A DNA stretch of 64,000 nt, from positions 1,376,001 to 1,440,000 of the forward strand of contig CAWJWJ010000002.1 of assembly GCA_963846575.1 (NCBI GenBank). The letters are read 5' to 3'. Below, piece after piece: positions 1 to 64,000 of the stretch. Every line of letters begins with the position of its first letter. The stretch's first letter is position 1. The position numbers and the translations under genes were made by a program. Origin of the DNA: an uncultured Nitrospiraceae bacterium (GTDB taxonomy: Bacteria > Nitrospirota > Nitrospiria > Nitrospirales > Nitrospiraceae). The notes beneath the pieces are model-generated. The model worked only from the letters and a program-made list of their open reading frames with translations. It was not told the origin of the DNA and did not search any database.

Positions 1-2
1 TG

Positions 3-206
3 GTCTTCCGTGGCACGATGCGGACCGGGGATTTCAAGCCCGGCAGCGAAAGCCTGGACGTGCAACTGTTTGCCCTCAGCGACATTCCCTGGGATGACCT
101 CGCGTTTCCCGTCATCCACAGCGCGCTTGAACGCTACGTGGCGGATGCGGCCCGTGGCACCTTCTCCATGCATTTCGGCAGCGTCTTTCCGGGGCTGAAA
201 TCGTAA
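3..206 (+). CDS. NUDIX hydrolase, C-terminal part (5' truncated by window edge)
   Basis: Open frame from window start; 'ESLDVQLFALSDIPWDDLAFP' resembles the C-terminus of ADP-ribose pyrophosphatase-like Nudix proteins. Confidence 0.7.
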   Translation, partial: VFRGTMRTGDFKPGSESLDVQLFALSDIPWDDLAFPVIHSALERYVADAARGTFSMHFGSVFPGLKS

Positions 207-242
207 ACGTGAACCACCCCGGCGGTGTTTCCGGCCTCCTGG

Positions 243-551
243 CTAATTGTTGCTGGGCATGATCAGCCCCAACTCATTCGCCGGCGGATGCACGAAGCTG
301 AAGCCTTTGGCCTCCTGATAATCCACCGTCATGCCGATGGTCCGGTGCACGCTCGCGCGATCCAGGGCGATGGTCAGTCCTTCGATGTGCTGCACCTCGT
401 CTTCTTCCTGGGGGGCGGGTTCCAGCGTGATGCTCAGGGAGAGGCGCTGGTCATCGAGGTCCCGTAGGGCTATACGCACGACCGGGTCTTCCGGATGTTC
501 CTTGATCAGCTGTCGCAAGCGCCCGATGGCGGTCCAGGTCAGGTTCAGCAT
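243..551 (-). CDS. HesB/IscA-like fold protein lacking the Fe-S cysteines
   Basis: MLNLTWTAIGRLRQLI...DEVQHIEGLTIALD...GMTVDYQEAKGFSF follows the HesB/IscA pattern; no CxC motif. Confidence 0.6.
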   Translation of the reverse strand: MLNLTWTAIGRLRQLIKEHPEDPVVRIALRDLDDQRLSLSITLEPAPQEEDEVQHIEGLTIALDRASVHRTIGMTVDYQEAKGFSFVHPPANELGLIMPSNN

Positions 552-553
552 GG

Positions 554-829
554 TTAGGTCTGCAGAGGCGGCTGAAGTGGCGTCATCCGGTAAAAATGGT
601 GAATGTCTACGAGCTGCTCCGCCCGGTCGATCGAATAAAAAATCCGCCAATCGCCCACGGCGTATTTGTGCAAGCCGGGTAAATCGGCAGCCACGGGTTC
701 GTGCCGCAGGTTCTCCACGTTGGAAGCCAGCCATTTGGTCTTGTCGAACAGCCGTTGCGCCATGGTCGTGTCGGCTGCACGCAGGTCGGTAATCACGTCG
801 GGCCGGAAGGCTAAGCGAAACCAGGGCAT
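554..829 (-). CDS. RelE/ParE-family type II toxin
   Basis: About 91 aa; 'LPGLHKYAVGDWRIFYSID' matches the RelE/StbE 'VGDYRIIY' core; directly downstream of a small acidic ORF. Confidence 0.75.
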   Translation of the reverse strand: MPWFRLAFRPDVITDLRAADTTMAQRLFDKTKWLASNVENLRHEPVAADLPGLHKYAVGDWRIFYSIDRAEQLVDIHHFYRMTPLQPPLQT

Positions 830-831
830 CG

Positions 832-1050
832 CTACCACCGCAAGCCGAGCTTGTCGGCCACTTCATCACCGGTCAGACGTTCCGTGGAAGCCAATGATTG
901 CTTGAGGCGATCGCGGACCGATTCGCCGAGCGGTGCGCCCAGGTCCGGGTCACCCAGCAAGGCGCGCAACCGGTCATCGACGATGCCTTCGACGAGGTTC
1001 TTCAGTTCCGCCAGACTGAGATTGGAGATGGTGATAGTCGGTTCGGTCAT
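832..1050 (-). CDS. putative antitoxin
   Basis: 72 aa, acidic, ends 'ERLTGDEVADKLGLRW' (antitoxin-like tail); 2 nt upstream of the toxin. Confidence 0.7.
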   Translation of the reverse strand: MTEPTITISNLSLAELKNLVEGIVDDRLRALLGDPDLGAPLGESVRDRLKQSLASTERLTGDEVADKLGLRW

Positions 1051-1486
1051 AAACTCGGATGGCCCATATTCATGAATCGAGCATACGGGGCTGGCGGCGG
1101 GAATTGCAAGCCTGCGGCTGAGACCTGTGATGCAACTCCATGAACCGTCCCTCCATTGAAAGAAACACGTAAAGTCGGAGCAGGTTCTGTCATGGGTCTG
1201 CGTGAAATCGCGACCGGATCCGCGCCGGTGGAATACCGGGGATGAACAGCCCGGGAACCCGGGCCCAGCAGGGGCTGTGCGCCAGGCTGAGCCGGATGAA
1301 CCTGGCGCCATGTTCATGATTGTCGTCTCTCTTCCAAACAGGTATGCTGCCTGAATTCTCTCCGGACAACGTAGATTCCGCTCTGACCGGATGGGTTCTA
1401 TTTGGATTGGGCCGTCCGATTCCTGCGGCGGTCGTCAGGTCATGGATGATTGATCAAGAACCGCGAAGCTGATCACACACTTTCCC

Positions 1487-2746
1487 ATGCGTTTTCTCCA
1501 CGCCTCAGATCTCCACATCGACAGTCCCTTGCGCGGGCTGGATCGTTACGACGGTGCACCGGTCGAGCGGCTGCGGAGCGCGACCCGGGCCGCCTTCGAG
1601 CGGCTGGTCGATCGCGCCATCTCCGAACGCGTGGACTTCGTGCTGCTCGCGGGTGACATCTACGACTGCGACTGGCAGGATTTTCACACCGGGCTGTTCT
1701 TTCGCGGACAGATGGTCCGCCTGGAGCGTGCCGGTATCCGCGTCTTCATCGTGCAGGGGAATCACGATGCGCAGGGGGTGATCTCGAAGCAGTTGGTCCT
1801 GCCGCCGAACGTCACGGTGTTTTCCAGCCGCACGGCCCAGACTGTCCGGATCGATGCCCTCCCGGTGGCGATCCATGGCCGCAGCTTTCCGGAGCGCGCG
1901 GTCGATGAAGATCTGGTTCCTTCCTATCCCGCACCTCTGCCCGGCTGCTTCAACATCGGCATGCTCCATACAAGCCTGACCGGGCGTGCGGGACATGATC
2001 CCTATGCGCCGACGGATCTGCCGACGCTGATCGAGAAGGGTTACGACTATTGGGCTCTCGGACACGTGCATGCGCGTGAGGTGTTGTCGGAGCGACCACG
2101 GATCGTGTTTTCCGGCAATCTGCAAGGCCGCCATGCGAAGGAGACCGGCGCGAAAGGATGCGAGCTGGTCACGGTGGAAGGGGGCCGTATCGAAGCCGAG
2201 TTTGTGCCCCTGGATGTCGTACGCTGGAGTCAGGTCTCCCTCCCGCTTCACGGCATCGACAGGCTGGAGGCGTTAAGCGACGCGTTCCGTCACGCGTTGG
2301 AGCCCGAACTTGCAGGAGCCACGGATCGGCTGCACGCGGTCCGTGTCACGCTGACGGGTGCGACGGAATTGCATCGGCTGGAAGCCACGCAACCGGGCAC
2401 GCTGGCGGCGGCGATGCGTGCGGCGGCGCAGGATGTCGGCGAGGCAGAAATCTGGATCGAGCAGGTGCGGCTGGATCTTTCGACGCCGTTGGATCGTGCA
2501 CAGGCGGCGCAACGGCAGGATGCAATCGGCGAGCTCCTGCGCCTCGTGGACTCGATTGCCGCGGATGACGCCGAACTGACGCGCCGGTTTCAGGCTGAAC
2601 TTGGCGGCCTGCTCGGGTCCATGCCGCAGGAAGTCGCTGCCGGAGACGTGCCGAAACTCGATGATCCGGCCGATTTGAAACGCCTCCTGAGGGATGCCGA
2701 AGCCACGGTGCTGGCGCGCCTCACCGATTCCGGGGACGGCGCATGA
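1487..2746 (+). CDS. YhaO/SbcD/Mre11-family metallophosphoesterase DNA nuclease
   Basis: Motifs HASDLH, LAGDIYD, GNHD, MLHTS, YWALGHVH, GNLQGRH. Confidence 0.92.
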   Translation: MRFLHASDLHIDSPLRGLDRYDGAPVERLRSATRAAFERLVDRAISERVDFVLLAGDIYDCDWQDFHTGLFFRGQMVRLERAGIRVFIVQGNHDAQGVISKQLVLPPNVTVFSSRTAQTVRIDALPVAIHGRSFPERAVDEDLVPSYPAPLPGCFNIGMLHTSLTGRAGHDPYAPTDLPTLIEKGYDYWALGHVHAREVLSERPRIVFSGNLQGRHAKETGAKGCELVTVEGGRIEAEFVPLDVVRWSQVSLPLHGIDRLEALSDAFRHALEPELAGATDRLHAVRVTLTGATELHRLEATQPGTLAAAMRAAAQDVGEAEIWIEQVRLDLSTPLDRAQAAQRQDAIGELLRLVDSIAADDAELTRRFQAELGGLLGSMPQEVAAGDVPKLDDPADLKRLLRDAEATVLARLTDSGDGA

Positions 2747-5700
2747 GGCTCATCACACTCCTCCTCCAGGCCTTTGGCCCCTTCAGAAACAAGACCCTGG
2801 ATTTTTCGACCGGCTCCGCTGACCTGCATGTGATTTATGGTCCGAATGAAGCAGGCAAGTCGTCGGCGTTACGAGCCATGACGGACCTCCGGTTTGGCAT
2901 TCCGCTCCGAAGCCCGGATGACTTCATCCATGCCGCGGGCGACCTGCGCATCGCCGGCATCTTCCTGGATCAGTCGGGTGAGAGGCTCGGCCTGGTCCGG
3001 CGCAAAGGGAGGGGTGCGACACTCTCCCGTTTGGATGCCACCACGGAACAGCGTGATCCGGGACCGGCCGTCGACAGCCGGCATGAACGCGAACTGACGG
3101 GCGGCCTGCAGCGTGCCGAGTTCGAAGCCATGTTCGGGCTCAACCACGCGCGGCTGCGGGAAGGCGGCAAGGTGCTGCTGAGTGGAGAAGGGGATCTCGG
3201 ATCGACGCTCTTCGAAGCCAGTGCGGGCACGCGCGGCATCACCGCGTTGCTCGCGGCCTTGGAGGTCGATGCGAAGAAACTCTATAGTCCCCACGGGCGG
3301 ACCCAGAACGCGGTGATCAACGAGGCGCGCCGGCAGCTCGATGAGCAGCGGCAGGCCTGGCGTCAGGCGCAAACGAAGCCCGCCGACTGGCAGACGCTGA
3401 ATCGCGCGCATGAAGCCGCGGCATCCGTCCTCGATGAGACGACGAAAGCCCTGGAGAGCCTGCGCCGCCGCGAGAACGAGTTAACCGAACTGCGCACCGT
3501 CGAGCCGTTGCTGCGGGAATATGACCGGGCAGCGGCGGCTCTGGAGTCACTGGCCGGGGCGCCGGACCTGGCGGACAATGCCCGCGAGGAGCGGCTGGCG
3601 GCGGTGCAGGCCCTGGACCATGCGTCGCGTGATCTGCGAGAGGCTGAGGCCGAGTTGGAACGCTGCGCACTGGACCTCCAGGCCCTGGCGCTTGAGCCGC
3701 TGGTGCTCGACCATGCGGAAGCGATCGAACGGCTGGTGGCAGGAGTTGCCTCGGCGGCGCGCCATCGTATCGAGGTGCAACAGCAGGGTGCTGTCATGAC
3801 GAAGATCGAGACCGATCTCGCCATGGCCGCGTCGCGGCTGGCGCCGGGGCGGGAACCGGGAGAGTTGCTCCAGGCCGTGCCTTCCTCCGCCGACCGGGTT
3901 GCGTTGGATGCTCACTTGACGCAGGTGAGTCGCCTGCGTGAGCGACTCGATGGTTACCGGCAGCGCGCAGAGGTGCTGGATATGGCTCTGCATCCGGACA
4001 ACCGGGACTCGTCTGTTCAGGCCGATCAGACCCTGAGGCAGCGCCTCGCCGCCGCCGTCCGGAGAGGCCAGTCCCTGGGTGACGTGGTGCGTCAAAAATC
4101 CGATTTGGAGCGCCAGTTGCGGGACCTCGAGACGGGGCTCGAGCAGGCGCTGTCGGATATGGGCAGTGCTTCTGACGAAGCCCTCCGGCAAACCCATCCG
4201 ATACTGGAGGCGCAGATTGCGCAGAACAAGCAGGAACTGGCAGCTCTCGAAGAGCAGCTCAGGAAGTTGCGCGACGAACAGCAGCTGGTGGGGCGGGATC
4301 TGGATAGTCAGCGACTGCGGCAGCGCCAGCTTGCCGCGGAAGGTGAGGTGGTCACCGCCGACACGTTGCGCCTCGCACGCGGCAAACGCGATCAGGGCTG
4401 GGCTCTGATCCGCCGTTGTTTCATCGAGCGGACACAGACGGCCGAGGACCTTGCTCCCGGATTCGACCCGACCAGGCCGCTGCCGGAGGCGTTCGAGGCA
4501 AGCGAACGGGAGGCGGATCGGCAAGCCGATTTGCTGCGTGCCGACGCCAAGCGAGCCGCGGGCGCGGAGGAATGTGCAGCGCGTATTGAACAAATGGAGG
4601 CGCGCCGCGCTGAGATTCTTGGGGAGATGGCGATGCTCGCCGCAACCCGTGGAGAACTGCTGGCTTCATGGGCCCGGCGGCTCAAGGAGGGTGGGCTGCC
4701 CGATCTGGAGCCTGATTCGTTACGTGAATGGCAAGGGAGGCGATATGATGCCCTGCAGTTGGCCGACCGGGTGGCAGCGCTACGCGCTGATCGTGATCGG
4801 CTTGTTGAAGACACTCAGGAAGCCGTGGCGGGAATTGCCGACGCGCTTCGGGCGCTGGGGCATCCTCTGATCGAGATCAAGCAGTCAGAGGCACAGGCGC
4901 TGTCCGCGTTGATCGAACGGGGACTGGGCTGGGAACAGAAGGCGGTGGAGGTTGAAGCCGACCGCAGCGCAAAACATAAAGTGCTTCAGGCGCAGCGTCT
5001 CGAACGCGGGAGGGTGGAGGCGTTACGCGCCGAGGCCGAGGCCGATTTGCAGCAGCACATCGCTGCCTTGCAACAGTGGCATGCCCGGTTGTTCATGCCG
5101 AGCGGGACGGTCCCGGAGGCGCTCAAGGTTCGCCTTGATGAACTCGACAGCCTGGCGCAGCAGGCTGCCATGTTGGGTGAGGCGCGGCAACGCAAGGCTC
5201 TGGTGCAGGCCATCCTGGATGACCTTATCCAGCAGTCCAAGCAGGTGGCTGGGTGGCTGGGCGAGCCGGCTTCCGTTGAGGTGGAGGATTTCGCGGACCG
5301 GCTGCGAGCCAGACTGAGCGCGGCGCGAGCCGCCGATCAGGCGCGGACGACCCTGCTGCGTGATCGGACCAAAGCGCAGGAGAAGCAACGGAACGCCGAA
5401 TCCGAAAGGGCCATGCAGGAGGCGGTGTTGGCGCGAATCTGCGCCGCTGCCGGGGTCACGACGATCGAGCGGGTGCCGCAACGTGAAGAGGAAGCCCTGC
5501 GCAAACGCGAGGCGCGGAAGTCCCTGTCGCAACTCTGCCAACAGATCGCGGCGGCGTCGTCGCATTCCGACTCGGAGCTTCGCCGGAGCCTGTCAGGCCG
5601 CGATGCGCTGACGATCGAGAGTGAGCGGGAGCGCTGTCGTGAAGAGATCACGATGCGGGAACAGGACCTGACCCACGCCCGGCATAACGAAGAGCATGCG

Positions 5701-6273
5701 CGGCGCGCCCTGGAAAGCATCGACGCTTCCGACCGGGCCGCCCTGGCCCGCGAGGCCATGGAGTCGGCGGCCGCCCGTTATCGCTCCGCGATCCGGCCCT
5801 GGGCCAGACTGAAGCTGGCGCGCGCGTTGCTGGAAGAAGCCTTGAACCGTTTCCGGGAGCGGGCGCAGGCGCCCATGGTCTCGGCGGCTTCGTCCTACTT
5901 CGCTCTTGTTACAGGGGGAGTCTATGAACGGCTGATCACGGATGACCAGCAGGACAAACCGGAGTTATGTGCGCTCCGCTCCGGCGGTTCCCGCATCCGG
6001 GTCGAGGAGATGAGCGAGGGGACGGCGGATCAGCTGTATCTCGCTTTGCGGCTGGCGGCGCTGGAAGTGCGACGCGCGGCCCATCCGCAGATGCCGCTGG
6101 TGCTCGATGATGCACTCATCACCTCCGATGACGAGCGCGCAGCCAATATCCTGCGGGCGCTGGCCCGGTTTGCGGAGGGCGGACAGGTCATGATTTTCAC
6201 CCACCATCAACATCTGCTCGACGTGGCCCGTGCGGCGCTCGGCGAGCGAGGCTTCGTGGCGCACAGGCTGTGA
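2743..6273 (+). CDS. YhaN/SbcE-like SMC-type ATPase (AAA_27) with long coiled coil
   Basis: Walker A GPNEAGKS, signature MSEGTADQLYLALRLA, Walker B LVLDD; ATGA overlap with the nuclease gene. Confidence 0.9.
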   Translation: MRLITLLLQAFGPFRNKTLDFSTGSADLHVIYGPNEAGKSSALRAMTDLRFGIPLRSPDDFIHAAGDLRIAGIFLDQSGERLGLVRRKGRGATLSRLDATTEQRDPGPAVDSRHERELTGGLQRAEFEAMFGLNHARLREGGKVLLSGEGDLGSTLFEASAGTRGITALLAALEVDAKKLYSPHGRTQNAVINEARRQLDEQRQAWRQAQTKPADWQTLNRAHEAAASVLDETTKALESLRRRENELTELRTVEPLLREYDRAAAALESLAGAPDLADNAREERLAAVQALDHASRDLREAEAELERCALDLQALALEPLVLDHAEAIERLVAGVASAARHRIEVQQQGAVMTKIETDLAMAASRLAPGREPGELLQAVPSSADRVALDAHLTQVSRLRERLDGYRQRAEVLDMALHPDNRDSSVQADQTLRQRLAAAVRRGQSLGDVVRQKSDLERQLRDLETGLEQALSDMGSASDEALRQTHPILEAQIAQNKQELAALEEQLRKLRDEQQLVGRDLDSQRLRQRQLAAEGEVVTADTLRLARGKRDQGWALIRRCFIERTQTAEDLAPGFDPTRPLPEAFEASEREADRQADLLRADAKRAAGAEECAARIEQMEARRAEILGEMAMLAATRGELLASWARRLKEGGLPDLEPDSLREWQGRRYDALQLADRVAALRADRDRLVEDTQEAVAGIADALRALGHPLIEIKQSEAQALSALIERGLGWEQKAVEVEADRSAKHKVLQAQRLERGRVEALRAEAEADLQQHIAALQQWHARLFMPSGTVPEALKVRLDELDSLAQQAAMLGEARQRKALVQAILDDLIQQSKQVAGWLGEPASVEVEDFADRLRARLSAARAADQARTTLLRDRTKAQEKQRNAESERAMQEAVLARICAAAGVTTIERVPQREEEALRKREARKSLSQLCQQIAAASSHSDSELRRSLSGRDALTIESERERCREEITMREQDLTHARHNEEHARRALESIDASDRAALAREAMESAAARYRSAIRPWARLKLARALLEEALNRFRERAQAPMVSAASSYFALVTGGVYERLITDDQQDKPELCALRSGGSRIRVEEMSEGTADQLYLALRLAALEVRRAAHPQMPLVLDDALITSDDERAANILRALARFAEGGQVMIFTHHQHLLDVARAALGERGFVAHRL

Positions 6274-6293
6274 GGGGCAGCCATGCGTGGTGG

Positions 6294-6887
6294 TCATGGC
6301 GCGTCGCAATGCGATCCGCCCGGTGATTCGCAGGAACAATCCAGGCAGCCGTGGACCGCGCATGTTCCACAGGCCTGCTCCACCTGACGCCGCAGGGCCT
6401 TCCTGGCCCGGTGTACGCGCACTGCGGCATTCTCGGCGGTGATGCCGGATTGCTGAGCCAGATCGCTCAGTGAACCGTTCTCCAGGTCCACGACCTGTAA
6501 CGCTGTCCGGTATTCGGGTTTGAGGGACTCCAGAAGACCTGACACGCAGTGGCAAATCTCCCGTCGAAGTTCCGCTTGCGGTTCCTGTACATCCGGAAAG
6601 TCACGTTCCCATCGCTTCAGGGCTCGTTCGGTTGCGGAGCGATGGCGGTAATGGTCTATGACGGCATTCCGCAGGATCCGATAAAACCAGGGCAGGATTT
6701 TTTCGTCCGCGACGCCCGCTCCGCGCTCCAAACCACGGGCCAGCGCGGATTGCAGAATGTCCTCGGCCGCGGCTCTGGATTCTACACGCCGTTCCAGGAA
6801 CGCTAGAAATGCGCGGTGTCCCTCCACCAGTGTAGCCGTGGCTTCAGGGGAGAGAGAGGGGGCGGACTTCGGCGGCATGTTCATCAT
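6294..6887 (-). CDS. ECF sigma factor, CorE-like (Cys-rich)
   Basis: sigma2 (AAEDILQ...WFYRILRNAVIDHYR), linker CHC, sigma4 (AAVRVHRARKALR), C-terminal CGTCAVHGCLDCSC. Confidence 0.85.
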   Translation of the reverse strand: MMNMPPKSAPSLSPEATATLVEGHRAFLAFLERRVESRAAAEDILQSALARGLERGAGVADEKILPWFYRILRNAVIDHYRHRSATERALKRWERDFPDVQEPQAELRREICHCVSGLLESLKPEYRTALQVVDLENGSLSDLAQQSGITAENAAVRVHRARKALRRQVEQACGTCAVHGCLDCSCESPGGSHCDAP

Positions 6888-6941
6888 GGCCTCAGATTAC
6901 CATGGCGTTCTTTGCACTGTCAGGTTTCGAAACCTCGCGGA

Positions 6942-7170
6942 CTGATTTGTATGACCGTCCGCTCCCGTCCTGTCCCCGCCTATCGAGGGCGGGGTTGCCG
7001 GACGTTTCCGGCTTGGCTCCGGTACCGCCGCAGCAGGGCGGAATCTGTGGCCGGACCAGGAGCCTGGTCATACGAATCAGCTTTTCCTCAGAGGTTGCTT
7101 TAATGCGACGGAATAGAGCAACCTGAGCCCTGGTAGGGTCTCCGGGCTCAGCCTGAGCGGTGGACCGCTC
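6942..7170. other. densely base-paired intergenic region (candidate structured RNA or miniature element)
   Basis: 15-bp inverted repeat 6942-6956/7066-7080 enclosing several hairpins, followed by three more hairpins. Confidence 0.45.
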
Positions 7171-7257
7171 CGTACGTACGTATGTAGCCTGTCTGTGACG
7201 GTTCAATGCTGATCGCGGCGGGACCCGGCAAACTGAAAGAGCGCGAGAGGAGCTGTG

Positions 7258-7878
7258 ATGAAGACCAGCCCGCTGGTTGAAGCGAGGGATGTGCGACTTC
7301 TGCTCCATGACAAACTGAAAATCGCGACCCGAGAATCCCACGCGACCTTCGAAGCCATGCTTCCCCTTCTGGATACTACGTTGACCAAGGATGCCTACGG
7401 GCAGTTACTCGCGCAGTTTTTGGGTTTTTATGGACCGCTCGAAGCGGCCATGGCCGGAGTCGGGCCACAAGCGCTGCGGGCCGAAGTCCTGCGACGCTCA
7501 AAGTTGCGTTGGCTGGTGCAGGATCTGCTCGCTCTGGGACGCAGTCAGGAAGAGATCGCCAGGCTTCCCCGCTGCCGCGACTTGCCTGATCTACTCCATA
7601 GCCATCAGGTGCTGGGAGCGCTTTACGTGGTCGAAGGCGCCACCTTGGGCGGTATCCTGATCACCCGACGTGTGAAACAGGCGCTCGGGGAAGAGGCCGA
7701 GCGGTGCAGTCGTTTCTTTCAGAGTTATGGTGCCGATGTACGCCCGATGTGGGACGCCTGTCTCGAGCTTCTGACACGGGCGGCGTCCGGACCAGAGCCG
7801 GAGCGTCAGATGATCCAGGCTGCCCGCGATACCTTCCACTGTTTTGAGCAGTGGCTCCGTCACGGCCGATCAAGATAA
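7258..7878 (+). CDS. bphO: biliverdin-producing heme oxygenase
   Basis: LKIATRESH (proximal His), LGALYVVEGATLGG motif; directly upstream of a phytochrome. Confidence 0.88.
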   Translation: MKTSPLVEARDVRLLLHDKLKIATRESHATFEAMLPLLDTTLTKDAYGQLLAQFLGFYGPLEAAMAGVGPQALRAEVLRRSKLRWLVQDLLALGRSQEEIARLPRCRDLPDLLHSHQVLGALYVVEGATLGGILITRRVKQALGEEAERCSRFFQSYGADVRPMWDACLELLTRAASGPEPERQMIQAARDTFHCFEQWLRHGRSR

Positions 7879-7882
7879 CGAC

Positions 7883-10198
7883 ATGCCGATGGCTGACCAC
7901 GACCACCACAGCATGATTACCGCGGAGAACGTCGATCTCAGCAATTGTGATCGGGAACAGGTGCAATATTGCGGTGCCATTCAGCCACATGGCGCATTGG
8001 CAGCGGTGGAGGAGGTGAAGTGGACGATCCAACAGGTCAGCGGAAATAGCCGGTCGATGTTGGGCCGGACACCCGAGGAACTGTTGGGCGCCGCGCTGGA
8101 GCGCCTGCTCGGCGGGGCGCAGCTGGAGCAGTTGCGTCAGGCCATGGCCGCCCAGCGAACCCTGAACTGTCCGCCCGTCAGATTGCTGACCGTGCGTCTC
8201 GACCGGGGCGCGGGGGCGATGGATGTCTTTGCGCATCGCAACGACGACGGAGTCTTGATACTGGAGTTCGAAGCCCTTTCGGAAGCAGGTCCGGACTCGT
8301 TACAAGATCTCCATAGCGAGGTGCGAACCAGTATTGCCGAACTGCAACGCACCGGATCGGTGCAGGAGTTTTTCGATCTCGCCGTCATGCGCATTCGTCA
8401 GTTTACGGGCTATGATCGTGTTCTGGCCTATAAGTTTTTGCCCGACGGGAGCGGCCGGGTCGTGTCGGAAGATCGCGAAGAGGGCCTGGAAAGTTATGTG
8501 GGACTTCATTATCCGGCCAGTGACATTCCCGAGCCGGCGCGACGCCTCTTCTCAAAAAAATGGGTCAGCCACCTCCCGAACGTGAGATATGAGCCGGTGC
8601 CGGTCATTTCCCACAGGACGAGCGAGGGGCCGATCGATCTGAGTTATGCCTTCATGCGGAGCGTCTCCGTCATGTACAGCGGTTATCTCCACAACATGGG
8701 TGTGCAGTCCTCCATGGTGTTGACGCTACTTCGGAACGGGAAGCTCTGGGGTCTGATCTCCTGCATGCATCATCGCTCGCCCAGGCATGTCTCATACCCC
8801 ACCAGGGTCACCGCAGAGGTCTTGGCGCATCTGATGTCGCTGACGATGGCGTCGAAAGAAGAACTGGAGGATCGCGAGGCTGTTGCCCACATGCAGAGCC
8901 TGACCGCCACTTTGCGGGAGACCATGCTGCAGCACCCGGAGCTTCCCGAAGGCCTGTTAAGGCATCAGCCCAATCTGCTGTCTTATTTCGGCGCATCCGG
9001 CGCCGTCGTCTGCCTGGATGGAGAGATACATCGGCTGGGCCACACGCCGGACGAAGGCCAACTCAAAGCGCTCTCGACCTGGTTGGGCGAGACCATGGAA
9101 GAGGATCAATTTTCAACGGACCGGCTCGCCGGGGTCCATCCTCCTGCGGCCGAATACGTACAGCAGGCCGCCGGTCTCTTGGCATTGCGGCTGTTCACCG
9201 GCGAGCCGCAGTTCATCCTCTGGTTCCGTCCCGAAGTCGAACGCACCGTGCATTGGGCCGGCGATCCCCGAAAGCCGGTCGCGATCTCTCGCGAAAACGG
9301 AGAGGAGCGTCTCATGCCTCGCACCTCCTTCGCGCTCTGGAAAGATTCAGTGCGCGGATCCTGTAGTCCGTGGCGCGAGAGCGAATTGAGCGCTGCCGCC
9401 GATCTTCGTCGAGCGATCGTCGATGTCGTGCTACGCACGAAGGCGATGGAGTTGGCCCGCTTCAAGGACACGCTCACCCGCAAGAATGTCGAGCTCGATG
9501 CCTTTGTCTATATCGCCTCGCATGATCTCAAAGAACCCTTACGCGGCATTCATCACTATGCCCGGTTTGTGTTGGAAGATTGTGAGGACAGGCTCGATGA
9601 GGACGGCAAGGGCAAACTTCGCACCATGGTGCAACTCACGGAGCGTATGGATCGACTCATTGACGACCTGCTGCACTACTCACGCCTCGGCCGGGAGGAA
9701 TTCGAAGCGGCACCGACCGATCTGCTTGCGCTGGTCACGGACGTCGTGCAGTCGCTCGCTCCACGATTACTGGAACGGGGCGTGACGGTGCGCATGCCCG
9801 CGTCGCTCCCACCGGTGACGGTCAATCCCGTCATGCTCCACGAAGTGTGCGCCAACCTCATCACGAATGCCATGAAGTACAACGACAAGCCGGAAAAATG
9901 GATCGAGATCGGCAGCCTCGCGCCAGGAACGTGGTCAAAAGGCGGGGAACCAGCGAGGTTGGAAGGAACGGTCGTCCTCTACGTGACGGACAACGGTATC
10001 GGGATCCCCCCAAAGCATTTCGATACGATTTTCCATATGTTTCGTCGCCTCCACGCGCGCGATGCCTTTGGAGGCGGCACGGGAGTCGGCTTGTCGATTG
10101 CCAGGAAAATTCTCGAACGGCATGGCGGGCATATTTGGGTGGAATCCCAGCCTGGACAGGGATCGACCTTTTACGTTGCACTGCCGGAGAACCGCTGA
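7883..10198 (+). CDS. bphP: bacteriophytochrome histidine kinase (PAS-GAF-PHY-HisKA-HATPase), atypical bilin pocket
   Basis: DLSNCDRE..IQPHG, PASDIP, WAGDPRK, PRTSF, SHDLKEPLR, DNGIG, GTGVGLSI. Confidence 0.93.
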   Translation: MPMADHDHHSMITAENVDLSNCDREQVQYCGAIQPHGALAAVEEVKWTIQQVSGNSRSMLGRTPEELLGAALERLLGGAQLEQLRQAMAAQRTLNCPPVRLLTVRLDRGAGAMDVFAHRNDDGVLILEFEALSEAGPDSLQDLHSEVRTSIAELQRTGSVQEFFDLAVMRIRQFTGYDRVLAYKFLPDGSGRVVSEDREEGLESYVGLHYPASDIPEPARRLFSKKWVSHLPNVRYEPVPVISHRTSEGPIDLSYAFMRSVSVMYSGYLHNMGVQSSMVLTLLRNGKLWGLISCMHHRSPRHVSYPTRVTAEVLAHLMSLTMASKEELEDREAVAHMQSLTATLRETMLQHPELPEGLLRHQPNLLSYFGASGAVVCLDGEIHRLGHTPDEGQLKALSTWLGETMEEDQFSTDRLAGVHPPAAEYVQQAAGLLALRLFTGEPQFILWFRPEVERTVHWAGDPRKPVAISRENGEERLMPRTSFALWKDSVRGSCSPWRESELSAAADLRRAIVDVVLRTKAMELARFKDTLTRKNVELDAFVYIASHDLKEPLRGIHHYARFVLEDCEDRLDEDGKGKLRTMVQLTERMDRLIDDLLHYSRLGREEFEAAPTDLLALVTDVVQSLAPRLLERGVTVRMPASLPPVTVNPVMLHEVCANLITNAMKYNDKPEKWIEIGSLAPGTWSKGGEPARLEGTVVLYVTDNGIGIPPKHFDTIFHMFRRLHARDAFGGGTGVGLSIARKILERHGGHIWVESQPGQGSTFYVALPENR

Positions 10199-10364
10199 TG
10201 CCCGCGCGTCCGGGGATGGCGGATCCTGGTGGTGACGATGGCGAGGAGCAGGTCAACGGTGTGAACAACTCCGTTAGATCTCGCGATCTCGATGCAGCGA
10301 TTCACGAGCGTCTACGGGAGGAGGGTGACAGCATGATGGTGTGGGGAGAAGGGGAGAGAGGGCA

Positions 10365-10781
10365 ATGAACGATTCGAGACGGATCGTGCTCCTGATCATT
10401 GACGATAATCCTGTCGATCGGGTCACCTATCGCCGCTACCTTGAGCAGGTGTCCGGGAACTATGAGGTACATGATGCGGTCGACATCGAAACGGGGCTGG
10501 AGGCGGCTCATCGGCTGAAGCCCGATTGTGTGTTGCTTGACCTGATGTTGAATCAGGAATCCGGATTTGAAATTCTCAGTACCCTCGGGGAACGTACGGC
10601 ACAGCTTCGGCTGCCGGTCATCATGCTCACCGGAGCCTCCTGGGTCGCGCTGAAAGATGCGGCCATGAAATTAGGCGCTCGCGCCTATTTACGCAAGAAC
10701 CACATCGATGCCGTGACGCTGGATCGCACGATCCGCGAGGTGATCACGAATAAAACCGGGCCTCAACCGCGCGAGGATTAA
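10365..10781 (+). CDS. single-domain response regulator (CheY-like)
   Basis: IIDDN, CVLLDLML (phospho-Asp), MLTG, YLRK; RBS-like GGAGAGAGGG upstream. Confidence 0.9.
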   Translation: MNDSRRIVLLIIDDNPVDRVTYRRYLEQVSGNYEVHDAVDIETGLEAAHRLKPDCVLLDLMLNQESGFEILSTLGERTAQLRLPVIMLTGASWVALKDAAMKLGARAYLRKNHIDAVTLDRTIREVITNKTGPQPRED

Positions 10782-10981
10782 AACCCCCGACCGGCGGCCC
10801 GGTCGCACCTCGAGAGTGGTGACAACCACCGACGTTCCGCCCTCCGGGTAGGCCAGACCCGTCCCACGCTGCTGCGCGGGTTCCTCCTAGTTGTCCCCGG
10901 GATTGCCTTCGCTACAATAGTATGGAAAGAGCGGGCTGTTCTGACCCACGGGCGTTCTAGAGAGACTGGAGAATGGCGCAG

Positions 10982-11236
10982 ATGGCACAGGATACGAAGG
11001 ATTTACAGATGGGCGGTTGCCAGGTGCATTTAACCTACCACGCACTGGAGGATGGGCGCTGGACGGTAATGGGTATTGTCCGATGCGGGACGGCAGAGAA
11101 CGCCGGGGAGCAGTCGGTGGCGACGGGGCCCTTTCCGACCCGTGAGGCGGCTGAACAGGATGCATTGGAGCGGCTGGGCGAGGTCCTTGGAAATAATGTT
11201 GATCGAAGTCATTCGCGCGTGAAGAACTACAGCTAG
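10982..11236 (+). CDS. hypothetical protein
   Basis: GGAGA RBS; coding-like ORF; no family recognised. Confidence 0.65.
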   Translation: MAQDTKDLQMGGCQVHLTYHALEDGRWTVMGIVRCGTAENAGEQSVATGPFPTREAAEQDALERLGEVLGNNVDRSHSRVKNYS

Positions 11237-11626
11237 ATCCACTGGTCCACCCGTTCTCCTCAGCATTTCCCTGCCTCCGCCGGCCCGATTCCTGGTGAGC
11301 GGATCGTGGCGGCCGGCCGAACCGCTCGTTAGAACCGACCTTGTACATGGGATCCGTGAGCCGCTTCCAGCGACGCTAGGGCCAATCGGCACGTACCGAA
11401 AGGACCGAGCACTGATCTCCGTGGCCCGACCACCGTGAACCCGGACTGATGCCGTAAAGGCGACAGTTTGAAACCTGCGGATAGACTTGGTATTCTCCGT
11501 CGTCGATCGAGATTGCGCGTCCATAGCTCTATCATTTCGCGTCACATGCGCCGGCGTCAGACCTGGTTCGGCGGATTACGGAGTTCCAATGTATGAGGGC
11601 GGGTTCGTGAAGGAACGCGAGTAGGT

Positions 11627-14600
11627 ATGGCATCATTCCTGCTCCGGTTCTCTCCGGGAAGTCTCTGGCATTTCGTCTGGATCGCGGTCGTCCTCTCCTG
11701 CCTGCTCAGTCTCCTTCTCAGTCGACTCATTCACGGACACATTGCCTGGGATTATCCCTTTTCGGCCGCCGTTATTTCGTTAGTGGTGGCTTCGATCGTG
11801 CTGTCGCTCATCAAACGGATGCGCGAGTTAGAACGCGAACTGACCGACAGGGCACATGAACGAGCGCAGGACCTTGCGGCGCGGACAGCAGCCGAGGAAG
11901 CCCTGCGGCATAGTGAAGAACGCTTCAGAGCCTTTATGGATCACAGCCCGGCAATCGCCTGGATGAAGGGTGACGACGGGCGGCACGTGTATGTGAATGA
12001 GGTCTTTTCCCGCCGATTCCATCTCACCCGGGAGCAGTGGCTGGGGCGGACGGACCACGAAATGTTTCCGCACGAAATTGCCGAACGACTCCATGAGCAT
12101 GACCGCGTCGTCTTGGCGGAGGGGCTCTCTAAGGACTTTCTCGAGATGGCGCCGGACCCGGATGGAACGTTGAGGGAGTGGTGGTCGTTCAAATTCCCCT
12201 TTCATGACCGTGCCGGGAAACGGTACGTCGGTGGCGTGGCGATCGATGTGACTGATCGCAAACGGACGGAGGCGGCCCTGCGCGTCAGCGAGGAGCGGTT
12301 GCGTCTGGCGCTCGGCGCAGCCCAGCTGGGGATCTGGGACTGGGACATCCGCTCCAATGTCGTGCAATGGTCCGACAACGTGCCTGTCATCTTCGGTGTC
12401 GCCGGTGAAGCCCTGGCGCATACCTACGAAGCCTATCTGAATCTCGTGCACCCGCAGGACCGGGACCGTGTGATGCAGGCCATCAGTCAGTCTCTTGAGG
12501 CCTATGCGGAGTACCGGATCGAACATCGCATCGTCCGGTCGGACGGGACGGTGCATTGGGTAGCCTCACGCGGTGACGTGCTCCGCGATTCCGACGGTGT
12601 CCCCTTGCGCATGTTGGGGACCATCGTGGACGTGACGCCTCGGAAGGAAATGGAGTTGAAACTCTCAGGCAGCGAGGCGCAGCTGCGGGCCATTCTCGAT
12701 CACAGTCCAGCGCTCGTCTTCCTCAAGGACCCCGAAGGCCGGTACCTCGACGTCAACCGGCAATTCGAACGGACATTCAAGCTCACCCGCGAGCGTATCA
12801 TCGGTCGCACGGACATGGAGCTGTTTCCTCCTCCGCAGGCGGCTGCGTTCCGGGCCAATGATCTCCTCGTGCTCGAGTCGGGGCGGCCGATCCAGTTTGA
12901 GGAATTCGCCTCCCATGATGATGGTCCGCATACGAGCCTCGTCTTCAAATTTCCCCTGCTGAATCTGGACGGCATCCCCTATGGAATCGGCGGGGTGGCC
13001 ACCGACATCACGGACCGGAAGAGAGCGGAAGAAGCCCTCGAAGAGGCCCGCGACCAGGCGATGGAGACGGCACGGCTCAAGTCGGAGTTTCTGGCGACGA
13101 TGAGCCACGAAATCAGGACCCCGATGAACGGGGTGATCGGGATGACGGGGCTGCTTCTGGAGACTGCGCTTACCGAGGAACAACAAGAATATGCGGAGGT
13201 GGTCAGAAAGAGTGCCGAGCACCTGCTCACGGTGATTAACGACATACTCGATTTTTCAAAAATCGAGGCCGGACGGCTCACGCTGGATCAGCTCGATTTC
13301 GACCTGCGGACCATGACCCAGGAAACTCTGGATCAGTTCAGAGCTCAAGCGCAGGGGAAGGGGCTTGGCCTGGTGGCGCTGGTCGAGGCGGCCGTTCCCT
13401 CGTCCGTGCGAGGGGATCCCGGCCGCTTGCGACAGATGCTCTCGAACCTGCTCGGCAATGCGATCAAGTTCACATTTCAGGGTAAGGTGGTCCTGCGTCT
13501 GCAGGTCCTGGAGGACGAGGCCGATCACGTCCGCCTCCGTGGCGAGGTGGAGGATACCGGGATGGGCATCAGTCCTGAAGGCCAATCCAGGCTGTTCCAG
13601 ACGTTCAGTCAAGTTGACGGTTCAAGCACGAGAAAGTATGGCGGCACAGGCCTGGGTTTGGCGATCTGCAAGCGCCTCACCGAACTCATGGGAGGTGAAA
13701 TCGGGGTCGAGAGTGCCATCGGCAAGGGGAGCCGGTTCTGGTTCACCGTGCAACTGTCGAAGGGCGCTGTCATGAGGGCGCAGGATCCGGGGTCCGTGCA
13801 GCCGCTCGACGGCCGGCGTATCTGTCTGGTGGGAAAGCCCGGCTCGAGTCAGACATTTCTCGAACAGACCATCAGGGAGAGGGGGATGGAGGGAACGGCA
13901 GCCAGGGATGCCGTTGAGGCCCTGGACCTTCTCTCCCGTGCGGCCATCGAAGAGAAACCGTACGATCTGGTTGTCCTTGAAGAGCAGCGATCGGGAGCCG
14001 AGGGAATTGCCTTTGCCAAGGCGCTGAAGGGGGATTCCCTGCTGAAAACGATCCCGCTAGTGGTCGTCACGTCCTTCGGCCAACGGGGGGACGCCAAGGC
14101 GGCGCAGGAGGCGGGGGTTGCTGCCTATCTGACCAGGCCGGTTCACCAGCCCACCTTGCGGCAATGCCTGACTAAACTACTCGACGAGGAAAAAGCCTAT
14201 TCCACCGATGACCAAGGACTCTCCCGGCCGCTCATCACCACCCATAGCCTTCAGGAACAAACTGATCGGGAACGCCCGCGCGTCTTGGTGGTCGACGAGC
14301 AGGAGAGCGATCAGGTCGCCGCGGTGACGTTGCTGGACCGCTTCGGGTGCCTGGCGGACGTGGCCGGAAGCGGGCAGGCGGCTCTTGAGGCGGTGAACCG
14401 GAGTTCCTACGACCTGGTCCTCATGGACTGCCACCTGTCCGGCATGAACGGGTATCAGACCGTTGCCAAGATTCGTCAGGGTGAAAGGCAGGGAACAAGG
14501 ATTCCCATTGTGGCGATAACGGGCGTGCCGCAAGAGCAGGATCGGGAACAGGGGGCGGCAGCCGGGATGGATGATCACCTTACCAAGCCCCTGGAAATAA

Positions 14601-14659
14601 CCCTGTTGGAACGTGTGTTGCGAGAATGGGTCAAGAAGGACTTCAACCGGCGCCACTAG
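11627..14659 (+). CDS. membrane hybrid sensor kinase (2 TM, 3 PAS, HisKA, HATPase, 2 REC)
   Basis: PAS/PAC repeats ending [31 protein letters not shown]; final REC with DLVLMD. Confidence 0.93.
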
Positions 14660-14755
14660 GGGCTGGCTACCCCGTTTTCTTCCGTTGTGCCGTCGTCTCC
14701 GGTGAAAGCACAGACGCGGGAGCGAGACGAGAAGTCCGTTGAAGAGGAGGACCCC

Positions 14756-15475
14756 GTGGAACGTCTCAAGAACAAGATCGCGATTGTGACCGGGAGCAGC
14801 AGCGGGATCGGCAAGGCCATCGCCCTGAGGTTTGCTCAAGAAGGGGCGAGGGTGGTGGTGGCGGCTAGGCGGTTGGACAAATGTGAAGAAACCGTGGCGC
14901 AGATTCAGGACTCCGGAGGGACGGCCGTTCCGGTGCAAACCGATATCGCCGATGAAGCGCAGGTTGAGCGGCTGATCACGGGCGCCGTGCAGCGGTTTCA
15001 GCGCATCGATATCCTGGTGAACAACGCCGGTCTGTTCGGCGGTCGCCGGCTGGCGGAAACCAGTACCCACGCATTCGACGAGGTGATGAACACGAATCTG
15101 CGCGGCACGTTTTTCTGTTGCCGTGCGGGATTCCAGCAGATGAAGAAGCAGGGCGGGGGTACGATTATCAACATGTCCAGCGTGGCCGGAGTGCAAGCCT
15201 GGAGTGGAACCGGCACGTACAGCGCCTCCAAACATGCCATCATGGCGCTGACCAAGTCGCTCGCAGACGAGGGGCGGGCGCATCACATCAAGGTGGCTGC
15301 GATCTGTCCCGGCGGGGTGGCGGACGAGCTAGTGGACGCAACGGAGGAGGAGCGGGCCCGCAGCGAAAAAATCGATCCCTTCGACATTGCCGAGACGGCT
15401 CTGTATCTGGCTTGCCTGAGAGTCCAATCAGTCGTGCATCAGATCGTGGTAGATAGGATCGGCGCGGACTGGTAG
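14756..15475 (+). CDS. short-chain dehydrogenase/reductase
   Basis: TGSSSGIG, NNAG, YSASK; GTG start after GAGGAGG. Confidence 0.92.
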   Translation: MERLKNKIAIVTGSSSGIGKAIALRFAQEGARVVVAARRLDKCEETVAQIQDSGGTAVPVQTDIADEAQVERLITGAVQRFQRIDILVNNAGLFGGRRLAETSTHAFDEVMNTNLRGTFFCCRAGFQQMKKQGGGTIINMSSVAGVQAWSGTGTYSASKHAIMALTKSLADEGRAHHIKVAAICPGGVADELVDATEEERARSEKIDPFDIAETALYLACLRVQSVVHQIVVDRIGADW

Positions 15476-15502
15476 CGCTGCGGCCGGCTCGCGCGCGAAC
15501 AC

Positions 15503-16120
15503 CTACATGACTTTCGCCACGGCATGCAGCGGCTTCGCCGGATGGTGTAAGAGTGGAGGGCCGAGGGGGAGCAGCGCCTTGCCCGTAAACGCCTGGGTCA
15601 GGCTTCCGACGGCATGGTAAAAGGCCATCAATCCCACGACGATATGTCCATACCCGGGTAGTAACTCGCTGATGAAATCCAGGCGGGCGAAGGTGGTGGC
15701 GAGAAACGTGAAACTGATGACGACGTGAAGGGTGGCCAGGGTGACGTTCCGATAGGCTGTGAGATAGACCATCACGGCGGAGAAGACCGCATAGACGAGG
15801 TTGATCGGCGCATACAGGACGCTGTCGAATTGCACCGTCGAACTCGCGCTGACGAGCTTGACGGTGCAGAGGGTGATCCAGAGGAATCCGTACATCGTCA
15901 GCGCCGTCCCGCCGAGTTGCTCGTTGTAGCGAATGTCGGTAATCCCGGCCAGGAGCTGCACAATCCCCGCGAAAATCAACGCAATGACCACGGCGCCGAC
16001 CATGTTCCGAGGAGAAATCCATCCCAATTGCGCGACCCCCATGGTGAGGGCCCCCACTGCCAGTCCAAAGAGCCCGATGGCCAGGACGTCGATCCGCCGA
16101 CTCTGATTATCTTCGATCAT
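15503..16120 (-). CDS. GPR1/FUN34/YaaH (SatP-like) carboxylate channel family
   Basis: About 6 TM; 'AIGLFGL...GIVQLLAG...GGTALTMYGFLW' pattern. Confidence 0.75.
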   Translation of the reverse strand: MIEDNQSRRIDVLAIGLFGLAVGALTMGVAQLGWISPRNMVGAVVIALIFAGIVQLLAGITDIRYNEQLGGTALTMYGFLWITLCTVKLVSASSTVQFDSVLYAPINLVYAVFSAVMVYLTAYRNVTLATLHVVISFTFLATTFARLDFISELLPGYGHIVVGLMAFYHAVGSLTQAFTGKALLPLGPPLLHHPAKPLHAVAKVM

Positions 16121-16304
16121 ATCGAATCACCTCCCGCTCACGCCAAGCGCCACGCTTCAGGTCTGATACGCAGTCAAAAAAGAACGGCGGCCAGCATGCA
16201 AGAGCTGGTTGCAAAAGGCAAGCAGGAAACTCATTCCCCATACCGACGTGGGGACTGCTGATCCGTTGGAGGTCGTGGCGCTGACGATCACTCGCCAGGG
16301 CACG

Positions 16305-16622
16305 CTAACTAGGCCCTGCCGGGGGAGCGAGAAATGTCTGCAGGCGTTTCAGTTGGGAGGGCTGAATCGACAGGAATCGAATGCCACATTGCGTATCACG
16401 AACCCATCGGACCGCGGCGAGATCCACGAGGATCGGCGGTTCCTCGAGGGCAAGGAGTAATCTCAGCGAGAGGTAGGTGTTGACGGATAACCGACCCACA
16501 CCTTCCACGCGGCAGCCTTCCACCGAGAGGTCCACCAGCCTGGCTTCTCCCGCCGCAGCAGAACTGCTTGAGAGCGACACCTGATAATAGACGGTCTGCT
16601 GCATCCTGGCCGGATATTCCAT
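16305..16622 (-). CDS. PilZ-domain protein
   Basis: DLSVEGC motif, AVRWVRDTQCGIRF; N-terminal RxxxR not evident. Confidence 0.8.
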   Translation of the reverse strand: MEYPARMQQTVYYQVSLSSSSAAAGEARLVDLSVEGCRVEGVGRLSVNTYLSLRLLLALEEPPILVDLAAVRWVRDTQCGIRFLSIQPSQLKRLQTFLAPPAGPS

Positions 16623-17139
16623 TCCTGACAGCGGTCAGGTCTTGTGACGGTGATCGGGTCGTGGCCCGGGTACCCCATAGGACCCATATCGGAGAAGTGC
16701 TCGATTGCACCATGCCGTCTGCTCCGTCAGCAGGTAAAGCGGATGAGCCTGAAACCCCCGTTACGCATTGGTTCCCGATGGAAACGAGTCATAACACATG
16801 CTCTGCAAAACAGGCGATCCCGATAATGTCTCCGACCATTTGGAATGGGGGAGATCCCTAGGGGCCGGACCAGGTATCCGGGCCGGGTGGGCCGAAATCC
16901 GATGGTACAGGGCATAAAAGTCGAAACCGGAAGGCGGGTGTTCGAGTTTCCCCGCTCTGTGGCATTCCACGCAGGACGAAAGCAGAAGCCTGTCGATCGG
17001 CTTCCAGAGCCATATGGCGCGGCCTTGACTGCAGGGGATTAGGGGCGCAAGCTGAATATATCTTCGGAGGTCGCGATGAAGCCTCATGAGATATTCCGTC
17101 ACTCCCACTGTCTCTCTTTCTGCTCCGTCCGGGCGTCTC

Positions 17140-17155
17140 CGGCCATTCTCCTGCA
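17140..17155 (+). promoter_or_regulatory. possible sigma54 promoter
   Basis: cGGccattctcctGCa (GG-N10-GC) about 45 nt upstream of ORF 17200. Confidence 0.4.
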
Positions 17156-17199
17156 TTGATGCCGGGCGCTTCCTTCACTCCCCTAACAAGGAGGTCTGT

Positions 17200-17559
17200 A
17201 TGAAAGCATCAATCTTGACCAGTCTGTTCATTTTGTCCGGGGTTATGTTCACGGCTGCGGCCTTCGCGAACCCGGCAACTCTGCCGGACCATCCCGGCTA
17301 CCCGATGGGCAAGTTGACCGATCCGGTCACTGGCCAATCCCTCGCCAATGACACGGGGAGGGAGAACGCGGTCGGAGATGAGGCGCTCAACAAGGCGGCG
17401 GCCTTTACGGACAACCAATTGAAAATGCAGCAAGGCATGGTCAACCAGAATAAAAAGGTTTCCGGTCCCGTCTCGAAAGCCCAAGAGTCAGATCGAGGTT
17501 CAGACATCATGACCGATCAACCGATGAAAGGATCGCGAGGCCAGCCTTCCTCGAAATGA
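17200..17559 (+). CDS. secreted hypothetical protein
   Basis: AAGGAGG RBS, signal peptide ending AAAFA, then NPATLPDHPGYPM. Confidence 0.8.
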   Translation: MKASILTSLFILSGVMFTAAAFANPATLPDHPGYPMGKLTDPVTGQSLANDTGRENAVGDEALNKAAAFTDNQLKMQQGMVNQNKKVSGPVSKAQESDRGSDIMTDQPMKGSRGQPSSK

Positions 17560-17713
17560 CCATTCGACTGTCTGCCAGTGACGAGTGACGGCCAATTGGT
17601 TCCGCGGGGCCTGGTCAAAGGCCGAGAGGCCCGAGGCAAGGCTCCGCGGCTCCTCATGAATTTGATTTTCCGCTTCCCGCCTTTTAGAATGCCGCCACTC
17701 ATCACGATCCGTT

Positions 17714-18436
17714 ATGACGACCAAGCCGCGCGATCCGAAAAATTCGTTCCGTACGAAAAAGCCTTCCAAGCCCTCGGTCACGCTTGCGCGCGGCCAAAAG
17801 CAGCGTTTCCAACAACGCCTGTTGAAATGGTACAAGCAGTTTGGTCGTGACCTTCCCTGGCGGAAGACCTCCGATCCCTATCACATCCTGGTATCGGAGG
17901 TGATGCTCCAGCAGACGCAGGTGGATCGAGTGATCCCCAAGTATCATGAATTCCTGGAGCGGTATCCGTCATTTGAGGAGTTAGCCGGGGCCCCGGTCGC
18001 CGAGGTCAAGCAGACCTGGTATCCGTTGGGATACAACATTCGTCCGGAACGGCTGCACAGCATCGCTTGCGAAACGGTGGTCCGATATGGCGGCAAACTG
18101 CCCAACGATCCGGTTGAATTGTTATCCTTCAAGGGAATTGGCCGGTATACGGCCGGAGCAATCCGTTCCTTTGCGTTCAACGAGGATGCCCCCATCCTGG
18201 ATACCAATGTGATACGCGTGCTGCATCGCGTTTTCATCGCGACCGGCGATCCGAAAACGCAGAAGGCCGCCCTCTGGCAGCTCTCGGAAGCCTTGATCCC
18301 CCGCGGGAAGGGATATGATTTTAATCAAGCCATCATGGATTTCGGCGCAACCGTCTGCGCGGCGAGGGACCCCTATTGCCTGTTGTGCCCGATGAAAACG
18401 TTTTGCAAGACCTTCCCATTCGAAGGCGGGAAGTGA
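17714..18436 (+). CDS. mutY: A/G-specific adenine glycosylase, short form (HhH-GPD + [4Fe-4S])
   Basis: RDLPWR, VSEVMLQQTQV, GIGRYTAGAI, LDTNV, CAARDPYCLLCPMKTFC. Confidence 0.88.
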   Translation: MTTKPRDPKNSFRTKKPSKPSVTLARGQKQRFQQRLLKWYKQFGRDLPWRKTSDPYHILVSEVMLQQTQVDRVIPKYHEFLERYPSFEELAGAPVAEVKQTWYPLGYNIRPERLHSIACETVVRYGGKLPNDPVELLSFKGIGRYTAGAIRSFAFNEDAPILDTNVIRVLHRVFIATGDPKTQKAALWQLSEALIPRGKGYDFNQAIMDFGATVCAARDPYCLLCPMKTFCKTFPFEGGK

Positions 18437-18547
18437 CGGGTCCGGCAATCTGTTGTGCTCGTTCGTCATCCCGCGAAATCCGGTTCCAGTTCCGCGACAG
18501 GCGCTGTTCACTCGTCATGCATAGGGGACAACAGGTCACGGGTTCTC

Positions 18548-18940
18548 ATGAAGGTCATCGAGGTGGCGGCAGGGTTGATTGCGCAAGAGGGACGGTATCT
18601 CATCGCGCGCCGGAAGGCAGGCGTCCACCTCGGCGGATACTGGGAGTTTCCCGGCGGCAAGCGGGAGGCTGGCGAAACCTTAGAGGAATGTCTGCAGCGG
18701 GAATTACGGGAAGAGTTGAATGTGTGCATCGATCTTCCCTTGCCCTTTCAGATCGTACGGCATGAATATCCCGAGAAAATTGTGGAATTGCATTTCTTCC
18801 GCTGCCGGATCGAGTCTGGCGAGGCGGTCGCGCAGGATTGTGCGGAACTTCGATGGGTCTATCCTCATGAAATGGCCGCGTTCCAGTTTCCGCCGGCCGA
18901 CCAGGCTATCATCACGGCGCTCCAGCAGGAACGGTTGTAA
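18548..18940 (+). CDS. mutT: 8-oxo-dGTP diphosphatase / MutT-family Nudix
   Basis: WEFPGGKREAGETLEECLQRELREEL Nudix box; FPPAD C-terminus. Confidence 0.88.
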   Translation: MKVIEVAAGLIAQEGRYLIARRKAGVHLGGYWEFPGGKREAGETLEECLQRELREELNVCIDLPLPFQIVRHEYPEKIVELHFFRCRIESGEAVAQDCAELRWVYPHEMAAFQFPPADQAIITALQQERL

Positions 18941-18946
18941 GGGCCG

Positions 18947-19663
18947 ATGAAAATCGTCCTTGATATCGAAACGGTCCAGATTCCGAGAGAGGAATGGGCT
19001 CGTCTGGCTGGGCGCCAACTCGCGTCAGGGGAAGCCGCGTTTGCCGAGACGGGAGGGGATTTATTTGCGGTGGGTGCAGCGGAAGCCCAACAGCGGCTGG
19101 ATCAGGAGCTGTACGAAAAATCCTCTTTCGACGGCACCTTCAGCAGGATCGTCTGTATCGGCCTCCTGGAGTTTTCGGACGGTCTCGAGCCGCGAGGTGC
19201 CACCTCCTGGTATGGAGCCAATGAGCGGGAGTTGTTGCGTGCCTTCTGGGCCCATCTCGGGCAAGTGCGGCCATCCTTGTTCATCACCCACAATGGTCTC
19301 AATTTCGACCTGCCCTTCATCAGGAAGCGTTCGATCATCCACCAGGTGAAGCCCAGCATGGAGATCAATCTCGCGAAATTCCGGACTGAACCGGTCTATG
19401 ACACGATGGCCATCTGGAGTAACTGGGACAATCGCGGGTGGGTCAAGCTGGATGTCCTGGCGCGCGCGCTGAATGTGGAAAACAAATCGGGGAGCGGGTC
19501 GCAGGTCGCGCAGATGTGGGCCGAGGGGCAGGGGAGGGAGATCGCTCTCTATTGTCTACAAGACACCTTTGTGACCTATGGCTGTTATTGCCGTATGAAT
19601 TTCCGGCAGCCGATCTCGCGGGAGATCGTTCTGCTGAAGCCGGAGCTGATCGATGTGGGATAG
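18947..19663 (+). CDS. stand-alone PolB-like 3'-5' exonuclease (DEDDy)
   Basis: ExoI VLDIET, ExoII HNGLNFDLPF, ExoIII YCLQD. Confidence 0.82.
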   Translation: MKIVLDIETVQIPREEWARLAGRQLASGEAAFAETGGDLFAVGAAEAQQRLDQELYEKSSFDGTFSRIVCIGLLEFSDGLEPRGATSWYGANERELLRAFWAHLGQVRPSLFITHNGLNFDLPFIRKRSIIHQVKPSMEINLAKFRTEPVYDTMAIWSNWDNRGWVKLDVLARALNVENKSGSGSQVAQMWAEGQGREIALYCLQDTFVTYGCYCRMNFRQPISREIVLLKPELIDVG

Positions 19664-19680
19664 TCGAACAGGGCGAGTGG

Positions 19681-20742
19681 TCAGCGTATGGTAAGTTCGG
19701 CGCGGTTGCGTTTGTCCTGTTTCGGCTGAGTCTGCCGGCTGGCCTTCACGGCCCTGAGTTCTTTATCCCGCGTTTCCAGTTGTTCCCGCATCGACTCTAG
19801 ATCTCTCCGCAGCGCGCTGATCTTGGCGTCTTTCCGGGCCATGGCCTGCCGGGCATCCTGCAATTCCTGGAGCGTTTCGGTCAAACGTTCGTCCTTGGCA
19901 GGAGCGGCGTGCACCATCGGCTGCTGCCCTGACGGTTCCTGCGGAGGCTGGGTGGCCGGTAAGATCCTTTCCTGCGCTCCCGCCGCGACCAGCACTCGGC
20001 CCGGCGTCATAGGCTGAACCGGTTGACTCTCCGACGGAGCCATCGCTGCTGTTCTTGCGGAAGGCGATTCGGGTGCCTTGGCAAACAGAAATTCCCGGTA
20101 GTCTATGGCGAGGGACTTGAGCTGCGGCCGCCCCTGGGCGATCGCGGGCAAGGCCGTTTCAATCTGCCCCGCTGATTCCGGATCGACCGTAATGATGCGG
20201 GCGGGGCGGCCGGGGCTGAACAGGGAGGATTCGACCTTGTCGAGCGTGCCATGGTGCTCGGTCACGGTGAGATACACCTTGTCATCACGAACGTAGAGGG
20301 TGCCCGCGGTGGGTTCAGAGCCTGACCCTGCCGATGAGGACAGCCGGAAAGCGACCACATATTCTGGTTGCGCTTGGGACAACGCTTGGGCTAGCAGGGG
20401 AGCAAGATATCGAACGTCCTCATCGCTGAATACTCTCATCGGCTTGCTGCCATCCACGGGCAGATTCGACAAATCCTGCTGGATTTCTGTGATCTTGACG
20501 GCGCGCAACAGGGTATCGAGGGTGATCGCCTCGATGCTGCTGGGATGCGCGGCTTCGAATTCCCAATCGGCAATCTCCTGGAGCCGCACGGAACCGCTCG
20601 GTTGCGTCGCGTCCGCCTGCAGGCTGGCGGAGGTCGATGAACAACCGGTGGCCATTGCTCCGAGCAGGGTCAACCCAAGTACGCCGTTAGTGAAGCTGTT
20701 TAGGAGCGGGGTGCGGAAGTCGCGATTTCGCATGGCGGTCAT
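19681..20742 (-). CDS. hypothetical lipoprotein with C-terminal coiled coil
   Basis: Lipobox-like ATGC after a hydrophobic stretch; long ORF. Confidence 0.75.
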   Translation of the reverse strand: MTAMRNRDFRTPLLNSFTNGVLGLTLLGAMATGCSSTSASLQADATQPSGSVRLQEIADWEFEAAHPSSIEAITLDTLLRAVKITEIQQDLSNLPVDGSKPMRVFSDEDVRYLAPLLAQALSQAQPEYVVAFRLSSSAGSGSEPTAGTLYVRDDKVYLTVTEHHGTLDKVESSLFSPGRPARIITVDPESAGQIETALPAIAQGRPQLKSLAIDYREFLFAKAPESPSARTAAMAPSESQPVQPMTPGRVLVAAGAQERILPATQPPQEPSGQQPMVHAAPAKDERLTETLQELQDARQAMARKDAKISALRRDLESMREQLETRDKELRAVKASRQTQPKQDKRNRAELTIR

Positions 20743-20819
20743 CCTTCTGGGCGGTCGGGCGGCGCGAATGGGATCGGCGCGGCCTTACGATCAGGCCGCG
20801 TGATGGCTGAGAAGCCTGA

Positions 20820-20954
20820 TCACCAGATGCCTAGGCCCATCATCACGACTCCAAGGGCCATCCAACCGAAGACGCCGACAGCGATGATGGTTTCCAAGCT
20901 CATGCCTTCGGGGGCCTCTTCTGCGTGACTCTGACCGACGTCGTTCTTCTTCAT
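20820..20954 (-). CDS. small single-pass membrane protein (44 aa)
   Basis: Manual translation MKKNDVGQSHAEEAPEGMSLETIIAVGVFGWMALGVVMMGLGIW; GAGGA RBS; sigma54-like promoter upstream. Confidence 0.65.
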   Translation of the reverse strand: MKKNDVGQSHAEEAPEGMSLETIIAVGVFGWMALGVVMMGLGIW

Positions 20955-21023
20955 GGTGGGCGGTCCTCTAGGAGCAGGTCGATGGTTGTGTGACGAAAAA
21001 GTTCCGGTTACGAGAATGGACCA

Positions 21024-21039
21024 AGCAAAGGGTGTGCCC
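21024..21039 (-). promoter_or_regulatory. sigma54 promoter
   Basis: Minus strand gGGcacaccctttGCt; IHF-like cATCAAtagcTTA at 21143-21155. Confidence 0.65.
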
Positions 21040-21414
21040 TGATTCCACGGGTCGATTGAGAAATGTTCGACGTCTCCCGATGGCAGTGGAATGCAATGCG
21101 GGGGTAATCGATGCGAAACAGCTCGTGGCGAGGAATTCAGTATAAGCTATTGATGTTTCAGTGCAGAGAACTCACTCCATTACACAGCACGGGAGAGGTG
21201 AACATCTTTGCGGACGCGTGACGGGCTGAGCGGCTCCAGGGTGACGGACTTTTAAGGCCTGTCATCCTGACAAGCGAACTGTCTAAAAATTGGCAAAGAT
21301 TGTTCAGGAACGACCGGCCCTGGTCCGGAACTGTCATCCTGCTGTCGCACTCCGTAGCCGGATGGCGAGCCGTCGCACAAAACAAGCCGTCGACTGGCGG
21401 ATGAATCTGATGAA

Positions 21415-22779
21415 TCATACCGGCGTGAGCTTGGAATCGCGTCGTCCCATGAGTACGGCGGCGCTCGCATCCAGGACGGTGATTGGGTGAATGTCGCCGA
21501 GAGAGGCTGGAGCGTCGCTCTTATTCCAGATCACGGTGATGTTGCTGTCGGTGCGGCCCATCCATTGATCGGGTGAGCGTTTTGAGTCGCCTTCGACCAT
21601 CACCGGGAGCGTGCGTCCGATCAGGTCCCGATTGATGCGGGCGGTGATCGGCCGTTGCAGGTCTACAAGCCGGCTGACCCGTTCCCCCTTGACCGCTTCC
21701 GGAACATCATCCGGGAACTTACGGGCCGCGATGGTATTTTTCCGCTCGGAATATTTGAAGATGTAAGCGGCGTGATAGTTCACTTCTTCGATCACCCGGT
21801 AGGTGTCGAGAAACTCCTGCTCGGTTTCCGAACAAAAACCGCAAATGATATCGGTCGTGAGCGCGATTTCAGGATGCCGGCGACGGATCTGGGCGACCAG
21901 GTCGAGGTAATCCTGCCGACTATAGGTGCGGTTCATGAGCTCCAGCATACGGTCATTCCCGGACTGCAAGGGCAGGTGAATGTGCTTGCAGATATGTGGA
22001 TGGCCCGCGACGGCATCTAGGACAGCAACGGGAAAGTCCTTCGGGTGGGGCGAGGTAAAGCGGACCCTTTGTACTCCGGGTACGTCCGCCACCGCCAGGA
22101 GCAACCGCGCAAAATCCCAATCGCCATGCCGGTAGGAATTGACGTTCTGCCCGAGTAGGGTGATCTGTGGATGTCCGCTCGCGACCGAGGCTTCCACTTC
22201 ACGGAGCACCCCTTCGGGATCGCGGGAACGTTCCCGCCCCCGCGTATAGGGCACCACGCAGAAACTGCAGAAGTTGTCGCATCCGCGCATGATGGCGATC
22301 CAGGCATTGATGCCGCCGTCACGCTCCGGGAGAATATCGTCATAGGTTTCATATTCGGATAGGTCGACAGCCATGCCTCGTCGCGCGAGTCCCTGCTCTT
22401 CGGCGTTGAGTGCGTTGGTCAACAGCCCGGGCAGTTGGCGGTAGCCGTCGGGACCCACCAGGACGTCCACGAGCGGTTGCTTATCCGTCAACTCTTCCTT
22501 GAGGTTTTGCGCCATGCATCCGAGCACACCGACCACGAGCGGACGCTGCTCCTTGACGATTTTCAGCTCGGCCAGATGCCCGTACACCTTATTGTGAGCG
22601 TTTTCTCGAATGGCGCAGGTGTTCATCAGCATGACGTCGGCCCGTTCACGGTCCTCGGTAAACTCGAACCCCGCCTTGCGGAGTAAAGTCCGGACCAGCT
22701 CCGAGTCGTACTCGTTCATCTGGCAACCGAAGGTTTCTATATGGACCTGATGGGGTTTGTCTGGTTGTTTCATAGTCAT
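21415..22779 (-). CDS. miaB: tRNA-2-methylthio-N6-dimethylallyladenosine synthase
   Basis: TFGCQMNEYDS, NTCAIRE, radical SAM CDNFCSFC, TRAM domain. Confidence 0.95.
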   Translation of the reverse strand: MTMKQPDKPHQVHIETFGCQMNEYDSELVRTLLRKAGFEFTEDRERADVMLMNTCAIRENAHNKVYGHLAELKIVKEQRPLVVGVLGCMAQNLKEELTDKQPLVDVLVGPDGYRQLPGLLTNALNAEEQGLARRGMAVDLSEYETYDDILPERDGGINAWIAIMRGCDNFCSFCVVPYTRGRERSRDPEGVLREVEASVASGHPQITLLGQNVNSYRHGDWDFARLLLAVADVPGVQRVRFTSPHPKDFPVAVLDAVAGHPHICKHIHLPLQSGNDRMLELMNRTYSRQDYLDLVAQIRRRHPEIALTTDIICGFCSETEQEFLDTYRVIEEVNYHAAYIFKYSERKNTIAARKFPDDVPEAVKGERVSRLVDLQRPITARINRDLIGRTLPVMVEGDSKRSPDQWMGRTDSNITVIWNKSDAPASLGDIHPITVLDASAAVLMGRRDSKLTPV

Positions 22780-24119
22780 ACAAGGGGCAGGCCGGCTGGT
22801 TCCAGGACGGTAGCGACCGGATGACCATAGGCCAGTCCGTCCATGACGCCCGTGATCGTCACATCGTGAATCGCTCCGGCCATGACGCCACCGGCGGGAA
22901 CAGCGACTCGCATAAAGTTGGCCGTCGTGCCGGTGCGAAATCCGTCCCGCTCTCCCTGTTCGAATAACACCCTGGCAGTGCGGCCGATCTGCCCCTGATA
23001 GAAGCCGAGCGTCTTGGTTCGAGAGAGTGCTGTCAAGGTTTTGCTCCGTTGACGGATCACGGGGGATGGAATCTGGTCTTCGAGGCGCGCTGCGGCGGTG
23101 CCCGGCCTGGACGAATAACTGAACACGTGAAAATAGGAAAAGGGGAGCCTGGTCGCCGTTTCGACCGTGTTCGCAAAGGCCTGCTCGTCTTCGCCGGGGA
23201 AACCGACCATGAGATCCGTACCCAGCCCAAGGTCCGGCATAAGCGTCAGGGCCTGCGCCACCAGATCCTCATAGTCGCGGACGTCGTACCGGCGGTTCAT
23301 CGCCTGCAGAATTCCATCGTCGCCGCTCTGCAACGGCAAATGCAGGTAGTGACAGAGTTTGGTCGACCCGGCCATCTGTTGCAGCAAAGCAACCGGCACC
23401 GTCGTCGGCTCGATCGAAGAAATCCTAATCCGTGTGACCTCAGGTATCGCTTCAAGTTCTTGCAGCAGCTCACTCAGCCCGATGCCATTAGATGAGTACT
23501 GGCCGATGTTCACTCCGGTCAGGACGAGTTCACGGTACCCGTGAGCCGCCAGGTCGCGCGCTTCCCGCACGACATCATCGAGCCTGCGGCTGCGTTCCCG
23601 TCCCCGGGCAAAAGGAATGAGACAGAAGCTGCACATGAAATCGCAGCCGTCCTGGATCTTCAGCAGGGCCCTGGTCGAGTCCGAATAGGCCGTGCCGGGG
23701 AGGACGAAATCCTCCCGATCGATCGTGCGGCTGTGACGAAGCTCCGGCTCCGGTTGTTTGTGGAGCTTGGCAGGAGCCGGGAGATAATCGGGCAGGTTCA
23801 TTTTGAACTGTGTGCCCACGATCAGATCGATGCCCGGGACCTTTTGCAACTGCGCCGCGCCTGTCTGCGCGTAGCAACCGGTGACCGCGACGAAAGCATG
23901 GGGAGAATGGCGAAGAGTCTTGCGCACGGCATACCGGCAATCCTTTTCGGCATTCTCGGTGACGGAGCAGGTATTCAGCACCAGCAGGTCGGTCTCTTCC
24001 CCGAATGCCACAATCCGGTACCCCTGCCGTTTCAGGCTATCGCCCAACATGGAGGTCTCGGATTGACTGAGGCGGCAGCCCAGGGTGTGGAGTGACGCGC
24101 GTGGTGTGCTCATCGACAT
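22776..24119 (-). CDS. mtaB: tRNA ms2t6A methylthiotransferase
   Basis: TLGCRLSQSE, NTCSVT, TRALLKIQDGCDFMCSFC. Confidence 0.92.
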   Translation of the reverse strand: MSMSTPRASLHTLGCRLSQSETSMLGDSLKRQGYRIVAFGEETDLLVLNTCSVTENAEKDCRYAVRKTLRHSPHAFVAVTGCYAQTGAAQLQKVPGIDLIVGTQFKMNLPDYLPAPAKLHKQPEPELRHSRTIDREDFVLPGTAYSDSTRALLKIQDGCDFMCSFCLIPFARGRERSRRLDDVVREARDLAAHGYRELVLTGVNIGQYSSNGIGLSELLQELEAIPEVTRIRISSIEPTTVPVALLQQMAGSTKLCHYLHLPLQSGDDGILQAMNRRYDVRDYEDLVAQALTLMPDLGLGTDLMVGFPGEDEQAFANTVETATRLPFSYFHVFSYSSRPGTAAARLEDQIPSPVIRQRSKTLTALSRTKTLGFYQGQIGRTARVLFEQGERDGFRTGTTANFMRVAVPAGGVMAGAIHDVTITGVMDGLAYGHPVATVLEPAGLPLV

Positions 24120-24258
24120 CGTGCGCGATTATAAGAGCGCGAGCGTTCGCTCGGCAAGCTGACGCGAGAGAAAAGATGAGCGGTCGTCTTGATCGAGCGG
24201 TGGGTGAGTGGTACGATCAAAAAACTGTCGCGACAGGGACAGTCGGACCTCCAAGGCT

Positions 24259-24666
24259 ATGACGAACCACCGCTTGCTTGCCAGCCTTCTTTTCAGCCTG
24301 CTGCTCATGTTCCCGACCGCTGCCGGCTGGTCGAGAGAAACACTGCCGGTCGAGCCCGATCTAAGCACCAGGCTGGACGAATTGTACGATCACGAGTCGC
24401 GCATGTTCATCATGCTCTTCTCGCTCAATGGCGACGGGAAGGTCGATTACGTCACCGCGCGTCTGGTGCAGGACTACACCAGAAGCAATTACGGCAACCC
24501 GGTCTACTACACCGAGCAGTATCCGTTGTTCTATTGGTGGAATCACACCATGTTCAACGATCCGGACCAGGATGGCGTGAACGGAAACGAGCAGGTGTAC
24601 CAGGAGGATATCGAGTTCGACATTGCGCGCTATAAGCCCTGCGTATTCAACGGACAACCCTGCTGA
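24259..24666 (+). CDS. exported hypothetical protein
   Basis: Signal peptide; Asp-rich loops (NGDGKVD, DPDQDGVNGNE); C-terminal Cys pair. Confidence 0.75.
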   Translation: MTNHRLLASLLFSLLLMFPTAAGWSRETLPVEPDLSTRLDELYDHESRMFIMLFSLNGDGKVDYVTARLVQDYTRSNYGNPVYYTEQYPLFYWWNHTMFNDPDQDGVNGNEQVYQEDIEFDIARYKPCVFNGQPC

Positions 24667-24745
24667 GTCCGGTCCACCGGCAATCATTTCCGCCGCTCAT
24701 TCACCCGATCAGTTGACCTGTCAGCGCCTCTGATCCCGGATCCTC

Positions 24746-25609
24746 TCATTCAAAAACAAGCACGGGGCATTGAGCCTGGTGGAGCACCGAGTGAGAAACG
24801 CTTCCCAGCAGCAGCCGTGTGATGCCTTGCCTGCCGCGCGAGCCCACCATGATGAGATCGGCTCCTATTTTTTCTGCCTGCTCTGCGATCGTTGCCGCAG
24901 GAACGCCTAGGAGGCTGGTCCCACGAGCCGTATGACCGAGGGATTGAATCTTCGTCGCCACGCCCTCGATGAACTCGCCGGCATGCCGGAGGGCCTGCGC
25001 CTCCAGTTTATCCGCCACAGCATAATCCACCGTCCATGGCGGGCGGGTCAGCGGAAGAACGGTCAGCAGAGTGACCATCATCGGCTGCTCGAAAGGTTCT
25101 TTCTGGAAAAAGCGCAGAGCTGTCTCCGCGTCCGACTGACCCTGTAAGGGCAAGAGGATCTGTGACAAGTCCGGGACCGGACCTTTCACGATCAGCTTGG
25201 GGCAGGGGGCAAAGCTCATGACTCGACTGGACACGGACCCGAACAGCCTCTCTTTGATCGGCCCCAGACCTCTGGCTCCCATCACGATGAGATCCACATG
25301 TCGGGATTCCGCGAGTGCAATCACCACTTCGGCGGGCGAACCCATCTCCAGCCGTTTCGTAGTCGAGCCGCTATGGGGAGGCAGTAGTGATTGCGCGCGA
25401 GCCAACAGGCGATTGCCCTCGTCTTTCAGGCTTTGTTCCAGTTGGGCGTACAATTCCTGCGCCACCTCCGGCACCATTTTGGGATAGGCTGGCCTGGGGG
25501 CGTCCACGACGTGGAGCAGGGTCAGTTCGTCGGCGCGCCGGAAATATTTCAGCGTTCGCAAAGCTTCATAAGAATTTTCGGAGCCATCGACAGCCAGGAG
25601 GATGTTCAT
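24746..25609 (-). CDS. universal stress protein (tandem USP)
   Basis: ILLAVDGS; GARGLG..FGSVS; GSRGRQG..LGSVS. Confidence 0.93.
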   Translation of the reverse strand: MNILLAVDGSENSYEALRTLKYFRRADELTLLHVVDAPRPAYPKMVPEVAQELYAQLEQSLKDEGNRLLARAQSLLPPHSGSTTKRLEMGSPAEVVIALAESRHVDLIVMGARGLGPIKERLFGSVSSRVMSFAPCPKLIVKGPVPDLSQILLPLQGQSDAETALRFFQKEPFEQPMMVTLLTVLPLTRPPWTVDYAVADKLEAQALRHAGEFIEGVATKIQSLGHTARGTSLLGVPAATIAEQAEKIGADLIMVGSRGRQGITRLLLGSVSHSVLHQAQCPVLVFE

Positions 25610-26283
25610 GGGTTGGACTCCTTTAAGGCCTGCGTAATCGGTGGAAAATGATATTGGAACCAGCTGAGGGCCTGTTCGGCGACCTGCTCGAGGGTTCCCG
25701 GTTCTTCGAACAGATGACTCGCTCCGGGGATTACCACGAGTTTCTTTGGACAGGCGAGCTGCGCAAGCGCGTCTCGATTCATGCCGATTACCGGACCGTC
25801 GTCTCCTCCTACGAGCAGGAGCGTCGGCGCGGCTACCTGGCTCAAATAGGGACCGGCCAGATCCGGCCGTCCTCCGCGGGAGACCACCGCCTTCACGTGT
25901 TGAGGGTCGCGCGCGGCGGCCTGGAGAGCTGCACCGGCTCCTGTGCTGGCGCCGAAATAGCCTACTGGCAGGTCGCTGGTTTGAGGGTGCTTGCCGAGCC
26001 AGGTCCTGGCCAGAAGAAGACGGTCGGCGAGGAGGTTGATGTCAAACACTTTGAGCCGATCATCCGCCTCGTCCGGTGTGAGGAGATCCATCAGCAGGGT
26101 TGCGAACGCTCCCTCTTCCAGGTAACGGGCGACGAATTGGTTCCGCGGGCTGAAGCGTCCGCTGCCGCTGCCATGGGCAAAGGCGATGACGCCCCTGGAC
26201 CGTTGCGGTAAAGCGAGCACTCCGTCGATTGAGAGCCCGTTTTCGCTGATGCGGATATGCAGAGCCGTCGCTCCATCTACCAT
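25606..26283 (-). CDS. dienelactone hydrolase-like alpha/beta hydrolase
   Basis: FAHGSGSGRFSPRN, GYFGASTGA, VSRGGRPDLA, HLFEEPG; GGAGG RBS. Confidence 0.88.
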   Translation of the reverse strand: MVDGATALHIRISENGLSIDGVLALPQRSRGVIAFAHGSGSGRFSPRNQFVARYLEEGAFATLLMDLLTPDEADDRLKVFDINLLADRLLLARTWLGKHPQTSDLPVGYFGASTGAGAALQAAARDPQHVKAVVSRGGRPDLAGPYLSQVAAPTLLLVGGDDGPVIGMNRDALAQLACPKKLVVIPGASHLFEEPGTLEQVAEQALSWFQYHFPPITQALKESNP

Positions 26284-26757
26284 GTCGCCTCCAGGCGCTT
26301 CATCGTCCTTCTCCCTTCTTCGCCACATTGAACGGTGGCGAGGGGTCGGGGCTGGGTTCGCCTCCTTCAGTGACATTTCGTCGGACAGAAGAAGATCAGA
26401 TAGATTGCCGCTCCGGTTCCGGCCAGCCATTCCAGCCTGAGTCTCTGATTTCTGGACATCGTTGAGGCCATCGGGATGACTTGAATCAGCAAGAGCAGTG
26501 CCATTCATCATTCCACAGGCACACAGGCGGACTCGCGCGGCATCACAAGGAGGGCTTGGCCGGTGGCGTGACGGGAGAGCCGCAGAATTGTGATCGCTTC
26601 AATCTTCCTGTTGTTTGTGGCGTTCCGCTACAGGATCGGTTGTGCGGCTGTAGCATGACACCCCTCTGAAAACCGGCCGCACTCTGCACCAGAGGCGGTG
26701 GGTCGACGAAACGATGATCTTTCCTTGTATTTATTGTTCGTTCCCGGCTCGCGTGAA

Positions 26758-26773
26758 TGGCATCGCCCTTGCT
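26758..26773 (+). promoter_or_regulatory. sigma54 promoter
   Basis: TGGCATCGCCCTTGCT, close to the -24/-12 consensus, 40 nt upstream of a usp gene. Confidence 0.75.
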
Positions 26774-26813
26774 GAATGAGAAAGGGGAGAAAACAGTTGG
26801 ACACGGAGGTGGA

Positions 26814-27314
26814 ATGGCTGATGGGCGCTTCCGTAAGATTCTGGTCCCGGTAGATTTCTCTCCATGTTCCGAAGCGGCGTTCCGAATCGCCCTGTCCTTC
26901 GCCCCGTTGTTTCAGTCGGAACTGCTGTTGCTCCATGTCGTCGATACGAAGAGCCTCGACGCGCTGAACCGCCTGGGACTGGCTCTTCCTGCCGATGCCG
27001 CCAAGCAGAAAAAACAATTGCAGCATCATGCTCGTCCCAATGCGCGGCGGTTGCTCGGGTGGGACGAGGTGAAGGGAATATCCATACGGAGGCTGTTGGC
27101 GAACGGCTGCCCTTTTGAAGAGATTGCACGAACCGTCAGGGTGGAGGGGGTCGATCTCGTGGTGATAGGCACTGATGGGGGGGCCATCGGTGGCGTGGAT
27201 AAGATTCTCTTCGGCAGCACGGCCGAAAAGGTGGTCCGGACGGCAGGGTGTCCGGTGTTGACCGTTCCCTTGCCCCTCAAACAATTTACGGTGCGGGCGA
27301 ACAAGACGACATAA
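26814..27314 (+). CDS. universal stress protein
   Basis: KILVPVDFS; FGSTAEKVVRTAGCPVLTV. Confidence 0.92.
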   Translation: MADGRFRKILVPVDFSPCSEAAFRIALSFAPLFQSELLLLHVVDTKSLDALNRLGLALPADAAKQKKQLQHHARPNARRLLGWDEVKGISIRRLLANGCPFEEIARTVRVEGVDLVVIGTDGGAIGGVDKILFGSTAEKVVRTAGCPVLTVPLPLKQFTVRANKTT

Positions 27315-27325
27315 GGGAGGTGGAC

Positions 27326-27754
27326 ATGGCGCTGTGGAAAGAACGTAATCCGATCGGTGTGAGACGGTTAGGCTTGGCCGCCTGTTTCGTTCTGGCTCTC
27401 TGTTCGCAGGGTGGGGCTCAGGCTGAACAGCGGATCGACGTCACGATCAAGGACTTCACGTTCGTGACCAGGCAAATCCCGCTCCGGTTGGGGGTCGCGA
27501 CGGTGATCGCCATTTCCAACGAAGACCCGGAGCGTCACGATTTCGGCTCGACGATGTTCCATGGCGTGCTCACGCGAGTCGAATCCGGCGGGATCATCTC
27601 TTATGGCAGGGGCATCAGCGGCCTGTTTTTGGATGCCAAGAAGCAGGCGACGCTTCGATTCACCATGGAGCGACCGGGTCGGCACGAATTCCGTTGTTCC
27701 ATCCATCCGGAAATGAAAGGCGAACTGCTGCTGCTGAACGTGGAGGCGGTTTGA
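27326..27754 (+). CDS. exported cupredoxin-domain protein
   Basis: Signal peptide; RHDF...FRCSIHPEMKG type-1 Cu ligand set (H, C, H, M). Confidence 0.8.
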   Translation: MALWKERNPIGVRRLGLAACFVLALCSQGGAQAEQRIDVTIKDFTFVTRQIPLRLGVATVIAISNEDPERHDFGSTMFHGVLTRVESGGIISYGRGISGLFLDAKKQATLRFTMERPGRHEFRCSIHPEMKGELLLLNVEAV

Positions 27755-27757
27755 GCC

Positions 27758-28696
27758 ATGGCGCCTTTGATCACGCGCATCCTGTTGGCGACCGATTTCT
27801 CGGCCTGTGCCGAACGAGCGACGGGGTATGCCGTCAACCTGGCCAGGGCCTGGAAGGCAGAGCTCTCTGTCATGACCGTGTTGGAGTTTTATCCCGGCAT
27901 GGATCCGGACTATGCCGTCAATAAGATGTATCTCGATAATTTGCGGGCGCAGGCCAGCAGGCAGTTGGAAGAGGTCCGGACCCTTCTGAAGGGAGAGGGC
28001 CAGGAAATCACGACGCGCATCGAAGTCGGCATTCCGAGCGAGGCCATCCAATCGGTCGCTCACGCGATGGCGGCGGATCTGCTGGTGCTCGGGACGCACG
28101 GACGAACCGGCCTCGATCATATCTTGATCGGTAGCACGGCGGAACGGGTGGTGCGCATGGCCTCATGCCCGGTCCTGTCGATCAAGACCGAGAGAGGCGG
28201 GAAGGGCTTCGGGCCGATCCGAACCATCAAGCGGATTGTGGTACCGATCGACCTCTCCGGTTGTTCGTTGGAGGCCCTCGAATATGCGGCGCACTTTGCC
28301 AGACAGGCGGGGGCTTCGGTCACCATCCTCCATGCGTTGGAGCCGGTTGCCTATGGACTGGATTTCAGCTTGAGCCAAGCGACGGAACGAACACGTCAGC
28401 GGGAATATCTTGAGGCACGCCTGATCAGCCTGTCCGCTTGCCTCAACTCATTCGGCGTGGAATCCGATCATGCGCTCAAGCCCGGGATACCGGCTGATTC
28501 GATCCCTGCGCACGTGACTCACCAGGGCTATGACCTGATGATCATGGGCACCCATGGCAGGCGCGGATTCGTGAATCTCCTCGTCGGCAGCATCGCCGGT
28601 GCCATGTTGCGGCATGCGGCCTGCCCGGTTCTCACCGTCCGCCGGTTCGCATTCGGCGCGGATCACCAACGCGTGGTTCCTCTTGAGGAATCATAG
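27758..28696 (+). CDS. universal stress protein (tandem USP)
   Basis: ILLATDFS; GTHGRTG..IGSTAE; GTHGRRG..VGSIA. Confidence 0.93.
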   Translation: MAPLITRILLATDFSACAERATGYAVNLARAWKAELSVMTVLEFYPGMDPDYAVNKMYLDNLRAQASRQLEEVRTLLKGEGQEITTRIEVGIPSEAIQSVAHAMAADLLVLGTHGRTGLDHILIGSTAERVVRMASCPVLSIKTERGGKGFGPIRTIKRIVVPIDLSGCSLEALEYAAHFARQAGASVTILHALEPVAYGLDFSLSQATERTRQREYLEARLISLSACLNSFGVESDHALKPGIPADSIPAHVTHQGYDLMIMGTHGRRGFVNLLVGSIAGAMLRHAACPVLTVRRFAFGADHQRVVPLEES

Positions 28697-28733
28697 ATAG
28701 ACCCTCTCATCACGTACCTTAAAGGAGTCCGCC

Positions 28734-28958
28734 ATGAGCACCTTAGTTAAAAAACAGCGCGGGGTACGATCCATGAGTTCACCAGGAGCCCGCTCCGGAA
28801 CGAGCACGATCGAACTGCCCGGGGACACGTGGGAACGTGTCGCGCTGAAGGCCTATCGGTTGTGGCAGGAGCGGGGATGTCGGGATGGGTGTGCCCTCGA
28901 GGATTGGCTGGATGCGGAGGCCGTCGTCTTGAAGGAAATCGATGAAGCTCGCGAATGA
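28734..28958 (+). CDS. DUF2934-like small protein
   Basis: KAYRLWQERGCRDGCALEDWLDAE. Confidence 0.8.
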   Translation: MSTLVKKQRGVRSMSSPGARSGTSTIELPGDTWERVALKAYRLWQERGCRDGCALEDWLDAEAVVLKEIDEARE

Positions 28959-30309
28959 ACGGGTTGCCGGGCGATCGGTGCCGGTGACCCGGCACCTTGA
29001 GGCCCTGCTGAGCAAACTCGACCGGCTGTCGATGGCGCCGGGGCTTGCCGTGCAGCGTCGGATTGCGTTCGGGCGGGCATTGCAGGTCTATGTCGAACTC
29101 GGGGCCCAAGCGCCCTTGTCCCCCTTGCCTGAAGAAATCGGACTGGCCGATCTGATCCTCTATGCCGACTTCTATCCGGAAGACGGCCAGTTGACCTTGA
29201 TCGAGCAGCTCAGGGACGTGATCACCGAACATATTCCCGAAGAGGAACGGGCCTGGATGGACCCCCTCAAGCACTCCTATATGGATCTGGTCGAACTCCT
29301 GCCGCAGGCGAACGGCGAGGCGCGGCGAAGTCTGAGGTCGATCGGAGACGGGAGACCGTACGATGTGCCGGTGGAGAGCATCGGAGCGAACGAACAGGCG
29401 GGGGAGGTTTTTTTAACCCGTCTCATTCGGGAACCGGGAGAGCCTGAGAGCAACAAGGCTGTGATCGCCGGACCGGTCCTCGTCTTGTCGGCCGAGGATG
29501 CCCGGGCATTGCATGAGACCACGGCTCAGGAACGTCGCCGGATGGAAGTGGCAGGCGGATCATTCGAACTGGGTGACTGGCCGGAGTTCGCCAAACGGTT
29601 CGGACATCTGTTCTTGAGTAATTTTGCGCGGATGCGGCTGGCGGCGTTGCTGGAGGCCGTGAGGGACATCCGGTATCGAACGACCCGTGGCGATCCCTAC
29701 TTCTATGTCGTGGCGATCTATGACCACCAGGAGTTCTCGCATCTGTCCGGCGGCATGATGGAGTTGGAAGGCTGGGAGGAGTCTCCGGTTGCGCCGGAGG
29801 GCTCGACAAGCACGAAGAAACTCCGCCGATTTGTGCAACGATCCGGAGAGAGCGCTTCGGGCGGAGATCCGACGGGCAGAGTGACCGTGACCGGAACGCA
29901 GCTCTTTCTCGAATGCGACACGCGAGATCGCCTGGATGAGATCAAACATAGCCTGGCAGCCGCCTTCGGGTTCTCATTGCACTTCCGTGGCGAATCGACG
30001 CAGCCGCCGGATCGACAGATAACGCAGGAGGAATTGTCCCGCAACGAACCCCTGACCCTGGTGGTGAGCGATGAAGAGGATCGCACATTGGTCGGAGCGT
30101 TCCTCGAACTGGTCTATCTGGAGTGGGCCGATCAAGGGAGCCCGACGCTGGGCGGTGAAACTCCCCGGCACATGATGAGCACTCCCGCGGGACGCACCCG
30201 GGTTGCGGCGCTCATCGATGACATGGAACGAACCGATCCGGGCCTCCTGCGAACGGGGATCGCGGCCTTCGACTATGACAAGCTTCGAGTCCATGTCGGA
30301 CTCTCGTGA
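28942..30309 (+). CDS. hypothetical protein
   Basis: 455 aa ORF; C-terminal WADQGSPTLGGETPR resembles DUF2384/MbcA-type helical module. Confidence 0.8.
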   Translation: MKLANERVAGRSVPVTRHLEALLSKLDRLSMAPGLAVQRRIAFGRALQVYVELGAQAPLSPLPEEIGLADLILYADFYPEDGQLTLIEQLRDVITEHIPEEERAWMDPLKHSYMDLVELLPQANGEARRSLRSIGDGRPYDVPVESIGANEQAGEVFLTRLIREPGEPESNKAVIAGPVLVLSAEDARALHETTAQERRRMEVAGGSFELGDWPEFAKRFGHLFLSNFARMRLAALLEAVRDIRYRTTRGDPYFYVVAIYDHQEFSHLSGGMMELEGWEESPVAPEGSTSTKKLRRFVQRSGESASGGDPTGRVTVTGTQLFLECDTRDRLDEIKHSLAAAFGFSLHFRGESTQPPDRQITQEELSRNEPLTLVVSDEEDRTLVGAFLELVYLEWADQGSPTLGGETPRHMMSTPAGRTRVAALIDDMERTDPGLLRTGIAAFDYDKLRVHVGLS

Positions 30310-30374
30310 GGGGGCGAGGCATCGATCCGGGAAACGTCAAGGGCCATCACATCTCAGGCAGCCGGCTCACGTAT

Positions 30375-30773
30375 TCACCGCGCTTCCAATCCCTGCTTGA
30401 TCGCCTTGGCCACCTCACCGCATTCGGTCACCAGATCGACGCGGGATCTTGTGCCTGAGATCGCCGGAGACCGGTTCGCCACGCAGGATTCGAAATCCGT
30501 GATCGCGCTGTCGTCGAAGGTCCGGCTCCAGATTTGTGACATCCGTTCCCGTTCCCCCTGCGCGCGCTGGTCGATGACAAACCATCCGATCAAGACCAAT
30601 GTCGCGAGAGCCACTCCCGCGGTAAGCAGCTTGAAAATGCGACTCCGCAGCACCTTGACGATGAAATAGAGCAAGGCTCCGCCGACCAGAATCGCCAGCA
30701 CGGCTCCCATCGCCAGGTCGGTCGGCTCAAGTTCGAGATACCGGGATTCCCACCACACGCCTAGGTTTGTCAT
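30375..30773 (-). CDS. hypothetical membrane protein
   Basis: Two TM segments; AAGGGAAGGA RBS. Confidence 0.7.
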   Translation of the reverse strand: MTNLGVWWESRYLELEPTDLAMGAVLAILVGGALLYFIVKVLRSRIFKLLTAGVALATLVLIGWFVIDQRAQGERERMSQIWSRTFDDSAITDFESCVANRSPAISGTRSRVDLVTECGEVAKAIKQGLEAR

Positions 30774-31142
30774 GCCGATCCTTCCCTTGCGGTCCCGCTA
30801 CTTATAGCAGGTCGCCTGTTCAAAAGCCTCCCCGAAAAAATCCTTCTGCGGAAGGGTTGATGTGATGATCCACTTAATACATTCCGTCGAATTTTTCACC
30901 CTGTCCATCCGTTGTCGGCGAGGCCTGCCTGCCCGGCAGCCCCGACGTCCAACCGGCAGGCGGGAGTCGCGGATGGCTGGCGCGACCGGCGCAGTTCTCC
31001 GCCTGGGCTCTGTCCATCCTCAGAGGCCTGTCGGACCATGTACGTCTCCCGTCGGCGAGAGAAGGATTCGCGATTCTGATGCGCAGGAGAGGCGCCACGG
31101 TGGTATGCTGCACCTCGTGATCCCCCGGCTTTTTTCAATCAG

Positions 31143-32408
31143 ATGAGCAGAGCGACCCTGCGCGCCGTCCTGACTCCACGACTCGGCATCATGCTGCCCT
31201 TGGGCTTTGCCTCGGGATTGCCCCTGGCCCTCACCGGCGGAACCCTCCAGGCCTGGCTGACGGAAGCGGGTTTGGATCTGACTACCATCGGGCTCTTTGC
31301 CTATGTGGGTCTTCCCTACACTTTGAAATTTCTCTGGGCGCCGGTGATGGACCGGATCGTACCGCCCTGGCTGGGTCACCGCCGTGGCTGGATGATCGTG
31401 ACGCAGGCTGGTCTGGCCCTGGCCTTGTCGGTCATGGCGCTGATCGGTCCCAGCGAGGGGGCGCAGATCTTTGCGGCGCTGGCGCTGGGTGTCGCCTTTC
31501 TCTCGGCATCGCAGGACATCGTCTTCGATGCCTATCGCACCGATCTGCTGAGGCCGGATGAGCGGGGATTGGGAGCCGCCACCTGGGTCATGGGCTATCG
31601 CATCGCCATGATCGCGTCCGGATCGTTGGCGTTGATCGTCGCGGCGCGGCTGGGATGGTCCTCGGCCTATCTCTGCATGGCCGGACTGATGGCGTTGGGT
31701 GTGGTGACGATTCTGTTGATTCCCGAACCGGAGGCGGCGCGGGCCGCACCGCAATCGATGAAGGAAGCCGTCTGGGGGCCATTATTTGAATTTCTGACCC
31801 GTCCGATGGCCGGGGCGCTCTTGGGCCTGATCGTTCTTTACAAGCTCGGCGATGCCTTCGCCGGCGCACTGACGACCTCGTTTCTTCTGCGCGGCATGGA
31901 GTTTTCGTCGGAGGACATCGGCCTGGTCCGCGCATTCGGCATCGGGGCGACGATTCTCGGAGCCTTCATCGGCGGAGCCCTGATGCCGCAGCTGGGACTC
32001 TTCCGGTCGTTGTTCGTATTCGGGGTCCTGCAGGCCCTGTCGAACCTGTCCTTCTTATGGTTGGCCTGGGCAGGGAAGAGTTATTCCGTCATGGCGTTTG
32101 CCGTCGGATTCGAAAATCTCACCGGCGGCATGGGTACGGCCGCCTTCGTGGCCTTGGTGATGTCCCTCTGTAATCATCGCTACACCGCCACCCAGTTCGC
32201 GCTGCTCTCTTCGGTCGAAGCGCTCGGGCGCGTGTTCCTCGGCTGGCCGGCTGCAAAACTGGTGGGATTGGCGGGGTGGGGGCCGTTCTTCTTCGTCACC
32301 TTTGTCGCCGCGCTGCCGGGACTCTGGCTCTTGTGGCTGCTCCGAAAGCCGGTCACGCAACATGCGGAGGTGAACGGGGGCGGGACGGAAGCCGGACTGT
32401 GCTGCTAG
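31143..32408 (+). CDS. ampG: muropeptide MFS transporter
   Basis: LGFASGLPLAL, PYTLKFLWAP, SASQDIVFDAYR, YTATQFALLSS. Confidence 0.92.
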   Translation: MSRATLRAVLTPRLGIMLPLGFASGLPLALTGGTLQAWLTEAGLDLTTIGLFAYVGLPYTLKFLWAPVMDRIVPPWLGHRRGWMIVTQAGLALALSVMALIGPSEGAQIFAALALGVAFLSASQDIVFDAYRTDLLRPDERGLGAATWVMGYRIAMIASGSLALIVAARLGWSSAYLCMAGLMALGVVTILLIPEPEAARAAPQSMKEAVWGPLFEFLTRPMAGALLGLIVLYKLGDAFAGALTTSFLLRGMEFSSEDIGLVRAFGIGATILGAFIGGALMPQLGLFRSLFVFGVLQALSNLSFLWLAWAGKSYSVMAFAVGFENLTGGMGTAAFVALVMSLCNHRYTATQFALLSSVEALGRVFLGWPAAKLVGLAGWGPFFFVTFVAALPGLWLLWLLRKPVTQHAEVNGGGTEAGLCC

Positions 32409-32698
32409 AGTTTCACTTTCTTCTGCAGAAATAGAATGAACAGCATGAGGGTCGGTAGCGGAGCCAGCACGAACGGCACCAGCCACAGCAGGACGTTTTT
32501 CCCCCGCACACGGGCCTGATCGAACATCCAGATAAAGAGCCACACGAGCAGGCCGATGTAGTTCGCAGCCATCCAACGGGTGGTGTGAATCTTCAAGCCG
32601 CTGATCGTCTCCGGTTCGCCCTGAGCGAAAAAGATTCCTATGAGGAGCACGAAGGCCCCCAGGAGTCCGGTAACCAGGCGTTTACTCCACACGAACAT
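32405..32698 (-). CDS. small membrane protein
   Basis: Three hydrophobic segments; AAGGAG RBS. Confidence 0.7.
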   Translation of the reverse strand: MFVWSKRLVTGLLGAFVLLIGIFFAQGEPETISGLKIHTTRWMAANYIGLLVWLFIWMFDQARVRGKNVLLWLVPFVLAPLPTLMLFILFLQKKVKL

Positions 32699-32857
32699 AT
32701 TGGCTCCTTCCGCTGCGGTGAGTCGCCCGGGGCGGGCTCTGAGGGTTTTATTTCCACGAAATCGGGCGTAAGCTAAACAGGCTGAGAATATTTGTCAAAC
32801 CGCCGGCCTGCGTCACCGCCTGGATTCTGAGTGCGGTTGGCCCGGGACAGGAGGGTC

Positions 32858-33229
32858 ATGAGTACAGGAAGGTTGTTGGCTCTGGCGGCAGGTCTGATGA
32901 TGTGCGTGGGCTTGGCCGCGACCAATCCGACCATGGAGGGCTATGTCCGGTTTGTCGAGGCGCGGTTGGCGGCGGAGATCGAGAAGATGGATCAATCCGC
33001 TCCGCGGCCCGAGCGGGAATTGATAAAGAGCATCTTCCGCGCTCAGGGTAGTAAACTGGTGGAGGGACTCGTCCGGCCCAAGACCACCAGAAGTAACTGG
33101 GGTCTGCTCAGCCTGTTTGAAACGAACGTGTTGGAGGAATCGGTCCTCGTTCTTGGGATAGCGGGGCAATTCCTCCCGCTGCATGGGGTCGAGGAAGCGA
33201 CGCTGAAGGTCGGCCGGCTGGCTTTTTGA
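32858..33229 (+). CDS. DUF4359-like protein
   Basis: LAATNPT...LVLGIAGQFLP pattern. Confidence 0.7.
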   Translation: MSTGRLLALAAGLMMCVGLAATNPTMEGYVRFVEARLAAEIEKMDQSAPRPERELIKSIFRAQGSKLVEGLVRPKTTRSNWGLLSLFETNVLEESVLVLGIAGQFLPLHGVEEATLKVGRLAF

Positions 33230-33291
33230 GCGCAGCCGGATTTTTTCTGCCGCTCTCGTCAAAAAAAGACCTTGGTGACACAGTCCGGCGC

Positions 33292-33366
33292 TGTGGATAA
33301 CCGGGTTGAAAACGGGCTGAAACCGGCTCCAAATCTGGCGGGAATGCTATCACCAGCTTATCCCCA
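33292..33366. promoter_or_regulatory. DnaA boxes upstream of nrdJ
   Basis: TGTGGATAA (33292-33300, perfect) and TTATCCCCA (33358-33366, 1 mismatch). Confidence 0.6.
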
Positions 33367-33381
33367 CTAATCACAGTTGTT

Positions 33382-33428
33382 CCACAACATTTTGTTTGAC
33401 AAAAAAAATGGATCACTATATCTAGTAG
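33382..33428. promoter_or_regulatory. tandem NrdR boxes overlapping a sigma70-like promoter
   Basis: CCACAACATTTTGTTT (33382) and TCACTATATCTAGTAG (33413), 31 bp apart; TTGACA at 33396. Confidence 0.8.
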
Positions 33429-33562
33429 GTATCCGACGGCTGGAAGAGAAATTGACGAAGATCCTGACCCCTGTGGACTAGCTTTTTTTCATCAGACCAG
33501 GCTCATCACCGCCACCCGTCATTTGCATCAATTGTCAGGCACCCGTTCGAAGGAGGAAACCA

Positions 33563-36500
33563 GTGAGGATTGAACGAAGATTCACCAAGCGTGGGCAGAG
33601 CCCCTATGAGGGTCTTACGTTCGTACAACGTTCCTCGGAGATCCGGAATCCCGACGGCTCGACGGTTTTCAAATTAGACCATATCGATGTGCCCGAGCAC
33701 TGGACCCAGCTGGCGATCGACATCCTGGCCCAAAAATACTTCCGCAAAGCCGGAGTTCCGCAGGTACATGAGGATGGGACGCCGGTTGTGGACGCGAGCG
33801 GCAAGCCGGTTTTAGGGGGCGAGCGCGATGCCCGGCAAGTGTTTGGGCGTTTGGCCGGTTGCTGGACCTTCTGGGGCAAGAATCACGGCTACTTCAAAAC
33901 GGCCGAAGACGCGACGGCCTTCCACGATGAGATGTGCTACATGCTGGCCTACCAGATGGCCGCTCCCAACAGTCCCCAGTGGTTCAACACCGGCCTGCAC
34001 TATGCCTACGGATTGTCGGGCCCGGCACAGGGTCACTTTTACGTCGATCCCACCCTGGGAGAGGTCGTTCGGGCGACGAATGCCTTCGAACATCCGCAGC
34101 CCCATGCCTGCTTCATCCAATCCATCGAGGATGACCTGGTCAACGAGAACGGCATCATGGATCTGTGGGTTCGCGAGGCGCGGCTCTTCAAGTACGGGTC
34201 CGGGACCGGCACCAATTTCTCACGGTTGCGCGGTGATGGAGAATCCCTGTCCGGCGGCGGCCGGTCCTCCGGCCTCATGTCGTTCCTGAAGATCGGCGAC
34301 CGCGCCGCCGGGGCGATCAAATCCGGCGGAACGACCAGACGCGCGGCCAAAATGGTGTGCCTGGACCTCGACCATCCGGACATTGAGGAATTCATCGATT
34401 GGAAAGTCGTCGAAGAGCAGAAGGTGGCGGCGATGGTCACCGGCTCGAAGATCTGCGCCCAACGCCTCAACGCCGTGCTCAAGGCCTGCCTGCTGGTCGA
34501 TGCCGAAGGCCTGGGCCACGTGGAGTTGGATCTGAAGAAAAACCAGCTGCTGCGCGATGCCGTGATGGCGGCCAGACGCGACATGGTGCCGGAAGCCTAT
34601 ATCCATCGCATGTTCGAGTATGCGAATCAGGGCTACACCCATTTTGTGTTTCATGAGTACGATACCAATTGGGACGGTAAGGCCTATCAGACCGTCTCCG
34701 GACAGAATTCCAACAATAGCGTGCGTATTCCGAACGGCTTCTTCGAGGTGCTGGAGCGGGACGGCGATTGGGAGCTGCGGCGCCGGATTGACGGCAAGGT
34801 CAGCAAGACGATCAAGGCCCGCGACCTGTGGGACAAGATCGCCTGGGCGGCCTGGATCTGCGCCGATCCCGGCACGCAGTACGACACGACCATCAACGAA
34901 TGGCACACCTGCCCCGAAGATGGGCGGATCAACGCCTCGAACCCCTGTTCCGAATACATGTTTCTGGATGACACCGCCTGCAACCTGGCCTCGCTCAACC
35001 TCTCAAAGTTTTTTAACACCGAGGGAGAGTTCGACCTGGATTCCTTCCGCCACGCGGTCCGGTTGTGGACGATCGCGCTGGAAATCAGCGTGTTGATGGC
35101 CTCGTTTCCGAGCCGGGCGATCGCCCAGAAGAGTTATGAATTCCGTACGCTGGGGCTGGGGTACGCCAATCTCGGCACGATCCTCATGCGGCAGAGCATT
35201 CCCTACGATTCGCCGAAAGCGGTGGCGATTTGCGGCGCGATCACGGCGATCATGACGGGAGAGTCCTATGCGACCTCCGCGGAAATGGCCGCGGAGATCG
35301 GGCCGTTTCCCGCATACAACAAGAACCGGGAGTCGATGTTGCGCGTCATCCGGAACCACCGGCGGGCGGCATACAGCGCGGCCACGCATGAGTATGAAGG
35401 CCTCTCGATTCTGCCGACGTCGATTCAGCCCGAGCAATGTCCGCCGGCGATGCTGCTGGCGGCCAGACGCGCCTGGGACCGCGCATTGGAATTGGGCGCG
35501 GCCTATGGTTTCCGTAACGCCCAGGTGACGGTCATCGCGCCGACCGGTACGATCGGTCTGGTCATGGATTGCGATACGACCGGCATCGAGCCGGATTTTG
35601 CCCTGGTCAAGTTCAAGAAACTGGCGGGCGGCGGATACTTCAAGATCATCAACCAGAGCCTGCCGCCGGCTCTGGCGGCGCTCGGCTATACCGACGCGCA
35701 GATCCAGAATATCGTTGCCTACTGCGCGGGCCATCAAACCCTGCAGGGAGCGCCCTTCATCAATCATGAAATGCTCCGCCAGAAGGGTTTCGACGACGCG
35801 GCGTTGGAGCGATTGGAGAGTTCCCTGGCGCAGGCCTTCGAGATCCAGTTCGTCTTCAACAAGTTCAACCTGGGCGAGGAGTTCTGCCGGGAGAAGCTTG
35901 GTTTGACCGATGCGCAACTGGCGGACCCGACCTTCAATATGTTGAAGACCCTGGGCTTCACCCAGGAAGAGGTGGCGGCGGCCAACGATTATTGCTGCGG
36001 CACCATGACCGTCGAGGGGGCGCCCCATCTCAAGGCGGAACATCTGCCCATCTTCGACTGCGCCAATCGCTGCGGACGGATCGGCCAACGTTACATCGCG
36101 GTGGATGCGCATATCCGCATGATGGCCGCGGCCCAGCCCTTCATCAGCGGCGCCATCAGCAAGACCATCAACATGCCGGCGGATTCCACGCTGGAAGATG
36201 TCAAGGCCGCCTATCTGTTCGCCTGGAAGAGCATGGTCAAGGCGGTCGCACTCTATCGTGACGGCTCGAAGTTGAGCCAGCCGCTGAATGCATCCTCAGA
36301 CAGCGGAAAAGGCGAGGAGGCCGCGGCGCCGACCGTCATGTCCGTGGCGGAGAAAGTGGCCGAGCGAGTGCTGGTGCGGTATCTGGCCAAGCGGCGACCA
36401 CTGCCGTCCCGCCGAAGCGGGTACACGCAGAAGGCCATCATCGGCGGCCACAAGTTGTACCTTCGAACCGGAGAATACGAAGACGGGACCCTCGGCGAAA

Positions 36501-37108
36501 TTTTCCTGGACATGCATAAGGAAGGGGCGGCCTTCCGGAGCTTGATGAATAATTTCGCGATCGCGATTTCGCTCGGCCTGCAGCATGGCGTGCCGCTGGA
36601 GGAGTTTGTTGAAGCGTTCGTGTTTACCCGGTTCGAGCCGAACGGGCCGGTGAAACTCAACGACCGTATCAAGATGGCCACGTCGATCATCGATTACATC
36701 TTCCGTGAACTGGCCATCACCTATCTCGAACGTGCGGATCTCTCGCAGGTGCGGGAGGACGATCTCCGCATGGACTCCATGAAGAAAGACGAGCAGGATC
36801 CTGAATGCGTGGCGGAAGAGGCCGATATGACGGCGTTGGCGAAATCGTCGATTCTCACCGAACATTTACCTGTGCGGCGAAACGGGATGAACGGCGGGAA
36901 TGGCCATACCCACAGACCGGGTAATGGTAGCGTGGCCCATAAGGTGGAACTCAAGCGTGAGACGTTGACCGTCACCTCGGTGCGGCAGGAAGCCAAGGAA
37001 AAAGGGTATGAGGGCGATCCCTGTCAGAACTGCAAACAGTTCACACTCGTGAGAAACGGAACCTGTTTGAAATGCATGAGCTGCGGAGAGACCAGCGGCT
37101 GTTCATAG
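33563..37108 (+). CDS. nrdJ: class II (adenosylcobalamin-dependent) ribonucleotide reductase
   Basis: [50 protein letters not shown]-like domain and C-terminal CxxC..CxxC..GCS. Confidence 0.96.
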
Positions 37109-37140
37109 AGGAACGATAGACAAAGCCGTCAGCATACCGG

Positions 37141-37196
37141 AAAGGCCGCAACTGCCGAGGATTCTACTCTAAGGCGGGGGCGGCCTTTCTGTTTTC
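37141..37196 (+). terminator. probable intrinsic terminator
   Basis: AAAGGCCGC...GCGGCCTTT stem followed by a T-rich tract. Confidence 0.5.
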
Positions 37197-37496
37197 GATG
37201 GAGTGCTCGCGGTACCTGACCGCCGAGGCGGCGATCAATGAAGAGGTTATTCAACCGGTGCGTCGCCGCAAGCGTTCAAGAGATCCGGCATCGGGTCAGA
37301 CCGGGAGTTGAGTTCGAGCGGGGAGGAATCCCCGTGGAAGGTGTGTGACGACGTCTAGATGGCTCGACGAGCGGAGCGCTCAAGATCGAGGGAGTAGCTC
37401 GTAATTCCTACCCTGGATAACCACTGTCGGTTTGGTGGGCCACAGTGCGGTTTCGACTCAGTGTTGCCGCGCCATGTGAGCAGCGCCGGGGGTCAT

Positions 37497-37676
37497 TTAT
37501 GTTTTTTGTTTTTCATGGAGATACGTGGCCCTCAGGCTTCCTGCGATGACGTTGACGGTCTTGATGTCGTCTTCCTGTCCCGCGAATATTTTCGCTGCGA
37601 CCTCCCTGTGTTTTTTAATGTATTCCACTGCTGCGTCGAGTACACGGGCCTCCTCTAACGTCAAATCCAGTTTCAT
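37497..37676 (-). CDS. small hypothetical protein (59 aa)
   Basis: GGAGGG RBS; MKLDLTLEEARVL...; amphipathic helical. Confidence 0.65.
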   Translation of the reverse strand: MKLDLTLEEARVLDAAVEYIKKHREVAAKIFAGQEDDIKTVNVIAGSLRATYLHEKQKT

Positions 37677-38117
37677 GATTCCCTCCATTCCTGGGTAACG
37701 AGCTTCAGGCATACCGCAGGTGCTGATCAGGTGTGGGTCCAATAATAAATCACCAATTTGATCGGTTCAATTTATATGGCAGTCCGCCGAAATCAATCCA
37801 CTTGGGTTGAGTGTTTCGCATAGTCGTAGGCTATTGCGGGAGGCCGCAGGCTTTTGATGCGGCCGCCTCACGATCATCGCGGGGATCCCTACACAGCGTT
37901 TTTGGTGCGGGCAATACAACCAATAAAAATGTTTTCCCCCACTGAAATTCACTACGAAATGCTGTGGCTTTTTGCGCCAACCCATGGACGATCGTTGACC
38001 CGGAATGCCCCAAGTTGCGCCACTCGTTTCTCTGCCTGGCACCATTCCAAGGCCTCGGATCTTCCGAATTCCCCGAGAATTTCGCCTTTGGTGCGGCCTC
38101 CAATCCGCCCTGGTCTC

Positions 38118-38133
38118 CGGCATACAACCTGCT
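38118..38133 (+). promoter_or_regulatory. possible sigma54 promoter
   Basis: cGGcatacaacctGCt about 43 nt upstream of ORF 38176. Confidence 0.5.
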
Positions 38134-38175
38134 AGGTTTTTGGCATCATCCCATCACATATCAGTAGAGGGGAAC

Positions 38176-38436
38176 ATGGAGACTCGAACTCGGATCGATC
38201 GCCGACTGTTCGATTTCATTGGCCGGTCCCCTGGCTGCACAATCGATGACATTCTGCTCGAATGTCGTGATCTGTCCTGGAACCAGGTCTTCTTCGCTCT
38301 CGACCGATTGACCCGGGAGGGCAGAGTCAGGTTGTTCCCCGTGGGACGGGGACTCTATCAGGTCCATCTCTCGCACGACGCTCCTGTCGGGGGATATCAA
38401 GAGTCTGCGCGCCGGTCTTCCCACTCAAGCCTGTAA
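38176..38436 (+). CDS. small winged-helix-like protein
   Basis: SPGCTIDDILLECRDLSWNQVFFALDRLTREGRVRL; AGAGGGG RBS. Confidence 0.7.
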   Translation: METRTRIDRRLFDFIGRSPGCTIDDILLECRDLSWNQVFFALDRLTREGRVRLFPVGRGLYQVHLSHDAPVGGYQESARRSSHSSL

Positions 38437-38879
38437 ATCGGGCAGCTCGGCCGGGTGTGTTAACGGGACCTCATCCCGCCGTAGGCCTGGTATCGACCCT
38501 CCTTCCCACCGCAGGATGTGTCCTCCAGGTCATGTGTGTACCGGTCGTTCGTGATGATGGCGCGAACGCGAGAAGCGGAGAACGGGGAGTCGATTCTTAC
38601 GTCGCACAATCACCTGCGTGAGATTCAGCCTTCGACTGTTCTGGTATTGGGAGTTCCTCAGCTCTCCTCATGCTTGCAGCCTGTCCTGACTGGCTCGTCG
38701 ATTCCTTTCGTCGCCTGCCCGATGTCGATTATTGGGACAACTATTGTTGTCCGCATCCAATAACTTAGCGACGTGCCAACCAGGGTTTCATCCAGGTCAC
38801 GAGTCCTGTTCAGAAGAGTACGCTGCAGGGGTGTTGGAGTCTAATCGGGATATTCCTTTCACACCCATAGGTAGAGACC

Positions 38880-40241
38880 ATGACATCTTCACGTCCCCGT
38901 ATTCTGATTGTTGAGGACCATGCCGCCACGGTCGCCGTCCTGGAAGAGATCCTGTCGCAGGAGGGCTACGAGATCCTGTCCGCTCCGGACGCGATGGCCG
39001 CGCAGGCCCAATTGAGACAGTCGTCCGTGGATCTCATTCTGACCGACCTCAATCTTCCTCACATGGACGGGTTAACGCTCCTGACGCAGCTCCGTTCCCA
39101 GACGCCGGAGATCCCGGTCGTCTTGATGACGGCTTTCGGCTCACTTAAGTCCGCCGTGGATGGATTGAAGGCGGGAGCCTTCGACTATTTGAGCAAACCT
39201 TTCACGGGAGATGAAGTGCGGATGGTGGCCAGGCGCGCGTTGGAGCAGCGGCAGAGTTCCATGCCGAATCATGCCGCGAGCCAACGCCCGGCGGCACGCT
39301 CCTCATTCGATAATCTGATCGGCAGCAGTCCCGCGATGGTACACGTCTACAAGGCCGTGGCCCGGGTCGCGCAATCGGACACGACCGTTCTCTTACAAGG
39401 AGAAAGCGGAACCGGCAAGGAGCTCATAGCCAGGGCTATCCACGACAATGGTCCCCGGAGCGGGGGACCCTTTATCACCGTCGATGGTGCGGCCCTGGCG
39501 GAAACCCTGCTCGAATCCGAGTTGTTCGGCCACGAGCGAGGGTCGTTCACAGGAGCCATTTCGACTCGAAAGGGATTGCTGGAACGGGCGCACCTCGGCA
39601 CCTGTTTTCTGGACGAAGTGGCAGATCTGTCCCCCGCTTTGCAGGGCAAACTGCTGCGCGTGATCCAGGAAAAAGAAATCCGCCGGGTCGGGAGCAATGC
39701 ATCGACTATGCTGGATGTGCGGATCATCGCTGCCTCAAAAACCCCTCTTGAGCCGATGGTCAAGGCGGGGACCTTTCGCGAGGATCTGTACTACCGCATG
39801 AACGTGGTGACGATCGACCTTCCGCCGCTCCGCGAACGGGCCGAGGATATCCCGCTTCTCGCGGACATGTTCGTTCGATCCTACGGGTCCAGAAAAACTC
39901 CGCCGGTGACGGAGATCTCTCCCGAGGCCATGCGGCTTCTCACCCAGTATTGGTGGCCTGGAAACGTCCGTGAATTGGAACATGCCATCGAGCGGGCCGT
40001 GGCGCTGAGTCCCTATTCGGTCATTTGCCCCGAGGATCTGCCTTCTGCGGTCAAGGAGCCTCGGCCTCAGACGGTCGCCCGGGCGCAAGGCTGGGTCACC
40101 CTCGAAGATCTGGAGCGCGACCACATTCTGCGCGTGCTGGATTCCCACGAGCGGGACCTGGGTCGGTCGGCCGTGGTGCTGGGTATCCATCGTAAGACAC
40201 TGTTGCGCAAACTCCGTCAGTATGGAATGGCCGCCGGCTAA
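38880..40241 (+). CDS. sigma54-dependent response regulator (NtrC/AtoC/ZraR family)
   Basis: REC; GESGTGKE; ESELFGHERGSFTGA; WPGNVRELEH; Fis-type HTH. Confidence 0.95.
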   Translation: MTSSRPRILIVEDHAATVAVLEEILSQEGYEILSAPDAMAAQAQLRQSSVDLILTDLNLPHMDGLTLLTQLRSQTPEIPVVLMTAFGSLKSAVDGLKAGAFDYLSKPFTGDEVRMVARRALEQRQSSMPNHAASQRPAARSSFDNLIGSSPAMVHVYKAVARVAQSDTTVLLQGESGTGKELIARAIHDNGPRSGGPFITVDGAALAETLLESELFGHERGSFTGAISTRKGLLERAHLGTCFLDEVADLSPALQGKLLRVIQEKEIRRVGSNASTMLDVRIIAASKTPLEPMVKAGTFREDLYYRMNVVTIDLPPLRERAEDIPLLADMFVRSYGSRKTPPVTEISPEAMRLLTQYWWPGNVRELEHAIERAVALSPYSVICPEDLPSAVKEPRPQTVARAQGWVTLEDLERDHILRVLDSHERDLGRSAVVLGIHRKTLLRKLRQYGMAAG

Positions 40242-40284
40242 GCACAGGTCGGCGGCCATTCCCTCTGATTCGGTCAGACCTTCT

Positions 40285-41124
40285 TCATCGTGCTGCAGGC
40301 GGAATGGCCACATCGATGACTTTGTTGTCGGTGTCAACCAGCAGGATCACCGCGTCGCCTTTTCGGAGTCCCGCCATCTTCGATTGAATGACTTCGCGTA
40401 CCTCGTAAGGCTTTTCGGCCCCCGCGCCGGTACGTATCGTGATCCGATTGGATTCAAGGGGTGTGGCCACGGTGCCGTCGACCTGTTTATGCGCACCCTT
40501 GATCGGTGATTTGCGCTCCGCATTCCGCTCGGCGTCTTTGACGGCCTTGATATTGGCAAACCCCACGTCCGCAATCTGATTCGTTTCGTCCAGGAGAAAC
40601 ACGGCCGTCACTCCCACCGGGACCGCTGCCATCTTGCTTCGCGCTTGTGAGCGGATCGTATATGATTGTTCCTTGCCTTCGGCTTTGATCACGGCCGTCT
40701 CCTGGCCGATAGTCAGGTTCTGAGCGAGTTCGCCTCTGATGACTGTATGGGCGCTCGATTCCCCGTCGACCGGATGATAATCCACTAACAGGTTTTCCGC
40801 ATTCAGGACCACGATCAGCTCATCGCCCTCCTTGATGGTCTCGAACCCCTTCTGCCGCGCCTGCTTGAGCGGAAGGAAGCGCGGTTGCACTTCGCCTATA
40901 TCGAGCTTGATCTGGTCGGAGGTGATCGCTTCAACCTTTCCCAAGACCGACCGATTCGCCTTCAACATTTCTTGGGCGTCTCGACGAAGTTCCTCCTTCT
41001 GCTGCTTCTGTGCTTCGGCCCATGCAGGAGAGGAAAACTGACCGAGTGCCAGCAGTGATGCGGCAAAGATCGTCGTACCTCGAATCGTCGTGGTGAATAA
41101 CAAAGATTTTGGTTTCTGACTCAT
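40285..41124 (-). CDS. exported hypothetical protein with three beta-rich repeats
   Basis: Signal peptide; three similar segments ending in '..GD/V.xxxLxD/NxxNxxxD'. Confidence 0.8.
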   Translation of the reverse strand: MSQKPKSLLFTTTIRGTTIFAASLLALGQFSSPAWAEAQKQQKEELRRDAQEMLKANRSVLGKVEAITSDQIKLDIGEVQPRFLPLKQARQKGFETIKEGDELIVVLNAENLLVDYHPVDGESSAHTVIRGELAQNLTIGQETAVIKAEGKEQSYTIRSQARSKMAAVPVGVTAVFLLDETNQIADVGFANIKAVKDAERNAERKSPIKGAHKQVDGTVATPLESNRITIRTGAGAEKPYEVREVIQSKMAGLRKGDAVILLVDTDNKVIDVAIPPAAR

Positions 41125-41188
41125 GCTTGCTCCTCCTGGTTCAAAACGCCTGTTTGATTCCGTATGACTTCGCGTACAGTCAAACTAA

Positions 41189-41204
41189 AGCAAGACACGG
41201 GCCT
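41189..41204 (-). promoter_or_regulatory. sigma54 promoter
   Basis: Minus strand aGGcccgtgtcttGCt. Confidence 0.55.
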
Positions 41205-41493
41205 TGAACCAATTTGACGTAGCCGGACGCGTCGACTCCATAACATCGCGGTCTTCCAGCGTGAATCGAATCGTTTCTGTATGGGAAAAAGATCAGACTG
41301 GAGAGGACAAACTGTCTCCGGACGGACAACCCATCCTCGGACGAGGCGACAGGGTGAGACGGCTTGTCTGACGGATTTCGGACGCATACGAAGGCACGTG
41401 CCGCGTGAAAGCGGCAAGTCCAGACTGGCGTCGCCCTCGCTACATGCCCGGTCCCGTAAATGGCAAGGGTCGCTCCCCTGCGGAAACGAGTCC

Positions 41494-41509
41494 CGGCACC
41501 GCTCTTGCT
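41494..41509 (+). promoter_or_regulatory. sigma54 promoter
   Basis: cGGcaccgctcttGCt. Confidence 0.6.
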
Positions 41510-41641
41510 GAGCAAGAGTTCAGCTGTGGGGCCCGCAATCGATGCGGTCAGCCCGGGAGAGTAGGCTGCTCGCGGCTCGCACGTGAGAGCCGTGGCTGCC
41601 CGACCTGTTGATCTTATCGGGCTTCGCCAGCGTCCGGTAAA

Positions 41642-41681
41642 GGTTCCTGTGAGTACTGTGATGGTTCCTGTGAGTACTGTG
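41642..41681. repeat. tandem duplication, 19-nt unit, period 21
   Basis: GGTTCCTGTGAGTACTGTG at 41642 and 41663. Confidence 0.9.
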
Positions 41682-41717
41682 TTGGAGTTGACGGCAAGCG
41701 AGGCTCGATGGCGAACC

Positions 41718-41873
41718 ATGCCCTTGATCGTCTTGTTGCTCGAGGTGCTGGCCAGTCTGCAGTTCTTGAAGAAGGTCAATGATCGGAGAATGCCCGTCTG
41801 GCCCGCCTTCTGGAGAGGCGAGTCGGGTATGGCGCTGGGCGGTTATGAAGTGGAGACGGCAGGGAGGACGTGA
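41718..41873 (+). pseudogene. remnant of VKOR-family domain C-terminus
   Basis: 'LEVLASLQFLKK...VWPAFWRG' resembles the segment after VKOR domains in VKOR-SPW proteins (from memory). Confidence 0.5.
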
Positions 41874-42226
41874 TCGTGTGGGCGCTCTCCATCACCATCG
41901 TGCTTGGTATCTGGTTAGCCGCCGCTCCGGACATCCTGGGGTATGGCGGGCTGGCTCGCGCCAACAACCAGGTCGTCGGTGTGTTGCTGGCCAGCTTCGG
42001 CATGGTCGCTCTATCTGAGTGCATGCGGGCCTTGCGTTGGGCCAACCTGATTCTGGGCCTGTGGCTGGTGGTTGCGCCTTTCGTCCTGGACTATAGAGAT
42101 GAGCGGGCCGTCGGCAGTCTCGCTGTCGGAATCGCCGCGACTGTCTTGGCATTCGTCAGGGGGAGCCTCTCGGAACGCTTCGGCGGAGGGTGGTCCGTCT
42201 TGTGGAAAGGCGCGGAGCGTAACTGA
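41870..42226 (+). CDS. SPW-repeat membrane protein
   Basis: LGIWLAAAP and LGLWLVVAPFVL repeats; RGSLSERFGGGW tail. Confidence 0.75.
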   Translation: MIVWALSITIVLGIWLAAAPDILGYGGLARANNQVVGVLLASFGMVALSECMRALRWANLILGLWLVVAPFVLDYRDERAVGSLAVGIAATVLAFVRGSLSERFGGGWSVLWKGAERN

Positions 42227-42249
42227 CAATCATCGGAAGGACGAGAACC

Positions 42250-42411
42250 ATGCCTAGATCAGCACCAGTGAGGGAACCGGGTCCCAAGAAACCGCCCAGG
42301 GAGGAACCGCCGGATGACCCTCCCACAAGGGAAGATCCGCCGGCGGACGAACCATTGCGAAAGGACCCGGACGAAGGAAACGGTCCGATGAAGCTGGAGG
42401 TGACGTCATGA
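42250..42411 (+). CDS. small Pro/acid-rich protein (53 aa)
   Basis: Manual translation MPRSAPVREPGPKKPPREEPPDDPPTREDPPADEP...; GGAAGGA RBS; ATGA overlap with next ORF. Confidence 0.5.
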   Translation: MPRSAPVREPGPKKPPREEPPDDPPTREDPPADEPLRKDPDEGNGPMKLEVTS

Positions 42412-42608
42412 CGACCCTACTCGTGGCCACTGTGTTTCTGGGCATCATCATTAGCGCGTTGTATGCATTCGGGATCTTCAACACGCCCTATACGGACGCG
42501 TTCCGGTTCGGGTTTTATTTTCTCTTAGTGGTGGGACTGGTCGCGGTCGTGGTGACGATGGGTCGGAATCCGTTTGAAGGCTACGACCCCACGCCGGGCA
42601 CCCCGTAG
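42408..42608 (+). CDS. small two-TM membrane protein
   Basis: GGAGGT RBS; two hydrophobic helices. Confidence 0.7.
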   Translation: MTTLLVATVFLGIIISALYAFGIFNTPYTDAFRFGFYFLLVVGLVAVVVTMGRNPFEGYDPTPGTP

Positions 42609-42658
42609 CAGAGTTAACGGTCGATGTGTGATTCGATGTGTCAATGGAGGGTTCTGTA

Positions 42659-43738
42659 ATGTCACGAAGTGCGAAACGCCCACTCGTCGTAGTGATCACA
42701 GGCGCTTCGGCCGGGGTCGGCCGGGCGGCCGTCCGTGAGTTTGCCAAGCATGGCGCCTGGATCGGCTTAGTGGCCCGTAGTCGGGATGGACTGGAGGGTG
42801 CGCGGCGGGAGGTCGAGGATCTGGGAGGCCGGGCTTTGGCCATTCCCACGGACGTGGCCTTCCCGGACCAGGTCGAAGCCGCGGCTGAGGCTGTGGAGAA
42901 GCAGTTCGGGGCTATCGACGTGTGGGTCAACAATGCGATGGCCTCGATTCTCTCCCCGGCCATGGATATTACGACCGACGAATTCCGGAGGGTCACGGAC
43001 GTGACGTACCTGGGATATGTCTATGGCACGATGGCTGCGCTCCGTCGGATGAAACCCCGCGACCGCGGGGTCATAGTACAGGTGGGATCGGCCCTGGCCT
43101 ATCGCTCTATCCCGCTCCAATCGGCCTATTGCGGGGCCAAACATGCGGTGCAAGGGTTCGTCGATTCGCTGCGCTGCGAACTCATTCACGACGGCAGTCA
43201 CGTGCAGCTCACGACCGTACAGCTCCCGGCGGTCAACACGCCCCAGTTCAGCTGGATCAAGTCACGCATGCCGCGCCATCCCCAGCCGGTGCCGCCGATC
43301 TATCAGCCGGAGGTCATTGCGAGGGCTATTTATTGGGCGGCCCATCATCGGCGGCGGGAAGTGTGCGTGGGGTGGCCGACCGTCAAGGCCATCATGGGTA
43401 ACAAGTTCATTCCGGGCCTCTTGGATCACTACCTCGCCTGGATCGGATATGGGGCGCAGCAAACGGATCAACGAATCGATCAGCGGCGCCCGAACAATTT
43501 ATTCACTCCGTTACCCGGCGACTATGGAGCGCATGGCAAGTTCGATGAGGGCGCGCGCGAGGAGAGTGTCCAGTTCTGGTTGAACCGTCACCGGGCATGG
43601 ATCGGGGCTGCGGCGGTCGGCCTGGCGGCCTATGCGGCGAAACGCTGGATGGACGGTCAGGCTGTTCAGCAGAGCAATCAAGAGACGGTGGCGCTCTCCA
43701 GCCCGAGGAGACGGATGAAGGAGGGAATCTATGGCTGA
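42659..43738 (+). CDS. SDR oxidoreductase
   Basis: TGASAGVG, WVNNA, YCGAK, PVPPIYQPE. Confidence 0.92.
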   Translation: MSRSAKRPLVVVITGASAGVGRAAVREFAKHGAWIGLVARSRDGLEGARREVEDLGGRALAIPTDVAFPDQVEAAAEAVEKQFGAIDVWVNNAMASILSPAMDITTDEFRRVTDVTYLGYVYGTMAALRRMKPRDRGVIVQVGSALAYRSIPLQSAYCGAKHAVQGFVDSLRCELIHDGSHVQLTTVQLPAVNTPQFSWIKSRMPRHPQPVPPIYQPEVIARAIYWAAHHRRREVCVGWPTVKAIMGNKFIPGLLDHYLAWIGYGAQQTDQRIDQRRPNNLFTPLPGDYGAHGKFDEGAREESVQFWLNRHRAWIGAAAVGLAAYAAKRWMDGQAVQQSNQETVALSSPRRRMKEGIYG

Positions 43739-44489
43739 TTATGAACGGTTCCTTTACGGCTTGGGTGGCGGAGCCCTGTTGTTCGGCGGATTGAAGCGCG
43801 GTGATCGCGTGGGGATGGCTGCGGCGGTCGCGGGTGCCGGACTGCTGTATTTGAGCGCCACGGGGCAGCGTCCCCTCGCGCGGGCGGCAGGCATTCGTGT
43901 GGTCGATACCCGTCATGGAGGACGTCGCATCGAAGTGGTGAAAAGCATGACCATCAACCGGCCGGTGGCGGAACTCTTTGCCTTCTGGCGAGATTTTCAG
44001 AATCTTCCGCGGATCATGCCGCATCTGCGTTCGGTGGACGTGCTCTCGAAGGATCGCTCCCATTGGGTCGCCAATGCGCCGGCAGGGTTGACCGTGGAAT
44101 GGAACGCTGAAATTGTAAACGAAAAACCCGACACCCTCATCGCCTGGCAGTCTTGCGAAGGCAGTGAGGTGGCCAATTGGGGCGTTGTTCGTTTCAGCGA
44201 GGTCCCGGGCGGGCGGGGAACCGAGGTGAAGGTGGAACTGGAATATGAATCGCCGGCCGGAACAACCGGCGCCGTACTGGCAAAGTTGTTCGGAGAGGAG
44301 CCGTCCCAACAAATTGAGGATGGATTACGGCGCTTCAAGCAGATCATGGAAACGGGAGAAGTTCCGACGGTGACCGGGCAGCCCCGGGGCCGTGAGGCGC
44401 AGACCCCGTCGGCGAGTCGATCGGCGGGACGATCGAGAAACGGCGTCGAAGCACTTCACTCCACGCAGAAAATGAGGTCGGTGCTATGA
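43731..44489 (+). CDS. SRPBCC cyclase/dehydrase-family protein
   Basis: [31 protein letters not shown]. Confidence 0.9.
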
Positions 44490-45658
44490 AAGCTGTCTGT
44501 TGGTATGGAACCAAGGATGTGCGTGTCGAAACCGTCGATGATCCTCATCTGATCAACCCGCACGATGCCATCGTGCGAGTGACCTTAACGGCCATCTGCG
44601 GCTCGGATCTGCATCTCTACAACGGCTACAACCCCTCCATGAAAAGCGGGGACATTCTCGGGCATGAATTTATGGGCGAGGTGGTCGCCATCGGACCGTC
44701 CGTCAAGACGGTCCAGGTCGGGGACCGCGTGGTCATTCCTTTCGCCATCGCCTGCGGAGAGTGTTTCTACTGCCGGCGGCAGCTCTGGTCACTCTGCGAC
44801 AACAGCAATCCCAATGCGGCGATGCTGGAAAAGCTTTATGGGGATTCGACGGCCGGGCTTTTCGGTTATTCGCACCTGTTCGGCGGCTATGCCGGCGGGC
44901 AGGCGGAGTACGTGCGGGTTCCGTTTGCCGACGTCGGTGCGCTGCGGGTGCCGCCCGAGTTCAACGACGAGCAGGTACTTTTCCTATCCGACATCTTTCC
45001 GACCGGCTACATGGCGGCGGAGAATTGTGCGATTCAACCTGGTGACACGGTGGCCGTGTGGGGCTGCGGCCCGGTCGGACAGTTCGCGATTCAGAGTGCG
45101 CGGATTCTCGGCGCGGAACGCGTCATTGCGATTGATCGATTTCCTGAGCGTCTCCGCCTGGCCCAGCAATGCGGGCGGACCGAGGTCATCAACTATGAGG
45201 ACGCGGACGATGTGCTCGATCGGCTACGGCAGATGACCGGAGGTCGAGGGCCGGATGCCTGTATCGACGCTGTCGGCATGGAAGCCCACGGCACGACGTG
45301 GGGAGCCTGGTATGATCGTGTGAAGCAAGCGACATATCTGGAGACCGACAGGCCGATTGCCCTCCGCGAATGCATCTACGCCTGCAGGAAGGGCGGCACG
45401 ATTTCGATTCCAGGGGTCTACAGCGGATTCATCGACAAGCTCCCGTTTGGGGCCGCGTTCGGCAAAGGATTGACGTTCAAGATGGGCCAGACCCATGTCC
45501 ATCGATACATGCGACCGCTCCTGGAATTGATTCAGACAGGCGCCATCGACCCCTCGTTCCTGATTACGCATCGCATTCCCCTCAGTCAGGCGCGAGAGGC
45601 CTATGACATGTTCTGCAATAAAGAGGATTCCTGTATCAAGGTAGTGCTCACGCCCTAA
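44486..45658 (+). CDS. zinc-dependent alcohol/formaldehyde dehydrogenase-like (YbdR-type)
   Basis: [36 protein letters not shown]. Confidence 0.92.
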
Positions 45659-45722
45659 GGACGGCTCATGCGATTCAGGTTCGACGGAGGACCGGAGCGG
45701 TCACTCCTCAAAGCGGGGGACG

Positions 45723-46256
45723 ATGAAAGATAAAGCGGTCTTTTTCGCGACAGCGGGCATGGTCTGGTGCGACGACCTCTCTTCCGGTGTGCCCTCGGCG
45801 ACCCTCAGTCCGGGGGAGTGGAAGGCGCTGCGCCTCCTGACGCTTGCCGGCTATAACATCGTACTGTTTACGCCTGAAAAAACGACCGTCTATGCGGACG
45901 TCCAGGATGTCCGTCTGACCGACGGAGGGGTGATCAGGTCCGCTCGCCCGGTCGCGCAGCGGCGGGATGCACTGAGAAGACGCGTTAGGCCGTTGCTCCA
46001 GGCAACGGCAACGTTGCAGATCGATTTGACTCACTCCTGGATGGTCGGCGACAGGCTCGATGGTATCGAAGCAGGCCGCATCGTGGGGTGTAAAACGGTC
46101 TTGCTGACCGATGGAAGTGAGCGTGACTGGGATATGACGGCCACACGGTGGCCGGACCTCATCGCGGGGGACTTGTGGGAAATCGCCTGTTTGATTGTGA
46201 TGTCCGACGGGTCGTCCGTCGAGGGCCTTTCAGGCAGCCTCGAAGACGATTGCTAG
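45723..46256 (+). CDS. degenerate GmhB/HisB-like HAD phosphatase
   Basis: IDLTHSWMVGDRLDGIEAGRIVGCKTVL retained; motif I reads KAVFFATAG instead of DxD. Confidence 0.65.
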   Translation: MKDKAVFFATAGMVWCDDLSSGVPSATLSPGEWKALRLLTLAGYNIVLFTPEKTTVYADVQDVRLTDGGVIRSARPVAQRRDALRRRVRPLLQATATLQIDLTHSWMVGDRLDGIEAGRIVGCKTVLLTDGSERDWDMTATRWPDLIAGDLWEIACLIVMSDGSSVEGLSGSLEDDC

Positions 46257-46312
46257 TCCGGGCCGCTCACGTGGGCACGCTTCTCCGAACGATCGCGAAC
46301 CCCCATAGACTC

Positions 46313-46534
46313 TTAGCGTACGAGGCCCACGACGCCGATTCGAATCCGGGCACCTCGCTTGTGCCATTCCTCTTTGGGATCCCGCTCGCGGCCCCGGTTC
46401 TCGCAAATAAGCTGGTCAACGATCTCTCCACAAGCAAAACATCTCCAGGCGGCTGGTTGCTGGTTGACTGGCCCGCCTCCCCAATCGCGGAGTTCGACAG
46501 GAAACATCAGACTGCGGCATCGTTGACACTGCAT
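46313..46534 (-). CDS. small zinc-ribbon protein
   Basis: MQCQRC...WRCFACGEIVD; GAGGT RBS. Confidence 0.75.
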   Translation of the reverse strand: MQCQRCRSLMFPVELRDWGGGPVNQQPAAWRCFACGEIVDQLICENRGRERDPKEEWHKRGARIRIGVVGLVR

Positions 46535-46589
46535 AAGTTCACCTCTTGTTTGGTTAACCCATCGTAGAAAGTGCCTCCTTCATTTGGCA

Positions 46590-46651
46590 CTAGGATCTAC
46601 CCTAGTAATCATGACCTCGCTACGTGGGACAGCCTCAAGGGCTCTACCTAG
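46590..46651. promoter_or_regulatory. two CTAGG-N6-CCTAG palindromes
   Basis: CTAGGATCTACCCTAG (46590) and CAAGGGCTCTACCTAG (46636) between divergent genes. Confidence 0.65.
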
Positions 46652-46917
46652 TGGGAAAACGGGCGGCCGACTCCGTACATTACCGTAACCGTACATTCAT
46701 TTCTGGCCGGGTAGGCACTGCCTCTGACCCTTCACGCGTGTCACGCGTGGCGTCGGGAGCCAGTCTCTCATCAACTCGCCAGCCCTGGTTAGATCTGGCC
46801 GGCGTCAGCCAGCTGTCCATTCGGCCCTGGCTGGGACTGAAGATCGGCGAACGAAGGTCTCTTTTGGCGAACGGAAGGTCTCTTTTCATGTGGTGCATCA
46901 CCGCACGAGTACGATTC

Positions 46918-48576
46918 ATGATCGTCTGTCTCTTGCCCCTGTTGTTCAGCGTCGGATGCAGCGAGATACCAGCACCCACCCCGGCGATCTCGACGGCGAA
47001 CGAACAACATGTTCGTTTTCTGCACCTGGCCGACATGCATGCCCAGTTGGAGGAACATTGGGAGTTCTTTCCGGAGCATCCGGAACAACTCCGCCGTATG
47101 GGCGGCTTCGCGCGTATCAGATCTGTTTTGGAGCAGAAGCGCCGGGAATTTCCTGGTGCGGTGTTCACGATGGATGGCGGGGATACCTTTCAGGGCTCCG
47201 CCCTCGCGGCATGGACCGAGGGCGCCGCCGTTATTCCTCCGCTCAACGCGCTGGGGATCGATGTCGGAGTGCCTGGCAATTGGGATGTCGTCTATGGTCC
47301 GGCTGTCTTTCGGAAGTTATACGCGGACGTAAATTTCACCGTGGTCTGTTACAACTTCCATGAGACGGGGAGCGGCGCGCGTCTCTTTCCTCCGGCCACC
47401 GTGCTGGAACGAAACGGGGTGCGGGTGGCTTTCGTCGGAGTGACCGATCCTACTACCACCGTCCGGCAACCTCCGGCCGAAGTCGTGGGTCTCGACTCGA
47501 CCCGGATGGAGGGACTGCGCCGGTTCGTGCAGGACCTTCGCGAACGGGAACGCCCCGATCTCGTCGTGCTCGTCGACCATACGGGACTGGCGCCCTCCGT
47601 CCAACTGGCCCAGGACATTCCGGAGTTTGACATCGTCTTCAGCGGGCACACCCATGAACGGGTGTATGAACCGATCCATGTCGGGCGGACGATCGTGGTC
47701 GAGCCGGGATCGATGGGGTCGTTTCTCGGACAGCTGGATGTCACGCTGCAGGAAGGCCGCATCACCGCCTCGCGTTTCGAGCTCGTCGAGATTGATGCCA
47801 CGCGTTTTCCTGAAGACCAGCAGGTCAAGGAGCTCATTCAAGCGGCAAAGGCTCCCTTCGAGTCACGTTTGCGGGAGGTGGTCGGCGAAACCAGGAACAT
47901 CGTGAGGCGGTACGACGTGCTCGATGCCACGATGGACAATCTCATTGCCGATGCGGTTCGCGAGGCTACCGCGAGCGAGATCGCCTTTACGAACGGATTT
48001 CGTTTCTCGCCGCCGATTCCTCCCGGCCCGATCACCGAGGCCGATCTCTGGAACATGTTGCCGCTGGACGCGCGGCTCAAAACCGGCCGGGTGACCGGCA
48101 AGCAGCTTGGGGAATATCTGGAGCAGGAAATGGAGCTCGTGTTTGCCCAGGATCCCTTGGCCCTGTCAGGAGGTTGGGGCCCGCGCCCCTCCGGGCTGGA
48201 GATGCAATTCATTGCGAAGGCTCAGAAGGGGGAGCGGGTGCAGCACGTGCGGATCCACGGGATCCCGCTGGAAGCGGAACGGTCATACACGATCGGTGGT
48301 TGCGAGCGAGACGGAGAGCCCATGGACATCATCTGCCGGTTGCGAGGAGTACAGGACCCGCAGTATGTTCCGGGCACGATTCACAGCGTATTGAAAGCGT
48401 ATCTCACACGGCATTCCCCCCTTTCGCTTGAACCTGAACGACGGGTCCGGGCCTTAGACCTTCCTGCTCCACTGTGGTCGCAGTACGGCACCTTACAAAA
48501 CCTATGGTCGATTCCAGGCAATGCCTCCGCGGTGAAAGTACCGGGTGTCCCTTCAACGAAGTCTCAGGGGCAGTAG
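46918..48576 (+). CDS. SoxB-like/5'-nucleotidase-family metallophosphoesterase, probable lipoprotein
   Basis: HLADMH, DGGDTFQGS, PGNWD, DHTG, SGHTHE, NGFRF; lipobox SVGC; start uncertain. Confidence 0.85.
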   Translation: MIVCLLPLLFSVGCSEIPAPTPAISTANEQHVRFLHLADMHAQLEEHWEFFPEHPEQLRRMGGFARIRSVLEQKRREFPGAVFTMDGGDTFQGSALAAWTEGAAVIPPLNALGIDVGVPGNWDVVYGPAVFRKLYADVNFTVVCYNFHETGSGARLFPPATVLERNGVRVAFVGVTDPTTTVRQPPAEVVGLDSTRMEGLRRFVQDLRERERPDLVVLVDHTGLAPSVQLAQDIPEFDIVFSGHTHERVYEPIHVGRTIVVEPGSMGSFLGQLDVTLQEGRITASRFELVEIDATRFPEDQQVKELIQAAKAPFESRLREVVGETRNIVRRYDVLDATMDNLIADAVREATASEIAFTNGFRFSPPIPPGPITEADLWNMLPLDARLKTGRVTGKQLGEYLEQEMELVFAQDPLALSGGWGPRPSGLEMQFIAKAQKGERVQHVRIHGIPLEAERSYTIGGCERDGEPMDIICRLRGVQDPQYVPGTIHSVLKAYLTRHSPLSLEPERRVRALDLPAPLWSQYGTLQNLWSIPGNASAVKVPGVPSTKSQGQ

Positions 48577-48624
48577 CGGCACAGGGTTCACATCTACATT
48601 CTGTTGAGGAAGGAGGATACAGGC

Positions 48625-49209
48625 ATGGCACAGTCTTTTGTGTATCGAATCACGCGAAGGGTGCTCGGGCTCAGGGGTTCAACGGCTGCGGCCAGTGCAA
48701 TTTGTCTTGCTGTCGCACTCATGCCGGCCGGCATGTCGTGGGCAGAGGATGTGGGTTCCCTCGTGCAGCAGGCCCAGCAGCAATTGACCATTGCCATTCA
48801 GCAGGCCGAAGCATCACTGCAACCGCACCAACCGGGCAGCGGGCACACGAAACAGCACATGCAACAGGTGATCAATGTGCTTGAAGGACGGAACGGAAAG
48901 AATTATAACGCCAAGGTTGAGAGTCCCGGCGATGGCGAAGGCGTGACCAAACGGCTTAAGATGGCAGACGAGAAGGTGAAAGGCGATCACGGTTCCAAAG
49001 ATATCCAGCAGGCTCTCGATCAGACCATGTCTTTGGTCCAAGAAGCGATTCAGCACGCCAAGCGGTCTGTGCAGGGGGCTGATGTGGATGAAACCCACAG
49101 GTACGCAGGATTGACGGCCGGCCTTCTGATTGCCGCAGCCGGCCGCCCGGATAGCGAATCTCCGATCACCGGATCTCTAGCCTATCTCGCTAAACAGGCA
49201 GGGAAATAG
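48625..49209 (+). CDS. exported helical His/Gln-rich hypothetical protein
   Basis: AAGGAGG RBS; signal peptide; HTKQHMQQVINVLEG. Confidence 0.75.
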   Translation: MAQSFVYRITRRVLGLRGSTAAASAICLAVALMPAGMSWAEDVGSLVQQAQQQLTIAIQQAEASLQPHQPGSGHTKQHMQQVINVLEGRNGKNYNAKVESPGDGEGVTKRLKMADEKVKGDHGSKDIQQALDQTMSLVQEAIQHAKRSVQGADVDETHRYAGLTAGLLIAAAGRPDSESPITGSLAYLAKQAGK

Positions 49210-49366
49210 AATCTACGAAGGAGCGGAACATAGGATGGAGCCATGGACGGCTGGATGAGCAGGGAGAACCAGGCGATTGTTCGAGCGGGTTGGGCAGAGT
49301 GGTAATCAAGCAGGGTGTTAATCATCAGCGGCATACGATCACGGGAATCGGATCGAGAAAGGAATC

Positions 49367-49930
49367 ATGGTCACGATAGGGAAAATCATACCGGAGGGCA
49401 CGTATCAGGCCTACCACGAGGAGAAGATTCGTCCGGTTGTGTTGAGTGAGTTTCGGGGGCGATGGGTCATCCTTCTGTTTTATCCGGGCGATTTCACATT
49501 CGTCTGTCCCACCGAGCTGGCCGAGATGGCCCGGTTGTATCCTGAGTTCACGAAGCTGAGCGCCGAGGTCTGCGGGGTCAGTACCGATTCTGCTTATGTC
49601 CATAAAGCTTGGCATGATCATTCCCCGACGATGCGTAAGGTGACCTTTCCTTTCCTCGCGGATCCCACCGGGTCGCTTTCGCGGGCATTCGGCGTGTATC
49701 TCGAAGATGAGGGTGTGGCCCTGCGGGGAACCTTCCTGATCGATCCCGACGGAGTCCTGCGTGCCTATGAAGTGCACGATAACAGCATCGGACGGCATGC
49801 CGGCGAAATGCTGAGAAAGTTGCAGGCGGCCATACGGGTGCGGGAAGGGGAGGGTGAGGTCTGTCCGGCCAGTTGGCAACCGGGACAAGCCACGCTCACG
49901 CCGAGCCTCGATCTCGTCGGAAAAATCTAG
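49367..49930 (+). CDS. ahpC: 2-Cys peroxiredoxin
   Basis: DFTFVCPTE and EVCPASW; ends SLDLVGKI. Confidence 0.93.
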   Translation: MVTIGKIIPEGTYQAYHEEKIRPVVLSEFRGRWVILLFYPGDFTFVCPTELAEMARLYPEFTKLSAEVCGVSTDSAYVHKAWHDHSPTMRKVTFPFLADPTGSLSRAFGVYLEDEGVALRGTFLIDPDGVLRAYEVHDNSIGRHAGEMLRKLQAAIRVREGEGEVCPASWQPGQATLTPSLDLVGKI

Positions 49931-51290
49931 GCCTGCCCGGCCAGCCGGTTCCACACACGGCCTTGCGCGGCGGTGATGACGTCCAGCGCGGCCCGCAGTC
50001 CGCTTTCCACGGCGCCGTTCATATAGCCCTGCCAGCGGACGCTGGTGTGTTCCCCGCGAAAAAACAGCGTCCATGAGGTCGTGCGAGCCATTGGCGTAGC
50101 GCGGGATCGTAGGAGGTGGTGAAGGCCGCGTAGCCACCTCCTGCCCAGGGGTCCTCTTCCCAGGTGATCTGCCGGAATGTCATGAGCTCGCGGGGAGCGG
50201 ATCCGAGCCAAGTGAGGGCGGCCACCGTTTGTTCGATCCCGCCTTCAGCAAACGAGTCCCGGGCGGCCCGGCTGGCCGATCCGCCGGCCATCAGCGTCAG
50301 AATGCCCATCCGTCCGGGCTGTTCTTCGTTGGCCTCCCAGATCGTCCCGATGGGAAGGTCGCTGGCGTAGGCTCTCGTGCGGCGCTTTCCGCGCCAGAAC
50401 CGTCGGGTGAATTGAAGCAGCGTTTTGGTCGCCGGCCCGTAAGGCAGGGTCGTGATCGCCTGACGCAGCGGGTTCGGAAGGGGAGGGTCGAAGCAGAGGG
50501 AACGAGCGGTCGTGGCTGGCACCGCCAGCACGGCATAATCCGCCCGTATCGTGCTGTGCCCGCCGCTCCTGTCGCGGACCGTAAGAAACAGGTGCTTGCC
50601 GGACTGCGCGATCTTCACGGCCTCGGTACTCAGATGAATGGACTTGCCCGGGAGCGCTGCCAATCCTTCCACCAACCGGTCGGCGCCTCCCTCCACCCGG
50701 TACAGCCGTCCCTGCCCGGGGATGCCGGCGATGAGTTGTTCCACGAGAACGAGCAGGGAAAGCTCGGAGGGATCGAGCAGAAAAAATCCCCGGAGTCCGC
50801 GCAGCATCGCGCCGAGTTCCTTTCCGGCGCCGACATGCTCGAGCCATTCGGCCGCCGAGATGCGGGCCAGTTGATGCGCGACGGAACTGTCCCAGCGCTC
50901 GTCGGCGAGCCGGTAGGCCCGGATGAATGGCGAGAGCTGTCGACGAAGATCGGCCCAGAGTTCAGATCCTGGCCTGAACCGCGGTACGGCGGTCTTCTGT
51001 CGGGCGGCGAACAGAAATCCCTGCGTCAGGACGGGGGTTATGTTCAGGTTGAGTTGGCCCGCCAGTTGTCGAATCTCCACTTGGTCTTCATCGATGAATT
51101 CGCCGCCGGCTTCGGCATGTTGACCACCGAGGAAGCCGTCCCGGATGGTCCGGACCCGGCCTCCGATGCGATCCCGGGCTTCAATCACCGTCACGGTGGC
51201 CCCGTCGCGCGATAGTTCGACGGCCGCCGTGAGGCCGGCCAGTCCCGCACCGACCACGACGACCGTTCGACCCCGGAGATAGGAAGTCAT
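49927..51290 (-). pseudogene. flavin monoamine oxidase family, frameshifted near 50055
   Basis: GAGLAG/EARDRIGGR FAD motif; conserved tail GEHTS..QGYMNGAVESG lies in a different frame. Confidence 0.8.
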
Positions 51291-51677
51291 ACCATCACCG
51301 CTCCGCCGTACCCGTGTGAGACCATTCTGTCACAGGGAATCGGTCCGGCACCGGGTCGATGATCCTCATCACACAGCCCTTGAAGGCGCGCACCGGGGAG
51401 CACTCGATGCTCGCCGTCATGTTGAGCGTGGGCCCGCCAAGGTGGTGGTAGACAGACCGGAAGCGAGTCATGGTGCTCAGGCCATCGTCGATCTGCCACG
51501 TGCCCTCTCCGCACAGAGCGGGTGACATCGCCCTCCTTCGACGTCACGTGCCGATCGTCCGTCGATGTGGTCGTCCGCAAGGGAATTGTCAGCATGTATC
51601 GTTTCGTCCGGCTTGCACGGGACAACCGGTTCATGGTCATCTTGGATCACCGACAGCCAGAGGAGCAAGGTATCTTC

Positions 51678-53555
51678 ATGACAGAGTCTCAATCGCATGT
51701 GCTCGACATCGGTGCGACGCTCATTCATGGCAAGGGGGTCCGTTTCAGGGTCTGGGCTCCCCACGCGAAGGATGTGGCGGTCAAGGTTACCGCGCCCGAG
51801 GAGCGCCTGGTCCCGTTGACACCAAGCCGGACGGGGTATTTTGAAGGTTTCGTGAAGGGGCTGCAGGCGGACAGTCGATACCTCTATGTCCTCGATGGCG
51901 CGAAGAGCCGACCCGACCCTGCCTCGCGGTGTCAGCCCGATGGCGTTCACGGACCCTCCGCGGTAGTCGATCCGAAGGCCTTCGACTGGACGGACCGTGC
52001 TTGGCGGGGAATGCCGCTCCGGGACTTTGTCCTGTACGAGTTGCATGTCGGGACGTTCACGGAAGCCGGGACCTTCGATGCGGTCATTCCCCACCTCCGG
52101 TATTTGAAACAGGATGTCGGGGTGACGGCGGTCGAGTTGATGCCGGTCGCGCAATTTCCCGGCGCGCGCAACTGGGGGTATGACGGCGTGTACCCCTTCG
52201 CGCCTCAGAACAGTTACGGGGGTCCCGCAGGCCTCAAACGGTTGATCAATGCCTGTCATGAACAGGGGCTAGCCGTCGTGATGGATGTGGTCTACAACCA
52301 CCTCGGTCCGGAAGGTAACTACCTCCATGATTACGGGCCATACTTTACCGATCGCTATCGCACGCCCTGGGGGCAGGCGATCAACTATGACGGTCCGGAC
52401 AGCGACGCGGTACGGGAGTTTTTTATCAGCAACGCGCTCTTCTGGGTCATGGAATACCATGTCGATGCGCTCCGGCTGGACGCCATCCATGGAATGTTTG
52501 ACTTCGGTGCCACACACGTGTTGCAGGAATTGTCCCGGGCCGTCCATGCGGAGGCCACACGCTTGCACCGCGCGGTGCAGGTGATCGCTGAAAGCGATTT
52601 GAACGATACCCGGGTCATCGCGCCCGCGTCCATCGGAGGTCATGGTTGTGACGCGCAATGGAGCGACGATTTCCACCACGCGCTTCGCGTGGTCCTCACG
52701 AAGGAAAACCAGGGCTACTATCAGGACTTCACCGGCATGGCCGATCTCGCCCAGGCGATCCGGCAGGGATTTGTGTATGCCGGGCGGTACTCGGCCTGCC
52801 GCCGCCGCCGTCACGGCCATTCCCCCAAGGCGGTCCCGCCGTCGCAATTCGTCGTGTTCTCTCAGAACCACGACCAGGTGGGCAATCGCGCAGACGGGGA
52901 GCGGTTGACCACGCAGCTCCCTACGCAGGCCTTGAAGGCTGCCGCCGCCCTGGTCTTGCTCTCTCCCAATATCCCGTTGCTGTTCATGGGGGAGGAATAC
53001 GGGGAGGAGGCGCCGTTTCTCTACTTCATCGACCACGGCGATCCCGAACTGGTTGAAGCCGTCAGAAAGGGGCGACGGAGAGAGTTCGGCCATTTCGGGT
53101 GGCGGGAGGAAGACGTTCCGGATCCCTATGCCGTCTCCACATACGAACGGAGCCGGGTGCATCCGGGTGTCGCACGGGACGACCGCTCGGCAGACTTGTT
53201 ACGGTGGTATCGCGCACTCACCCATCTCCGGCAACAGTACCCCGTGCTGGGCGCCGGTACCGACGGCCAGCACCATGATGTCCTCTGGTCCGAGGAGGAC
53301 GGGCCGGTGCTGATGGTACACCGCCGGACGGATGAAGGTTCAGCGGCCTTGCTGGTGGTGGGACTGAATGAGAGCCCTCTCTCCTTCACCCTTCGTCGGC
53401 CTATCGGTGCCTGGACCTTGAAGCTGAGCGCGGGGCAGCCGGATGGCACGGGTGAAGACGGCCTGTTCCCGGCGGCGCTGGATGTCCAGGAAGCAGGCCG
53501 GACCATTCTTCTTCCGCCGTTTGCCGTGGCGGTTTATCTTTCCTCGGGGTGCTGA
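51678..53555 (+). CDS. treZ: malto-oligosyltrehalose trehalohydrolase
   Basis: FRVWAP, NWGYDG, DVVYNHLGPEGNY, LRLDAIH, QNHDQVGNR. Confidence 0.95.
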   Translation: MTESQSHVLDIGATLIHGKGVRFRVWAPHAKDVAVKVTAPEERLVPLTPSRTGYFEGFVKGLQADSRYLYVLDGAKSRPDPASRCQPDGVHGPSAVVDPKAFDWTDRAWRGMPLRDFVLYELHVGTFTEAGTFDAVIPHLRYLKQDVGVTAVELMPVAQFPGARNWGYDGVYPFAPQNSYGGPAGLKRLINACHEQGLAVVMDVVYNHLGPEGNYLHDYGPYFTDRYRTPWGQAINYDGPDSDAVREFFISNALFWVMEYHVDALRLDAIHGMFDFGATHVLQELSRAVHAEATRLHRAVQVIAESDLNDTRVIAPASIGGHGCDAQWSDDFHHALRVVLTKENQGYYQDFTGMADLAQAIRQGFVYAGRYSACRRRRHGHSPKAVPPSQFVVFSQNHDQVGNRADGERLTTQLPTQALKAAAALVLLSPNIPLLFMGEEYGEEAPFLYFIDHGDPELVEAVRKGRRREFGHFGWREEDVPDPYAVSTYERSRVHPGVARDDRSADLLRWYRALTHLRQQYPVLGAGTDGQHHDVLWSEEDGPVLMVHRRTDEGSAALLVVGLNESPLSFTLRRPIGAWTLKLSAGQPDGTGEDGLFPAALDVQEAGRTILLPPFAVAVYLSSGC

Positions 53556-53878
53556 TTGGCTTGCTGAATCGTGCACGCGTAACACATTGGATCTTTCCTA
53601 GGGATTTTGCCAGTAGTGCCTCTCTGCCGATTTTTGTAAGTTCCTACATACTTGAACCAGCGAATCTACGCAGTGCGGGGTGGGAGTTCTTATGGCATTG
53701 CAGACGGTTAGGCCGCAAAGACGATCCGAGACTTCAGGCGAAGAATATGTCAGGATGCACCGGGGCCGTCGCCGCCGGACCATCCCGGAACAGCGGCCAT
53801 CAGTTCAAGGCCCTGGCCGGTGCATCGGTCCCAACAGATCACCGGTCCCACTCATAGCATTTCAAGGGAGAGTCCAGG

Positions 53879-54232
53879 ATGCCGAAGCGAAAAGCGAAGG
53901 AAGATGTGCCATCGACAGCCGCAGCCAGCGCCAAGCCGACGAAACCTAAGACCGCCCCGAAGCAGGCGGCTACTCATCCCATCGATCTCGTTGTCGTGGC
54001 AGCCGATGCCACAGCCGTGGCGGTCGTCGGAGAATTCAACGACTGGAATGTGGAGAAGCATCCGCTGCGCCAGCGCGAAGACGGCAGTTGGCACATCACG
54101 TTGAACCTGGCGCCCGGAAAGTATCAATACAAATTCGTGATCGATGGCACCCGGTGGGAAGACGATGCGGACAATCCCAATCGGATGCTCAACGAGTTCG
54201 GTACGTCCAACTCGGTCATGGAGGTCGTCTGA
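53879..54232 (+). CDS. CBM48/AMPK-beta-like glycogen-binding protein
   Basis: VVGEFNDW, LAPGKYQYKFVIDGTRW, NEFGTSNSV; Lys/Ala/Pro-rich N-terminus. Confidence 0.88.
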   Translation: MPKRKAKEDVPSTAAASAKPTKPKTAPKQAATHPIDLVVVAADATAVAVVGEFNDWNVEKHPLRQREDGSWHITLNLAPGKYQYKFVIDGTRWEDDADNPNRMLNEFGTSNSVMEVV

Positions 54233-54304
54233 GCCGCGCGACGAAAAGTCCTGCCGGTCATGGCAAGGCGGCCGGTAGATGGTTCACGTGCAATGAGGAT
54301 GCAC

Positions 54305-55564
54305 ATGGAACGAGATGAGCGCCTGACACAGCCCCGGGTCCTGGCTCTGATTCTGGCCGGAGGAAAAGGGGAGCGCCTCATGCCGTTGACGCGTTCCCGC
54401 AGTAAGCCGGCCGTCCCGTTCGGCGGCTCGTACCGCATCGTCGATTTCGTGCTCAGCAATTTTTACAACTCCGGCATCATGGCCATGCATGTCATGGTGC
54501 AGTACCGTTCACAGTCCTTGATCGAGCATCTCCGCAAAGCCTGGCGAATCGGCGATGGAGACCGGCAGTTTGTGACGGTCGTCCCTCCCCAGATGAATTC
54601 GGGAGCCGGTTGGTACGAAGGGACGGCAGATGCCGTGTACCAGAACATGAACCTGATCCGCGATTTTTCTCCCGATATCGTGGCCATTTTCGGGGCCGAC
54701 CACATCTATCGGATGGACATCCGGCAGATGCTGCAGTTTCACCTGGCCCGGGAGGCGGACGTGTCGGTGGCGACGCTCCCGGTGCCGGTGGCTTCCGCGC
54801 AGGGATTCGGCATTGTCGAAACCGATCGAACCAACCGGATCGTCGGGTTCGCGGAAAAGCCCGCGGTTCCGAAACCGATGCCGGGCGACCCGACCCGTGC
54901 GCTGTCGTCGATGGGGAACTACCTGTTCAACACGGATGTGCTGATCCAGGCTCTGGACGACGACGCGAAGAACGGGGGATCGCACGATTTCGGGCGGGAT
55001 ATTCTCCCGCGTCTGCTGCAGACGGATCGTGTCATGTCCTATAACTTTCAGGACAATGAGGTTCCGGGGATCGCCTACTACGAAGAACCGGGCTACTGGC
55101 GCGATGTGGGCACCATTCAGGCCTATTGGCAGGCGAATATGGACCTGCTCGGGGATACTCCTCCCTGCGATTTACGCAACCGCGAGTGGCCCATCCGGAC
55201 AGAACCGCCGGTCGGTCCTCCGGCCAGCCTGGTGAATTGTTACGTGGATCACTCGCTGATCGGTGAGGGCAGCCAGGTGATAGAGGCGGACATCCGGCGA
55301 TCCATCATCGGCCGCAACGTCCGTATCGAATCCGGAGCTCAGATCGAGGATTCCGTCATCTTCGACCATACCCATATCGGATCCGGGGCGAGATTGCAGC
55401 GGGTGATCGTCGATCGTCATAATGAAGTTCAAGCCGGCATCGAACTCGGCAGTTCGGAGGAGGTCTCGAACTCTCCGACAGATTGGGTGGATTCCGGAGT
55501 CCTGGTCATCCCGAAGCCCATCGTGCCAATCGAAGAGCGTAAACGGCGACTCTCTTCCTACTGA
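54305..55564 (+). CDS. glgC: glucose-1-phosphate adenylyltransferase
   Basis: LAGGKGERLMPLT, KPAVPFGG, GTADAVYQN, YWRDVGT. Confidence 0.96.
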   Translation: MERDERLTQPRVLALILAGGKGERLMPLTRSRSKPAVPFGGSYRIVDFVLSNFYNSGIMAMHVMVQYRSQSLIEHLRKAWRIGDGDRQFVTVVPPQMNSGAGWYEGTADAVYQNMNLIRDFSPDIVAIFGADHIYRMDIRQMLQFHLAREADVSVATLPVPVASAQGFGIVETDRTNRIVGFAEKPAVPKPMPGDPTRALSSMGNYLFNTDVLIQALDDDAKNGGSHDFGRDILPRLLQTDRVMSYNFQDNEVPGIAYYEEPGYWRDVGTIQAYWQANMDLLGDTPPCDLRNREWPIRTEPPVGPPASLVNCYVDHSLIGEGSQVIEADIRRSIIGRNVRIESGAQIEDSVIFDHTHIGSGARLQRVIVDRHNEVQAGIELGSSEEVSNSPTDWVDSGVLVIPKPIVPIEERKRRLSSY

Positions 55565-55595
55565 CTGACACAGCCGATCCAACTTGTGAGACTGC

Positions 55596-58493
55596 ATGCC
55601 TCGAATTCCTAGTGCTACCTATCGACTCCAGCTCAATCATACGTTCACGTTTCGTGATGCGACCCGGATCATTCCATACCTCCACGCCCTCGGCATCACC
55701 GACTGTTATACGTCGTCTCTGTTAAAGGCCGTGCCGGGCAGTATGCACGGCTACGATCTGGTCGACCCGAAGGTCCTCAATCCCGAGCTGGGAACGGAAC
55801 GGGATTTCGAGGAGTTTACGGCAGCCCTTCGCCGGCATGACATGGGTTTGTTGCTGGACGTCGTGCCGAACCACATGGGGATCAGCACGACGGAAAACCG
55901 CTGGTGGTGGGACGTGCTGGAGCACGGACCAAGCTCGCGGTATGCGACGGCGTTCGACATCGATTGGTCGCCGTTGAAACGCGAACTCGAGGACAAAGTG
56001 TTGCTGCCCATTCTGGGTGAGCAGTATGGCACGGTGTTGGAGAACCAGGATATTTGCCTCGCCTATGAGGGCGGCGGCTTCGTCATTACCTATTTCGAGC
56101 ACAAATTTCCGATTGCCCCGAAGTCCTGGAACAATATTCTCTCCTTCCGCCTTGGTGATTTGATCGGAGCGCTGGGGCAGGAGGATGTACACCTTCAAGA
56201 GCTGCAGAGCATTCTGACCGCCTTGCGCAACCTGCCCTCTCGCAACGACCGTGATCCGGAGCGGGTGTCGGAGCGCTATCGGGAAGAAAATATCATCAGG
56301 CGCCGGCTGTCGGCGCTCATCACGGAGAGCGAACGGATCCGGGAGCATATGCTGGCCAACGTCTCCACGTTTAATGGCACCAAAGGGGATTCGGCCAGTT
56401 TCGATCGGTTGGATGCCCTGCTCAACGAGCAGAGTTACCGCCTCGCATCCTGGCGCGTGGCATCGGAGGAGATTAATTACCGGCGCTTCTTCGATATCAA
56501 TGAACTGGCTGCCATACGGACGGAAGAAACCAGCGTGTTTCGGGAATCTCATGAGCTGATCTTCCGTCTGCTGAAGGCCGGCGTGGCGACCGGCTTGCGC
56601 ATCGATCACGTGGACGGATTGTACGATCCGGAGCATTACCTGATCCAACTGCAGGCGTGGGCGGCTCGCGAACTTCCGCCGGCTGCGCCGGGAGAACCGG
56701 CATCGCTTTACGTCGTCGTGGAAAAGATCCTCGGGAAGGGCGAGCCGCTCCCGCATACCTGGCCGGTCGCGGGGACCACGGGGTATGACTTTTTGAATCT
56801 GGTCAACGGGCTGTTTGTCCATGCGGGGCAGGAGCGGGCCATGGATTCCCTGTATGCGCGGTTCGTGGGCCCGCGTCTGAGCTTCGAGGATCTGGTCTAT
56901 CAGACGAAGAAGCTGATCATGCGCGCGTCCATGTCCAGTGAGATCAATGTGCTCGGGCACCAGTTGAATTTGCTCTCGGAACGGGACAGGCAGTATCGGG
57001 ATTTCACACTGAATAGTTTGACTCAGGCCATCAGCGAGATCATCGCCTGCTTCCCGGTATACCGCTCCTACGTCACGCCGGACCAGAAAGAGGTGTTGGA
57101 CCGGGACCAAACCTACATCAACATGGCGGTGGCCAGGGCAAAACGGCGGAACCCGACGCTGAGCAGCCTGGTGTTCGACTTTGTCCGGGATCTGCTGCTG
57201 CGAAAGCTTGACGAGCGCACCAATATGACCAAGGAAAAACAATTGCGCTTCGTGACCAAATTTCAGCAGACCACCAGTCCGGTGACGGCCAAAGGCATCG
57301 AGGACACCGCCTTTTATATCTACAACCGGTTGGTATCACTGAACGAGGTCGGCGGAGAACCAGCGCAGTATGGGCTGTCGCTGGAGGCCTTTCACAAACA
57401 GATTCGTGAACGCCGCGCGAACTGGCCCCATTGTCTGCTCGCGACATCCACCCATGACACCAAACGCGGGGAGGACGTGCGCGCCAGGATCAATGTGTTG
57501 TCGGAAATTCCTGATCGGTGGAGAACCGCCATCAACCGGTGGGCCAAATTCAATAAACGATTCCGCACTCAAATTCACGATGCCCAGGCACCGGACCGGA
57601 ACGAAGAATATCTCATTTACCAAACGCTCGTCGGTGCTTGGCCCCTCTCCCCGATGGACGATGCTGCATACGAAGGCTTCCGCGACCGGATTCAGAACTA
57701 TATGGTCAAAGCGATCCGTGAGGCGAAGGTGCATACCAGTTGGGTGAATCCCCAAGAAGCTTACGAAGAGGCGGTGCGGGAATTCATTCGCGGGATCCTC
57801 GATCGCACGACGCGCAATCCCTTCCTGGAAGATTTGCTGCCGTTTCAGGAACTGGTGGCGGGGTACGGCATGAGGAACGGGTTAGCCCAGCTCCTGGTGA
57901 AGCTCACGGCGCCCGGCATTCCGGATTGTTACCAGGGGACCGAATTGTGGGAGCTCAATCTCGTCGATCCCGACAACCGCCGGCCCGTGGATTTCGATCT
58001 CCGGGCGCGCATGCTCGAGCAGTTCGACCATCTCAGTGAGGAGGAAGCGAAGAACCGCGTCGACCTTATGCGGACGCTGATGGAATCATGGAAAGATAGC
58101 CGCATCAAGCTCTATGTGCTGCAGGCAGGTCTGCGCCACCGACGTGAACATCCGGAGCTGTATCTGGAAGGAGACTACGTGCCGCTGGACTGCGACGGGC
58201 CCTCCCGCGCGCATGTCTGCGCGTTCGCACGGCTGCACCAGGATCATGCCATCGTGACGGTGGTCTCGCGCCTCACCGCGAATCTGAACGGCGTCGCAGG
58301 CCAGGACGTGCAGGCGGAAGATGCCTGGAAGGAGACGTGGATCACGGTGCCCTCCTGGAAATCCGGATCGGTATATCTGAACCTTCTGACCGGAGAACGC
58401 CTCGAAACGGTGGCTCAGGGAGATCGCCAGATGCTGCCTGTCGCACAGGTGCTGCTGCATTGTCCTGTCGCCTTACTTGAACGCTGCTCCTAA
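55596..58493 (+). CDS. treY: malto-oligosyltrehalose synthase
   Basis: PSATYRLQ, HGYD, DVVPNHMG, NYRRFFDI, LRIDHVDGL, STHDTKRGED. Confidence 0.96.
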   Translation: MPRIPSATYRLQLNHTFTFRDATRIIPYLHALGITDCYTSSLLKAVPGSMHGYDLVDPKVLNPELGTERDFEEFTAALRRHDMGLLLDVVPNHMGISTTENRWWWDVLEHGPSSRYATAFDIDWSPLKRELEDKVLLPILGEQYGTVLENQDICLAYEGGGFVITYFEHKFPIAPKSWNNILSFRLGDLIGALGQEDVHLQELQSILTALRNLPSRNDRDPERVSERYREENIIRRRLSALITESERIREHMLANVSTFNGTKGDSASFDRLDALLNEQSYRLASWRVASEEINYRRFFDINELAAIRTEETSVFRESHELIFRLLKAGVATGLRIDHVDGLYDPEHYLIQLQAWAARELPPAAPGEPASLYVVVEKILGKGEPLPHTWPVAGTTGYDFLNLVNGLFVHAGQERAMDSLYARFVGPRLSFEDLVYQTKKLIMRASMSSEINVLGHQLNLLSERDRQYRDFTLNSLTQAISEIIACFPVYRSYVTPDQKEVLDRDQTYINMAVARAKRRNPTLSSLVFDFVRDLLLRKLDERTNMTKEKQLRFVTKFQQTTSPVTAKGIEDTAFYIYNRLVSLNEVGGEPAQYGLSLEAFHKQIRERRANWPHCLLATSTHDTKRGEDVRARINVLSEIPDRWRTAINRWAKFNKRFRTQIHDAQAPDRNEEYLIYQTLVGAWPLSPMDDAAYEGFRDRIQNYMVKAIREAKVHTSWVNPQEAYEEAVREFIRGILDRTTRNPFLEDLLPFQELVAGYGMRNGLAQLLVKLTAPGIPDCYQGTELWELNLVDPDNRRPVDFDLRARMLEQFDHLSEEEAKNRVDLMRTLMESWKDSRIKLYVLQAGLRHRREHPELYLEGDYVPLDCDGPSRAHVCAFARLHQDHAIVTVVSRLTANLNGVAGQDVQAEDAWKETWITVPSWKSGSVYLNLLTGERLETVAQGDRQMLPVAQVLLHCPVALLERCS

Positions 58494-58719
58494 GCGATCG
58501 GGCTCTCCCTATATCTCAGGCTAAGCGCCTCGAACCCACGATCACTCCCTTGTAATCCTGTCACTCGTTTGACAGTGTCCGGATCGGACACAGCACGTTC
58601 TCGCTCGTGCCCCTCGCGTATGATACCGCCGCCGTACTGTGTATACCTTCCGTTGCGGTGCCTTCTTGATCTCCCGTCCTGATTAGCCCTTGCTGAACTA
58701 ACCGGGATTCACCGTAGTT

Positions 58720-58735
58720 CTAGGGTACTTCCTAG
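58720..58735. promoter_or_regulatory. CTAGG-N6-CCTAG palindrome
   Basis: CTAGGGTACTTCCTAG upstream of the hemerythrin gene. Confidence 0.65.
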
Positions 58736-58842
58736 CTGTCCGGAGACACCCCGGGCGTTATCACTAAGTATGTAAGCTTGAACTTGCCGCGATGGCACAG
58801 TGAGTGTGTGATCAATGTGTGATCAGTGATCAAGGAGGATTC

Positions 58843-59361
58843 ATGAACGAAACGGGAACGATGGAGGGGCAGGCAGCCCAAGTGTTGGATCCTCTCCGCA
58901 AGGACCATCAAAAAGTGAAGGAACTTTTTGAGCAGTTTGAATCAGCGACAAGCAGGGAAGACAAACAGCGCATCGTCGAGACAGCGCTCAAGGCTTTGCA
59001 GGAACATTCCTATGTGGAAGAGAAGGTCTTATATCCCGCGTTCGAACCGGCGCTGGATGAAGAAGAACTGATGAATGAAGCGCTCGAAGAGCACCACGTC
59101 GTGCATTTGCTGATCGCGGAGCTCAAGAAAATGGCGCCCGGTGATGAACGGTTCGAGGCCAAATTTACCGTCCTGGCCGAGAATGTCAAACATCACATCA
59201 CGGAAGAAGAAGGCGAGATGTTCCAGCAGGTGGGAGAATCGGATCTGGATTGGGCCTTCTTAGCGGAGAAGGCCTCTCAGGCGAGGGAGCACTTCGCCAC
59301 AAATTTCGCGCGGTCAGGCAAGCAGAGCGGGAAGGCCAGGAAATCGAAAACGGCCTCCTGA
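58843..59361 (+). CDS. hemerythrin-like (HHE) cation-binding protein
   Basis: DHQKV, HSYVEEKVLYP, EEHH, HHITEEE. Confidence 0.9.
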   Translation: MNETGTMEGQAAQVLDPLRKDHQKVKELFEQFESATSREDKQRIVETALKALQEHSYVEEKVLYPAFEPALDEEELMNEALEEHHVVHLLIAELKKMAPGDERFEAKFTVLAENVKHHITEEEGEMFQQVGESDLDWAFLAEKASQAREHFATNFARSGKQSGKARKSKTAS

Positions 59362-59402
59362 GGCGGTTCACGAGTCAACCCTTTCTCAAAAAGGAGGCGA
59401 GG

Positions 59403-59762
59403 ATGGCGACACATACCGGACGGCAGCTGCTGCCGGCATCCACCATTGAGGGGACTGCGGTCCAGAACGCCGCAGGCGAGGACCTGGGAGAAATCCACGA
59501 GCTCATGATCGATCTCGACCAGGGACGTATTGCCTACGCAGTACTATCCTTCGGCGGATTTCTAGGCTTGGGAGACAAGCTCTTCGCGATTCCCTGGCAG
59601 GCCATGAAGATCGGACCCGAGGGTGACGTCTTCATTCTCAATGTCCCCCGGGAGAAACTGGATAATGCCCCGGGTTTCGATAAGGACAATTGGCCGGATT
59701 GGGCGGACCCCACGTGGGGTGAAACGGTGCATACCTATTACGGGTATAAGCCATACTGGTGA
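59403..59762 (+). CDS. PRC-barrel protein
   Basis: GEDLGEIHELMID..GRIAYAVLSFGGFLGLGDKLFAIPW. Confidence 0.92.
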   Translation: MATHTGRQLLPASTIEGTAVQNAAGEDLGEIHELMIDLDQGRIAYAVLSFGGFLGLGDKLFAIPWQAMKIGPEGDVFILNVPREKLDNAPGFDKDNWPDWADPTWGETVHTYYGYKPYW

Positions 59763-59833
59763 CAGGATGCAGTGGAATGGAAGCAGGAAGCGTTGAGATG
59801 ACTACAATCACGTTTAATGAAGGAGAGACGACT

Positions 59834-60520
59834 ATGACACGAAAGATGGCGATTTATGCCGGAACCATTGCGTTGGCGCTCACGACAGCGGTCCCGGCCT
59901 TCAGCGAACCCACGGGATCCAGCACCATGGGAGGAGGCGGGAGCAATCCGACGCAGCCGGTGAATCCGGACAAGAAGACCGATTTGACCGGCGGACAGCA
60001 GGGTGTGCCGGATGAATATGCGGATACGCCGGTTCGTCAGGGCAAGCTGATCGAGGCGAATGACAGCGAGTTCAAGAATGCCACGGTCTACAATACCCAG
60101 GGTGAGTCGATTGGGAAGATCAAAGAGGTCTTGAAAGACAAGGAAACGAATGAAATCGAGTACGCGGTCTTTACCTCGAAAGATTCCAATCGCGATATGC
60201 CGCTGCGCTGGAGCTTGTTTCAGAATAAGAACGACAAACTTCAGTTAAAGCTGAAGAAGGATGAGCTGCAGAATGCCGTCAGCATGAACGCCAGCAAGGA
60301 TCAGTCTCCGGACCTGAAGGAGTATATGGACCGTATCAATCAGGTTCGATCACAGTCTACGGTATCCGGCAACCCCGGCATTCCAGGCCAGAAAGGTCCT
60401 GCCGCTACCGGATCAATGGGTGAAGAGACTGTTGGAGGGGGCGGACCCGCCGGCACCAGCGGATTGCCTCCGGGAAAGGCTCCCGGTTTTGAGGGTGGGA
60501 ATCCCAGCAGCAAGCATTAA
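59834..60520 (+). CDS. exported PRC-barrel-like protein with Gly/Pro-rich ends
   Basis: Signal peptide; VYNTQGESIGKIKEV...IEYAV. Confidence 0.8.
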   Translation: MTRKMAIYAGTIALALTTAVPAFSEPTGSSTMGGGGSNPTQPVNPDKKTDLTGGQQGVPDEYADTPVRQGKLIEANDSEFKNATVYNTQGESIGKIKEVLKDKETNEIEYAVFTSKDSNRDMPLRWSLFQNKNDKLQLKLKKDELQNAVSMNASKDQSPDLKEYMDRINQVRSQSTVSGNPGIPGQKGPAATGSMGEETVGGGGPAGTSGLPPGKAPGFEGGNPSSKH

Positions 60521-60549
60521 TCCAAGGCTTGGTTGCTGAAGGTGAACGG

Positions 60550-60822
60550 AGGGCAGGCGTTCGAGGGAGCGCCTGCCCTTTGTGTTGTCCGGCGGCAGAC
60601 ACGGATGAGTCCTTGTTCCCGCTGCCGGTTGGTTCACTCGCCGTTACTGTACAAGAGCGCGCCGGTATTACTGCCGGGTGGAGAGGCGGGTTGTTGCGGA
60701 TCAATTGACACAGACCGATTTGCGGGCTTGAGGGATAGTTTCGGGGAAGTCGGGAGATGTCAGGCGCCGGGCTGTGGGCGTTGACTCAGGAGGGGCAGAC
60801 GTTCGAAGGAGCGCCTGCCCCT
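60550..60822. repeat. two copies of a ~30-nt palindrome (terminator/REP-like)
   Basis: AGGGCAGGCGTTCGAGGGAGCGCCTGCCCT (60550-60579) and AGGGGCAGACGTTCGAAGGAGCGCCTGCCCCT (60791-60822). Confidence 0.8.
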
Positions 60823-60843
60823 GATCTTATGAAATGGCACTGC

Positions 60844-61932
60844 TCAGAGCTGACCTGACGCCGCCAGGCCGGATGTTTCCTTCTCCTGGACGCGCTGCTC
60901 CTTGGCTGAAATCCCCAGCATGCGTTCGTACACCCGCACATAGTCCTGCACCATCCGCTCGGTCGTGAAACGCAGGTCGAATGCCTGTCGGCAGCGGGCC
61001 CGCTCCAGAAGCGAGACGTGCCGGACAGACTGCACCATTTCTTCCAGCGTTTCGCAGACGAACCCCGTCACCCCATGCTCGATGATTTCGGGGACGGAGC
61101 CGCGCCGGTAGGCAATGACCGGGGTGCTGCAGGCCAGCGATTCGATGAAGACCAGGCCGAAGGGTTCCGGCCAGTCGTAGGGGCAGATCATGGCATAGGC
61201 ATCACCGATAAAATCGTCTTTTTCGAGGTCCGTGACTTCGCCTACGAATTCTATCAAGGGGTGGTCCAGCAGGGGTTCGATCACCGCCCGGTAATACTCG
61301 ACGTTGGTCGGATCGATTTTGGCGCCGATGCGGAGCGGCATGTCGACCCGCTTGGCGATTTCTATCGCTTGGTCCAGCCCTTTTTCCGGGGCTACTCGCC
61401 CGAGGAATACTAAGTATTTCCCTTGGTTGGCGTGTGGTGTGTAGAGATCTTTCGGCAGGCCGTGATGGACCGTCGCGACCCAATTGGCCCAGGGCAGGGG
61501 TTCGCGTTGCGCATCGGAAATCGAGACGAGAGGAAGCTCCGCAAACGTTCTGAAGACGGGGAGGAGTTCCGGCAGATCCAGGCGCGCATGCAGGGTGGTC
61601 AGTACGGGAGTGTGACTGCGTTTGGCCAACGGGAAGGGGAGAAACTCGAGATGCGAATGAATGATGTCGAATTCGCCCGATGGACTGAAGGCCTTCTCAA
61701 GCATGGCAGTCAATGGGGCATCATAATTTTTGATGACTTTCGACAGGCGTAGCGCTTCCGGGCACATCGGCACCAGGCGTGCCTTGGTCGTCGAATCACC
61801 GCTCGCGAACAGCGTGACATCGTGGCCCTGGCGAACCAACTCCTCGGTGATGAATGACACCACACGTTCCGTTCCGCCGTAGAGGACCGGTGGAACACTT
61901 TCCCACAACGGTGCGACCTGAGCGATCTTCAT
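60844..61932 (-). CDS. glycosyltransferase family 4
   Basis: MKIAQVAPLWESVPPVLYGGTERVV; WPEPFGLVFIESLAC. Confidence 0.93.
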   Translation of the reverse strand: MKIAQVAPLWESVPPVLYGGTERVVSFITEELVRQGHDVTLFASGDSTTKARLVPMCPEALRLSKVIKNYDAPLTAMLEKAFSPSGEFDIIHSHLEFLPFPLAKRSHTPVLTTLHARLDLPELLPVFRTFAELPLVSISDAQREPLPWANWVATVHHGLPKDLYTPHANQGKYLVFLGRVAPEKGLDQAIEIAKRVDMPLRIGAKIDPTNVEYYRAVIEPLLDHPLIEFVGEVTDLEKDDFIGDAYAMICPYDWPEPFGLVFIESLACSTPVIAYRRGSVPEIIEHGVTGFVCETLEEMVQSVRHVSLLERARCRQAFDLRFTTERMVQDYVRVYERMLGISAKEQRVQEKETSGLAASGQL

Positions 61933-62065
61933 GCCTGGCACTCCTTTTTTTGAAATGGTGGATAGCGCATAGTGAGCGGGGTCGGGATGATTTCCACTGC
62001 CGGATGCATATCGGTTCGACAGTCCTCGCGAAAGAAATCATAGCCGCGCGCATTGAGATCCCGAA

Positions 62066-62081
62066 CTAGGCGGCTCCCTAG
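62066..62081. promoter_or_regulatory. CTAGG-N6-CCTAG palindrome
   Basis: CTAGGCGGCTCCCTAG between divergent GT4 and ndh. Confidence 0.65.
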
Positions 62082-62163
62082 TAGTGATGTCAGGTTAACG
62101 GCGGGGATGATACGGCAGAGGGGGCCGTCAGAGGTCCGTGGTCAAGTCGACAGAAAGGACGGT

Positions 62164-63441
62164 ATGCCAAGGAGCATGAAAGGACCGGTGGTCATCGTGG
62201 GGGGAGGGTTTGGCGGGCTGGCAGCCGCCCGTGCTCTTCACAACGTGCCGGTGGATATCGTGCTGATCGATCGGGTGAATCACCACCTGTTTCAGCCCTT
62301 GCTGTATCAGGTCGCCACCGCGGCACTATCCCCGGCTGATATCGCCTGGCCGCTCAGAACGTTGTTCCGCTCACAGGCAAACGTGCGGGTGATCCTGGAC
62401 GATGTGGTGCAGGTGGATCGACCCGCGCGTTGCGTGCACCTGCTGCACGGCGAGGCCATCTCCTACGGGGCCTTGATCCTGGCGCCTGGCTCCCGCCATT
62501 CCTACTTCGGGCATCCGGAATGGGAAGCCGATGCACCGGGTTTGAAGACGCTGCCGGATGCTTTGGAACTTCGCGAGCGTATGCTGATGGCGTTTGAGAA
62601 GGCGGAACGGGCGACGGATCCCTCGGAAGTCCGTAAACAACTGACCTTTGTCATCGTCGGTGGGGGGCCCACGGGAGTGGAACTGGCGGGTGCGCTCGCG
62701 GAAATCGGACGGAGGGCCATGGCGCCTGATTTTCGAATCTTACACGAGGCGGAGTTCCGGATCATCCTGGTCGAAGGGGCAGGACGTATTCTCGAGCCGT
62801 TTTCGCCTGACCTGTCACACAAAGCACAAACGTCACTCGAAAGTCTCGGTGTGACCCTGCTGCTGAACAGGCGGGTCGAGGAAATCTCGTCGAAGGGCGT
62901 CAGGGCCGGCACGGAATTCATTGCCAGCGCACATGTCATCTGGGCGGCGGGCAATGTGGCCTCGCCCCTCGTGAAGTCCTTGGATGTGCCGCTCGATTCA
63001 TCGGGGCGGGCGCACGTACGCCCGGACCTGAGTCTGGAGGGGGACCCCTGGGTATTTGTCATCGGGGATGCAGCCCATTATCCCGCGCCGGCAGGGCGGG
63101 CCTTACCGGGCCTGGCGGCGGTTGCGATGCAGGAAGGTCGGTACGTGGCGGGGCTCATCCGAGGCGAGGTCCCGGACGGGAGTCGGTCGCCCTTTGTCTA
63201 TAACGACCGGGGGACACTCGCGACCATCGGGCGCGCCAAAGCCGTGGCTCAACTTGGCCCGCTGTCCATTTCGGGCCTCCCGGCCTGGTTGGCCTGGTGT
63301 TTCGTGCATATCTTTTTTCTGATCGGGTTTCGCCACCGCATGAGAGTGATGTTCGAGTGGATCTGGTACTACATCACATTCAAACCCGGTGCGAGACTCA
63401 TATACTGGAAGGACCGTCAGAAGACGGAGCAATTGCGCTAG
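62164..63441 (+). CDS. ndh: type II NADH dehydrogenase-like FAD oxidoreductase
   Basis: GGGFGG, FQPLLYQVATA, GGGPTGVELAG, IGD, GTLATIGR. Confidence 0.92.
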   Translation: MPRSMKGPVVIVGGGFGGLAAARALHNVPVDIVLIDRVNHHLFQPLLYQVATAALSPADIAWPLRTLFRSQANVRVILDDVVQVDRPARCVHLLHGEAISYGALILAPGSRHSYFGHPEWEADAPGLKTLPDALELRERMLMAFEKAERATDPSEVRKQLTFVIVGGGPTGVELAGALAEIGRRAMAPDFRILHEAEFRIILVEGAGRILEPFSPDLSHKAQTSLESLGVTLLLNRRVEEISSKGVRAGTEFIASAHVIWAAGNVASPLVKSLDVPLDSSGRAHVRPDLSLEGDPWVFVIGDAAHYPAPAGRALPGLAAVAMQEGRYVAGLIRGEVPDGSRSPFVYNDRGTLATIGRAKAVAQLGPLSISGLPAWLAWCFVHIFFLIGFRHRMRVMFEWIWYYITFKPGARLIYWKDRQKTEQLR

Positions 63442-63483
63442 ACGCGCCTCTGCCCGCTCATCCGCTCGAGAGCGGCTCGACGA

Positions 63484-63834
63484 TTATTTTTTGGGAGTCG
63501 GCGTGCCGTCCGGCTTCGCCGGTGGCGTCGCCATGCCGGGACGGGCTTGTTCAGGGTTTACCACCATCTCCGGATCGACCACCGGCGGCGGTACGACGGC
63601 TTCGGGGCTTCCCATTGTGTCCGGCTGCTTATGGATTCCAGGATCGATTTTTGAGGGCGGTGCAGGCGGCGCCAGCTGAGGTGTCTGCTGCGCAGGCGGC
63701 TGAACCGGGTTCGTTCCTTTTCCTTTCGGGGCAGGATCGGCCGCCTGGGAGATGCCTGCGGAAAATAGGAGCGTGACCGTCAGAACAAGAGGGGTCAGTA
63801 GAACCATTTTCTGCCTCCGCATGATTCGCCTCAT
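63484..63834 (-). CDS. exported proline-rich protein
   Basis: Signal peptide ending ISQA; IDPGI..VVPPPVVDPEMVV. Confidence 0.7.
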   Translation of the reverse strand: MRRIMRRQKMVLLTPLVLTVTLLFSAGISQAADPAPKGKGTNPVQPPAQQTPQLAPPAPPSKIDPGIHKQPDTMGSPEAVVPPPVVDPEMVVNPEQARPGMATPPAKPDGTPTPKK

Positions 63835-63869
63835 GAAGATAGTCTACTGACCCTCCTCTCCATTCTACA

Positions 63870-63885
63870 CTAGGTGTACCCCTAG
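63870..63885. promoter_or_regulatory. CTAGG-N6-CCTAG palindrome
   Basis: CTAGGTGTACCCCTAG upstream of ORF 63834. Confidence 0.65.
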
Positions 63886-64000
63886 GGAATCGGACAGCCG
63901 GATCACGCGTATGTCGAACGGCTCGTTTCTGGAAGTCAGGGGAACGTGGTCGACCCGTGCCGTTCACCTCCACAGCCCCCGGATCTCGCGATGTATCGGC

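Follow-up and report, generated by a model that had tools for sequence, protein, structure and literature searches.

Can a bacteriophytochrome whose bilin pocket has no His260 still be a working photoreceptor, and if so, of what kind? The gene that raises this question encodes the protein P0004 and lies in a 64,000-nucleotide stretch of DNA from an uncultured Nitrospiraceae bacterium (hereafter the window). His260 has been called strictly conserved and credited with an ultrafast relay of protons that is considered central to the photochemistry of phytochromes (2025, PMC12533598; papers are cited throughout from excerpts of their text). With a selected, multi-phylum lineage that lacks His260, natural proteins, some of them from cultured strains, can be used to test that claim directly. 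A shifted spectrum in such proteins would broaden the colour range of the biliverdin-based sensors used in optogenetics and imaging, and an ordinary cycle would make their pocket an example of how His260 can be compensated.

An intact phytochrome gene with a substituted pocket

An initial annotation of the window had described a bacteriophytochrome with a rewired bilin pocket. We found that all the motifs it quoted, including SVMYSGYL, are read in one unbroken open frame (window 7844-10198, plus strand), confirming that the substitutions are real and the gene intact; an alternative ATG (7883) lies two codons 5' of the ATG at 7889. Codons were located both for the features said to be kept (attachment Cys, PASDIP, Arg254, Tyr263 and PRxSF, all highly conserved in the clade described below) and for those said to be changed (His260Tyr, Pro258Val, Tyr216Phe, Arg222Ser and Ser274Val; Table 1). 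The PAS_2, GAF and PHY domains all exceed their Pfam cut-offs, and the AlphaFold model (mean pLDDT 89.5) superposes on solved phytochrome cores with TM 0.70-0.89 among the matches listed. With its photosensory core, N-terminal Cys, DIP and PRxSF motifs, linked heme oxygenase and output module, P0004 is a knotted bacteriophytochrome in the broad sense. It has no GAF attachment Cys (residue 259 is Met), and two features of canonical red/far-red BphPs are missing, His260 (Tyr) and His290 (Met, with some doubt about register). Its score against the NCBIfam bacteriophytochrome model NF041576 is 242.9 bits versus a curated cut-off of 1040.

Table 1. Features of the phytochrome locus (window coordinates)
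Feature	Position	Strand	Remark
Knotted phytochrome histidine kinase P0004 (PAS_2-GAF-PHY-HisKA-HATPase_c), Tyr260 lineage	7889..10198	+	769 aa from ATG 7889
N-terminal bilin-attachment Cys (Cys24 equivalent)	7946..7948	+	present in 98% of clade
Extra Cys, Pro32 position	7970..7972	+	12% of clade; Ser222 alongside in 13/14
PASDIP segment	8513..8575	+	Asp207 retained; Gln211Pro, Tyr216Phe, Arg222Ser, Leu223His
Asp207 codon	8522..8524	+	
Phe for Tyr216, codon	8549..8551	+	
Ser for Arg222, codon	8567..8569	+	
Pocket helix and strand	8657..8725	+	Arg254, Tyr263 retained; Pro258Val, Met259, His260Tyr, Ser274Val, Ser276Thr
Arg254 codon	8657..8659	+	
Val for Pro258, codon	8669..8671	+	
Tyr for His260, codon	8675..8677	+	
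Tyr263 codon	8684..8686	+	
Val for Ser274, codon	8717..8719	+	
Position 288-290 region	8759..8773	+	Ala288Ser, Cys289, His290Met (most likely), then one-residue insertion
Met after Cys289, codon	8765..8767	+	
PHY-tongue PRxSF motif	9317..9331	+	intact
HisKA phospho-acceptor His	9521..9523	+	
Heme oxygenase, BphO-like	7255..7878	+	sole PF01126 gene found in genome; proximal His and distal-helix motif intact
Single-domain response regulator	10365..10781	+	orthologue 3' of kinase in other Nitrospiraceae loci
ECF sigma factor	6294..6887	-	within same 4.7-kb segment
Segment absent from syntenic site in same-genus genomes	6276..10965	.	boundaries approximate

Position numbers for P0004 are those of D. 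radiodurans BphP, which we presume to be the matching labels. As the reference for the register we used SaBphP1 of Stigmatella aurantiaca (PDB 6BAO), whose alignment with P0004 has no gap between the PASDIP region and a point beyond position 290; counting along SaBphP1 gives Asp208, Tyr262, Ser287 and Thr289, the numbers used in the excerpted text of PMC6126659. On this register Tyr occupies the position of His260 and Met that of His290, in line with Thr289 of SaBphP1, and in the AlphaFold model the strand runs unbroken through the Met. The annotation had left His290 as either replaced or shifted; because register and model strand agree, replacement by Met with a one-residue insertion in the loop that follows is most likely, whereas HMMER and BLAST alignments to shorter-loop proteins place the gap at the Met and so leave some room for a shifted His. 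Ser288 accompanies a residue other than His at 290 in 91 of 118 clade members, and Ala288 accompanies His290 in 19, a pairing counted over kin and not independent evidence; SaBphP1 likewise has Ser at 288 without His290.

The Tyr260 lineage spans several phyla

Tyr stands at the His260 position in 118 of the 119 closest homologs, and the same 118 share Met-Tyr at 259-260, a pattern far beyond chance. A motif scan located 104 loci in Proteobacteria, Acidobacteria and Nitrospira, disposing of the possibility, named in the annotation as one that would overturn its reading, that the substitutions are strain-private. The alignment and tree that it had proposed for the SVMYxxYL/CMHH motifs define a clade, which is still recovered when the pocket columns are removed (SH-like 0.983, SH-aLRT 96.2), bearing out its claim that the changes are coordinated.

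We then counted signature residues in 118 dereplicated clade members (49% mean identity) and 116 His260 relatives. Phe216 is found in 97% of the clade versus Tyr216 in 89% of the relatives, Val274 in 99% versus Ser274 in 75%, and Pro211 in 100% versus Gln211 in 92%; Met259 is present in 100% of clade members, His223 in 96% and Leu201 in 92%, and the six-site signature is carried by 105 of the 118. Clade-wide changes are His260Tyr, Tyr216Phe, Ser274Val, loss of Pro258, Gln211Pro and Leu223His, mostly with His290Met and Ala288Ser. The switch residues Tyr176, Asp207, Arg254 and Tyr263 are 100% conserved and PRxSF 95-98%; Arg254 and Ser257 are invariant, with no new basic residue fixed near the D ring. 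Two features that the annotation had grouped with the clade-wide changes at 260, 216 and 274, Arg222Ser (15%; Arg222 is kept in 85% of the 118) and the extra Cys (12%), belong only to a subgroup that includes Nitrospira proteins.

P0189 and P0199, nested in the clade, have His260 within an otherwise clade-type pocket, and the clade pocket therefore tolerates either residue. Five more non-His proteins (P0152, P0200, P0218, P0230 and P0195) are separated from the main clade in the best tree, and an AU test does not reject their single origin with it (p 0.33). A Cys260 offshoot occurs in tandem with a Tyr260 gene at 10 of 80 loci, in operons of Methylococcaceae and one acidobacterium. Recognisable kinase H-boxes lack the His in 6 of 57 cases.

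The GAF domain is under purifying selection, with dN/dS of 0.05-0.17 in the 13 computable of 15 Nitrospiraceae pairs, and in 14 of 15 no other domain has changed less. The kinase, the heme oxygenase and the regulator are all intact, in keeping with the annotation's view that this is not decay, and the Tyr260 clade is almost certainly a maintained functional lineage. In the Nitrospiraceae genomes with a readable pocket, no other phytochrome type was seen. Cultured hosts include Nitrospira moscoviensis, Hyphomicrobium zavarzinii, Methylocystis sp. H62, Rhodopseudomonas and Methylotetracoccus oryzae.

Literature and structure searches returned no characterised member. In the literature searched, which lay largely outside subscription journals, we found no report of a natural Tyr260 phytochrome or of a Nitrospira phytochrome, and the sole occurrence of H260Y was in a cardiology paper on another subject. 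None of the best 4-5 of about 105 solved structures matched per search has Tyr at 260, and an Atlas search returned generic phytochrome clusters only. RpBphP4 and Bradyrhizobium BphP3, which we take to be candidates for characterised members, might belong to the clade. Rhodopseudomonas clade loci adjoin a potassium-channel-like gene and sugar-nucleotide genes (among ORFs of at least 70 aa, a size that misses short antenna genes), and the Rhodopseudomonas genome carries three other phytochromes. A term search of excerpts of PMC8707292, PMC4053972, PMC6848086 and PMC10151467 gave no mention of the lineage. Within this largely open literature, no characterised member was found for the Tyr260 lineage, a group of light sensors that is widely distributed among bacteria.

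Comparison with known phytochromes

P0004 shares with canonical BphPs (DrBphP, Agp1, PsBphP and RpBphP2/3; 30-36% identity) the fold, attachment Cys, Tyr176, Asp207, Arg254, Tyr263, PRxSF and kinase output, but replaces their His260, Pro258, Tyr216, Gln211, Ser274, Ser276 and His290. Bathy BphPs have Gln at 201, and P0004 differs from them in having Met at 290; it differs from dual-Cys BphP/Cph1 proteins in having Met at 259 and no GAF Cys259. Tandem-cysteine cyanobacterial phytochromes (TCCPs) have an attachment Cys in the GAF domain and Cys at 260, whereas P0004 has Tyr at 260 and Cys at neither 259 nor 260. TCCPs represent a parallel remodelling, with a non-His residue at 260, a blue-shifted photocycle and, reportedly, conserved Val274 and Ser288 (PMC11880981, excerpt). 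The best sequence match among solved structures is the dual-Cys FiDCB of Fischerella (PDB 9JRY, E 4e-122), which also has the N-terminal Cys but carries Cys259 and His260 in place of Met259 and Tyr260, together with a canonical His290, and is described as a red/far-red sensor (PMC11880981).

SaBphP1 has the best TM among the matches listed (0.89) and the same PAS-GAF-PHY-kinase architecture, N-terminal Cys and bphO-bphP-regulator operon (PMC6126659), as well as a natural loss of His290 with Ser288 and equal loop length. It differs (39% identity) in retaining His260, Pro258, Tyr216, Arg222 and Ser274 and in having Thr rather than Met at 290, whose His equivalent in bathy BphPs bonds the C-ring propionate (PMC6126659). 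The green/red cyanobacteriochrome RcaE offers a working model, with its alpha-facial His replaced, a hydrophobic pocket and one state deprotonated (PMC11168458); it is however a GAF-only protein with phycocyanobilin and Leu at the site, whereas P0004 has a PAS knot, a PHY domain and Asp207.

A proposed photocycle with one deprotonated state

We give roughly even odds to P0004 being a functional, biliverdin-binding, light-regulated histidine kinase of a distinct knotted lineage, with a lowered chromophore pKa and one blue-shifted or bleached state. Biliverdin binding is very likely and photoactivity likely, while a clearly non-canonical spectrum could go either way. The shifted spectrum or altered photocycle proposed in the annotation is plausible by analogy with published mutants, and the light response of P0004 probably differs from that of ordinary red/far-red sensors.

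Biliverdin IXalpha from the adjacent heme oxygenase would be attached at the N-terminal Cys and held by Arg254, Ser257 and Asp207, all present in P0004. Replacing His260 by Tyr would deprive the pocket of the side chain that holds the pyrrole water and acts as a buffer for the chromophore, Val274, Phe216 and Met290 would dry out the pocket, and Ser288 would probably take over the D-ring contact of His290. To judge from mutants, the chromophore pKa would drop, so that one photostate would be deprotonated and blue-shifted or bleached, in a protochromic or Meta-R-like cycle rather than a normal Pr/Pfr pair. The intact PRxSF tongue would then relay isomerisation to the kinase and on to the neighbouring response regulator. 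As to bilin supply, P0004 is the only phytochrome in its genome and lies beside the only heme oxygenase found there. A heme oxygenase lies within the locus at 35 of 80 clade loci (catalytic motifs in 34 of 34 aligned) and was not seen at 45 of 80 in the DNA available.

Published substitutions bear on these steps. His260 buffers biliverdin (PMC12533598), and in Agp1 and DrBphP the Q/Soret ratio falls by half on His-to-Ala substitution (PMC8570541). Bilin pKa falls when the alpha-facial His is substituted, and the protochromic cycle of RcaE rests on Leu there (PMC11168458). In Cph1, H290A yields a blue-shifted photoproduct and His260 substitutions can abolish chromophore binding (PMC12420706). 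A single-site change in another scaffold is not necessarily a guide to a pocket that has co-evolved, and the accompanying substitutions might be compensatory and bring back normal cycling.

A bolder but less probable reading is that the Tyr260 lineage comprises natural protochromic, blue-shifted biliverdin phytochromes, a result that PMC11168458 anticipated solely through engineering. It would have given rise to the Cys260 lineage, whose members would form a second thioether to biliverdin much as TCCPs do to their own bilin, the tandem operons then being two-colour sensors sharing one heme oxygenase. If so, non-cyanobacterial bacteria would gain short-wavelength sensing with biliverdin alone.

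Alternative readings of the pocket

P0004 could possibly be an ordinary red/far-red BphP with a compensated pocket, in which the Tyr260 hydroxyl contacts the C-ring propionate and Ser288 the D ring, and which departs from the norm by only a few nm or in its dark-reversion rate. The clade conserves the tongue and every switch residue, the operon is arranged in the manner common among BphPs (PMC6126659), His260 reappears inside the clade, SaBphP1 still makes the Pr to Pfr transition without His290 (PMC6126659), and Cph1 H260Q gives a fairly normal Pfr (PMC12420706). However, Tyr should be unable to make the pyrrole-water contact or to swap protons as His does, of the published His260 mutants all but Gln lose Pfr formation (PMC12533598), drift does not readily account for about ten fixed changes in the pocket, and the Tyr260 lineage is kept beside His260 BphPs in three of five genomes examined.

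Non-light sensing, raised in the annotation, is a less likely branch, and we consider it improbable that the P0004 pocket binds heme, a metal-bilin or a porphyrin, Tyr260 or Met259 serving as a ligand above the centre of the tetrapyrrole, or that the kinase responds to oxygen or heme status through biliverdin supply. Tyr260 defines the group, Met259 is invariant and hosts include nitrifiers, methanotrophs and soil Acidobacteria, all of which would suit such a role, as would the oxygen requirement of heme oxygenase (PMC4053972) and the ability of BphP apoproteins to bind protoporphyrin (PMC8570541). Against this, the photoisomerisation and tongue residues Tyr176, Asp207, Tyr263 and PRxSF show the same degree of conservation in the clade and in its His260 relatives, and a heme-degrading enzyme would be an odd neighbour for a heme sensor. 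Mg-chelatase genes adjoin 7 of 80 clade loci, several of these also beside carotenoid-type genes, and many host genera are presumably phototrophic.

The annotation also suggested a different bilin. A pocket remodelled to take one, whether a reduced bilin or the beta or delta isomer of biliverdin, is very improbable. A single heme oxygenase was found in this 99.9% complete genome, and a ferredoxin-dependent bilin reductase (PF05996) was not found in it. At the sites of Asn19 and Phe117 in P. aeruginosa HemO, the window oxygenase carries Lys and Tyr, and Lys/Arg and Tyr, which we take to be marks of alpha-selective enzymes, occupy these sites in 34 of 34 clade oxygenases. Arg254 and Ser257, moreover, never vary, and near the D ring the clade has fixed no additional basic residue, even if the losses do cluster on propionate and D-ring contacts, roles that are partly our assumption and partly described in excerpts of PMC12533598 and PMC6126659. 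A heme oxygenase lies within the locus at 35 of 80 clade loci (catalytic motifs in 34 of 34 aligned) and was not seen at 45 of 80 in the DNA available.

A decayed or strain-private phytochrome, to which the absence of the gene from 38 of 38 same-genus genomes and the frames broken, perhaps through misassembly, at some dozen MAG loci might point, is scarcely credible given the several phyla, fixed signature, GAF dN/dS and intact frame, and at lineage level is refuted by the homolog count, multi-phylum loci, signature and dN/dS.

Promoter and terminator matches at the locus are at chance level, no flanking repeats of note were seen, and the top match among 135 plasmid records has 42% identity. 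The ECF sigma factor is probably a separate passenger, because it stands beside no other clade member among the loci compared. At the syntenic site in two same-genus genomes, the flanks of the segment are separated by about 100 bases (G475) and about 260 bases (G059).

Window gene and residue register

The Pfam domains of P0004, the phytochrome histidine kinase encoded in the window, are PAS_2, GAF, PHY, HisKA and HATPase_c, and all the motifs quoted in the initial annotation, which proposed a new photoreceptor subclass with a rewired bilin pocket, were located by codon position in its frame. Residue numbers are Deinococcus radiodurans-style labels, and the register was anchored on the Stigmatella aurantiaca phytochrome SaBphP1, whose pocket aligns gap-free with that of P0004. 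The residue count for SaBphP1 Asp208, Tyr262, Ser287 and Thr289 matches the numbering in PMC6126659.

On this register, P0004 carries Tyr for His260 and Met for His290. Its best structural fit among the matches listed is SaBphP1 (PDB 6BAO, TM 0.89), and a strand in the predicted structure runs unbroken through the Met; in sequence alignments with shorter-loop partners a gap falls at this residue, and aligner gap placement leaves a small doubt over the apparent assignment of position 290. By architecture and attachment Cys, P0004 is a knotted bacteriophytochrome; it lacks the His260 and His290 of canonical red/far-red members and falls outside the bathy, tandem-cysteine (TCCP) and dual-Cys groups.

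Table. Features in the window and tandem Cys260 kinases at other phytochrome loci (L-numbers)
Feature	Position	Strand	Remark
ParE-family toxin-antitoxin gene, small	554-838	-	window
SigZ-like ECF sigma factor, Cys-rich C-terminus	6294-6887	-	single copy in source genome
Heme oxygenase	7255-7878		upstream of P0004 gene
Open frame	7844-10198	+	P0004 (769 aa) begins at 7889
Single-domain response regulator	10365-10781		downstream of P0004 gene
Tandem Cys260 kinase	L078:2890-5196		
Tandem Cys260 kinase	L012:2582-4849		
Tandem Cys260 kinase	L054:2191-4482		
Tandem Cys260 kinase	L025:2974-5196		
Further tandem Cys260 loci	L027, L029, L061, L067, L077, L080		

Extent and phylogeny of the Tyr260 clade

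Met-Tyr occupies positions 259-260 in 118 of the 119 best homologs listed (of 3106 passing threshold, P0004 itself excluded), the closest named homolog among those matches being a Nitrospira moscoviensis protein at 70%. A back-translated motif pattern run against species-representative genomes matched 104 stretches, a scan that selects on the motif and measures range, not conservation. Matched taxa were Hyphomicrobium, Methylocystis, Methylococcaceae, Rhodopseudomonas, Rhodopila, Rhodoblastus, Thiodictyon, Thiohalocapsa, Thiocystis, Bradyrhizobium sp. ORS 375, Acidobacteria and Nitrospirota. The ORF caller placed the motif inside a long ORF in 102 stretches, the remaining two having upstream frameshifts, and about 10 further MAG loci appear broken, possibly through assembly errors. 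Among 50%-identity representatives from an unfiltered search, 145 of the 150 proteins listed cover at least 80% of the core, with His (117), Tyr (23) or Cys (5) at residue 260.

From 383 pooled aligned sequences, with 42 dropped for coverage and pocket columns removed, FastTree recovered a group of 220 (support 0.983) containing 218 of the 223 non-His sequences and two His sequences, and IQ-TREE recovered the same Tyr260 grouping from 80 chosen sequences (SH-aLRT 96.2). Together with the homolog counts and multi-taxon matches, the alignment and tree proposed as a check indicate that the pocket changes define a clade rather than a strain quirk. Five non-His phytochromes outside the main group (P0152, P0200, P0218, P0230 and P0195, with Met-Tyr or Met-Cys at 259-260) possibly represent convergence; a single origin with the main clade was not rejected (AU test, p 0.33). 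These five likewise lack Pro258 and Tyr216. P0189 and P0199 carry His260 nested in the clade, through either reversion or recombination, in a pocket otherwise of clade type (Phe216, His223, Met290), and offer natural controls for experiments.

Residues kept and changed

We compared 118 Tyr260 members (80% dereplication, mean identity 49%) with 116 His260 relatives, excluding site 260 from the counts because it defines the group. The attachment Cys, Tyr176, Asp207, Arg254, Ser257, Tyr263 and PRxSF are kept in 95-100% of the 118, which share Gln211Pro (100%), Met259 (100%), Ser274Val (99%), Pro or Thr for Ser276 (99%), Tyr216Phe (97%), Leu223His (96%), His30Gln (88%) and Ala288Ser (79%); Pro258 is retained in just five. 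A one-residue insertion follows position 290 in 116. Cys289 is followed by Met in 81 members and by His in 21. Ser288 accompanies a non-His residue at 290 in 91 members and Ala288 accompanies His290 in 19, these being kin rather than independent cases. Arg222Ser and the extra Cys had been listed among the pocket changes but are not marks of the clade, as 85% of members retain Arg222 and 12% have the additional Cys; Ser222 and this Cys coincide in 13 sequences, mainly Nitrospira-like proteins in the alignments.

Predicted photochemistry

The Tyr260 lineage has lost His260, Ser274, Tyr216 and mostly His290, and has kept the residues coupling isomerisation to the tongue and kinase. In the papers cited here, His260 binds the pyrrole water, buffers biliverdin and is termed strictly conserved, and mutants other than Gln lose Pfr (PMC12533598); at pH 7.8-8 a His-to-Ala exchange cuts the Q/Soret ratio roughly in half (PMC8570541); bilin pKa falls when the alpha-facial His is replaced, RcaE, which has Leu there, shows a deprotonated state in a hydrophobic pocket, and the authors expect green-absorbing phytochromes from further mutagenesis (PMC11168458); Cph1 H290A gives a blue-shifted photoproduct (PMC12420706); and TCCPs, with Cys260 and conserved Val274 and Ser288, run blue-violet/yellow-orange cycles (PMC11880981). 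We infer, giving it about an even chance, that the Tyr260 lineage would be a biliverdin photoreceptor of low chromophore pKa with one state blue-shifted or bleached. No characterised clade member was found in the mostly open-access literature searched.

The main rival, a compensated pocket with an ordinary Pr/Pfr cycle, is less likely but plausible; SaBphP1 is functional without His290, and the two clade members with His260 in a clade-type pocket also favour it. Changes at His260 can abolish chromophore binding in Cph1 (PMC12420706). Non-light sensing by the lineage is improbable. Another bilin as chromophore is more improbable still: the source genome holds one PF01126 heme oxygenase, and no PF05996 bilin reductase was found in it. 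This genome has one phytochrome. Of 80 flanked loci, 35 include a heme oxygenase, as do 27 of the 55 with full flanks; the proximal His and distal-helix motif are kept in 34 of 34 aligned clade oxygenases. Decay is very improbable; across six Nitrospiraceae copies GAF dN/dS is 0.05-0.17 (13 of 15 pairs with computable dS, synonymous sites near saturation), and in 14 of 15 pairs the non-synonymous difference is smaller for GAF than for any of the other three domains.

Distribution in Nitrospiraceae

The phytochrome gene is rare in Nitrospiraceae (7 of 371 genomes, source included) and was found in none of 38 other genomes of the same genus; all five other family genomes with a readable pocket have Tyr260. 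His260 phytochromes occur elsewhere in the phylum, in four genomes of a different family. In the same-genus genomes G475 and G059 the flanking genes lie about 100 and 260 bases apart, against 4.7 kb in the source genome, and third-position GC is slightly lower in the segment (0.65-0.71) than in its flanks (0.73-0.75). A putative gain of the segment by transfer is the simpler reading. The ECF sigma factor gene sits within this absent segment.

Cys260 offshoot and gene neighbourhoods

A tandem second full-length phytochrome kinase with Cys260 occurs in 10 of 80 loci, hosted by seven Methylococcaceae or Methylococcales MAGs, Methylotetracoccus, Methylolobus and one acidobacterial MAG. Fourteen Cys260 sequences nest in the Tyr260 clade, seven of the eight in the IQ-TREE subset forming one group (support 99); most lack Tyr176 and have acquired a basic residue, Arg or Lys, at position 272. 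A single base change suffices for each step, His to Tyr and Tyr to Cys. By analogy with TCCPs, the Cys260 proteins may form a second thioether and are candidate dual-Cys biliverdin sensors.

Mg-chelatase genes lie downstream of the kinase in seven of 80 loci, mostly Hyphomicrobium (L010, L016, L022, L031, L048, L056 and L069), with the phytochrome gene and a regulator directly before the subunit genes and carotenoid-type genes upstream of the kinase in four or five; from their Pfam families we read these neighbours as a photosynthesis cluster. The phospho-acceptor His is absent in L033, L037, L045, L066, L070 and L071 (Rhodopseudomonas, Rhodopila and related copies). A TrkA-type potassium-channel-like gene is nearby in 14 loci, directly downstream in four from Rhodopseudomonas. 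In the tblastn alignment a further phytochrome homolog, L123 (Rhodopseudomonas palustris XCP), has no PRxSF, and its DIP region is altered. An FAD oxidoreductase gene lies near the phytochrome in L011, L063 and L076, joined in L063 by a cyclopropane-synthase-family gene; such pairs are known from singlet-oxygen responses.
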